Shown here: positions 1-64,000 of the stretch, one piece after another
How the letters are laid out: every line of letters begins with the position of its first letter
Numbering within the stretch: the stretch's first letter is position 1
NCBI GenBank assembly: GCA_964247055.1
Contig: OZ176052.1
Span: forward strand, 6,944,001-7,008,000
Direction of reading: 5' to 3'
DNA length: 64,000 bases
Source: Paragordius varius
Taxonomy: Eukaryota > Animalia > Nematomorpha
Notes under the pieces: model-generated
Seen by the model: only the letters and a program-made list of their open reading frames with translations
Database searches by the model: none
Told to the model about the DNA's origin: nothing
Made by a program: the position numbers and the translations under genes

Positions 1-3000
1 TATTTTCAACAATCAATATGTATTACCCATTAATATTTTAGTATTTCCAACAATCAACCAAATATTTTCAACAATCAATATGTATTAACCATTAATATTT
101 TAATCTTTCCAACAATCAACCATATATTTTCAACAATCAATATGTATTACCCATTAATATTTTAGTCTTTCCAACAATTAACCAAATATTTTCAACAATC
201 AATATGTATTACCCATTAATATTTTAGTATTTCCAACAATCAACCAAATTCAACAATCAATATGTATTAACCATTAATATTTTAGTCTTTCCAACAATCA
301 ACCATATATTTTCAACAAACAAATTATATCTCCCATTAATATTTTAGTCTTTCCAACAATCAACCAAATATTTTCAACAATCAATATGTATTACCCATTA
401 ATATTTTAGTCTTTTCAACAATCAACCAAATATTTTCAACAATCAATATGTATTACCCATCAATATTTTAGTCTTTTCAACAATCAAACATATATTTTCA
501 ACAATCAAATTATATCACCATTAATATTTTAGTCTTTCCAACAATCAACCATATATTTTCAACAATCAATATGTATTACCCATCAATATTTTAGTCTTTT
601 CAACAATCAAACATATATTTTCAACAAACAAATTATATCACCCAGTAATATTTTAGTATTTCCAACAATCAACCAAATATTTTCAACAAATATGTATTAC
701 CCATAATATTTTAGTCTTTCCAACAATCAACCATATATATTCAACAATCAAATTATATCACCATTAATATTTTAGTCTTTCCAACAATCAACCATATATT
801 TTCAACAATCAATATGTATTACCCATTAATATTTTAGTCTTTCCAACAATTAACCAAATATTTTCAACAATCAATATGTATTACCCATTAATATTTTAGT
901 CTTTTCAACAATCAACCAAATATTTTCAACAATCAATATGTATTACCCATCAATATTTTAGTCTTTTCAACAATCAAACATATATTTTCAACAATCAAAT
1001 TATATCACCATTAATATTTTAGTCTTTCCAACAATCAACCATATATTTTCAACAATCAATATGTATTACCCATCAATATTTTAGTCTTTTCAACAATCAA
1101 ACATATATTTTCAACAAACAAATTATATCACCCAGTAATATTTTAGTATTTCCAACAATCAACCAAATATTTTCAACAAATATGTATTACCCATAATATT
1201 TTAGTCTTTCCAACAATCAACCATATATATTCAACAATCAAATTATATCACCATTAATATTTTAGTCTTTCCAACAATCAACCATATATTTTCAACAATC
1301 AATATGTATTACCCATTAATATTTTAGTCTTTCCAACAATCAACCAAATATTTTCAACAATCAATATGTATTACCCATTAATATTTTAGTTTTTTCAACA
1401 ATCAACCATATATTTTCAACAATCAAATTATATCACCCATTAATATTTTAGTATTTCCAACAATCAACCAAATATTTTCAACAATCAATATGTATTACCC
1501 ATTAATATTTTAGTCTTTCCAACAATCAACCATATATTTTCAACAATTAAATTATATCACCATTAATATTTTAGTCTTTCCAACAATCAACGATATATTT
1601 TCAACAATCAATATGTATTACCCATTAATATTTTAGTCTTTCCAACAATCAACAATATAATTTCAACAATCAATATGTATTACCCATTATTTTAGTTTTT
1701 CCAACAATCAACCAAATATTTTCAACAATCAATATGTATTACCCATTAATATTTTAGTTTTTTCAACAATCAACCATATATTTTCAACAATCAAATTATA
1801 TCACCCATTAATATTTTAGTATTTCCAACAATCAACCAAATATTTTCAACAATCAATATGTATTACCCATTAATATTTTAGTCTTTCCAACAATCAACCA
1901 TATATTTTCAACAATTAAATTATATCACCATTAATATTTTAGTCTTTCCAACAATCAACCATATATTTGTAATCAAATATTTGCAACAATCATTTTATAC
2001 CACCCATTTATATTTAATTAATCAAACAATCAACCATATATTTTTAACAATCAAAATTTATCACCATTAATATTTTAGTCTTTCCAACAATCAACCATAT
2101 ATTTTCAACAATCAATATGGTTTACCCATTAATATTTTAGTCTTTCCAACAATCAACCATATATTTTCAACAATCAATATGTATTACCCATTAATATTTT
2201 AGTCTTTCCAACAATTAACCAAATATTTTCAACAATCAATATGTATTACCCATTAATATTTTAGTATTTCCAACAATCAACCAAATATTTTCAACAATCA
2301 ATATGTATTAACCATTAATATTTTAGTCTTTCCAACAATCAACCATATATTTTCAACAAACAAATTATATCTCCCATTAATATTTTAGTCTTTCCAACAA
2401 TCAACCAAATATTTTCAACAATCAATATGTATTACCCATTAATATTTTAGTCTTTTCAACAATCAACCAAATATTTTCAACAATCAATATGTATTACCCA
2501 TCAATATTTTAGTCTTTTCAACAATCAAACATATATTTTCAACAATCAAATTATATCACCATTAATATTTTAGTCTTTCCAACAATCAACCATATATTTT
2601 CAACAATCAATATGTATTACCCATCAATATTTTAGTCTTTTCAACAATCAAACATATATTTTCAACAAACAAATTATATCACCCAGTAATATTTTAGTAT
2701 TTCCAACAATCAACCAAATATTTTCAACAAATATGTATTACCCATAATATTTTAGTCTTTCCAACAATCAACCATATATATTCAACAATCAAATTATATC
2801 ACCATTAATATTTTAGTCTTTCCAACAATCAACCATATATTTTCAACAATCAATATGTATTACCCATTAATATTTTAGTCTTTCCAACAATTAACCAAAT
2901 ATTTTCAACAATCAATATGTATTACCCATTAATATTTTAGTCTTTTCAACAATCAACCAAATATTTTCAACAATCAATATGTATTACCCATCAATATTTT

Positions 3001-6000
3001 AGTCTTTTCAACAATCAAACATATATTTTCAACAATCAAATTATATCACCATTAATATTTTAGTCTTTCCAACAATCAACCATATATTTTCAACAATCAA
3101 TATGTATTACCCATCAATATTTTAGTCTTTTCAACAATCAAACATATATTTTCAACAAACAAATTATATCACCCAGTAATATTTTAGTATTTCCAACAAT
3201 CAACCAAATATTTTCAACAAATATGTATTACCCATAATATTTTAGTCTTTCCAACAATCAACCATATATATTCAACAATCAAATTATATCACCATTAATA
3301 TTTTAGTCTTTCCAACAATCAACCATATATTTTCAACAATCAATATGTATTACCCATTAATATTTTAGTCTTTCCAACAATCAACCAAATATTTTCAACA
3401 ATCAATATGTATTACCCATTAATATTTTAGTTTTTTCAACAATCAACCATATATTTTCAACAATCAAATTATATCACCCATTAATATTTTAGTATTTCCA
3501 ACAATCAACCAAATATTTTCAACAATCAATATGTATTACCCATTAATATTTTAGTCTTTCCAACAATCAACCATATATTTTCAACAATTAAATTATATCA
3601 CCATTAATATTTTAGTCTTTCCAACAATCAACGATATATTTTCAACAATCAATATGTATTACCCATTAATATTTTAGTCTTTCCAACAATCAACAATATA
3701 ATTTCAACAATCAATATGTATTACCCATTATTTTAGTTTTTCCAACAATCAACCAAATATTTTCAACAATCAATATGTATTACCCATTAATATTTTAGTT
3801 TTTTCAACAATCAACCATATATTTTCAACAATCAAATTATATCACCCATTAATATTTTAGTATTTCCAACAATCAACCAAATATTTTCAACAATCAATAT
3901 GTATTACCCATTAATATTTTAGTCTTTCCAACAATCAACCATATATTTTCAACAATTAAATTATATCACCATTAATATTTTAGTCTTTCCAACAATCAAC
4001 CATATATTTGTAATCAAATATTTGCAACAATCATTTTATACCACCCATTTATATTTAATTAATCAAACAATCAACCATATATTTTTAACAATCAAAATTT
4101 ATCACCATTAATATTTTAGTCTTTCCAACAATCAACCATATATTTTCAACAATCAATATGGTTTACCCATTAATATTTTAGTCTTTCCAACAATCAACCA
4201 TATATTTTCAACAATCAATATGTATTACCCATTAATATTTTAGTCTTTCCAACAATTAACCAAATATTTTCAACAATCAATATGTATTACCCATCAATAT
4301 TTTAGTTTTTTCAACAATCAAACATATATTTTCAACAAACAAATTATATCACCATTAATATTTTAGTCTTTCCAACAATCAACCATATATTTTCAACAAT
4401 CAATATCGTTTACCCATTAATATTTTAGTCTTTTCAACAATCACCATATATTTTCAACAATCAAAATTTATCACCATATAATATTTTAGTCTTTCCAACA
4501 ATCAACCATATATTTTCAACAATCAATATCGTTTACCCATTAATATTTTCGTCTTTCCAACAATCAACCATATATTTTCAACAATCAAATTATATCACCA
4601 TTAATATTTTAGTCTTTCCAACAATCAACCATATATTTTCAACAATCAATATGGTTTACCCATTAATATTTTAGTCTTTCCAACAATCAACCATATATTT
4701 TCAACAATCAATATGTATTACCCATTAATATTTTAGTCTTTCCAACAATTTACCAAATATTTTCAACAATCAATATGTATTACCCATCAATATTTTAGTT
4801 TTTTCAACAATCAAACATATATTTTCAACAAACAAATTATATCACCCAGTAGTATTTTAGTATTTCCAACAATCAACCAAATATTTTCAACAAATATGTA
4901 TTACCCATAATATTTTAGTCTTTCCAACAATCAACCATATATATTCAACAAATTATATCACCATTAATATTTTAGTCTTTCCAACAATCAACCATATATT
5001 TTCAACAATCAATATGTATTACCCATTAATATTTTAGTCTTTCCAACAATCAACCAAATATTTTTAACAATCAATATGTATTAACCATTAATATTTTAGC
5101 CTTTCCAACAATCAACCATATACTTTCGACAATCAAATTATATCACCATTAATATTTTAGTCTTTTCAACTATCAACCATATATTTTCAACAATCAAATT
5201 ATATCACCATTAATATTTAATCTTTCCATCAATCAACCATATATTTTCAACAATCAATATGTATTACCCATTAATATTTTAGTCTTTCTAACAATCAACC
5301 ATATATTTTCAACAGTCAATATGTATTACCCATTAATATTTTTGTATTTTCAACAATCAACCATATATTTTCTACAATCAAATTATATCACCCATTAATA
5401 TTTTATTTCCAACAATCAACCAAATATTTTCAACAATCCATATGTATTTCCCATTAATATTTTAGTCTTTTCAACCATCAACCAAATATTTTCAACAATC
5501 AAATTATATCACCTATTAATGTTTTAGTCTTTCCAACAATCAACCATATATTTGTAAAAATCAAATATTTGCAACAATCATTTTATATTACCCATTTATA
5601 TTTAATTATTCAAACAATCAACCATATATATTCATCAATCAATATGTATTACCCATTAATATTATAGTCTTTTTAACAATCAACCATATATTTTCATCAA
5701 TCAAATTATATCACCATTAATATTTTAGTCTTTCCAACAATCAACCAAATATTTTCAACAATCAATATGTATCCATTAATATTTTAGTCTTTCCAGCAAT
5801 CAACCATATATTTTCAACAATCAATATGTATCCATTAATATTTTAGTCTTTCCAACAATCAACCATATATTTTTAACAATCAAATTATATCACCATTAAT
5901 ATTTTAGTCTTTCCAACAATCACCCAAATATATATAACAATCATTTTATATTACACATTAAGATTTAATTATTCAAACAATCAACCATATATTTGCAAGA

Positions 6001-6464
6001 ATCAAATTACATCACCCATTAATATTTAATTTTTCCAACAATCAGCCAAATATTTATAACAATTAAATAATATTTGCAAATCATTTTATATCACCCATTA
6101 ATAATTAACTATTGCAACAATAATCATATATTTTCAGCAATGAATTTGTATAACCCATTAATATTTTAGTCTTTCCAATCACCTAAATATTTATAACAAT
6201 CACTTTATATCACCCATTGAGATTTAATTATTTCAACAATCAACCATATATTTTCAACAATCAATATGTATTACCCATTAATATTTTAGTCTTCCCAACA
6301 ATCACCCATATGTTATAACAATCATTTTATATCACCCATTAATATTTAATTATTAAAACAATCAACCATATATTTTCAACAATCAATATGTATTACCCAT
6401 TAATATTTTAGTCTTTCCAAAAATAAACCAAATATTTGTAACAATCAAATATTTGCAACAATCA
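1..6464. repeat. Satellite DNA array, ~62-bp monomer, with higher-order repeats; extends beyond the left window edge
   Basis: Monomer TATTTTCAACAATCAATATGTATTACCCATTAATATTTTAGT(C/A)TTTCCAACAATCAACCA(A/T)A recurs at 1, 63, ...; about 100 copies; near-identical blocks at offsets 368, 490 and 2041; degenerates progressively from ~5.1 kb to 6.46 kb. Confidence 0.98.
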
Positions 6465-7426
6465 TTAGGCTTAATAAATGATATTTACCATTATTTGACA
6501 AAATATATTTAATCATAAAAAAAGTAGAAAAATTATGTCAAACAAAGAGCCCCGTTAATAAAACCCAAACATATGTGCCATATATTCTGAAGTTCAAGGC
6601 TATTGTATTTGGACAAGTTGACCATATTTAGTATTTAAAGCTCTTTTTAATAGATAATCAAGATGGTTTTTGATGGATATAGAGTTATATTTATTAATAA
6701 TTTTTTTACATACAATAGTGAGTGTGCTGTGATTAGTTTTTAATTTTAATATCTCTAAAATCTATATTCACATATAAAAATAAATAATTTGTTTACGCTT
6801 TGCCATAATTATAATAATAATAATATTAATATTTAACTAGTTGTTATTATTATACATACATATGAATCAATAATAAAGATAATATAAAATTAAGTATATT
6901 CACAGATTTTTTCAAAATAATTGGCTATTACAAAAATAATGTATAAAGGAATATCAACATTTGTGTGTCGTCATATAGAGATTGTCAAAATTTTAACAAA
7001 TTAAATAAATTATTATTATGATCCATTGTAAAGAAATTTTAAATAGAGAAGACTTATTTTGCATTGTAGGAAATATGCTGCTTGCATGTCATACATACTT
7101 TTAAGAAAATTAATGTTTTAAGATAATATCCTAAAATTATATTGACTAGAAATCAGTTTTCTATATATTACAATTAAAATATTGCACCCAATTCAATATT
7201 AAGTATATTCTAAAACAGTGTATATTCTAAAACGGTAAATTGTCAATTATAATGAAATTAGTTTCAAATGGGCGTTTGCAAATCTCTGTAAGGCTCAGAA
7301 AATATAAAGATTCACCTGTTTGATTCTAGATAATTAATTAAGTATGAAGAGTTATTCTTGAATTTTGGAATTTTATCCAAATTCACTATAAAAATTTAAT
7401 GCATGATTTAAATTTCTATTAATTAT

Positions 7427-8301
7427 TTAAAATGCGTCTAGCATTTCGACAAATAGCTTCCTCAAACAAACTTTCCCTTCTTTTTTAATTCTATTCCAAA
7501 AGTTACGAGATTCGATGTCTAATTGACGTAGATAGGGTAGACACAAAAGTATCTAAACAATAAAATATAATTATATAAATAATTTGGATTGTAATGTTAA
7601 AATTTTCACATTACATAGTGCAGCATATTGATGGTAAAACCACCATGATAAAACATACTAACGACTTTCAAAAAAATCATAATGCCACTATTTGAAAAAC
7701 TTACAATTTTAGAAGTTTTAGTAATATTACTCACATGTAGCCTAAAAACTCTTGGATAAACCTGTTAAAAAGTATCCAATGAACCAAACCATGATAAGTT
7801 AGATCATGCCATTAAAATAATCGAAAAACATACTTAAAATTAAATTTTGACATACACATCATTAAATAGTTTTTTTACCTCAGGTAAAAATATACCTTTA
7901 TGTGTAAAATCAAAAGACATATTGATAAAATAATTATCTACAAGTGATATTAGCGAAATAAGTATTTTCTATATAGTGTTGCGCCTTAGTGTGGTTTGCA
8001 CATAAAATCTGGAAAATTAAGTCAACACCTGAAAATTATTGCATAGTATTATCATAAGTAAACGCATGACAATTTTATAAATAAAAAGGCACATATTTTA
8101 AATAAAGCGCTACACCACATAGTTTTGTAAATTTTGATCAATTGGCCTTTTGTATCATAGTGTTACAAAAAAAGATAATTACCTTGCTGACGCGGTATGG
8201 ATCTGTACATTTGGATGCAATAATAACATGATTTAAGCAATCTAATAGGTTCTTTCGTAGTTTGGAAATGTTAGAGATACCTTGTATTTTGCTTAAGCCC
8301 T
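7427..8301 (-). CDS. ERR: ERR exons 7-8: LBD H9-H12/AF-2 (absent from ORF track)
   Basis: 8301-8183 ([40 protein letters not shown]) and 7552-7427 ([41 protein letters not shown]). Confidence 0.92.
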
Positions 8302-11300
8302 CTGTGTGCAAATGTATATAAATTATTATATTTCTAATACCCTTTGGTATAAATTACAATTTGCATATACAGTCATGTATCCTTTGTTTTATCAAAAATT
8401 TATTTATTTTCGTTAAATGGGTATAAATATTTGGTAAAGAATGGAAAAAACAAGAGCTCTATGGTATTAACAAACAATTTCATATTTATCAAAAAAGTAT
8501 AAGAATTACCTGCTCTTGTTTTTTCCATTCATTACCAAATATTTATACCCATTTAACGAAAAAAAAATTTGATAAAATTAAGGTTACATTACTGTATAGT
8601 ATGCATTTTAATGGTTGCTTATTTCACATTATAGGGTTGCAACACTGAGTATGGAAAAAAGAAAGGACCACTACTGTGTTGCAAATTGCCCAACTATAGT
8701 GTAAAATAAGCAACCATTAAAATGCATGCTGTATATATAATATAGACCAGATAAGAATTATTATCGGATCTATAACTTATGTTGCGATAATATTTAAAAG
8801 TTTTTTTTGATTAATAAGTTGTATAAGGTTGGGTTAGACCGGTGATAAATGTAATGACCGTAACTCAAAGCCTTTTGAATAACCAATGAAAGTTTAACAT
8901 TTGTTTACATTATATAATATAAAATATATAAAAATGGTGTCAAATAAATGAGTTTGTGATTAAAATTTATAAATTTTGTTAATTGTTTATAACAATTGCT
9001 ATTTCAGCTAATCTCATGCATAGCTCTTTGGGTCGCCGTTATTTGCTGCATTTAAAAGCGCCGTTTATTAATTTGGATCGATCGAAAACCCAATTCTTAT
9101 ATTAAGTTGATGAATTTTAGAAAAATAACACATACCTGTATTACATACTAATAAAGCTTTGAGCAATATGTATTCATCTCGACTAAGTTTGCAAAGATTG
9201 ATTTCAAAAATTTTGACTGTTTCACTTATGAGAGTCATAAAATCTTGCATAGGGGTTAGACTCCAATCCGATTTTACTAAGCTATATTGGGGCGAAAAAT
9301 GCAAACGTCCATTGTATGGTAAGGATCGGTATATAAATGTTAGAAGTAACATTTCATTCCAGGAATAATGGAATAACAAAATTTGATCATTGAGAGATAA
9401 CTTGGAAAAATCTATATAATTAATTATAATGTATATGCAACGAATATTTTTAATAGATGGTCAATTAACACCAAAAAGCATTCGTATATAATAATATTTG
9501 GCTGAAACAATAAACAAAAGTATTTGTTCAAATTTATAAAAATAGAGTTTATATAGTCATTTTTGTTAAAGGGTAAGAACTTAAATTGTATTAGGATATT
9601 TATAAGTTTTAACACTCACCAGCCACGATGAATATATTATATTTATGTCTAAATGAACAAACCTGGTAACTGCTTGGCCCATGTTACCATGGCAACTAAT
9701 TCAGTATCAGCGATAGCACTAATAATATTAAGGTGATCGTAATGGGACTTGGCAGTTTCGGATGCATTTGTTGGCAATATGGTATTAATTGCATTCTCAT
9801 TGCTATCATCATATAAATTATGTGGTTGGATATGATTGAGATAACTTATTAAGTTCAATTCTAAAAAAGAACAAATATCATATATAGGTAAAATTAATGA
9901 GTTTTTTTAAAAATTGTTCTGTTAGACTATATGCATACTGAAGTAATTTGAACGACAATATGGAGGTTAAGAAATGGACATAAATGTTTAACAAAAAATA
10001 TAGGCCAAAAACTAGTGTCTGAGTTCAAAACCTTCGAGGAGTTGGGCTCCCGAAATTTTGATAATTTTTACTTAAGTGAACAGGGGTACAGTCCTAAGCA
10101 TATGAAATAAACGAATTTAAATAGAACGACCCATTTCTCGAGACAATGCGCTGCTAGAAAAACAATCTAATATTATATACTTTCCGAAAAATTAGTTTAA
10201 ATTTTTTTAAGGACTTTGATTTTGTGGGAAGCGACATAGGACATATTTGGAAGGGTCGAATATGCTTGGTGATATAAATTAAAAAAACGCTTTTATTCTT
10301 AAACGGGTTTGTCCGTTTTTTAAAAATTGTTTTAACGACACGATTAAATAATTATTTTTCAAAATTCCATATTTTTGCACGGAGTACCGATCATGCTATA
10401 TAAATGTGGCTTGAATACAATATTTAGATAACAATTTAATATAAAAGATATGTATAAAAATGTTTTTACCACAATAGCTCGGAAATTTAGAGGTGGTAGG
10501 GTAACTTATATTTTTAACATATATCAAATCACTTTTTTAATCAAATTATGGCTATATAACTCAATCAATCAACATGTCGTTAATAAATTAAAAATACCAA
10601 TCATATTAATTAATGATAGATAAAATATAAAATTATAGTAACTTACCATCTTGATAATTTTTCTTGCTGGCAAACGGAGAACAATATACGTTGGGATAGC
10701 CACGGCCGTATTTTTGTCTTCCGCCTCGAACTCGATCCAATCTGACTCCTATCCGTATAAATTATTTATAAATTGAGCCTTTTTAAACTGATATTGGTAT
10801 TTAAAAAAGGCTATAAGCGTGCTTTGGTTGTATGAACTTGCGAATTAATAAACATTTTAGTGTAATAAGCTCTCCTTCATAATTGGACCTTAAATAAACA
10901 ATGACTATCATCCAATTAGTGGATGCTCTTTTCCAGCTCACGTTTTAAAATGACCTACTCCTTAAAAGTCAATCCGCTAAAAGTGGCCATTTTAAAGTTA
11001 AAATATTTTTTTATCTTTTAATCGTTTTATTATATAATATTTTACATAAATTTTAAAGATTACTGCAAATATAATTTATTTTTTAATAATGAATCGCATT
11101 TTTTGCCCACACGCCTATTTGAAAAATTAATCGGCATTTATTCAATAGACAAAATTTGTACAACACTTGATAAATATCCAGCTATTATTCCTACATTATT
11201 GTATATGGAGGAAATATCGATTTATAATAATAATGTAAAATTTTAATGCTCATGAGTGTTTTTTCTACGAAAGCATGCATGAAAAAACAATTTATTATAA

Positions 11301-14300
11301 AGTCAAAACCATATAAATTCCAATTTCGTTTCTTTGTTACACTATAATATGATTCAAGGTTAAGCGTTATTAAGATTTTGGTAAAATTTTATACAGGGCA
11401 TAATATATATCTATATTTAATTTAATGCACGTAAATTTTTTGTGAAATCACAAAAATTAAGTTCTATTTCATAAATATTAAAAAAGTACTCTAAAATTTT
11501 TACTAAAATTAGGGTTGTTGAATATTACGATTATTTTATGCGGCACTTAAATGTGAGAGATGTAGTCCATTAAAGCTTTGATATATACCATTTTTTATAT
11601 AATAATATGCGACTATATATTGACATTTTATTTAAATCTTTAATAAATTAATATTAAACTTAAAGACTGCTAAATCTTCCCATGATTGTAAAAACACATT
11701 ACTTTTTTAATTGACACAATTTTTTTTAAAATTTTAATAGATATAAAAATTAAAATGCATTTTCCATGATTGATATTACAAGAATATACATCCTATGTAA
11801 AAAGGATTCCTTTTATACTTCTACAAATACTTTGAGTAATTTGTTCATAAAAATTTGAAATAGTAAACAGCTCAGGTTCGGTTTTCATTTACTTTAATAT
11901 ATCTGATAAATAGGGCTACTAACCTTCTCGCAGCATGCCAACATGAAAGCATTTTTGCAATCGACATGCCTGACAAGCTTTCCTTCTGCGCTTTGAGATT
12001 TCGCAATTGTCATTGAGCAAACAGCGGTATTCAATGTTACCTTGAATGGTGCGTTTGAAAAAGGCTTTACATGCCTCACAAGACGCTACACCATAATGAA
12101 AACCTGAAGAGATGTCCCCACACACAAGGCAAAGCGTGTTACCCGTGCTTGAATTTGCAGGGGAGCTTTGAACAACATCTTTTATGATATGTTGATAAAT
12201 AAACTTAATTTATTATATAACGATGAAAGTTTTCAGTTGATAAGGGCTTATTTATGTTAGGGATGTGCAGTTTTAAATTTCAATAACGGTTTAAATTTAG
12301 TTAAGTTAATTGTCTGAAATATAACAATTTACGCGAGCATAATTCTAATTAAAAAATGTCATATAATTTCTTAAAGTAAATGAAAATAAATTTATTTAGA
12401 TCTTTTATCAAACCTATTGGGTCCTCTATATAAATCGAAACACAAGTGCCAACATATTATAATGAAAACTTAAATATATTATTTAATATAATTACAAAGA
12501 CAAACAACCAAATAGTTTCTCTGTAGAAATGGGAAAAATATACAAACAATTTTTTTAATCTAGCTCCAACGCCACTTTATTATCTTTACGGTTCCCAAAG
12601 TGGCTATTTTGGGTTTGAGATAAAAATGAAGTTTTTCAAAACCATCCGAAAAGGGTAGGTCTTTAGGTTTAGCTAAGATATTTTTTAATTTGTACCATGA
12701 TTTATTGAGTTCAGAACCAGCTCGGATACATTTAGAGAAGCGGTTAAATAAATATTGAGAAGTTTACCTAAAAAATACGCGTATTACCTTAGAGTAACTT
12801 ATAACAAAAATATGTACCAATATGAACATATACAGCCATAATTTTAGAAAAAAATACCTCAATCACCAAAAACTATTCTACCAACCATGTTACTTAAATT
12901 TGTCAAAATCAAATACAAAACAATTTTTCTTTCATATAAAATATATTATATTTTAAAAAAAACTATACGTACTATGGTTTGCGTCATTTTTGTGATTTTG
13001 TATTTTAAAGGCAGTAATCCCATTCGATGATGTATATTGATTATCCGGCATGTTAATATTATCATTAGTTTCATTAGCTTTCACAAATAAATGTTGGTAA
13101 TTATTCAAGGGATTCGTCGTGCTTAAAATAATAGATGCAGGAGACAACGAATTTTCACGATTAAAATTGCTGCTATACAATGACAAATCTGGTGATAAGC
13201 TTTCAACACTAGATATTCGTACGTTGGAATCAGTAGATTTCGCATCATTATTATCTATCACATGCATATTATTATATGGAGGAGATTGGTGAATGGGATC
13301 CGTGTTAAATTTATCAACACGGAATTTTTTGCATTCATTAGAAGAGTTTAAATTGTTACATTTAGTAATAATATTTATAATATTATTGCTAGAGGATGTA
13401 AAGGAACCGAAATTAATGCTACGTAAACTAAGCTCACCGTTTCGTGCATTAACTGGTGGCTGATGGATAGTATTATTTGTCGTGTCTGATGAAGAGTAAA
13501 AATGACTATTTTTTACCTTTTCTGTATTATTGAATATTTTGGGGATATCATGATTGATAGATTCAGAACATGTTCCATTTTTTGCCTTTTGAGGAATTAA
13601 AATGGCATCCTTTTTATTATTTGTGCTACTATCAGGATATGAAAATAAATTGACTGAGGGTGCCTTATTTGGGTTATTGGAAAGAACGTTTGTTTCTTTA
13701 TACAGAGATGATGGTGGTTCAAAAACATCATCATCCCCAATACTCTCTTTTAATTTGCCATAGTTATTCCCATGGTTATTTAATTGAGTGTGTTGACCCA
13801 AAAGACCTCTGCTGCCATGCTTTACATTGTCAGATCCAATGAATGTTTCGTTATTATTAATGTTATTGTAGTCAGAATTCATTATTAAATGATCATAACT
13901 GTCAAAGTCTGTTGTGGCAGCCTCTTCAAAAAGGCAGTAGTCTGAACCAAATGCTTCTTTGAGGTATGAAATTCCATTCGACCCACTGGTAACCGTAGTG
14001 ACGTTTGAACAAGTCAAAGGAGAAATTACACACGCAGGCATTGTACTTGTGTGTGATGCCGTTATTGGTACAATCTCTAACGAATCATAGGCTGAAAGAT
14101 TGAATTTAAATTTTTCATCCTTATCACATTTCTCATGCTTTAAAACGTTGAGAGTTGTATTAGAATTACCATCTAATGCGGTTGGATTATTATTTATTAC
14201 AATGGATTTGCGTAAAAAATTTGGATTTAAATCACAGTCGTTGTTTGGAAATTTAGAATTAGTGTCGATTGTAGTAGTAAATGGAACTTTTGAATGAATG

Positions 14301-14934
14301 TTTTGAGGTTGATTAGTCAAATATTTATGAATGTGGTTTAAGCAATCATCAATCAAGTTATTATCATCAGCGCTCACAGATGGCGATGTACATGATTCAT
14401 TTGAAGGCTTGTCTATTTTCAATCTTTTAGGATTCGGTGGTGAAAACGAATTTTGGGTATTTAACGTATTTTTGAAAGCTATATAAAATTTTTAATTAAT
14501 AACTAGACAAATTAACAAGATGAAGCAATAAAAAATATGAACGAGGGAACGGTGAGATTAAATTTATGACATCTCGAACATTACTTAATTGAATCTGCTA
14601 TTTATATTTTGAATAATTTTAGACTAAAAAATTTAAATAATTAAGTTATTTTAATTAACAATATGGCTTAGTTATTTATCATAATCTTACAAAACTTATT
14701 CATAATCGCAAACTTTATGGATTTCACCCAAAATATTACGAGTAGGGTTAGTTTTTGACCGCTTATAATTAATGTTATTTAGCGTCATGATTATACGACA
14801 AATGCGAATATTGAATATACGATTAAAGACTATTAAAAATTGTTTCAATATTATTTTCATAATGAAAGCAAAAATTTTATAATTTTCAAGTTTCATTATT
14901 CACCAATATTAGTTTAACACAATATTTTATATTT

Positions 14935-14983
<49 letters not shown>

Positions 14984-17920
14984 CGTTTAACATATGTTTA
15001 ATAATTTTGATTGGGTATTTTAAAAGTGTTCAGTTTTACGGTTATCATGCATAATTGATTATTTCGAGTTACAATGTAAAAAAATTATGATGTTTTAGCA
15101 TACACAAAGGCTATAATGTCAGTTTCACTTGTTTAATAATTGAATGCAAAAATATTGATAATTTCTGAAAAATTTTAAAATGGTTAGGATCAGATATAAA
15201 TATCAACAGACGTATTGCGATAGGCAAATCAAATATGACAAAATATGGACTTATTAATTCTTTAATTTTCCCAAGAATGTTATATCTAAAAGTTGGACCA
15301 TAGTGGAGAACGTTTGATAAATGCATTTGAATTATGGTGCTAGCGGAAAGCTATACAACTAACATGGCGGGACAAAATGAAAAATTTGATAGTTCTAGAA
15401 AAAATAAATCCCACTATAATCAGCCATTATTTAAAACGAAAGTTATCGATGCGCTGGGCAGAAATTCTAACTCAGAACACAAACTCCTCATTACCAAATC
15501 TTTACAACAGAGAAAATTGGCGCACATTTATCTACGAAAAAGCTATAAATACAACGACTTTAGCTTCATACAATACAATACATCATAAAACTTTTTTCAA
15601 ATGGTAAATAATACTGTCGCTCTGTATAAACTGGTATTAAGAAAATTTTAATTTTTTACTGAAAGTATTGATTATAGGGTATATTTTTAATGCAGTAACA
15701 ACTTTTATATATTAAGCGGTATCACACAATTATTTTTTGGTTTAGCATTTTAATAAATTCCTTGGGATTGATAAAAAATCAATTTAACAAAGAGTGTTCG
15801 CTTTTAAATTATTTTGTAATATCTTTAAGCTGAAATAGCAATCATTTTAATTTTTGGTAAGCATAACCGCTATAGAAAGCTATAATAGAAAGTAATAATA
15901 TGATAAAAAAAATGGCATGCTGCGATGTAATTAAACTTACCATCATTTAATAAGTCTAAAATATAAGGAAATAAAATTGAATTCCATTGTTTGGATGTCG
16001 CTGAAATACCCCTAAAGTTATAAAATATTGCTGATTCAGACACAAATTATTTATTTTACCCTTAAAATTAATAAAATCCATAATAAATATCTATTGAAAT
16101 CTAATCTAAATGATTCGCTATCAGGAAAATATGCAGTTTCGATTACCCTTACATATTATATGTGGGTTCAATGCCTTAGCCACTCTACCACTACTTAAAA
16201 TTTATCATTTTTTAATTTTTATATCAAGTTAACAGTGTTTATCGAAAAAAGTTAATATAGTCTGTTATTTATAGTGTAGGCACAATAGCGGATTGATTAG
16301 CAACAATGTTAAGACACAGCAATTTTTTAGATGTATGGCAATTGTTTCAAATTAAAAATAAGTCAAATAAAACATTCTATGGTAGGTTTTATCTATACAA
16401 AAACTTGGCATACTGGGGACAATTCGCAATTGTTAAATTTGGCTAATGATAAATTTTCTATTGAAAATATTTTAATTAATTAAATTTTGGCCCAATTTTG
16501 CACACTGTTTTGAGACAAAAAGTGGTCTTAAGTCTGAAGTGTGACCATTATTAATTTTAGAAGTATTTGTAAAATAAACCCCAAAGAAAAAATACAAAGC
16601 TCAAAATCCATTTAAAAATAAATTATAATGAAGATATATAAATATGGTTTTAATAGATTTCAATGTTAAAAAATTATATATATATATATATATATACGTT
16701 TGCAAATACATGCATAATATTTAATAAAATTTAAAAATTGTTAATTTTTTGACGTATATTATACAAAATTATATTTTAAATATCGTTGCAACAATAAATA
16801 AAAGCATATTGATTCATAAGTATGCCAAAATATGCGCGCGCGCGCTTTTTAATATATTTTAGCTTAGGGTTATTGTTACCATTTTATATATTATTAATTT
16901 TAATCTTATATTGGTTACATGTAAATTTATTAATTATGTATAACTAAAAATCAAAAGTAATAATAAATTCATGATTCAAATAAAATATAAAACAATAGGA
17001 ATGAATGATTTATTCATATTTTACCCATAAAATATAGGATATTATATATCCAACACAAAAAAACGGATAATTTATCGATCGATACGATCCCCAGTATACA
17101 ACATATATATATTTATCACATATTTACTAAAAATATATTTATGAATAATAGTAATAATAATAAACCATAAAAGCAGATTCTAACTTATAAAACTTTTTTT
17201 GTTACATATTTATCTCTATTTCATTATTAGAAAAAAGATCGAAGAATAAAATAGAATGGATGAATTCATTTTAACTAGATTTTATAACTTTTGAAATAAA
17301 AACAGCACTATAAAAGCGTTGTCATGTTAGGTTTTAACATAAGCATGTCATATATATATATATAGGGGATAGTATTGAATTATAACAATTCTTTTATAAT
17401 TGTATAAAAAAGCCTAAAATTATCATTTAATTTATTTGAAAAAAAAATCAAAAAATACTTTAATTAGCTTTTGTGAAGAATTACAAATTAAAACGATTTT
17501 TCGAAAATCCTTATAGTTTAGGAAAAATCAATATATGGAATGAAAACGTTTTTTTAACTTAGACAGATCGGTCGTTAAATCACACTAATACCATATATTT
17601 ATCTTTTAAATTAGTACATAAAACAACTTATTATCATCTAACTAATACCTCCATTAATTAATAAACACGTAATTATATATTAATTATTCACAAGCAAATT
17701 GTGTTATAAAAATATGGAATGAGAGTGATTTGCAATATAACAATCTACCTTGCGGTGTCAAGTTTTCTATGGGTGTCGTATTTGCGCTAAAATAGGCTTC
17801 ATCATCAGATGATGGTTTGGACGCTGAACAACGACTATTTAACAAAACCGATTTCGGGCCATTTGAATTTTCTTGCCGACTATTATTGCTATCAAGTACT
17901 ATTGTCTCAGTATCAATCAT
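7427..17920 (-). CDS. ERR: Estrogen-related receptor (NR3B) nuclear receptor, 8 coding exons, ~917 aa
   Basis: Exons (-): 17920-17749, 14478-12973, 12178-11924, 10748-10647, 9860-9663, 9411-9136, 8301-8183, 7552-7427. All are GT-AG and phase-compatible, totalling 2754 nt. [34 protein letters not shown] (P-box EACKA), [37 protein letters not shown]...YRSL..., AF-2 [11 protein letters not shown]. In-frame stop ~27 nt upstream of the ATG. Confidence 0.95.
8370..8594. mobile_element. Tc1/mariner-type MITE (TA-CAGT...ACTG-TA), 225 bp, in ERR intron 6
   Basis: Long inverted arms (e.g. CGTTAAATGGGTATAAATATTTGGTAA / TTACCAAATATTTATACCCATTTAACG), TA on both sides; a half copy at 37121-37216. Confidence 0.85.
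8597..8731. mobile_element. Second TA-target MITE, directly adjacent to the first
   Basis: TIR ATGCATTTTAATGGTTGCTTATTT / AAATAAGCAACCATTAAAATGCAT; related copy at ~41637-41818 in TEX2 intron 4. Confidence 0.8.
9136..9860 (-). CDS. ERR: ERR exons 5-6: ligand-binding domain H1-H8
   Basis: 9860-9663 ([12 protein letters not shown]...WAKQLP) spliced to 9411-9136 ([31 protein letters not shown]...[13 protein letters not shown]). Confidence 0.93.
11924..12178 (-). CDS. ERR: ERR exon 3: complete two-zinc-finger DNA-binding domain
   Basis: Translation contains both C4 fingers; acceptor aaaag|AT at 12178, donor GAAG|gttagt at 11924. Confidence 0.97.
12973..14478 (-). CDS. ERR: ERR exon 2: 1506-nt Asn/Ser-rich N-terminal (A/B) exon
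   Basis: Contains the 489-aa ORF; acceptor atatag|CT at 14478 and donor CATA|gtacgt at 12973, both phase 1, matching neighbouring exons. Confidence 0.85.
14939..14982. repeat. (TA)n microsatellite
   Basis: About 22 uninterrupted TA units; shorter ones at ~16676-16696 and ~42093-42119. Confidence 0.95.
15160..15590 (+). pseudogene. Degraded RTE-clade non-LTR retrotransposon 3' fragment in ERR intron 1
   Basis: Frame-broken motifs [65 protein letters not shown], typical of the RT C-terminal region of RTE elements. Confidence 0.8.
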
Positions 17921-19842
17921 AGAGAATTTATTATATAAGTAGTTTCATAAAAAAATAAGTCATTTGATTGAATGTTAGATAATAATGCAGAGATTTTGTC
18001 AAAGAAGGAATTGTAATCGCTTGAAGGGGCCAACACATTGTCAAATTTGTTTTATATAAAATTAACGGTGGCACTTTTGAAAAAAAAGTTTATATGTATG
18101 AATAGTACAAAACAAAAAATAGATAAGTGTAAAAACTGATAAAATATGAAAAAATATTGGTTTAAGTAAATATTATAAATTAATATTCATCATCATCATT
18201 CCGTTAACATATATTGTATTTCACAACAGTAAATATAACAATATAATAAAAGAATGAAAAATGAAAAATTATTGATAAAAAAACAAAAAGCGATATTTTT
18301 GTGGTATATTAGTTCGTTAGTTATTTTTAGTATATGCGCATACTTACTCCATGTCAAATTATATGTTTCCGTTAAATTCCGATTGTATGTATATATATAT
18401 ACTTATATCTAAACGCTTCAATTCTAACTGTTAAATTAGTACTAATGAAATTATTTATTGGAGAGCTTCAGTAGAGAGAATAATCGACGACAAAATCGTA
18501 TATGTGATTTAAATTGGTGAAATATATATAATTCAATTTTAGTGTTTATATATTCATAAAGTATAAAAAATGACTCGGGGGTAATCATAATTTTACCTAT
18601 ATAAGTAATAAATATGTGTATGTGCATCTTTCACCCAAATTAGTATTATTATTATTATCATTACAAATCATCATTATATTTATTGATTGATAAATTAACT
18701 GTATAAAAAATAAAAGATAAAAATTCTATATTTATACCTTATATAATCTATTCTTTCCAAAAATGAAAGATGATAGATATGAAAATACGCATAGTTATAC
18801 AATTAAATTTTATAATTTTTGCATATAAATTTATTACAAATAACTAAGTTTGGAATAAATTAGGTGAAAATTTAACTACACTTAATATCATTAATATATT
18901 TATTAAAAATGTTATCAGCAAAGAATGTGTAAAAAATATTCTTGTTTTTGTGTGTGTAAAAATTATAAATTAAAAATCGATTTGGAACACACATGTATTA
19001 AACAATAATTGGGTTGAAAACAAAAATATTTCCTTTGCAAGCCAAAAAATCTTAATATGCCTATATTTATAGATTAAAAATTGTAAATTGATGTTAGATA
19101 TTTTTTATGTCATAAGTTATGTACCAAAATCGCGCAATTATACATTGTTTTACGGTTTTTGAAGTAAGTTTAACGAAAACGATTAAAATAAGTTGACAAG
19201 TACTTCCTAAATATAGACAATTTATTTGGTTTATTGTATTCACTAATAAATATGTAGTTATTTTAATTAAACACACTGTTGCCATTGAAACTAGATTTAA
19301 AAAATGGATTCAGTTATTAATTGGTTGGAAATTACAAGTGTTTTTCAATAAATTTTACAATGATAAAATTATCAAATGTGAAGGATCTTTTTCAATGATT
19401 TATTGTTAAACCACCAAATTATTCATAAATTATTAATTAACTATTGATGTTTTGGTTAATTACTTTTTTATAAATTATATGGTAAATAATTTAGCCGTTC
19501 CTTAAAGATAAAAAATATACCAAAAAATACTCATATTAGCGGTTTTTACTGTTTTTTTGCATTTATTTTATCGGTTTTCGATCCCACAAAAATTTTGGAT
19601 TCCGAAAGAAAACCATCGACTCTATCTAAAAAAAAATTGGTCTCCAAAACGAATTTGGATTTGTTCACTTTAAAAATTTCGTTATAAACACGCTTTAAGA
19701 GCAAAAATTTTTAATCACAAAATCTGAGGCTGAAATTATCGAGGCATCAAATTTATTTAAAAAATGATTATATAACTTTAAAGTATTACGTTTCAAGCGT
19801 GGTGTAATTATAAATGCTTTATATAAATTTTTCAATTTATAT

Positions 19843-20958
19843 CACTGTGTGCAAAAAAATTGTAATAAAACCTATTTTTCATGAGATAGCTTGTGACCAG
19901 CGAATTCATTTGCCGCAAAAATTTTTATTTGTTGGCGACCTATTTTTGAAATATTAAGAGAAAATCAAAATTAGACAAAAAGTGATTAAGGATAATTAAG
20001 GATTCTTAAAAAATAATGATAAAACGTGAGATATTATGGTTTATAATCATAGCAGATATTTACAATTTATATCCTAAAATTATATTTAGGATTTTATTAA
20101 AACTCAGATTAAAAAATCGCGTTTTTCTTTTAACATAATTAAGAGACAAAATTTCTTTATGAAACGCTAACATTTGTTTTTTATTTTCTTAGCCAAACTC
20201 ACTTTAAAAATCTTAACATTCATATTTTATTAAGTAAAAGCATATATATCAAAATAAAACCAAAAAAAATTGTTTTATATTTTTCATTTTTGGTTTATGA
20301 GTGTATAAAAAATTTAGTGTTTTATTTTGGAATCTTACATGAGCGGGAATATAAGGTATAGAAATTTATGCAAAATAGTTTCACAAGTATTGGAATATCA
20401 ACCAACAATCCGACATATTTTGTATAAATGAATATACTTTATAATTCTCGCTCATGTAAGATTCCAAAAAAAACATTAATTTTTTTATACACTCCTAAAC
20501 CAGATGAAAAAAATAATGAAAAAATAAAAAACAATATTTTTTTGGTTTTATTTTATTATATAAGCGTTTATTACTGAATAAAATATGCATGTTATAAAAT
20601 TTAATCGTGAGTTTAACTAGAAAATAATTTTTAAAAAAATATGTTAATATAGTTTCATAAAAAAATTTTGTCTTTTAAGTAAGTTAAAAGAAAAACGCGA
20701 TTTTTAGATCTGAGTTTTAATAAAAATCCTAACTATATAATTATAGGATAATTATAAATTCTAAATATCTGCTATGATATAAATCATAATATCTCAAGTT
20801 TAATAATTATTTTTTTAATTATTCTAAACTTTCAATTTTCGCCCAATTTTAATCTCAACATTTAAAAACTAGGTCGTCAACAAACAAAATTTTTTGCGGC
20901 AAATGTCATAAACTATCTCGTGAAAAAAAAAATTATTAAAAAAATTAACCCCACAATG
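19843..20958. mobile_element. ~1.1-kb foldback/palindromic non-autonomous DNA element (Tc1-like CACTG terminus)
   Basis: Left arm ~19843-20360 is the reverse complement of the right arm ~20435-20958 (e.g. ATTTGCCGCAAAA / TTTTGCGGCAAAT; GGAATCTTACATGAGCG / CGCTCATGTAAGATTCC); a solo arm TA|CACTGTGTGCAAAA at 35907-~36110. Confidence 0.85.
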
Positions 20959-22872
20959 TATTTGCATATCTGTTTTAAAAAAACTATAGATATATAGTAT
21001 CAATTATAAAATTACTTGTATGGACGGTAACATGTTATAGTGTTTGTCCCAGAGCAATCTTATCAAAAAATATTGCCAATAAAATTAGTTTTATAAATAT
21101 AAATATAAAAAATTAGAATTATTTTTTCAAAAAGCTTTTAATTATAATTATATTAGATACACAATCTCAAATTTTGGTAGCAACAATTCATATGAAACCA
21201 GCTGATGAACAATTTTTATCAAGTTTTGAATAAATATGTAATCAAAAGAATTTTAAAGTCAATTAATAATATTTTTTAATTCAATGTTTTTATTTGCCAA
21301 AATCATTAAGTTATTCAATAAAAAAATATTTGGCGGCTAAAGGTTTAGGATTATGATTATTTCCATTTTTACACTCTAAAAATTTATAATCTAATGGCTA
21401 TGAAATGTGTAATTTCATCCATTATCATTAATTTGTAAGTTACCTATATTTAGTATTGCTCTGGCGTGAAAAACTATCCCGAAAGGCAATGAAGTGTTAT
21501 TCAAGTTTCAAAAATGTTAGACTTCTGGAACTTTATAAAAAAATAATTTTAAAAAACCATATTTAATATATTTTTGCATAATTCAATTTTAATTTAGTAC
21601 TAGCTTTTAATAAATATAATTTTACATAATGTGCACAATATTTTAAACATTTATTTGCCATAAAAAGAACTCTTTAAAATGCCTTATAGCTAAAAGGACC
21701 ATGAATACAATCAATATATATTTAGGATATAGCACTGATTTTTAATAAGTGGCTCCAACTTAAAAATGTGGTTAAATTTAAAGTTTGTTTATTGTGAAAT
21801 AATGGGTATTAAATCAATTTTCAACTTTTAATGGTAAGACTGCATGTTTTTTAAACATATTTCCCAAAAGTTTACTAAATGCGTATAAGCCTTTTTTAAA
21901 TCAATAATGTAGAAATTCAAAACCGGTGGTCGTGTTAAACCATTCTATTCCTAAATTATTAGCTAAAAATTATATTACCACTTAATTAAAAGCATTTAAT
22001 TAAACCAAATTTAAAATATGCATTCTCTAGCCTTTTAGTCGCATGATTCAAAAAAAAGTTAAATTGTATTGCTAAATTTTTCAGTACCTTTTTTTAATCG
22101 CTAATAAAATAGGCATTATTGTTTAATAAATAGTAACTTTAGAAAGCTTTTCAATTACAATATAGCAGCAAGTTTTTCTATTTATTTATTTAATATCAGC
22201 TGTTGGTGTCAATCAGGGAGCTTTCCCAATTATGGAATCATGAACTTAAAAAACTTTAATATAGTTTTTTAATCTGTCACAAAAGAACAATGTTTGGCAA
22301 TTTAAACTTTCAAATAAGTATATATTCCTAATTTAAATTCTATGTATAAAACTACCCAAAATGTAATTGCCTGCAAAAAGGAAAAGATAATGAAGCGTTA
22401 ATAATTTTAGCATTAAACATTTTATTTAGTTGTTCCTTTACTTGCGACGCAAATATTGATCCCTTAAAATGTGGATGAAATTTTGTAATTGCTTGTAGAA
22501 ATTTATGATCCCGTCTTTCAATTCAAAATGTCGATATTTTCTATAAGGCGCACTTAGAAAATGGTAAAATATTTAAACCAAGTATCAACGCATCTTCGCT
22601 TTTAAATTACCGTTATAATAATATAATATCACTAAAAAAGTAAAGAATGATGTAAATTGGATGTTGCCATAAGAAACGATTTTTCCCTAGAAGCATAAAT
22701 TTTTACGGTTTTAATCAACATTTTTTGGCTTTTATTACTAGTTATCAATTAGTTAGGATAATTTTAATCATAATTTAATTATAATAATGTAAATTCCCAA
22801 TTTGATGCATAATCCTTAAACTAAATTATTAAAAGATATTCAGTGGATGTTAAATACATTAGCGTCTTGAAC

Positions 22873-23104
22873 AGGGATGTCCAATACGCGGCTCTCCAAG
22901 ATATAGTGTGCGGGCTGCGAAAGGTAGATGACCAAATAAATTTCTAAGCATCATTTGCAAAAAACTCTCTCAAAATTCTAATATTTTTTAAACTGTTTTG
23001 AATATGTCTTTCCGAATTTTGGCAGCAAACTTTGAAAAATTGGTATAAATATTAAATATTCGAGTCAAAAATGCGGTTCGAAAATTTTATGTTGGAAACC
23101 AATG
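22873..23104. mobile_element. hAT-like MITE remnant
   Basis: Starts CAGGGATGTCCAA (hAT-type terminus). Subterminal GAGTCAAAAATG(C/T)GG...GTTGGA is shared with ~43860-43905, which ends TTGGACACTCCTG. No clear TSD. Confidence 0.45.
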
Positions 23105-24201
23105 TTAAACGTGGTTGTTCAATTTTAGCCGATTGAAATAATATTATTCTATTTATCTAGTCTATAATTTTGGCAAAATAATGTTGGCTAAATCAACCGT
23201 TTGAGTGTGCAGCCCACCAATTTACAACCCAAATAAATTGAATCTCAGCAAAACTTAAAAAATAATTCAATACGTCATGAAATCCAATAATATATACATA
23301 ATAATAATTTGGCCTTATTCTAACATTAAAGATGTAATACAAAATTATATAGAATAAAATTCAACTTATTCCATTTATTATGTTTTCACAACTTATAAAG
23401 CTACCAACTGCCAAATCCATAAATCATTATTCTATTCAAAATGCAAATGAGATTATAAATAACATATGAGTATTGATATTCGATATGGAAAGACCTTTGA
23501 ATACTGCATGTTTCATCCATTAAGTCTGCATTGTTGGTATTTTATGTATGCTCAATACATTCATCCGTGTCTAATAAAAATTATATTATGTTAATTTGTT
23601 AACTTTTAACATAAAAGGTAAATAAGATACTAAAATCTAAAAAATAGTAAGCGTGAATGTGTTATGGGAATTACAAAGCTAATGGCTGTAAATTTAGAAA
23701 AAGAGTAACAATGAAACACATGTCATGAAATCCAATATATATGTGGCCCAATTCGCCTATTAAGAATCTAATATACTACAGTAAACACATTCGAATTTAA
23801 AAAAATAATCCTGAAACATTTTAGTTTAAACATAAATTTCAAGTTGGAGAAATTTCTCACAAATTTTATTACAAATAACCTTCATTTATAACACAACAAA
23901 CTAATTATCAACCAAGATTAATATAAATATAAATTGGAACCCACTTAAAAAGTAAACCATTTATTTCTTATGCAACCAAATTAAATTTGCGGAATATCAG
24001 TTTTTTATCATTTTTTTAAAATAAAATTTAGTAAATGCTATAATCAAATTTTCATGTCATGAATGAGAAAATTATAACCAAACAAACAATAATATTTGAA
24101 TAATTAACCACTTAAATCACTCAACACAAAAATAGTTATGATACTGTGTAACATCTATTTTAATTGGTTTTAAGTAATACTCTACGAAATAAAAAAATAC
24201 T

Positions 24202-27200
24202 TTATTGTTTATCCAGAAAATCCTCCAACTTTTTTTGCATTGTACCAAATACTTCATCGTTTGGAAACTGAATGACAACTGTTAACATGCTGTTTTTTGC
24301 TGTATCAAAATCCTTTAACCAAATTAGCACCTAAAATATCACAATAAATAATTATATAAGCATATTTTTTTATCAATAGAAACAATTTTTCAACCAAACT
24401 CACACATTTCCAACCAAACAGAACATTTCTAAAACAACTTTTTACTTATTCTCTAAACTCAACACTATTATCGAGTGCCAATAAATTTTTTGAACGTTTA
24501 AGTATATAGACCCTCTAGTTTTAATTTAATTCGATTTTTTTCCTAAAATATTAATCCAAATTTTTGGGGGTATAAATTTAATTTAAATTGCTTTAACGCA
24601 TTTTGAACGAAAACATTGATTATTAATAAAAACTTTAAAATTTAATGCGTATTTCATATTTAAAAAAATATTTTTTGAACAAAGTTTTATTTAATTTAAA
24701 AATGCTTGAAAAAGTGTCGAGTTTGTTTGAAAAAAAAACATAGTATAATTATGGATGACACTACATAAAAAGGTGTTACATAATCAAACCAAAAAAACTA
24801 CTGATATATAGCAGTCAAGAAATTCTTCGAAACAAAAATTTTCTGATTCAAAGATAGATCTTGATTGATTGTGAGATAGACAAAAGTTTAGTGTTGCGCG
24901 CAAACTATCATCATACCACTTAATTAAACGCTGAACATTCCTGTCCGCTACTTTGATGTTGAGCCCTAAAATACCGACAAAATATTACCAATGATGTATA
25001 CAATAGCACAGCGTAACTAAATATTTTCGTTAAACTAAGCAAAAATTTTGTTTTTGACTGAGCATTGCTAAAAATCTCATATTTACTTCTTTAAAGTATA
25101 AAAGGAATATATATAGCCGTATCTCAAAATTATTATTATTTTAAAAAATAATACGGCCATGTTTTTGCATTCAACCCAATTTTTTTAAATAAGAGTAAAT
25201 CCACATTTCCGAAAGATAGCAGATTCAATCAATTAAATTAAAATTATATTTTCATGGGATTAAGATTTTCACCCAATACATATTTTTACATTTTCCGAGT
25301 GCAATAAAATAAATATATACTTTAGAGAGATAAAAATATATAAAATTAACTGTGTATATTATTTTATGATGAATCATTGTTAGCGAAATCTTATAACCTA
25401 GACGACATTAATAAAATTAGTTATAATCACTGATTTTTGATACATCTTGAAAGTTGCAAAATAAATTACGTTATAATTTAAACTTCCTTATCTTATATAT
25501 TGAAATTATTTAATTATAATTGTTAAAATTTACGGCAATGAACAATTAAAAAGCAACAAATAGGCAATTTATATAACAAAGTTTTGCTTAATTTTTAATT
25601 AATTAGTATAAAGGTTTAAATAGTTTGATAAATTAGTTTTAATTGTTAATCTATCGTTCTATAATATACCATTTACATTTTCGCCCCAAAACATCAAATC
25701 ACCCCTAAACAATTCAAATTCAGCCTAAAAATGAAATGCTTCGCTTCATATTACTAAATTAAAAGGAAAAATTATCGTTTTTCTTTGGCGACTATTTTGC
25801 CATATAATAATTTTTTTGCATAATTCATTAATAAATGCAGAGTGAAAATATCTACTTTAAAAAAAAATTCTTTATTTTTGTATTTTTTGATGACATTCCA
25901 AGAATATAATACAAACATAAATAAAACAATTATAAGCGATAAATCATTTATTAATCAAAGTATGTTATAGTCTAATTCTTGGTGCACATATGCCCCTCCG
26001 CAGCATTTGAAATTGACATAATCGCAAAAGCCTTTATCATCTGATGCCGTTATTTGTTGGCATCCATAACTAATTAAACCCTTTAATAATACAGCACTTT
26101 TCTTATTTTTTGAGAAAGCAACATAAGATTTCACTTTGGAAAAACCCGTTTCCTCGGTTTAGCATGTAGCTATTTAGGGCCAAAAATGAAATATTGTATG
26201 TTCATCTATCAGCTATTTTCTTAAAACTTCCTTCTTATAAATCTTTCCATTAACCATCTTAAATGATTTCCATCCATATTCGAGGAGGTAAGATATTCAC
26301 ATAATTCTTTTAAAAAATTAGAGAATATAGGCAGGTAAGGTTCAGGACTCCAGATTCGATTCTGGCCAAGAAGTATAATTTCCGCCACAACTTACAATCT
26401 TTACATTGTTCTGTCGAAAAGCTACATTGATTCAAGTCCATTTTTATGTTATCATTATACGAAAAGAGTGGTCGCCCTTTCTTCTTTTGCCATCAACATT
26501 AATGTTTTCCCTAGTATTTAGAGGGTGGGATATGATCATTTATATTTCTTTCACAATCTATTTTATGAAATACGATTCCATGAAACCATAGAGCAACGAT
26601 AAGGGTTATGATTCTTCTTTTTATGTTAGGAAGCTCAATGGCCCTTGTACCACGTTTGGATCTTCCGAACTTTCTCCTGAGGTGATTGTGGAAACTACAC
26701 TCATCGATGAACACTACTTTTGATGTATCACAACAACACAACCAAATGTTTCGTTGAACTAAATACGTGCTACTTTATCTTGATTATTTCCAGGTAATTT
26801 ATTTTTAATCTCAGTAGAGTTTTTTTGTTGTTATAGTGGTCTTTGATAGTATTTGAATACTGCTGCAAGAAATACGAAGATCGCATTCATGTTTAAAATA
26901 TTTTGTGATTTTAGAATGTTTTCGCTAATTTTTTCTTCGAGTATGGTTGGTTACAATACAATTAATATCTTTTGATATCTATTTCCACCTATCGATTTAC
27001 ATTATTTTTTTGTAGTTTATAACAAATGATATGGCGGTTGTATAATTGATATCCAACGATTCAGCCACCCTTTTTATTAAATATCCATCCATAATTGTTG
27101 ATCTTATCAGGCATTCTTATCATTTTCACTTAAATTAACTTTTTACCTCTAATTTAGAAGACCAATAATAGAAATATCACAATCTTGATTTGTTGAGGCT

Positions 27201-30200
27201 ATTTATTATAAAAAAAATGCCTGCTAGTTGGGTGGTTAAAATAATCTTCGGTTTATTTTGTGTGCAATGTAAAATATTTTTTATAACATATATTTACTAA
27301 AATTGAATTTCACTCTAAAAACACTAAAATTATTTTTAGAACATGAATGCGATTTTTTTCTTGCAGGAGCATTTAAAATACCATCAAAGAACTTGCTATA
27401 ATAATGAAAAAACTCTATCGAGATTAATAAAATAAATGATCCGGACACAATCAATAAAAAGTAGGACGCATTTGGTTCAACGGTTGTGATATATCAAAAA
27501 TAGTGTTCATCGATGAGTGTAGTTTCCACAACCACCTCAGGAGAAATTTCGGAAGATCCAAACGTGGTACAAGGGCCATTAAGCTTCCTAACATAAAAGG
27601 AAGAAACATAACCCTTTTTGCTCTGGGGGCGTATGGAATTGTATTTTTTAAAATAGAATGTGAAATGAATGTAAATGGTTTTCTTTTTTTCAAAAAATTA
27701 ATAGCATATCTTACCTCTTCGAATATGAAAGAAACTCATTTTAAAAATGAATAATGCAAAGATGTACAAGAAGGAAATTTTAAAAAATATAGCTGATAGA
27801 TATGCATACAAAATTTTATTTTTGACCCTAAACAGCTACATTCTCACCCCGATATAAAACGGGTTTTTCAAAGTAAAATCTTGTGCTAGTTCCTAAATTA
27901 TTAATGAAAGTGATGCATCATTAAAGGATTTAATTATTTATGGATGTCAACAAATAACGGCAGATGTTAAAGGCTTTTGCGATTAAGTCAATTTCAAATG
28001 CTGCGGAAAGGCGTGCATATGTGCACCAACAATTATTTTTATAAACTATATACCTTATTTATAAATATATTATTAAATGATTTATCGCTTACAATTTATC
28101 TATATTTGTATTATAAATGTCATCAAAACACAAAAATTATGAAATTTATCATTTTTCTTTGCAAAACCATGCAAAAATTATCAATATATGGCAAAATAGT
28201 CTCCAGAGAAAACTAACTTTTAATTTTGATTATATGATGCAGTCGAGGGTAAATTAGTATTGTTCAGCGATGAATTAAATTGTTCAAGGGTGAATAAAAC
28301 TGTAAATGGTATACTAACCATCAAAAAAATATTTAATCTCTTGATTTATATATAACTCGGGCATTTATCATATATATTTTTTATTTTTAATAGTAATTAT
28401 TTTGATACCGATTAAACAATATAAAATATAAAGTACAATTTAGGATTAAGTTTAACGTATGTGTAATTGGAAAATGCAAAAAACTCGAATGGCAGAATTT
28501 GTTATCTATTGTAATTAGGATTGCATTATGTGCGTTTTAGTCATTCAATGAATTTATTAAAAAACATATTATAGATTAAAACTAAATAATTTTATGCAAC
28601 CATATGCTAAAATGGAAACTTTTTTAAAAATACACTAAATTACACATTAAAAGATACTGTTGAATAGGCATTTTAAAAAAATTTTTAAAAATTTTATAAA
28701 AAAATTATAAAAACCTTCACTTATGTTGATGCTTTGGGTGCTTTCTTTGGTTACAACTTGCGAAGATGAAGAAAAAATTTGTTCAAGCAATTGTGAACTA
28801 CTATGTTTTTCCACAGCGTTGAGAAAAGAGGTGGAAAAATTGCTTAGGTCAAACGATTTTTCATAATTATCATTTTCATTGGTTGTATCAAAATCGAAAG
28901 GAGTGAAGAGTTCTTCTAAAATAATTAATAAAGCCATAATATACAATTTAACCATCCCATTTTTACACCGTAAAATTCCTACTTTAAATATGAAATATTT
29001 GATCTTAAAAAAATGCCATGTTCGAAATTTCGGATTCTGAAATGGGTTTTCTATTGGAAAATAGGATAATTAGAAAAACTACATATAAACCTAAATTTGG
29101 CCCTTAAATAATTTAGTCTTACGTTAACTTTAAAAGGCATAATATGAATTGTGGCTATGAAAACATGGTTAAAACTGGTATGAATATTTAATAAGTAATA
29201 AAAAAATAATTTTTGATATTGGTCGGCACCCTATATTATGTAATAAGTGTGCTTTATTTAAACTTTTAATATTGGAAAGATTAAAAAGTCTAACTTTCAA
29301 GTATGATCAGAGCTAAATATTACTTGATACATGTATTACTCAAACCGCAGACCACGGGCGGCCGGCCCTAAAACTACTTTTTTATGGCCCTAAATTATTG
29401 AATTAATTTTTTAAATTTAAGAATTCAATCATTTAAGTGATTTCCATATTTATTTATTTTTAAGAATTTTTAAAATTGCGTAATTGGTAGTTTTTTAATT
29501 ATACAAGTTTATTTTATAAAAAGAATTTCCGGCCTTTTTCAACTTATGCTTTAGTTTTGATAATATGCATCTTGATGAGGAAATTATCGACTATAAAATG
29601 TTTCCAAATCAGAAATATTGAAAGGAAATGGCAAAGGTAAAAAGTATATTGAGTTTAGGCAAGATGTGCCAAATAAATTTTATAAAAATGTGCTGAAGTT
29701 ATGTTTATATTGTTTTGTCTCAACCAACACCGAGGCATTATAGTCTGTTATGATAAACAGATTTGTGAAAAATTATTGATAAATTAAATAATATCCATTT
29801 AATATCAAAATATTTGTGTATAACCTGAAAAAATACATATACTGATTTAGTTTAGAAACATCTACATATGATGATAAGCATTATTTGTCAGCATTATATT
29901 ATGGCACTTGAGACAAAAAATCATTTTCTTCCGCCCTTCAAAATTTTTTGAGCGAGTACCACTGCTTTATACATTTAATTTGCTATCTGACATCCATTTA
30001 TTATATTTAACAAAAACTTATTTTTTTTCAACTCTTGTCCTACTAGATTGGAATAGCTTATAAATACGATTTAACTAAACTGATTTTAAGATCAGTAAAC
30101 AAGTTTTTGCTGGTAAATGCAACCTGAAAGCTACTAAAGTTAATTTATTTACATTTTTGTTACTTAAGCAAATATTCACATGATGTTATCTTTCAACCTA

Positions 30201-33200
30201 GTTCTAGTTCTTCATTTATGCAAATAATTATGATCATAATTTTTTGTTATGATATAAATTTTAGTGATATTTGCATAGTCTATATTTTTATATTTTTGTA
30301 TTATGGAAATAACAGATCCATTAGTTGCTCGAAATTTTATTTGTTTTATTTGATATCATTCAAATTATGTTCACACAAAAATATTATATAAAGAGAAAAA
30401 CGAATAAACAACTTTTAGGTATTTACTACTTTTTACATTTTTCTAACCATAATATACATTTATTTGCTTCTATTAGGAATTTAAAATAAAAAAAGGATGA
30501 CGGCCAAGTTTGAGATAAGGATTTTTTACGATTTATATTTTTTTTTAAAAAAATTTCGTATGTGCCCAAGTGGCTAAAGAAAGCATATTTTTAAATTCCA
30601 CCTAATACTTTAAACACTTTTTAAGATATTCAAATTTCAAATCGCTCGGATATAAAACGTCATGGAGTGTTAATATAGCAATTTTCATAAATTAAATTTA
30701 TTAATGGCTAAAAAACAATACTGTGTTAAACCCTTCATTAACCTTTTTGCATTAAAAATTTATTTTGGGATAAATAAAAATCCAGAGCCTTACACTTGTA
30801 ATAAAATAAAATACTAAATGGTCTTTTAAAGTCTAAAATTTAGATAGCACTCAAAGTTACTTAAACAGCTTAAATATTAGGTTTAAATTGGTGTCAAACA
30901 AAATCAAAAACAATTAACTAATTTTTTTTACCATAATAAATTTTTATTAAACGATTTTTTAGCTGTTTTAACACCGATTCATATTGGGGTATCTGAATAC
31001 CCCGGTTTTAAATTGATATTTTAAAAAAAAATCTGAAACGGTTCCATTTTAAATTTATGCTTATATCAATAAATATTATATAATTAAACCAAAATACCTA
31101 ATTGAAATTTAGTTTGAAAAAAAAGTTCCATATCAAACTATTTCGGCGCCACTTTTAACAACCTTTGCTAAATATCCTATTTATTTAACTTTAAAGTTAA
31201 AATAAAAGCTAATTTTTTATTTAACTCACATCTAACATTGATAGAAACAGAGGAAGTATTATATTTTGCATTATTTTTACATTTAGCTTATGCACACATG
31301 TCATGTTAACAAATTTACCTTTGGTTTTACCTCTAAATAAGTAATATCAAGTATTTTTTAATAATTTTTTTTATATTTCGGTTCAGTAATGTTATATTGC
31401 AAACGTTTGCATGGTTTCAATTTTTCTCATATTTTTCAAAATATTTAATTTTAAACATGCCTGGGGTATCTAACTACCCCAATTTGAATCAAAGGATGAT
31501 TGCGTTGTATCCAAGTGTTAAAAAAAAATCTGAAATGGCCTAAAAATTTAAGATGATTTTTTTTAAAAATATTTTTTGTGTAAAGCGTCTAAAATGCCAT
31601 AGAATGCTATATTTAAGGCCGGTAGAAAACCAAAGGGTTGTTAAATTTCATTTGAAGATAAAGATGTTTTCTGGGCGATTTCCGAAAAAAAATAAAAAAT
31701 ATTTGTCGCCAAAAAGTTTAAAATGATAATCAATTTACATACATTTATTAATTTTGTTTTATATTTTTATAGATTGCCTATTTATAAATTTTAAAACCGG
31801 CTTAGTTTTTTATATATATATTGAATCGCTATGAGGGTGTTAAGTTAACACTTGGATACAACACATTCATTTCAGTCCTTCGATTCAAATTGGAGTAGTT
31901 GGATACCCCAGGCCTTAAGAAATAATTCAAAAAATATGGAATAAATTAAAAACCATGGCAAAAATTTGCATTCATATAACATAAATGAACCAAAATATAT
32001 AAAAAAATTCCATAAAAAATACTTGATATAACTTATTTTAAGGTAAAAACACATGGTAAAAAATTATGCCTTCATCGACCTTGAAAAGGCATTCGATTCG
32101 GTACTCCGAACTCTAATCTCATGGGCCCTACGAAACAAAGGCATTGACGAATGGATGATTAAATCAATAATGGCATTATATACCGAGTGCAAAGCTGAGG
32201 TGGCGACAAGCGTAGGGTACTTCGATTCTCTCTCAATTAACTCCGGGCTGATCAAGGCTCGCTTTTAAGCCCGTTCTTGTTTATTACTATCATGGATAAA
32301 ATCACCAAACCCTTAGACCAAGGCTTACCATACAATCCTTTATGCCGATGACTTAGCATTAATGGTAAACAGTGAAGTGCAATTAAACACAAATCTCGCG
32401 AGATGGAAAAAACGGCTAGAGATGTTTGGACTTAAGGTTAATGTATCAAAAACAAAATTAATGAACGATAATAATAAATATAATCCTGTTAAATGGCCCT
32501 GCTCAATATATAATAAAAAAGTCAAAACCAACGCAATCCAATGTCTCAAATATAAAAAATGGGTCCACAAAAAATGCTCTCAGTTGAAATCGCTAAAATT
32601 ACTTCACGATTTAATATGCAGCAATTGCACCGCGCCCAACCCAGCTAAACCTCCACAAAGTGTACGTAATGAAGAACCTTTTGAACAGTACAAAGTTTCA
32701 CATATTTGGGTGTAAGCGCTGGTGGGGGCCTAGAACCAACCATAAATAACCTAATAAAAAATGCCTGGTCAAAATACCACCATGTCAAAAGTATTATGAA
32801 CAATAAATACATCTCATTCAAATCCAAATCGACTATGTACACCACCACCATACGACCCGTTCTAATTTACTTACCGGAAGCTATGGCTTTAACCAAAACA
32901 AATTCACTAAAGTTACAACAAGCGGAAAGTAGAATTCTAAAAACTATACTTTATGCAACAAACCCAAACCTCTATAGCTACAATAATAAATTTGATCCAT
33001 GTCCTACAAAGGACTCCGCTTATCGATTGTTTGCGCACAAATCGTCTGAGATTAGCGGGACATGTTCACTGACGCCCACATGAAAGTTGGCTATACCGCA
33101 TGGTCAATTTTTCTACAAGTTTGCGAAATCGTAAAGGACGTCCATCAAAAAGTTGGCATTCTATTGTGGAAAACGATCTGGTGATTTTAAATCTGAAAAT

Positions 33201-36200
33201 TGAAGATGCGCAGGACCGATGCTTATGGCGTACATCTATCCGAAGGGTTACCTCCTTGTTGGGAAAAAACCCTTAAAGATTGATAAAGGTTGACATGTGT
33301 GCATTAGCTAAATTGAAAAATAATACAAAATAAAACGCTTTTTCTATTTCTATCAATGTTAAATGTAAAATAAAAAATTAGCTTTAATTATACCCTAAAA
33401 ATTAATTGAAGACGATATTTTGCAAAAATTTTGTAAACTAAAAATGGCGGCGAAGTTGTTTGACATAAAACTTTTTTTTCAAAACAAAATATCATTTGGA
33501 TATTTTGGCATATTTATATAATTTTTATTAGGATAAAAGCATAAATCTAAATTGGGACCGTTTCTTTCAGTAATTTTTTAAAATATCAACTTAAATATTG
33601 TCCGGGGTATTTAGATACCCCAATTTGAATCAAAGTGTTGACCAGAAAAAAATTTTGCTTGAAGAGTCAACCGGCATATAATGGCGAATCCTCAAAAAGT
33701 ATCAATTAATTTTTAAAATAAAGCGTTAATTTATAAAAAACAAAAAATAGAATTAAATAATTATTTAAATTTTTTTAAGTCAAAAATATGAATATACCAT
33801 CAGGATGTCCCAAAACTGAATCTACGTTGCCGGACTGATAGGTTATATATAAATTATTTGGAAGTAATGAAGTAAACTCGCAATTATTTTCTTTTTGTAA
33901 TAGTATGAATTGGGAAATATTTCTGACCCATTTGGATAATAAATATAATTTAATAACATCTACTGGCCAAGAACGATTAATTAAGCCATCAAGTTTCTAG
34001 ATTTTATCATTGACTTACTTGAGACAATTCGTTAACGATTGTTGCATATAATTTTTTCTGAAATCTTATCTGAATTTGATACCATAATTTTTCAGGTTCA
34101 TACAATGATACAAAATCGCATACCCTGCCATTAAATAAATATACTTTATAAATTCATTGGATTGGTCAACGTCTCGAAAAATTTTGGTTCCATACTTTAC
34201 AGTACATATATAAAAATCTAACCTTCCAAATTATCTTTTGATTTTGTTGTGTTGGATTTTTGCTTAGCTCATGTATTAATTTAAAAAGCAATTCATATTC
34301 ATTTTTTATCAGGCATTCTTCCATCAAATCATGCATATACCGGTAAGAAAATTTAATAATTTGTGAGTGCTGCATCAAAAAGAAAACGATAATATATATT
34401 TTCAATATGTCCTAACTCTTTCATGTTACGACCATATCACGTTGAAAACACCGGTTCCCTTCCGAACACCGAAGTTAAGCAACGTAGAGCCTGGTTAGTA
34501 CTTGGATGGGTGACCGCCTGGGAATCCCAGGTGTCGTAACTTTTTTTTAAATTAAAAAAATTTACCGATTACTAGCCTCTTCGCTGTATTCGTTTTTTTA
34601 ATCAATAAAGTTTGGAAAATATTATAAAATAATAAATGACCAATTATTAAAAAATATATAGTAAATTTCTCTTATCATATTTACGGACTAGATATGCTCT
34701 GCCACACATCGTTGTGGTAATTAAAATTTATTTAGCAATAAACTTTGGATGAAAGTCTTGAAAAAAAATGTTTCCAAACTATATTTTTTATAATCAAAAT
34801 GTCATTGGGAATCCCTCTTAGTCATAGGTCTCAAAGAAAAATATCTTCGGGCGGGAAAAATTATCCAAGTTTAATAAATATTGGAAAGGAGTAAGTATAT
34901 AGCTAGAAAATTATTAAATATTGCCAAATAGCATGCAAAGAGATTTATTATTGGCTAATAATACTAAAAAGTCTATAAGCCAATAATACCGCCCTTTGCT
35001 GTATATGCTATTTGGCAATAATTAATACTTTCTAGCAATGTATACTTTCTCATACTGTATTTCCACGCCTTTGCACTAGTGTGGGAAAAAGAAAAATGAA
35101 AAAAATAATTTGCACTCAATTTAAATTGCAACATACATAAATTAAAATAAGAAATTTTAAATGATTAGATAAAATATGTCCTTTTTTGCTTATAAATGCT
35201 GTCTATAGTCTACGTCGGTAAAAATAATAAAATAATCATCAACTATTAAGTCAGCCTCCGGATATCCTTTGTAATGGAACATCAGTTCTAAATATAAATG
35301 TTTTTAAAAAGGTTTTTTAAAACTTTTTAAGCGTACAATTCTTGTTACATCTACCAGGTTGTTGTTTTTTAAAACTATAAGTATACATTAAGAAATATCT
35401 TTGAAGTTTGAAAAACACGAATATTTTATATACATTTTTAACCGTCAACCAAACTCTACAAATTTTCAACCAAAATCAACACTTTTTCATTAAAAAATTA
35501 ATACTTATTTTAGATTAACTATAACTTAAAATAGGTTCACGTTTAATAAATTTTTAAAATCAAAATCTGGGAGTTTTTTTGTTGATATTTAATTCATTAA
35601 GTTGTATAATGTTAAAACTTTGGTTTAAAAAAGCGTTATATATAAAAAAATACTACTAAAGTAAATTATTTTTTGGCCAAAAATTAAAACTTATACTAAT
35701 TAATATGTTTGAAGGATTCGATTCGCATCTAATAAAAATCAACTAATATTACATTTAAAATAGACCACTTTTGCTTCAAGAGTGTCCTTGAACACTTCAA
35801 GTTGGTCGTCGAACATTTTTAAGTGGTCCCTGAACATATTTTCGTATGTAACATTTATTAATTAAACCATGTATAAATCTTCTATCTTAACACTTTTAAC
35901 GTATTACACTGTGTGCAAAATTTTTTTTGATGAGATACCTTATGACAGGAAATTCATTTGCCGCAAAATTTGTTGACGACCTAGATTTGAAATATTGAGA
36001 GAAAATTGAAGTTGGCCAAAAAGTGAAAATTAAGAATAATTATGGATAATTAAAAAAATAATGATAAAACTTGAGAAATTAGATCATCATCATTAATCGG
36101 ATTTTACAATTTATAATAGAATTAAACATTTTAATCACCTCAAAGTTTTGATTAAATATTAGTTAAATATAGCATATATTACTTATATATTAAATTTTTT

Positions 36201-38269
36201 TATAGCTCAATCCCGACATTTTGCGCTTATTTTGAGGAGTAGCCCATTTAAGAAGGGACATGAGCCCACATCTAATGATTAAAATGTTTTGAAAGTTTTT
36301 TTGTTATATGTAATTTATGATATATTTTAGTGATATTTACGGAATAAAGTCTTTAGCATTCACCAAAAAAATTTATTTATATAAAGCGCGCAAATTATCC
36401 CATTTTCTGATGCGCAGCACTTACCACATAAACGTAAAGAAATTTCTTAAATCACTCGTAAGGGCCACAAGCACCATTAATCATGATTTCCTATCAGAAT
36501 ATATGTATGTATTTTATGACTTTATAATTTCGTGAAGACTCTGTAATCGGTTAATATTAATTTTGATAAAATTAAGTTTTGAGGATTTTACATAAATAAT
36601 TTGATGATGCCATAAACTAGCATATATTAAAAATTATATCTCGGCATCCTTCTATTTTAACACTTCATTAATTATAGGGTAGTTTTAGAACCCAGAGTGA
36701 AACAATATTTAAATATCTAAAAAATATATAAAAGGTATTAGACCAACTTTAGTCATATACTTCTAATAAATCTCGAAAAAGAGTGAAATAATAAAATTCT
36801 TTATCTCAAACTTATTTGCCGCCATATTTCTTCAGATTCTTTCCATCGGAACAGGAAAATAACGTATTTTATGGCTTAATAATATAAATTATTACTTTTG
36901 GAAATGACCTGTTTATTTTAAACGTGTTTTACAGCTAAAATTTGAACCTCTAGTCAAAATATGTTAATATATAAGATAAACTTTTAAAAACGTACATTTT
37001 CTGTTTTTTTCCGAGGGGCTAAAACTACCCCAAATTGTAATCGCTCAAAAAATGAAAGTGTAATGAAGCGTTAAAAATATTCTATTCTCGAATTCCACAT
37101 GAAAAAATTATTTTTCAAATGTATAAGAATCACCATGCTCTTGTTTTTTTTCCATTCTTTACCAAATATTTATACCATTTAACGAAAAAAATAATTTTTT
37201 GATGGATACATGACTGTACATTAATGTGATCCGATATTTTGAACTTGGACATAGTACAAAATTAAAACATACTTTGCCTGTTTTTACAGCATAGGTGTGG
37301 TATATAACACAGTTTCCACAAAAAATTTCCAGATGAAATATATATACTTTGATATGAAAATATCAGGATTATCATGGTGCTTTTGGTTTAAGTTTTTAGA
37401 TGTGGGCTCTGAAAGTCCCAAATTTTTTGGTTCTTTTAAAATGGACGCTCTCTTAAATTAATCGCAAAAATTCCGAGAATATGCAATAGTTTTAAATATA
37501 TGCTAAATTTTGATATCAACTAAATATATTTTTTAAAAAATGCATATACTCTCAAAAATTTGATTTTTAGCAAATTTTGTTGAAGCATACATCATACTAA
37601 TTTCAGCATGATGGAAACGATACAAACGGTTGTTATAACATTTTTATATAATTCGATAATGCTCTCAATCAGAATTTTGAAAATATTCGTTCGTTTTCAA
37701 ATTATGTTTTTACGAAAATTCACCAAAATTTGCAAGAAAACAAACCTTTAAATTAAAACTCTATGTTCAATATCATCGAATTATTTAGAAAAAGGATTAT
37801 TATATCTTAAAGCGAACCATTCCATCATACTTCAAATAAAAGTATTCAACAGAATATCTCAAATTCGTTGCAAAAAATAAGAAAACTAATAAACATATTA
37901 GGAATAAAATTAAGTTACATACCTCATACCTAATGAGAATAGAAAAAGTAAATCTCTTAATTTTTACGGAAAAAAGGCAATTTCGAAATCATATGCCATA
38001 ATAATAAATATAATAATTACGGAACTATATAATTTTCTATTTGATAATTTTAACAAAAAATAACTCTAACTTTGATCAAACATTTATTAATATATCATAA
38101 ATTAATTTTGTTAATTTTTAATTTTGAGGCACCTCTATTTGCAGAAGCCCTGAGTGAAAGAGCCATTAGCCTGAATCTTACGGTGGAATCCGAGATTTAT
38201 AGTTTCGCCACTGCGCGAAAGGCTGCAATCATAAGCGGTTTGATCGATTTTTAATCCAATTTTATGCAT
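24202..38269 (-). CDS. TAF1A: Hidden 8-exon gene, TAF1A/Rrn11-like (RNA polymerase I SL1/core-factor helical-repeat subunit), ~320 aa
   Basis: Candidate exons (-): 38269-38182, 35287-35244 (or -35214), 34369-34223, 34124-34019, 33959-33878, 28915-28715, 24965-24802, 24330-24202. All are GT-AG and phase-compatible except one junction (see findings). Collinear motif matches to human TAF1A as recalled from memory: MEECLIKNEY~IQEALLKHQW; KIIWK-VCDFVSLYEP~EIIWK-LGSEILFYHP; YATIVNELSQMLL~YLKISLQHALYLL; FEEFLDCYISVLIWLKDFDTAK~[22 protein letters not shown]; FPND...LEDFLDKQ~FPSN...LYNFLKRQ. The first two exons are the least certain. Confidence 0.55.
25667..28311. mobile_element. Palindromic Tc1/IS630-superfamily (DD34E) element made of two diverged inverted transposase pseudogenes
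   Basis: Both ends are TA|TACCATTTACA. Left copy (-, ~27130-25965) has an HTH (KRVAESLDINYTTA), GGNRYQKI linker and VFIDECSF...GRSKRGTRA. Right copy (+, ~27300-28030) has FIDECSF, MNNA (D>N) and PI* (E>stop), with 34 residues between the second D and E positions. Confidence 0.88.
29331..29964 (+). mobile_element. hAT remnant
   Basis: Right end ...GAGTACCACTG (CAGTGGTACTC terminus), flanks CTTGATAC/CTTTATAC (7/8 match as 8-bp TSD), GC-rich subterminal GCGGCCGGCCC, degraded hAT-dimerisation-like peptide (LDEEIIDYK...CFVSTNTEAL*SVM). Confidence 0.4.
30968..31521 (+). mobile_element. TTAA-flanked piggyBac-like MITE, copy A (~546 bp)
   Basis: TTAA|CAC...GTG|TTAA; subterminal inverted motif GATTCAAATTGGGGTA...TACCCC, close to one end and ~22 nt further in at the other. 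Confidence 0.8.
31845..33641 (-). mobile_element. Same MITE family, copy B, inverted relative to A and interrupted by an RTE retroelement
   Basis: TTAACACTTGGATACAAC is the reverse complement of copy A's right end. Homology resumes at ~33290 (TGACATGTGTGCA) and ends GAATCAAAGTGTTGA at 33641. Confidence 0.8.
32052..33295 (+). pseudogene. 5'-truncated RTE-clade non-LTR retrotransposon (reverse transcriptase with internal PHD-like finger)
   Basis: FIDLEKAFDSV, QGSLLSPFLF, LYADDLAL, GLKVNVSKTK, WPCSIYNKKVKTNAIQCLKYKKWVHKKCS...ICSNC, RPVLIY, RLRLAGHV, KGRPSKSW...AQDRCLWR; several frameshifts. Confidence 0.92.
34391..34402 (+). promoter_or_regulatory. TATA-like element at about -30 of the 5S gene
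   Basis: AATATATATTTT at -34 to -23 of the 5S start; weak evidence in such AT-rich DNA. Confidence 0.3.
34425..34543 (+). rRNA. 5S rRNA: 5S rRNA gene (single dispersed copy)
   Basis: GTTACGACCATATCACGTTGAAAACACCGG...AAGTTAAGCAACG...TAGTACTTGGATGGGTGACCGCCTGGGAATCCCAGGTGTCGTAAC; perfect terminal helix GTTACGAC/GTCGTAAC, boxes A and C present, followed by T8. Confidence 0.98.
34541..34548 (+). terminator. RNA polymerase III terminator (T8)
   Basis: Run of eight T immediately 3' of the 5S helix I. Confidence 0.9.
34894..35046. mobile_element. Short hairpin/MITE-like palindrome
   Basis: AGTATATAGCTAGAAAA..ATTGCCAAATAGCAT..TATTATTGGCT mirrored by AGCCAATAATA..ATGCTATTTGGCAAT..TTTCTAGCAATGTATACT. 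Confidence 0.65.
36657..37074. mobile_element. TTAA-flanked piggyBac-like MITE, second subfamily
   Basis: TIR TTAACACTTCATTA / TAATGAAGCGTTAA, plus internal GGGTAGTTTTAG repeat with asymmetric spacers; an isolated matching right end at ~22350-22402. Confidence 0.8.
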
Positions 38270-38731
38270 AATTCGTGCAAAAAATAAAATATTAACCAAT
38301 TAAAAATAGGCCAATCTTAGTTTTTTACCGAAAAATGAACAATATCTTTTCAATTATGGGTTTATTTTTACAGAGGGTACTATATCAAATTCTAAAATAA
38401 TTTGTTTGAAAAAAGGTAATTAACATATATTCATAAATAATTAATTTAATTTCAAAAGGCAGTACAAAAGTGGGAGCAGTACAATCGCAGTTTTTTTCTG
38501 AAAATCCAGTACTGTACTGCGAAAAAAGCAGCCTATCTGCATTACTGATTGCTTTCCTTTTTTAATATAGTTTATATTAATGTGCGCTATAAGCTTTTCG
38601 ATATCTAGCAATCATCACAAAAGTAAAAATGTTGTACCAGAATTTAATGGCTTGTAACCATAAAAAATGTTATAAATATTAAATGAACGTTATATTTCCT
38701 AATGTAATATTGGTATAAATAAGAAAATGCC

Positions 38732-39265
38732 TTGAACACTTCGATTCATTAGGATTTTTTAAAAACTAAAGTAGGAAACGGTCCCAATTTGAATTATGCT
38801 TCTATCCAAATAAAAATTATATAAATATGTTAAAATACCTAAATAAAATTTTGTTTTTAAAAAAAGTTCCATGTCAAACTACTTCAACGCCATTTTTAAT
38901 TTACAAAATTTTTGCAAAATATCGTCTTCATATAATTATAAGGTAAAAATAAAGCTTTTATCTGAATTGCAACTAAATAGAAAAATCGGGCTTTTTTGTA
39001 TTATTTTTCATTTTTATCATTGCAAACATGTCACGTTGACTAAATTTTTACCTTTCGGTTTTAGCTTAAAATAAGTAATATCAAGTATTTTTGAATAAAA
39101 TTTTGTATATATTACGGTTTTTTAATGTTATATAAGTGCAAAATTTTGCCATGGCTTCGATTTTTCCATATTTTTTAAAGAATTCAATTTTAAACAGGCC
39201 TGGACTATCTAACTACCCCGATTTAAATCGCAGGACCAAAAGGAATGTGTTGTATCCAGGTTTGA
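38732..39265 (+). mobile_element. MITE copy C (family of copies A/B), ending ~64 nt upstream of the TEX2 ATG
   Basis: Collinear with 30972-31517 (GAAACGGTCCCAATTT, ATGTCAAACTA, AATAAGTAATATCAAGTATTT, ATCTAACTACCCC, TGTGTTGTATCCA). Confidence 0.8.
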
Positions 39266-39329
39266 GCTTATTTTATTATTTTTAACATGCTTTAATATGA
39301 ATGTATAATAATTTGCTTGATTGGGCTAA

Positions 39330-42088
39330 ATGGAAAAGGATGATTTGGATAAATCTATAAAAGAAACACCACAAAGACCACCTTTGCCTAAAACAATGAC
39401 ACTGGAAGAAGAAAAAAAACTAGGAAAATTTGAAAATTTAGTCACTACGCTGGAACATAAATTTCGACATGATGGTTCCCATTTTCATGATAAGCAACAT
39501 CTATTAAATATAACTACATCATTTTCTGGACTAAAACAAAAACTTGGTAAAAAATTAGAAGAAACTGCTATACATTATCAAAACACTCATCCCGATAGTT
39601 CATTTGGCTCTACTTTAGAAAATTGGTCGCGTCATTTATCGAACGCTGAAACTACTGATGATGTTAAGGGAAAATTTTTGAAAAAAGATCACAATATAAT
39701 AGCAGCATATAATAAAGGCAAAGATGAAGTTATTACTGATACCAGACCTGATACTGATATTTTGGCTGATGAAGTTTTGATTAAGCCTGTTGTTAAAAAA
39801 GATTTGCTTGTTTCGGCAGTTAGGCCATCTTCTGTGGAACCTAACCTGGACAATCCAATAAAAACTGATATTGATCATGCTAATTTGCTAATAACTGACA
39901 CAGAACCTATTGTTGTTGGTGATGAGGCAATTCTTTTTCAACAACTGTCACAAGATACAAACAAAACTGATTTACTAACGCAGAATAACAATCATTCAAA
40001 TCAGGACAAATGTCATTGTTTAATCCCACATGGTTTGCCTTTACCTCATTTTTTATATGCGGTGTTAGAGAGTCGTTTAGCTGTATTGGTTCGTTCTGTA
40101 TTTTCTTACATTATTGGTTTTGGCTATAATACATACCCTTATGATAATTATGATGATACATCATACTCAAATGTTATAAAAAATCGCATCATCTCCCTTC
40201 TGACCCTTATTATCCTTTTGTTAAGCATTATAATTTATTGTATCATTAACCCAAACAATGGCGTTAATACAATTGCACTTGAACTAATTCATGTCACCTT
40301 CAAAGTTTTATCGTTTACAAACATTGTTTCGCTAGCGTTAACATTGGTGTCAGGTTTTATCCTTTGTTTCGTAGCACTGTATTGGTACAATGTTAGTTTT
40401 GGTACAACCTGTTTTAATTTAACCTCAACAAATACCCAATTCCAATCAAACCAACGACAACACTACACGCAATCATATTTGTTAAAGCGTGATTTTTGCA
40501 ACAATGTACCTAATGAACGGACGACCAACACTAATACTATGGAAAAAAGTATATAACTTTTTACAAAGTTCAGTAATTTACAAAAAGATATTAAATTACT
40601 CAATATAAATGTTTACATTTAGTATTTTCTGAAACCGATCTCAATAATGAAGCCCTAGATAAACGATACATGAGAAAACGTAATGCCTTCCGTGTTGAAA
40701 TGCATCAGGTAATTTTTAACATATCTTCCATTATACTAATCATTTTTGAGATTTGCTTTTTTACTTTGTTTTTCTTAATGATGATAAATTTGATAATAGG
40801 GGGTTGCATTTGATAAATTTTAAGTTAAAAAATTAATTATGCAATATTTTAAAAAATCGTTTTTAGAATTTAAATAACTTGGATATAACTTAAATTAATA
40901 AGCTAAAATTTTGGAATAAAAAAAATATATTTTTAGCGCAAATAATATAGTTTTGTTTTTAATGTTTAATAATATTATTTTAGATATGGATGAATGAATT
41001 GCCCTACAAATATGATTACGAAACTTATCGGGTTCAACAAACACACAGTGTTTTGGTTCGCCTTGAGGGTTGCATTCTCAAATTATCCAGTCCCAAAGTA
41101 CTTTTGTAACGTTAAAATCTATAAAATTTTAATGCATTAGTTTTTAATTTCTATGAATGGTAGTTGAATATTTTAACTGATCGACACTAAGTAAAAAAAT
41201 TATTTTAACGCTTTTTTATAAAAGATAATCGAGTTTCATATTTATATTGTTGTATATGACTTATATAGAAGTCATATATTTACCATTAATTTAACTTTAT
41301 AATTAATTTTTAAGGGTAAAATTTTAAAATCAATAACAATATTGTTGTAAGTATCCTATTTTTAAAATATTACTCCCTTCAATTTATATCTAATTCACCC
41401 TCGTTTCCTACCGTCTATAAATGAATCTCTTTACACTGTTTACACGAAAGATTTAATTTTACGAATAATTATAAATGACACAAATTATTTCCATATCCAT
41501 TTATAGCGTAATTTACCTAAACGACATTTATGGAATGAACGGGAAATTAATGCAAAAAATTTGACATACCTTTCCCACCGCGTGTTTGATTTAACTGGCT
41601 CCCTAATATATCTTGAACCAGAAGGTATATATATAATATGCATTTTAAGGGTTACATAATAAAACTTAATAGATGGTTAATTTGCAACTCAGTAGTGTAT
41701 GGAAAAACAACAAAATTTTGATTAAACAATTTTTTCCTATTTTGTTGTTTTTTTTCCATAGACTACTGTGTTTCGAATTACCCAACTATAGTTTGAAATA
41801 AGCAACTATTAAAATGTATTGGTTTTATTTTAAACTGAATATGTATTATATTAAACAATCTCTTGCCAATAAAATTATACAAAATATTTGCTGTAGATAT
41901 GCCGAAAAAAGTTTATTGGAACAAAAAATATCCAATTTGTATTCGATTGAAGAGTTTGCCACTTAACAAATACTCGACGCAAGAAACTATACATAGACCA
42001 AAGTTACATTCAAGTATTCAAAGTAAATAGAGTTATTTTTTCCATGTTATATATCTTAATGCGATAACGCATATTGCTGTGCATAACC

Positions 42089-42122
<34 letters not shown>

Positions 42123-45100
42123 GATATATAATTACTTAAACAATTATATTTTTCGAATAATAATTTGAGTCCTCAAAAAGTGCATTTAAAACTAAACTAT
42201 ATCAAAAATTTTCGTATATAAATCTATTTCAATGAATAAAATAATATAAAGAAAATGATATTATTAAATCGACAAAGAAATCAAATCTTTTTGTTACATA
42301 AAATATTCATTCATGTTGACAATATTAACAAAATAAATATATTTTTATCCAGGAAAAAAGGTCTAAACTCTCTAGTTTTTTTTCAAACACTAGGAATATA
42401 AATGTTTTTAAAAATTAACATTATATGTAAGGAATTGACGAAATTGAGAGGTAGGAGGTTTACCTTGTTATTTCTTTAAATATTTGCTTTTTTTTATTTA
42501 TTCATTTTCAGAAACCAGTGAAGAAATGATAAATATGAATGCGACACACCCTGCACCACAAATTGAGATTCAAAATGCCAGCATTACCCACGAAGATACG
42601 GATGATAATTCTTTGCACAATCCTGAAACATTACCCAAAGACCATATGATGTTATATTTGTTTTCACGCACTAATCGGGATAAACAGGAGTGGTTTTGGC
42701 GTCTGTTGCGTTCTGCCACAACCGTACAAACTATGATACCCCCTGGTATCACTGACATGAATGGAATGCCTAATCCAAGGTTATTTTTCTTCTGTGGTGC
42801 TATTTTTTGGTATTTTTGTTATTTTTTTCCATAATAATACTAATTTATTTTATTATTGTTTTATAGAAGACATCGGTATTCTCGAGATGATAGTATGCTA
42901 GATTTTGATAGAGACTCAACATTTTTGCAGCAATCATGGCTTGACAATGATAAAAATGGGACAATAAATAAACCTAAAGTTGATGAAAATAAATTAAAAT
43001 CCACAAACAGTAAAGAAAATTTGGCATCACATGACCATAAAACGGTATTTTCTATATGTTATATAATATATATAATATTTTCCATAAATATGGAACAAAG
43101 CAAATCTTTTTAGTTATATATTTAGAGAAGGAATGATTTTTTTAAAGATATAAATTACTATTTTAATGTCACTAATTTCTTTTAATAACATTTTGATTTG
43201 GACAATTGTTAAAATGGTAAAAAATATACAATTTTATTGATTATAAACTCATCATAATAGGTTTATATTTTAAAAATTTCCTTTGCATTGCGAATAATTA
43301 TTATTTTCCCAATTATATTTGCATAAAATCGAAATTAAATATATCACAAAATGTTTCGATTAATTTAATTTTGGTATAATTTAATAAATATTTCAGGTGT
43401 CACAAATTGAGGATGCAACCAATAAATTGGCGCGTTTATTTAAAAAGCATAGACATCATTCTTCACGCACTCCATCTCCGGATATTGACGGTAAACTTAA
43501 TAAATTTATACATCAAACAATAAACACAACAACACATGACGAAAATAATAATGAATTGATAATAGGTAATATATATCAATCAAAATAATTTGGATAACAA
43601 GTTTTAATCGGGTTATCGTTAAAAAATGTTAGTTTGACGGTAAAATTGTTTGAATTAACATGTTGTATGATTTAAAGGGGTTCTGAAATCCATCACATAA
43701 TCCCGATAAAATTGATATTTACAAATTAATTTTTTTTAAATATGTCTATCTAATTGGTAAGAATTAGATAAAATTGCTATTTTATATTTGCATTTTTGTT
43801 TGAAATCCAATAAATTCCTAAAAAATGCCCATATCTTTCGAATGCGCCGGGTTTTTTGAGTCAAAAATGTGGCCGTCGAAGCCATTTGTGTTGGACACTC
43901 CTGATCTAAATCAAAAGCCAGTTGCTAGGCATGTTAAGATTTAATATAATATCAAATTTTTGTAATTGCAATGACGCTAAAAATATATGTATCCAAAAAA
44001 AACTAAAATTTTTAAGATAATTTACTAAATTTTTTGCTTTCAAATGAAATAATAAACCATTACCTATTTTAACCGTGTACGCGGATTTATAACATTTTAT
44101 ACAAGAGCAAAATATTATAAAAATTATTATAAGAGGACTTAATATACTTATGGACAGGTAAAAATCATTATAACAATCATATATAATGTTTTTTTATCAC
44201 TCACATTTCCTATATTATTACTTTTTATATAATATATTGTTGAAAAAGATATGAATGAACCTCAAAATAAACAGCAGCAACCACAAGTTTTATCCCGATC
44301 ACGATCTCAAAGTTCAAGTCAAAATGTTAAAGAATCGAATTCTCCCAATACACCTGCTGGCATATTTTTTGACCCAACATGCTATCAAGATACAGTTTAT
44401 ATAAATTAATTTTTTTTAATTACTAAAAAAATGCCAAAAACTATATTTTGTATAATTTTTTTAGATATCATATTTTAGAAAAAAAATATTTTTATGTTTA
44501 GCAAGAACTGCGATTTTATTTATCACCATTGATATTTTCCAATGTTTTGGATACAAATATCCGTTTTCCACAATCATATCGGACTATAGGGAGCCATAAC
44601 CCAAAAGATAAAAAGACTCATGATTTGATGGATGCAAAGGTAGGTTATTTTTTTATGTTTAAACTATTTTATCGGGCAAATAAATAATTATTTTTGTTTA
44701 GAAACCTACTGTAAATGGAAACGTAAAATCACATCCCGACAATCAAAACACTTTATCTATTAATAATAATAAATCAAACACAGACTTATTATCACCAAAA
44801 ATAACCACCAATCGTAAACCGAATGATACAACCACCTCGGCATTCAATGTAAGAAAAATTTAATATTCAATAATACGTTACATTTATCATTTGGACTCTT
44901 AGCTGGGGTGTTTATTTTTGTTAAAACGGTTCTGACTCCAAAAAAAATTTTGTTTCGATTCCAGTGTATTTTGGTCAATTGGGTTTGGATTTTTATTCCA
45001 CTTTTCTTTACGGATAGCCTAATTATGTTGTTACAATATGGATAAGTGGCTACAAAAATTAAAATATTGAGCAACATAAAACTAATGTAATATGCTTCTT

Positions 45101-48100
45101 TTTCCTGAAAAATTAAAATATATTTACGAATTGAATTATCATTAGAGTCGAAAAAACCATTTAACCGTTTGTAATCTCGTTTCTTAGCCGTTTTTAGAAA
45201 GTTTTTCTTGGTTTAAATCGGTAAAAAAATCCCGTTAATATTCTAATCCCATCTTGTTTTATTCTCAACGATAGAATACAGAACCAGCGTCCGAAGATGT
45301 GTTGGAGCTTCAAACCCAAATCCTATATTCGAATCAGATTCACAATCAACTCTGTTGGTTGAATGCGTTGGTTGAAAGGGTTACTTGGGATATATTTCAT
45401 CGACATCACATGAGGGATCACATTGAGGCAAAAATAAAGCGCAAGCTTACAAAAGTTAAGGTATGCTTGTAGATTTTGTTGGTAATTAATATTGGATGCA
45501 TGGACATACAAATTAAATTTATGGTCAGTATGGCAATTGCATAATAAGAATTTTATTGAACATATTTTTTTATCCACATATAAAATGCCTTTCAAAATGA
45601 GTGAATTGTAAAAATCATAATCTGCAGATATTTGATTTATTTACTAAAAAAATCCCTAATATTCTCTAACGTATACGCATGGTTATTAAACTCTCTTTTT
45701 TCACTTTTAGTAAAGGAGAAAGGTTTAAATATTATAACTCGACACCTGTAAGCTTTAATGCTAGCATACTCAGGGTTGACAGTAGAAAGGACGAGTCTTA
45801 GGAATTTAACATCCTTACATAGTTAACAATTATCCGTTAAGTTCATCTTGAAAAATATTAATGAACAAATTTATATCATTGTTGTCACATAGCTGCCATA
45901 TTTTATTGAACCACTCACGCTCAAAAGTTTTGATACTGGGAGTGCTTTACCAACCCTTAACTTAGCAAGCAAACCCTGGACCGATGAACGAGGTATTTGG
46001 TGGGAATGTCTCGTTAGTTATGAAGCACCTTCTGGACCATTACTTTTAAATTCTAATACAACCACTAATAGCAATAATAATAATCAAAATAATAATGCGA
46101 CTTCTAGCATAAGTACAAAATTAGGTCTCAAATTCGGTGGGAATGCTGCCAAGAATTCTACAACGACAGAAAATGTCTCAATAAAAAATTTGGTTTCAAA
46201 AGATAATCCAAATGTAGCATTGGACAAGGATGCCACGACTAAGTTACTTGGTAGCAAGGCTAACGTGCCTGATAAAAATACAACCAATAATGGTATATTT
46301 TTTGGTTTTTATCTGCTTAACAGATTTTCTTTTATTTAAAACATATTCTAAGTTTCAGTTGTCTCTTAACTAGTTTTATTAAAAACTTTAAACCTACCTA
46401 TATAATGAATATAAATTAAAAAACATTAAAATTGGGCGAATGTTTTAATAAAGTAAAAATTCTACATGGATATACATATATATATATATGTATATAGCTC
46501 CCTCTTCCAAATCAACCGCTGCTAAACTATTTCACGGGCCATCTATTACACTCAGTACCAAGATTAATCTCATGAAATTAAAACAACAACACGGTGGCGG
46601 CACGAATGATACTTGTTCTGCCATTGGAAAGGAGTCATCTATACCAAATTATGATTCCTCTATATCTGATGATGATAGTATAACTAGCATGAATAATGTA
46701 GACGTCCCTTTACTTAATAATGAACAACAAAACGTTGTGTTTGAATTACAATCCATGCGTCAAATGCGATCAAAAAAATTCCCGGCTCCTCCCCTAACCA
46801 AAGATGGGCGTAAAAGGAAACGGTAGTTTTTTAATGCAGAATTATCAAAACTTGTAATAATTATCTCGTTTTTATCTTTAACTTTAAGTTTGGATTTTTG
46901 ACAGCTTTTCATTTATTATAATGTGTATCGAATTTAATAAGTTTTTTGTATATAAATTAAAATTAAGGTTATAAGAGCTAAAAAATCTAATGTCATTATC
47001 ATTATTAAACCATTATTTTGTGGATTAATTTATAATTTTAGGTTGAAAATAGTTAGAGATGTCGATTGTCAACACATATATTTTATTATAATGATAGAGT
47101 CAAGAAGAATAATAACAAGGATAAAATATAGTTTTTCTTATTATTAAAATCTTAGTCTTATACTTTTTCTCATTTTAATTTACTGTATTACTTTATTTAT
47201 TCGAATTTAGAACATGGGCTGAAAAAGGTTCGGATTCTGAAGATACCCCAGAATCTTCTTCAGAGGGTGAATCATTGCCATCTACGCCCAAAAGTGGAGC
47301 TTACCATAAAAAGTACGATTTTATCATACAATTACATTTTTATATGATTGCACTATTATATTAAATATTGCTACGGTTGAATCATTCGACGGTTATATAG
47401 TCATAATTAAAAGTGTTTATTACGAAATTACATAACTATAAAATAAAGGTAATAAAATTAAATAGAATGTAAAAAATGTATGATTAATTTTTGTATTATA
47501 ATAACCGCTAAAGAATAATTTGGTTATTGTTATAAACATATAATTTGTGGATGATGCATGTTTAATTTTTATATCGTTTGGAAATCCAAGTTTACTTATA
47601 ATATATTTAATTTTGGCTTTTTATGCGTTGATATTATCATTATATTTGCGTGGGCATTCAAAATAGTTAATTTATTTTATCTATAGAATTACAGATCTAA
47701 CAAAATCACCAATTAGACCACGTACATCATTAACATTGGATGATATCAATTTTGATAGAAATGAAAAATTTGGTTTTGATGAAACTTCTCCATTCGTTAA
47801 AAAACCCGATTCCCCAACCAAAAAAGAAATCGCTGAGAAAATAACTGAAATCCATGTTGTGAACGAAAACAAGGGAAAGAAAATACTCAAAATGGTGGAC
47901 AAATTAGCCACTTCAAAGTACATATATTTTAAATGGTTCGATTTAGGTATCTCCTATTGGATTAATTTAAAATTTATGATTATGATTTTTTTAGTTGCTT
48001 CTTAAAAATTATAATGTTTGAATCCTTCCAAAAAATTGGAGAAGCTGGTAATAATATAAAAACCAATTTACATACTTTATCCAAACAATTTCTAATTTTA

Positions 48101-49859
48101 TGGACTATATAAAATGCTCGACATCTATTATTTTCGATATTTGCATTTTTTATCGAATAGCGAAACGATAATATACGACATTACCCTAACACACTCATAC
48201 TAAAATTTTGTCCAAATAACGAATTTTTTTTGTTGGATCAAAATATATTTATATCAATAGGCTAATTAAAAAATTTACAGTTAATAATATCCGTTTTTCT
48301 TGCACAAATATTTTTGAATTTTATATATTGCCCTATATTATAAATGCTAATTGATTGTAACCTTGTGCCCAAGTTGTTAGGAGAAATGTTTTGGTTATGT
48401 AAATTGCACAAATTTATATTTTATTTATACGCTCATTAAAGATAGTAAATATAGACGAAATAGCGATATTAATATTTGTAATGATGTTTACACACACAGA
48501 TATTTCCAACAAGCGACCGATATGAAATACATAAAAAAGGGTATGGTTGCCGTATCAAATACTCCACTTGATCTCAATATCCAATTATTGCGTTTGGAAG
48601 GAATCGTTGTTTTTAATTTACCTAATCCTCCATCTGATCGCCTTTGGTATATAATTTTTTTCAATATCTTTTATCAGATTTTTCGGATATATTTAAAAGA
48701 AATGGTAATATTATATTGTAAAAAGGATACTAACTGTGAAATTAATTTATTTCTTTGAAATGATGAGGTGATTAACACTGACATTTATATTTTCAGTTAA
48801 TATTTGCTTATGATAAATTCATTAAGGTTTATATTTGCTATTACTTGATTTCTATCTGAGCAATCTAATCATATTTTACAAAAATGGTGCTGAAACATAG
48901 TTTTATCAAATTCCAGATTGTCAACTATTAAAAACCATATTTTAAACTAATAGTTTTTTGAATGCGTATAATTTTATAAAGACATGATTATTAAATCTTA
49001 GCTTTTTTAAAGTAAACCTGATTAATCGATTCATATAAAATATCTGATAATCTATTTATTTATAATATTTTAGGTATTTTATTAAAAAATAAAAAATTTA
49101 TTACAAAGATTCTTTTAATTCTTGACATTCATTTTTTGAAAAGCTGGTGTGTGGTTAGTATATCTAAAGTATTTTCAACTCAAACTTTGCACACTATTTA
49201 TTTTAAATATTAGGTATGGGTTTAAACCTAACCCTTTGCTCAAAGTTTCTGCCCAGCCGAAATTGGGTGCCAAATTTGTCAACATTTCACAGATTATTGA
49301 GTGGATTCAAAATACATTAACCAAAGAATTTGATGTAATCATACTATATCAATTATTTTTATCTTTATATCACATTAAATATCTGGTTAGTTTTACTATA
49401 ATTCGGGATTTTAGTTTTTATTGTTCTCTTATGTATATTCATTTTAATCATTTTTTAAAAGAGTTTGTGCAGAGCGTTTTATATTATATTATTTTTGTTT
49501 CAAATTCGTAGTAGGCGGCTACTTTTTTTAATATACCATTTCAAATTCACTCATGAACAATTCAAATTCACCCACATCATTTTTTTGGTTAAAATAACTC
49601 ATCATTATTATGAAATTTTATGGCGTAGTCTGTTATTTTTTTGTATATGTTTATTCTAAACGAAATTTTACTTTTAAAAATATAGCTGATTTTTAGTATT
49701 CAAAAACGCAATTTATTTTAGAGTAAATTTATATTCTTCGTATTAAAAGTTATCTATGTTGACAACTAAAAAATATTTGTCTTTTAGAAACTGCTTGTTT
49801 TACCAAACATGGATGATGTTATTATACCCATAATGAATTCTGGTCAAATTAATCCCTGA
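39330..49859 (+). CDS. TEX2: Testis-expressed protein 2 (TEX2/Nvj2 family): TM hairpin, PH-like domain and SMP lipid-transfer domain; 19 exons, ~1405-1430 aa
   Basis: Exons: 39330-40548, 40623-40708, 40984-41097, 41507-41624, 41897-42022, 42512-42779, 42867-43044, 43397-43490 (or -43565), 44249-44394, 44502-44639, 44702-44848, 45275-45460, 45893-46292, 46498-46822, 47211-47312, 47687-47917, 48500-48646, 49214-49334, 49788-49859; all GT-AG and in phase. Motifs WMNE...THSVLVRLEG, WNKKYPICI, LYLFSRTNRDKQEWF, WLNALVERVTWDIF, LPYFI, SNTPL...PNPPSDRLWYGF...PKLG, VLPNMDD. In-frame TAA directly before the ATG. Confidence 0.93.
40984..42779 (+). CDS. TEX2: TEX2 PH-like domain exons
   Basis: IWMNELPYKYDYETYRVQQTHSVLVRLEG; YLSHRVFDLTGSLIYLEPE; KKVYWNKKYPICI; LYLFSRTNRDKQEWFWRL. 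Confidence 0.9.
45275..49859 (+). CDS. TEX2: TEX2 SMP domain exons
   Basis: CWLNALVERVTWDIF...IKRKLTKVK|LPYFIEPLTLKSFDTG...; ITLSTKINLMKLK; SKYFQQATDMKYIKK...VSNTPL; DRLWYGF; LVLPNMDDVIIPIM. Confidence 0.92.
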
Positions 49860-52423
49860 TTTACAATATATATCATATGCAATACAATGTACGGCATTCC
49901 TTCTTATGGTTTTGTGGTCATTTAAATATTTATGCAATATTATATTGAATATATATAATAAAAAAAATATTAGTAATTTATGGTTTCATCATAATTAGCT
50001 AAATTTTTTAAAATCATATTTTAACCTATATAAATATTAATAATGTATTTGTATCGTATATTACATATATATTTATATTTTTAATAAATGTAACACAAAA
50101 TTCCTCAACATACCAAAACTATAGCTAATTATTAAAATAAATTGTTGACCTCTTATATAAATTTGTTGGAATAATTGATTATTTTTGCAACTTTTTTATT
50201 GAGCCCAATTATAAAATTTTTGAATTATTTATCCGGGATCCTATAATATGTAATAACGCTATAGTTACCATGTTTCAAATTAACAATTATTCAATCCTTC
50301 AAAATAACACAATAAATAGTATCGATAATTACTGTAAAAATAAAAGATATAAAGACAAATGAACACTTTATGTCAAATACGCATCAATTTATCAATTATA
50401 ATGTGAAAATTATCGCTTAGGTTTTTTTAATATTATCGGCCCTAATATTTGCGCACAATTTATAGTATAATGAAGCGTGATTATTACCCAATAGGCCCTC
50501 TCTCTCAATGTGTCATATTGCTGCATAACCATCAAAAATAAACCGTTTCAAAAAGAAGAATTAAAGGCTTTAACTAACAGAATGGAAACTGTTTTTGTGG
50601 AACCGGAACCATTAATTAGCCTTTTGAAACCAAATAATGTGTCCAAAAAATATTTCGTTTATAAATTAAAAGAGCGGTTTAAAAAGAATAATTTACAAAT
50701 TTTTCATATTTCTCAAATTTTATACTAGGTAAACCATGTTTTTTCTGTATTTTTGAAATCGTGTTTTTCGATTTTTCACATCAGCATATAACAAATTTTT
50801 ACAGTTGATTTTATACGCGTATATTTTGGTGCAATTTTATCCACATTTTTACAAAATAATAAATTTAAAAAATTGAAAATGAAGCTAGAAACTGACTGTA
50901 AATTAATTGATACAAATTATTACTTTGGCAAAAAAACTTTGAACTGAACCTAAGACAAAAAATAACTTTTAGAAAAATGCTTTAAAACGCATTCTATGGC
51001 CATACCAGCCATACCAGACCGTATGGAGTCGCGTAATACATTCACACAAAGTTATAAAAAATAGAAACATATAAAATTTTGATTAACCTAAACTCTGACT
51101 ATATTTCCCATAAAATCGATCATTTAAAATGGGTCATTTGTTAGGTTTTTGGTTAAAATTTAGTTTTTATATATGAAATTTGGAAAGGTTGAATTTTTCC
51201 AACATAAACGCAATTCTCTTTCCTGTTTGTTAGGATTTTGATAGAAAAAATTAACATTTATTGATTTGTATTGATCGTTAATATACTAAAAAAAATTAAA
51301 TTTTATGGCTCAAAAAAATGTTTGTTTTAATGTGTTTTATATTTTTAATAATTTAAACATTTGTTAGCTATCAACACATTTAAAAATATCATTACAAAGA
51401 ACATGATGAATAGATTTAGAAGATGTGCTCGTTACATAAAAAAATTCTGTATATTTCAGCACATCAAAAATTTTAATTCCGAAAAATGGTAAAAACTATT
51501 TTTAAATAATTTAATTTACATAATTTTGACACATAACAGGTAACAAACATTTAAACTGTGTTGATGCCAAAATTATTTATATAACTGAATATAATTAATT
51601 ATTTTTATTTTAAAATTTTTTCATTATGTTTTAATACATGATATTTACTTTTTTGTCATCAATGTTTAAAATTTCTGGTGTCTGTTCATGACATTTATGA
51701 ATCTATTTATGTTAATATTTTGATTTATGTAATAGGATACACTTTACCCTATCGAAACAAGTTCACTTAATGCAAGTACATCCAGAATTTTTTCTTATAT
51801 GACAGATTAAATTGTCAGGTTAAAAAAAAGAAACAAGTTTATTTTTGTTAAATAACATAATTGACATATTTTAACATTTTCCGACAAATCGCATTCCATT
51901 TTAAATATCTATCACATCATTTATTTACTCACAATTTTTCAATATTACAATCAATTTAACAAATTAACTTCGACATTTTATAAAATATTATAATTATGCT
52001 TTTCTTGCCGTATCCTCGTGCATTATATAAATTTTTATTAATCAAATTTTATTTAAATTTATATAGAGTATCTAATGACCATTGAAGTCCCTAATAAAAC
52101 GGGGTCTATTAAGAAATGTAAGAGTTTGTAAATTAACAACATAATGATATTTTTAATCCATATCATATATATCCATTTTAATTATTTTTCTTCCATTATA
52201 TAATAATTTGGATTTTTATTTGTCTAAATAGGGAATACCTTCAAAATAACTTTTAAGACACTCAAAAATTGACCGATTTTTTGGCATCTCATTTAAACAC
52301 AATGAATTATTTAGTCCTTCGTTACTATATGGGATTGTTTACCCAGACTGTCAAATATTTTAAAATACATGAATTGTTTGAGTATTAATATTATTTTTAA
52401 CAAAAATTAATATATTATTTTTG

Positions 52424-52918
52424 TTAAAACACTTCATCACCTTTTGGGATTGTTTTATATCCCAGTGCGATTTGTATTTAAAAAAGTATTAAAGGTATTG
52501 AGATAAATTTTAAAATATGCTTTTTTTAGTGTTTTAGTCGCATTATACAAAAACTATTTTTAAATAAATGTAAAATAAAAAATTCCTCATCTCAAACATT
52601 TTGCCGCCATTATTAATTTTTTTAAATGCTAATTTTAAACTGCTTTCAGGCTACATTATACTAGCAAAAACTTAATATATTTTGATTTTATTATTAGCTG
52701 TTAGCTTCTGTGTTATGGAGCTGTACCAATTTTAACCTCCAGAAGTCACAAAACTGTAAAAAATTTAAGCTGTTTTATCTAATACATGAGAACAATGTTT
52801 GATAATTATATTTTGACTTATATAACTTCCAAAAATATCGTTTATTTACGAAATTGAGCTCTGGGGTATAAAGTACCCCAAAAGGTATACTAGGACTGAA
52901 AAGGTAATAACGTGTTAA
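52424..52918. mobile_element. TTAA-type MITE, third subfamily
   Basis: Ends TTAAAACAC / GTGTTAA with subterminal inverted CCTTTTGGG...CCCAG / CTGGGG...CCCCAAAAGG. Confidence 0.65.
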
Positions 52919-52999
52919 ACCAAATGTTGTGAGAATAATGTGTGATAGTTTAATTTAAAATTATTTTAAAACGGATATAAATGGTGCATAATTAATATA

Positions 53000-54119
53000 C
53001 CAGGTCGTGTTTCCCACCAGTTTTTTCATGTAATTCGAGGTCAATTATTAATTTTATAAATATTGTCCATCGGATTTACATATTTCGTCCATCTCTTGGG
53101 TAATATATGAAAGCCATGACAAAAAAACTAATTGTATTCTGCAGCTAACGTCTTTAAAATTATTGATCTGCTGTGACAGCGTGTTATCCGCTGATGCTAA
53201 GAAGTGATAATAAGATGGCGCCAGGTCAGGGAATACGACGGCAAAGTTCGCTGCTATGAGATACGGGGCATAGCAAAATCCTTTTGTCATGTCTTTTAGC
53301 TTATTCCAGTCGTTTTTCAATTGCCTGGCTTAAATTGATAATTTATCGGCGAGCGTTGTTTATTAACGGTTTCACCAGGTTTTAAAGATATATAATGTAC
53401 AATAGAGCCTTGGTCCTATCAGACACAGAACATGGTCTTCATGCCAAAGTGATTTGGCCTTGGTGCAATAGGGATTGGCAAGCTAAAAGCCACGATTTAT
53501 CTCGCTTTAGATTTACAAAATAAAGCCGATTCTCATTACTCGGCGCAAATCGATGCAAAGATTTCACAAGTCACTTTGAGATTTTTGATCTGACGTTCTT
53601 TAATTATATGATATCCATTTACTGAGTTTATTGGTCTTTTTCAATGTTCCGTCTGCTGATTGTTTTATATACATGTAATGCTTATGCCAATTGAGTTTAA
53701 ATGGAATCACCATACAAAAACTCTAGCACTTCATCTTTTTCGCAGCTATGTGGGCTACCACACCCAATCTCTTTCACATTGTACTCTCAACTTTTGAATT
53801 TTCAAAATGATTCGGGTGTTTAAATCGATGAAGCATGTTCTGTTCACCACATTTTTCTACCAGCAAACGATGACTTTTAATAGCCATTTCTTCTGATGAT
53901 ATAAGAAAGCAAAACTTGCCGCTAGTTATCTTTTTCAGACCAAAGTTTAACATAATTACTGAATGATAAAAAGGATGTCTTTTGGTGGACTCAAATTGTG
54001 TGTGTTTGTCGTTCAATGTCAGATACACAAAATGACATCTGTATCAAATTAATCGTCTGAGTACTTTTTGCTGCCATCTTTTCTAAATTAAACCGGTAAT
54101 GATTTATGACCTCACCGGC
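53000..54119 (-). mobile_element. Degraded mariner transposon (Mos1-like transposase pseudogene), ~1.12 kb
   Basis: Motifs KSHRLLVEKCGEQ, ERQIKNLKVTCE, RPNHFGMKTMFCV**DQ, AKRHDKRILL, FPDLAPSYYHFL, CKSDGQY; TA|CCAGGT left end with a degenerate partner near 54090-54119. Confidence 0.88.
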
Positions 54120-57100
54120 ATTCTGAAAAATTTAAAGAGTTATGCCGAATATTTAGTAATTTAAATTATTTATTGAAGTTTCAAGTGAGTGCAAAATTTT
54201 CGTATACGCCATGAATTAATCTTTGAAAAAATCAAATTTTATATTTGCTTATTACGAATATGCCTAAAAACAATTTTTTTAAAGGGCTTAAAATCACTTT
54301 TTTCTTTTTTTCTATCTGTATATTTTTTAAATTTTGGCTTCATCAACCCTTTATAAATGATTCAAAATGTAAAATTTAGTACATTAAAATGATTCTGACT
54401 CAAAGAGACAAGATAATTGAATTTCCAATATTACACTAAAATGATGTTCAATATACATTAATAAAATATAATAGTTTTACCACCGAAAAAAGCACTTAAA
54501 AATGTTAAAAATACATCATCTACGTAATATTATTAAATGTTTGGGCTCTGATAAATCATTATCATTATCATTAATATGTGTAATCTGCAATCTAATAAAT
54601 ATTTTATAACAAATGTTCATCTAAAAACAATTTTCCATTATATTGTTTTTAGTAGTTTTCAGTTTCACATAATATCGTAAAAAATTAGTAAAAATCAGGT
54701 CATCCTAATCATAAGCCGCAGAAACAATATATCCCCATTAATTATGCATTATTACATTTAAAATTTTAAAACAATTTATTTTACAATTATTATAATTTTT
54801 ATTGAGTTTTATTGAGTTTTTCAATAACATAAGGCAGAATCTCAAACTTTTTCGCAGCCAATTTTTTTATAATTTTTTTTCCATTCGCCAATACTCAGGC
54901 TAAATGTATATGGATAACTTTCAAAAGCTTCAAATTACATTCTAGCAAATTGTTTGATATTTGTTGTTTATTTATGACAGGTTTAGAAGCTATCCAATTC
55001 TAAGCTCGAGAACAAGAATGTCCACAAATGCCTTCGAGGTCCGCATTTTTTGCACAAAAAAACGCATTTGAAATGTATATGGGCTTACAAATAATTTATT
55101 AGATTTTAACCATAAGACTGTAAAATGCTAACACATTATATCGATTCTTTTTAATTTCTGGCAATTGGATAGAGTTATTTAGAATTTTTTTTGAGAGATA
55201 TCAATTTTACTAAGATTTAATGAGCATATTTTTCCATAAATTTCCAAACGCGGATCACACATAAATTCTTGGAGGACTAGACCCTGCTCTATATAGATGA
55301 TTGTAAAAATAAACGAACGCTTTTGTATCTAATAGAGGAATCAATGTAAATTAACTTTTAACCAAAACAACATTCAAAACAGTAGTTTATTTGCGAGTTT
55401 AAGCTTTTGCGTATCAAACTACCCCAAAATGATAGAAAAATAAAAAAATAAAAAAGTGTTATGAAATTATTTTAATTCACTAAATATGATGGGAAAAAAT
55501 AAAAATTGAACGTTTATAGCGATAAAATATCCGTTTTGCTGTTTTGTTTGAATTTTATAGTAGGGGGGAACATTGCGTGTTTTATTTGTATTTTTATTTC
55601 AACCAATAATAGCTGACAAAATATCCAATTTGCGGCTGAAAACAAGGTCGTTAAGATATATACATGTAATAAACTTTTAGTCATAGCAGAAACTGATTCA
55701 GAGCTAGTATTGAATTTTTTTACCATCAGAAATCCTAGCTTATATTTAAAATATAAATCCCACAACTGAATTAGTTAAAAATTTTATTTACTTGTGTTTT
55801 AACCAAGATATAAAAATAATTACAGAGGATAGGAATCAATGTACTTATCTAGCATATCATGGTGTTTCTATAAAAGTATGAAAAAATTATAAAATTATTG
55901 GAACAGGCTTCGTTGCTGTCATATGATCCTTTATTTGTAAAAAAAGAGTAATTATATTTTTCAGACTCATAAATAATTTATAGCAGTAAAACAAAGGTAA
56001 ATGCAAAGTCTCCTCATTATATGTATATCTGTTTTTTTAAAAAATCTCAGAAAAACACTTTAAAATATATGAAAAAAATATGAAATGGATTTTAACATGA
56101 GTATAAACCAACAAACAAGAGTTAACAAATGGACAAATTTCATGACTGATTTTCACAAAATTTTATACACTGCAAATAATATGTATAAAATATAAATATG
56201 ATGATGGAGGAATTATCTATCATGCCTGTGATTTGGGGCGTGTTGAACGATTATTAAAAGTTAGGTGAATTTTCACAATTTATGATAAATCTTAATTTAG
56301 CGCAAATCATTTATGTACCACATTAAATTATAACTTTGCATCCAATAACTTATAAAAGCTTTGGAAGCCATTATTTGAAACTTTTAATTAGTGTTCTCTT
56401 TTATTTATGGAATCGTTTTTTTATTGCGTTTTCGATGCTATTTTGTAGCAGAAATTATGAAAACATAATATGCTAAGTTTATTGGGTGGAAAAATCGGTT
56501 GGGATAATAGTAATTCAGCTGCAAATAATTATGAAAACCGATATGCTGCAAAATTCCGTAAAATAGGCAATATCTTTGTAAAAAAATAAATTAAAGTATG
56601 GGTATTTAGGATATCTTAGTAATAATTAATCTCTAGCACATATTTATAAATGCTTAAAACATCTGGCCTTCTTTGCATCTTACACAGGTTTTGTAAATGG
56701 GATTGCAGAGCCCATATAATAATTAAATACAATTTCGGTTTTGCATTTTATAATGTGTACTAATTTGTTATTTTTTATTTTGTTAATTTGGTAATTCATA
56801 TAATTATCTTAAATGACTCCTAACCAAAACCGAAAGCATTATACAAATATTAATAATTTTTTTATTTTAAAGTTAAAAATTTTATCGGTATATTTATTAT
56901 ATCCGATCTTATGTGTCATCATAATTAAAGTAAGTTGAATTCGAATATATAATCATTCAAAAACTGAATGTTTACTCCAAAAGACGAAATATAAATTATG
57001 ATTCCAATTAAAAAAATTATAAAGCATCCTGTTTAATGTGTAATGTAATATTTTTTAAAAAAATTTAATATGTTAATGGAATGAGAATTAAAATTAAACT

Positions 57101-58092
57101 TCAAAGACTCTTCTGTGATTTCGTGTTTATATAATTCTTTATACATATCCTTAAGAATTAAAATTTGTGTCAATAGCTAACAACCAATGTACGTATTAAA
57201 ACTAGCAATTATCATAAAACATAAAATTAAAATGAAGCTTAAATACAAATTTAAAGGCATTTTGGGTTTTTTGAGGTTTTAAGTTTTATATAGAGTTATA
57301 GTTTTATATTTAATATTATAATAATTTATCTATTAAGATAATATTAGTGGATTTTCGAATGACCTATAAGTTATTAATTAATCAAATTAGAATGTTGTAT
57401 ATTGCATATAAATTACTAAGTATCCATATTTGGTTCAAATTTTATGATATTTTGATTTAATATTTTGATAATACCAATTATTATTTTCATAATTTTGTCT
57501 TGTTATAACATTATAGCGATTAAATTGATAGCTCATAATATAAAGAGGCTATAATAAAAAAAACTGTAAAGTGAGCTATTTAAGATTTTATTTTTGATCA
57601 GAATCATTCCATTTTCGCCTAGAACAGTTTTTTCTTTGATATGACACACAAGGAAATAGAGTTAAGCGGATTTACATTTAACGTGCATATATCCTTGACT
57701 TAAATGCCAAACGAAGATTTTTTACTTTTAAAAGCTGTAAAACAGAAACAACCTCTCAATTTTTTATAATACTTATTTTTATAACCTATTTTGCTTCTTT
57801 ATATAAAAAAAGACAGTGAATAAGTTGGCAGAAAAAAATGAATATATTTAGTAAAACTTTTCTAGCGTCTGTAGTAGAGGTAGGAGTAATAACGACATTT
57901 ACTAAAAATATATTTTGTATATAATGATTTTATTTGTCCATTTAATCGGTCGTATATTTGTTTTACTTTCTTTCTCTATTATTACAGCAATACTAATTAA
58001 GGAAACCAATCCCTAGATACCGTTTTTTATTATTATATAGAAGCTTTATTTAGATAGGGATGAATTGACATTCCTCGACTTTTATTCATTGT

Positions 58093-61000
58093 ATGATATC
58101 ATCAAACAAACAGTGGTTTCTTGTTTTCATATACTATAACATACTACTTGTGTAAGTCTCCAACTAACACAGTTGTTTGGTTTAATTGAATTAATGAAGT
58201 ACGCATAACTTAGTTTAACTGCAACTTTATTTAGACTTAAAAATACATATTATCTTGGAATAATCTTAAATTATATCCATATTCATTGTTGTATAATGAA
58301 AATAATAATAATTATTCCAGGAACTCTTTATTTTATTCATTAACCATAATATTCCCTCAAGATGACTCTAAAACACAAGTATTGAAATAGGATTAGCTAC
58401 CAGACATACAAAATTTACCATAAATTATTCTATATTTTATATTGTATTGTAAAAGGTGGAGGTATATTATAATCTGGGCTAATATCTTACTTATTTTTTG
58501 TTAAATTCAATATTCCTTGCTTTTTGAATTCATTTTCAAATGTACAATACATAGAAGTTTACTTTACGTGCCTTTTTTAACGTAACACATTTTTTTCACT
58601 TGTTGTATATATATATAGCTAAATCCTTACTAAATATTGATTTAACCTATCACCCATATAATGGATATACATCTACAATACATAATACAGATGTGTCTGA
58701 ACCCTTTTAGGCTTTTTCTGATTCTAGCTGTTAACTTTATAACAAAAAAATGTAGCAAAGAATACAAAATCATGATAACGAGAGTTGTGTTATCTACTTT
58801 ATGAAATATTAATGATAATATTATTGTTATTCTTAACAATTTAAAAATTAAATTTTACCCATTCTTACAATAAACCATAAAATATATTTATAATCCACCA
58901 ACTCTAATAATAATACACGTATCTATGCTATTGTTTAACCATAAAAATATCATTATATGAGATTATCTTTAAATTTAAATTTTGCTACACACTTGAATTT
59001 ATGTTTATACGTAATAATAATTGCTGTTCCTGCCTTGTTTCCTAACAATTCTTTCCAACCATGCAGTATTTTTGCACCACGAATAATTCTAGATGTAGTC
59101 GGTACGTTTTATTTATGCATGTTGATACCTTGATGGAAAACTTATTTCTTTGAATACATCTATTTTATTACCGAATTCACCAAAATTATAAATTATATTG
59201 GTGGATATAGTAAAATAGAATAAACTCTAGATTTGATTAGCGTTCGTACATAAGATAACATTATACGGCCAGATTTTCAATTTTACAATTCATATGTTTT
59301 TTATTGGAACCGAAACCGTTATTTTTGATTTCCAGTTAATTTTTTATTTCTTGATTTGGTTCCACATTTTTATTGATAAATAAGCCCTGGTCCAGATGGT
59401 TTTGTTCCAGCAAAAGGTTATTTTGCGAAAAATTTAGATCAGTGTTTTTGTGAGAATTAGTTTCGGCTTAATCGTTTTTTGTTCAGATTCTTCGGTGTCC
59501 TTTTATTTAATTTGAAGGTATTAATTTGAATTTTTATAGAAAAAACTAACCAGAAAGGTATATTGTATTTTTTTCCCGGATAATAAAACGAAATTTGAGT
59601 GATTTAAAATGAAATCAATTTCAATAAATAAGGTTGCATTATAAAAATGCTAAAATTTACAGAAATAATTATTAGAACCAAAAAGGACAGTTTCAGTTTT
59701 AAAAATATCGCTATAAGAATTCTTTTGCTTCCAAAACGGTTCTGAAAAATATTGTAACGGTCCCGGGTCCACAAAAACGATTCCGGCTCCGAACCCTGTA
59801 AAAATGTCATTAATTTATTATCTTTGTAAAACATTAGATAGACAAATTTTATTTTTTCAATTTTAGAGGTTATGAGTAATTTAATTGATCTTTCTATATT
59901 CTACCAAAATTTAAAATCGCATTTATGGCGTCTATTTATTTTAAAGCATTAATTATTTGTTTCTTATATAAAATTTATATATCACGCATATGCGGTTTTC
60001 ACTAAAAATTAGTGAGCTGCATAAATTTTTTGGCGACCGCACTACATATTGGCACCTACAGCGGTTTAAATTATATAAAACAACTGGTACTCATGATTAA
60101 CCAATCTCTAAGCATTCTATCATCCTCTAATTTGTTAAACTTATAGCAGATAGATGCCGTCTAGAATTAGAAAAAACGAATATTTGAAAATACGAATCTA
60201 ACACAGAGATAACGTGCCTTTACCCCATAATATTTATAAACACAGTTTTAATCCTGAACTATCAGAAATTAAGTTTTAAAGCAATCATTTATGCGGTAAA
60301 AATTTAATATTATGAATTCGTTTAAAATGGCGTTTTTACGGATTGGAATAAAATGATAGAAATATGTATATTAAAAAACCCTTTTTAATAATTAAAAACC
60401 AGGTTTGGAGGTTTCCATGAGGTGAGTCAGTTATTTATTATAGGTTTTTTGAAATCAATTTTGAAGTTGACAATTTTCGCAAATTTTGGCCATAAAGAAT
60501 TTATTAATTTAGCGTTTCGTATTGACAATTTTGTTTAATTTACATAACAGGAAAGCATCGCAAAGGAAAACATTTCGGGTTACCATGTAATTAAACGCTT
60601 GAAAGGTAAATTTCCTTAAATAATACAAGAAAATTTTGTTGCACAATAAAACAATTTATTTACTTTATATATTAATTTTCTTGCCATTTTTAACCCCGGA
60701 ATTATTGGAAGAAAAATTTGTAAATTTCATTTTGAAAATGAGATCCTATTAGGGACAGGCAATTTAACCATCGATCTAGTAACTTTACAAAACTCTCGAA
60801 TCAGAATATTGAATAAAAATATCCCGATATTATACGCTGTCACAAAATTGTATTGCGATTTTCCGAGTTGCAAAATATTGGAAACAGTAAACCATTTTTT
60901 CCACATAGTTCGATACCGTTGAGATTTTCCACTTTATATATATAAATAAAAAGATGTGATTTTTTCAATCAAGTTACTTGAAAGCATAATGATTAATTTT

Positions 61001-61712
61001 AATCCAATTTCTATCGAGATAAAATTTTGACGGCAATATTTATTATATTATTTTAATACGTTTTACCGTTACTATGCTATATCTGATTTTCTTTGTCATA
61101 AGGGGTGCTATCATAATTAATCTCAAAGTAAATTAGATTTAAATTCAAAATAAATTTAATTATTATGTAATTTATATTTACAAAAAATGTAAAGGCTAAC
61201 TAAAAATAATTTGACATGTGCTTAATTTTTCGATTTTTTGTTACGGAACAATTCCGTAAAAATAAATTGCATTCTTAAATGGCTGGTAGGCGCCAATATT
61301 AAAAATGAGATAATGATACATTTTTCCATTAAAATAATATTTCACAGGACCTTTTTATTCTTTACAAATAATACAACCATAAATTGCCATCTATACCTCA
61401 AAATATGTTTAATTTATATCTCATATAACTACTGTTTGTAGACTTGTCTTTCAAATTTAAATCCACTTGACTTTTATAGTACATGGATAGATTTAATTAG
61501 TGTTAAGTTAAGAGCATCGGGAAAAGTATGGAAGGAAATGTACCTACAAAAATGGTAGATTAAATTTTAAAAGGGATTTTATGCACTACAATACAAATGA
61601 TTATGTACATATTAGTTATAACAAAGAAAGGGGATTTCAGTATGGATTTAATTTTATGTGTGAAATACGCTACTACATGCGTACTACTTACCATTTAGTA
61701 CAAATTTATTAA
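58093..61712 (+). CDS. Hypothetical small secreted protein built from micro-exons (~97 aa)
   Basis: Exons 58093-58151, 60403-60421, 60551-60605, 61491-61554, 61616-61712 form a phase-compatible GT-AG chain: MISSNKQWFLVFIYYNILLVFGGFHEESIAKENISGYHVIKRLKDLISVKLRASGKVWKEMYLQKCYNKERGFQYGFNFMCEIRYYMRTTYHLVQIY*. No family recognised. Confidence 0.35.
59290..59798. mobile_element. Probable hAT-type non-autonomous element remnant
   Basis: Repeated GGAACCGAAACCG/GGTTCC subterminal motifs, ending CCGGCTCCGAACCCTG (reverse complement CAGGGTTCGGA..., hAT-like terminus); left end not located. Confidence 0.4.
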
Positions 61713-64000
61713 TTTTATATTTATAATTTTGAAAAAATTTAATAAAACCAAACATTTTAAACACCAAGTACAAACACAAAAAGCACTCTTCATCTTTTGT
61801 ACTTAAACATTTCTCCTACTTTAAACAAAATGAAAAGCTTTTTAACTTTGGTTACTTTGAATAATATATAGTATAACAGTTAGGTAAAAATAGAAAACAA
61901 GATGTAAAGAGATAAAAGATCCCTTCAACAAATCTCGTATAAAATTGCGTGTGGTTTTTACTGAGAGAGATTTTCAACATTATTAATTTAAATTAATTAT
62001 ATCCATATTAAACATCTTGTACTGTTTTGCCTCTATATTGTTATATAACATTAGAGTTAGGAATTAAATATAGTTTTGTTAAAATCAATTTTTTATCATT
62101 CTATGTTAAAATGTGACTGGGTTGAGTTGGTTAAAAGACACAATATTTTCTGTCTATTTATACTCATAATAGAATTAACAAATTTATAATGTTGGATTAT
62201 CATGGAATAAAGAGAGAGACGACTTTAATCAATAAATAATAAAGTTTGGTTTAACTTTGATATCAGTAATTTTTTTAAAAAAAATGGTAGCATTAAGTTG
62301 GAAAAATATTCTACTAATTTTTTTTGATTTTGGCATCATTATACTTATATTGTTTAAAGACCCAAAACATAAAATGTAAAAAGATTATATAACAAAATTT
62401 ATGGTTATTTATTAAATAAAATATATTTAAATATATCATCGTTGTACCCTTTTATCCTTGTAACTGTATTGACCGAGGATTATTATTAGCAGTTAAATAC
62501 GGATGATAGGCAAATATTTATAACTTATTAAATATTTATTTTAATATAAATACATTAGTGTTGACGGCACAGTTTAGGGCTTAAACCGCTTATCCACAGT
62601 ATTTTATATCGAATTTGCCTCCAAAGTATTTGGACAATTAAGTTGAAAAATATTTTTTTAGATGTCAGAGCTATTTATAATAACATTTAATTTATAGATC
62701 TTTAATTGTTAATGCACTGTTTCAATATTTAACCATATAATCCAAATTTTCCATTGACAATAAATGCAAAGTTTAAAAGTTTGTTAAAATGAATTTGAGT
62801 TTGAAGTTAATTTTACCACTATCGATATCATAGTTAAAATCATAGTTAAAAAATTTGAAGATTACAAATTCTTCTTAGATATTTTATTTTGAAAATTTTA
62901 CTAAATTTCAAAGAATTCTAAACTAAAAATAACATTCGTGTTATCCCAAACATAATCCATATTTAAAAAAACTAAAAGTTTATTATTTTACCATTTTTTT
63001 ACAAAACTTTTTGTCATACGATAAAATTCCAAAGACTGTTAAAAATTTTGTTTATAACTAATATCCAAACAATTTTTTTAAATATGGTCACGAACAATAT
63101 ATTTTGTTAATTAATTAAAAATGGTGACATTTACAGTCTGAATCCACAGGTCAAAGAGCCTGACTCCATATTAATAGTATTTTTCCACAAATTCTATTTT
63201 CCCATTTCACATTTTTATTACAAGACTTTATAAAATATCGATGTATTATTGCTACTGCATAGCAAAAATTCCGCAATATTCATTCATGATTAAAATTATT
63301 TATGAACAATTTAAGTGTTAAATCAATATTTGTTTAGTATATTAACAATCATAATAATGGATAAATACATACCTTATTGTTGAGTAATTACAATAAAAAT
63401 CAATCAAACAGGTAAAATTACGTGTTAAGATATTATTACATAAGTACTTTCTTTCTAATAATAAAATTGAAAAATTGGTGGTGAAAAAAACATTTTCTAT
63501 ATTTGTTTTATATGCAAGAGTCCTAAGTGTCTAATACATTTTAAGTAACTTTGCAATATGGTGTTTTGTTTCTCCCAAGTTAATAAATATGTAATGAAAA
63601 ATAAAAAATATTTCACCAGGTATATGTATATATCTTTTTTATCTAGAAACCTTCATTACCATAAAGCAAATTAATATAATTATTTTATGGCTAGGACTAA
63701 GAAAAACTTGTTTTAAGAAATTTCATGAAAAAAGCCAAAAAACCCATAAAACTTTCTAAAAAATATTTGTTTATTAAACGAAGGTAAAAATATTTTATTT
63801 TTAAATCACAAATGGAAATGATTAATTATTAAAATATTGTTTTTATATATCATTTGTTTCGTAAATTGTGCAAACACTTGAGTCGTTTCATCTTATTTTA
63901 CAAAAGTTATCAATGCTTATAAGATAGCAAAATTAAAATATTCTATTTTATTATGTAATATAGGCCAAAAAATACATATTTTACCCTTTTTTAAGTCAAC

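Follow-up and report, generated by a model that had tools for sequence, protein, structure and literature searches.

The locus described here raises the question of whether a gene transcribed by RNA polymerase (Pol) III can be tied to a gene serving Pol I. In a 64-kb stretch of the genome of the nematomorph Paragordius varius, hereafter the window, the initial annotation placed a 5S rRNA gene antisense at the 5' end of a putative gene for a TAF1A-like Pol I factor and raised the possibility that 5S output and Pol I capacity are coupled. If functional, such a pairing would connect in cis, and in a simple manner, the two polymerases making ribosomal RNA.

The 5S rRNA gene and its paralogues

The window contains an intact 5S rRNA gene on the plus strand (34424-34542), which matches the full Rfam model RF00001 (positions 1-120) without truncation and with a score of 119.2 bits (gathering threshold 38; E 9.7e-26). 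As originally proposed, the mature RNA most likely begins at G34425, given how helix I closes (GUUACG/CGUAAC). It is the sole RNA gene that Rfam detects within the 64-kb window, and no tRNA genes were found in the window. Two further signals were read from the sequence, namely a run of eight T residues directly after the gene (34541-34548, plus strand), corresponding to a Pol III terminator, and a TATA-like upstream element, ATATATAT, at 34392-34399 of the plus strand (-33 to -26 relative to the 5S gene). The T-run terminator combined with the upstream TATA-like element points to an ordinary Pol III-transcribed type-1 gene with an internal control region, which is probably active. Its immediate flanks (33640-34423 and 34543-34888) are unique DNA.

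The gene was initially described as single, which holds within the window but not in the assembly as a whole. The count and mapping of all 5S copies that had been suggested as a check were carried out over the 110.6 Mb and 44 contigs of the assembly, and yielded 19 5S-like copies dispersed over five contigs (all 19 blastn candidates were scored); cmsearch of the whole assembly gave 19 5S matches above threshold and one decayed match. The window copy has the highest score of the 19, approximately 15 of which are full-length, the other four being truncated or decayed. The total of 19 is a lower bound, given that published nematomorph genomes are 200-300 Mb in size (bioRxiv 10.1101/2024.06.11.598342) and the assembly may accordingly be incomplete.

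A run of at least four T residues ends every full-length copy. The flanks diverge from the first base outside the gene, the 119-nt gene alone being common to the copies, and the content shared by their 3-kb neighbourhoods consists of interspersed repeats in varied positions. Across these otherwise unrelated flanks, TATA/ATAT words peak at -34 to -27. Within the gene, the G2:C117 pair is changed to A:U in five copies, a compensatory replacement, and U69/A106 and C69/G106 are perfectly correlated (4 versus 11 copies). Such compensatory changes among paralogues, by which the helices of RF00001 are kept, are signs of what would be selection on the structure of the 5S RNA. The window copy has the U69/A106 variant and, at position 63, an A found in no other copy. 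An origin of the copies as a 5S-derived SINE or a TRIM/LTR element was considered and rejected, the copies sharing no non-5S body, tail or LTRs. Collectively, the sequences describe a small, dispersed and apparently structurally constrained 5S family, of a kind known mainly from fungi.

Tandem 5S arrays are the rule in animal genomes. One review (PMC10946416), with reference to Drouin and de Sa 1995, describes 5S genes as 'very occasionally dispersed across the genome', and dispersed 5S genes are described in a study on Yarrowia (PMC2566860). The nematomorph copies resemble the dispersed families of Neurospora, Aspergillus and Yarrowia in their unrelated flanks and distribution over several chromosomes, as well as in their own terminators, the TATA-like element near -30 and the persistence of sequence variants. 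They differ from the fungal families in residing in an animal, in their very low copy number (19) and in that several of them have one repeat family upstream.

Two sets of 5S loci on contig 4 display a local history of their own. Copies L012 and L015 (at 4.90 and 5.30 Mb) share upstream DNA that is 96% identical over 1.2 kb and downstream DNA that is 90% identical, the mark of a segmental duplication that took the 5S gene along, and the L015 copy has begun to decay. A loose cluster at 291-315 kb comprises six to seven copies in 25 kb (L004, L005, L009, L013, L016 and L020), in both orientations and some of them decayed.

Homology and structure of the TAF1A-like exon

Coding sequence of the TAF1A-like gene is first detectable in an exon on the minus strand at 34208-34375 (putative ATG at 34375; aligned part 34208-34366), within an antisense open frame of 81 codons (34411-34169, minus strand) that carries the EECLIKNEY...IIWK motif and the ATG at 34375-34373. 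Frames of 81 codons are not rare in DNA so AT-rich, with about 1-2 per 10 kb outside transposon remains, and the exon is taken as real because of its homology rather than its length. An exhaustive phmmer search with window 34196-34375 (minus strand) as the query against 1.84 billion representative proteins returned exactly one match, P0001, a protein of 533 aa deposited at NCBI for the horsehair worm Gordionus sp. m RMFG-2023 (E 1.9e-5, 45% identity), with exon residues 5-55 aligned to P0001 residues 23-73. In a BLASTP comparison of the two, 23 of 51 residues were identical, without gaps (E 2e-13). P0001 scores 39.8 bits on PF14929 (TAF1_subA; cut-off 31.8), in line with its precomputed Pfam annotation, and the domain begins at its residue 40. 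Conversely, when P0001 was searched against the whole assembly, the sole match was window 34208-34366 (E 3.8e-7). The exon is single copy in the assembly, and a repeat origin was rejected on these grounds.

As in the TAF1A/TAFI48/Rrn11 family (PF14929), the exon carries an N-terminal helical block (...KFSY...E.EL..KL..ELS..PT..NQ..IWK), which aligns to the domain start of the Gordionus member; in contrast to that family, none of the window pieces matches the Pfam model directly, and the remainder of the protein could not be followed. When 18 minus-strand open pieces of the window were searched piece by piece, none gave a direct Pfam match to TAF1_subA at E <= 10, and all searches were made exon by exon. 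A six-frame search of the genome with PF14929 yielded no candidate and was uninformative, since control genomes gave none either. A PDB sequence search with two window pieces had no match, and a word-index protein search found no candidates for the exon and P0001 alone for P0001, whereas the ESM Atlas gave the exon only a generic PPR/TPR-like helical-repeat flavour (top score 0.89). The exon is thus homologous to a TAF1A-family protein, as the initial annotation had proposed, through a chain of two steps (from the exon to P0001 and from P0001 to PF14929) rather than a direct Pfam match, and it encodes the conserved N-terminal block of such a protein at the only locus of this kind detectable in the assembly.

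Intron signals were calibrated on three tubulin genes, in which donors are GTA-type, acceptors are mostly YAG (with one AAG) and the shortest introns measure approximately 49-56 nt. Against this background, several parts of the gene model initially proposed fared poorly. The exon end at 34223 (donor GTTAGA) implies an intron of 28 nt, and the next junction one of 22 nt, both atypical; moreover, the protein alignment to P0001 continues past 34223, to about 34208. A GTATGG donor at 34195 is a candidate for an alternative 3' end of the exon. Proposed exon 1 (38182-38269, minus strand) lies inside a copy of a repeat, denoted Y (38025-38539), with about 460 first-look candidates genome-wide, and is very unlikely to be a TAF1A exon. 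Proposed exon 2 (35244-35287, minus strand) consists of single-copy DNA and has neither homology to back it nor a typical donor, its GTTGAT being unlike the calibrated ones. No upstream coding exon, including exon 2, resembled the N-terminus of P0001 better than the plus-strand control.

Downstream, searches of the window with P0001 by tblastn, phmmer and Smith-Waterman found no further solid TAF1A exon besides the first, and a test for collinear chains of additional exons scored 217 against a null of 212 +/- 15. One piece, 24787-24984, beats shuffles in its comparison to P0001 (0 of 500 as good) and reaches a phmmer E of 0.06 (best plus-strand piece 0.75), yet it did not attain significance in BLASTP.

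Geometry of the locus and its possible meanings

The coordinates initially given, and the distance of 55 nt from the acceptor at 34370 to the 5S start, are correct. The ATG at 34375, which we infer to be the start codon of the TAF1A-like gene, is divergent from the 5S gene and 50 nt from its +1. We consider it slightly better than an even bet that this ATG is used and that the two genes stand head-to-head; a 5S gene lodged in an intron is the less favoured arrangement, with the small remainder going to an exon that is a relic. If the ATG at 34375 is used, the region of Pol II initiation of the TAF1A-like gene must overlap the promoter and body of the 5S gene, and local interference between the two transcription units would be physically plausible.

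The same geometry recurs elsewhere. The divergent strand upstream of all 5S copies was inspected (18 loci), and in one of them, L007 (5S gene at 3102023-3102141 of contig 4; locus 3100523-3103641), a katanin p60-like gene is oriented head-to-head with the 5S gene, its ATG at a distance of 89 nt from the 5S +1. Six residues after this ATG, a match to PF21126 (KATNA1_MIT) sets in at profile position 1 (40.2 bits, E 2.6e-10), and no acceptor precedes the start codon. Pfam searches of 90 open pieces lying up to 1 kb from the remaining 5S genes recognised no exon other than that of katanin. The geometry is thus shared by a katanin p60-like gene and not peculiar to a gene for a Pol I factor.

Tentatively, dispersed 5S genes in this lineage might be found by preference, whether through placement or through retention, at the 5' ends of Pol II genes and divergent from them, as compact Pol II/Pol III head-to-head units, which in the window would tie the promoter of an SL1 subunit to Pol III chromatin. 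We consider such a general preference rather improbable; the verified cases are two among about 15 intact 5S copies. Two verified gene starts at 18 loci compare with about 0.1 expected, a rough estimate that assumes 12,000 gene starts, and bare open frames of such length beside a 5S gene have a background probability of about 0.08-0.10, two of 18 loci being a small sample. The preference is accordingly treated as a lead and not as a result.

The main alternative to the head-to-head arrangement places the 5S gene inside a 5' intron of the TAF1A-like gene, on the opposite strand, such that Pol II reads through it and the 5S promoter shares DNA with the branch-point/polypyrimidine region of the acceptor at 34370. 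We regard this reading as the less likely of the two. In its favour, a strong acceptor-like site, consisting of a polypyrimidine tract and CAG (ttttctttttgatgCAG; 34370-34395, minus strand, AG at 34371-34370), directly precedes the conserved coding region and overlaps both the ATG and the 5S upstream region, so that an undetected upstream exon, coding or not, could be joined to it; in the Gordionus homologue the aligned block is preceded by 22 residues, whereas a start at the ATG at 34375 would leave 4 here; and the region 35100-35420 is single copy, leaving room for an exon. These points are countered by the fate of both proposed upstream exons, one of them within a repeat and the other with a donor that departs from those of the tubulin genes, by the upstream open pieces, none of which exceeded the plus-strand control in similarity to the homologue's N-terminus, and by the katanin p60-like gene, whose conserved start codon lies close to a 5S gene with no acceptor before it. 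It is unlikely that the exon is instead a remnant of a gene in decay, which would leave the 5S gene simply intergenic. About 55 residues in one statistically supported exon are all that is demonstrably homologous, Pfam TAF1_subA matches no window piece directly, the chain test gave no signal for more exons, transposon remains lie 0.5-2 kb downstream of the exon, and joining the adjacent open frames would take the two very short introns mentioned above. On the other hand, the exon stays open for 81 codons, aligns without gaps to a distant homologue at 45% identity and has no TAF1A-like counterpart elsewhere in the assembly, and the rapid divergence of TAF1A proteins leads one to expect short, unrecognisable exons.

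Least probable, and by a wide measure improbable, is a functional pairing in which transcriptional interference or shared chromatin couples 5S synthesis by Pol III to how much of an SL1 subunit is available to Pol I. The predicted space for TFIIIB (approximately 34385-34415) does lie within 10-40 nt of the TAF1A-like ATG, and the locus is the only TAF1A-like one in the assembly. Nevertheless, the window gene accounts for about one in 15 intact copies, a small share of 5S output that makes it a poor lever on 5S supply; the katanin p60-like gene, without a link to Pol I, has equal geometry; and many other ribosome-related neighbours would have looked as meaningful post hoc. The coupling put forward in the initial annotation is thus weakened by both the 19 dispersed copies and the katanin case. 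In the literature searched, no report of linkage between 5S and TAF1A genes was found.

The evidence as a whole points to an ordinary member of the dispersed 5S family whose neighbour is accidental. We favour, with moderate confidence, a 5S copy that stands head-to-head with the TAF1A-like gene, the pairing being a by-product rather than a dedicated link between Pol I and Pol III. Under the head-to-head reading, 5S copies would land or survive near the 5' ends of Pol II genes, the juxtaposition would most likely follow from where they do so, and the pairing itself is probably incidental.

As in the linkages of 5S to spliced-leader RNA, histone and snRNA genes, the 5S gene is close to and divergent from a gene of another polymerase; those linkages, in contrast, are repeated multigene units conserved across copies, whereas here one of 19 copies adjoins a single-copy protein gene. 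In yeast and human, tRNA genes and TFIIIC sites occur near Pol II start sites, and the present loci are similar in that a Pol III gene lies less than 100 nt from the 5' end of a protein gene, twice in this assembly; they differ from the yeast and human neighbours in being two loci only. At the level of the genome, the result is an animal with only about 19 scattered 5S genes, whose sequences bear signs of selection for RNA structure. At least two abut the start codons of protein genes, and many have a member of one repeat family beside them, in constant orientation. This is relevant to the means by which 5S families outside tandem arrays spread and remain active.

Repeats and other features of the window

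The window is AT-rich (23-30% G+C) and contains few long open frames. Repeat Y, of about 555 bp and with a hairpin near its 3' end, is represented by the copy at 38025-38539 (plus strand), which is 82% identical over 525 bp (blastn) to the repeat found near other 5S loci. It occurs upstream of 7-8 of the 18 5S loci (L005, L006, L009, L010, L012, L017 and L019, with a fragment in L011), always in the orientation of the 5S gene, at distances of 76-1164 nt between its 3' end and the 5S gene; the spacers are not homologous between loci. No copy was seen upstream of the 5S gene of the window. Targeting of Pol III genes in general by repeat Y is unsupported, given that 20 other copies had no tRNA gene or Rfam RNA nearby.

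An abundant repeat of about 350 bp, denoted X, occupies 33291-33639, downstream of the TAF1A-like exon. It has about 3,800 first-look candidates genome-wide, with copies approximately 87-90% identical, and is also present near six other 5S loci (L005, L006, L012, L014, L015 and L019). Between the 5S gene and proposed exon 2 lies a MITE-like inverted-repeat element (34889-35060), which matches the DNA upstream of the 5S gene at L003 in both orientations. Short frames with PGVSNYPNLNRRT recur at window positions 31397-31543, 31832-31945 and 39136-39285 and at one of the tubulin loci (L025), and probably represent another MITE-like family.

A single-copy open frame of 140 codons at 28650-29069 (minus strand) is too long for chance in such AT-rich DNA and may or may not be part of the TAF1A-like gene. 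Its match to the cyclin_C domain of Rrn7/TAF1B (14.4 bits) was dismissed as noise, three other loci scoring 14.8, and the best match to the Rrn7 zinc ribbon is elsewhere on the same contig; Pfam gave noise-level matches only for this frame, and PDB was blank.

Two features look like remains of transposable elements. Broken frames on the plus strand at 32053-33276 (YAFIDLEKAFDSV...), 0.5 kb away on the downstream side of the TAF1A-like exon, have by eye the look of the reverse-transcriptase part of a non-LTR retrotransposon, and a fragment at 26514-26774 (minus strand) resembles a DDE_3 transposase of the Tc1/mariner type (PF13358; 19.9 bits, E 7e-4, below the cut-off). The first 6450 positions of the window (1-6450) are a satellite array with a 62-bp unit and a higher order of 124/490 bp, at approximately 85-88% matches, and display a very strong strand bias of C over G (GC skew -0.45 to -0.75).
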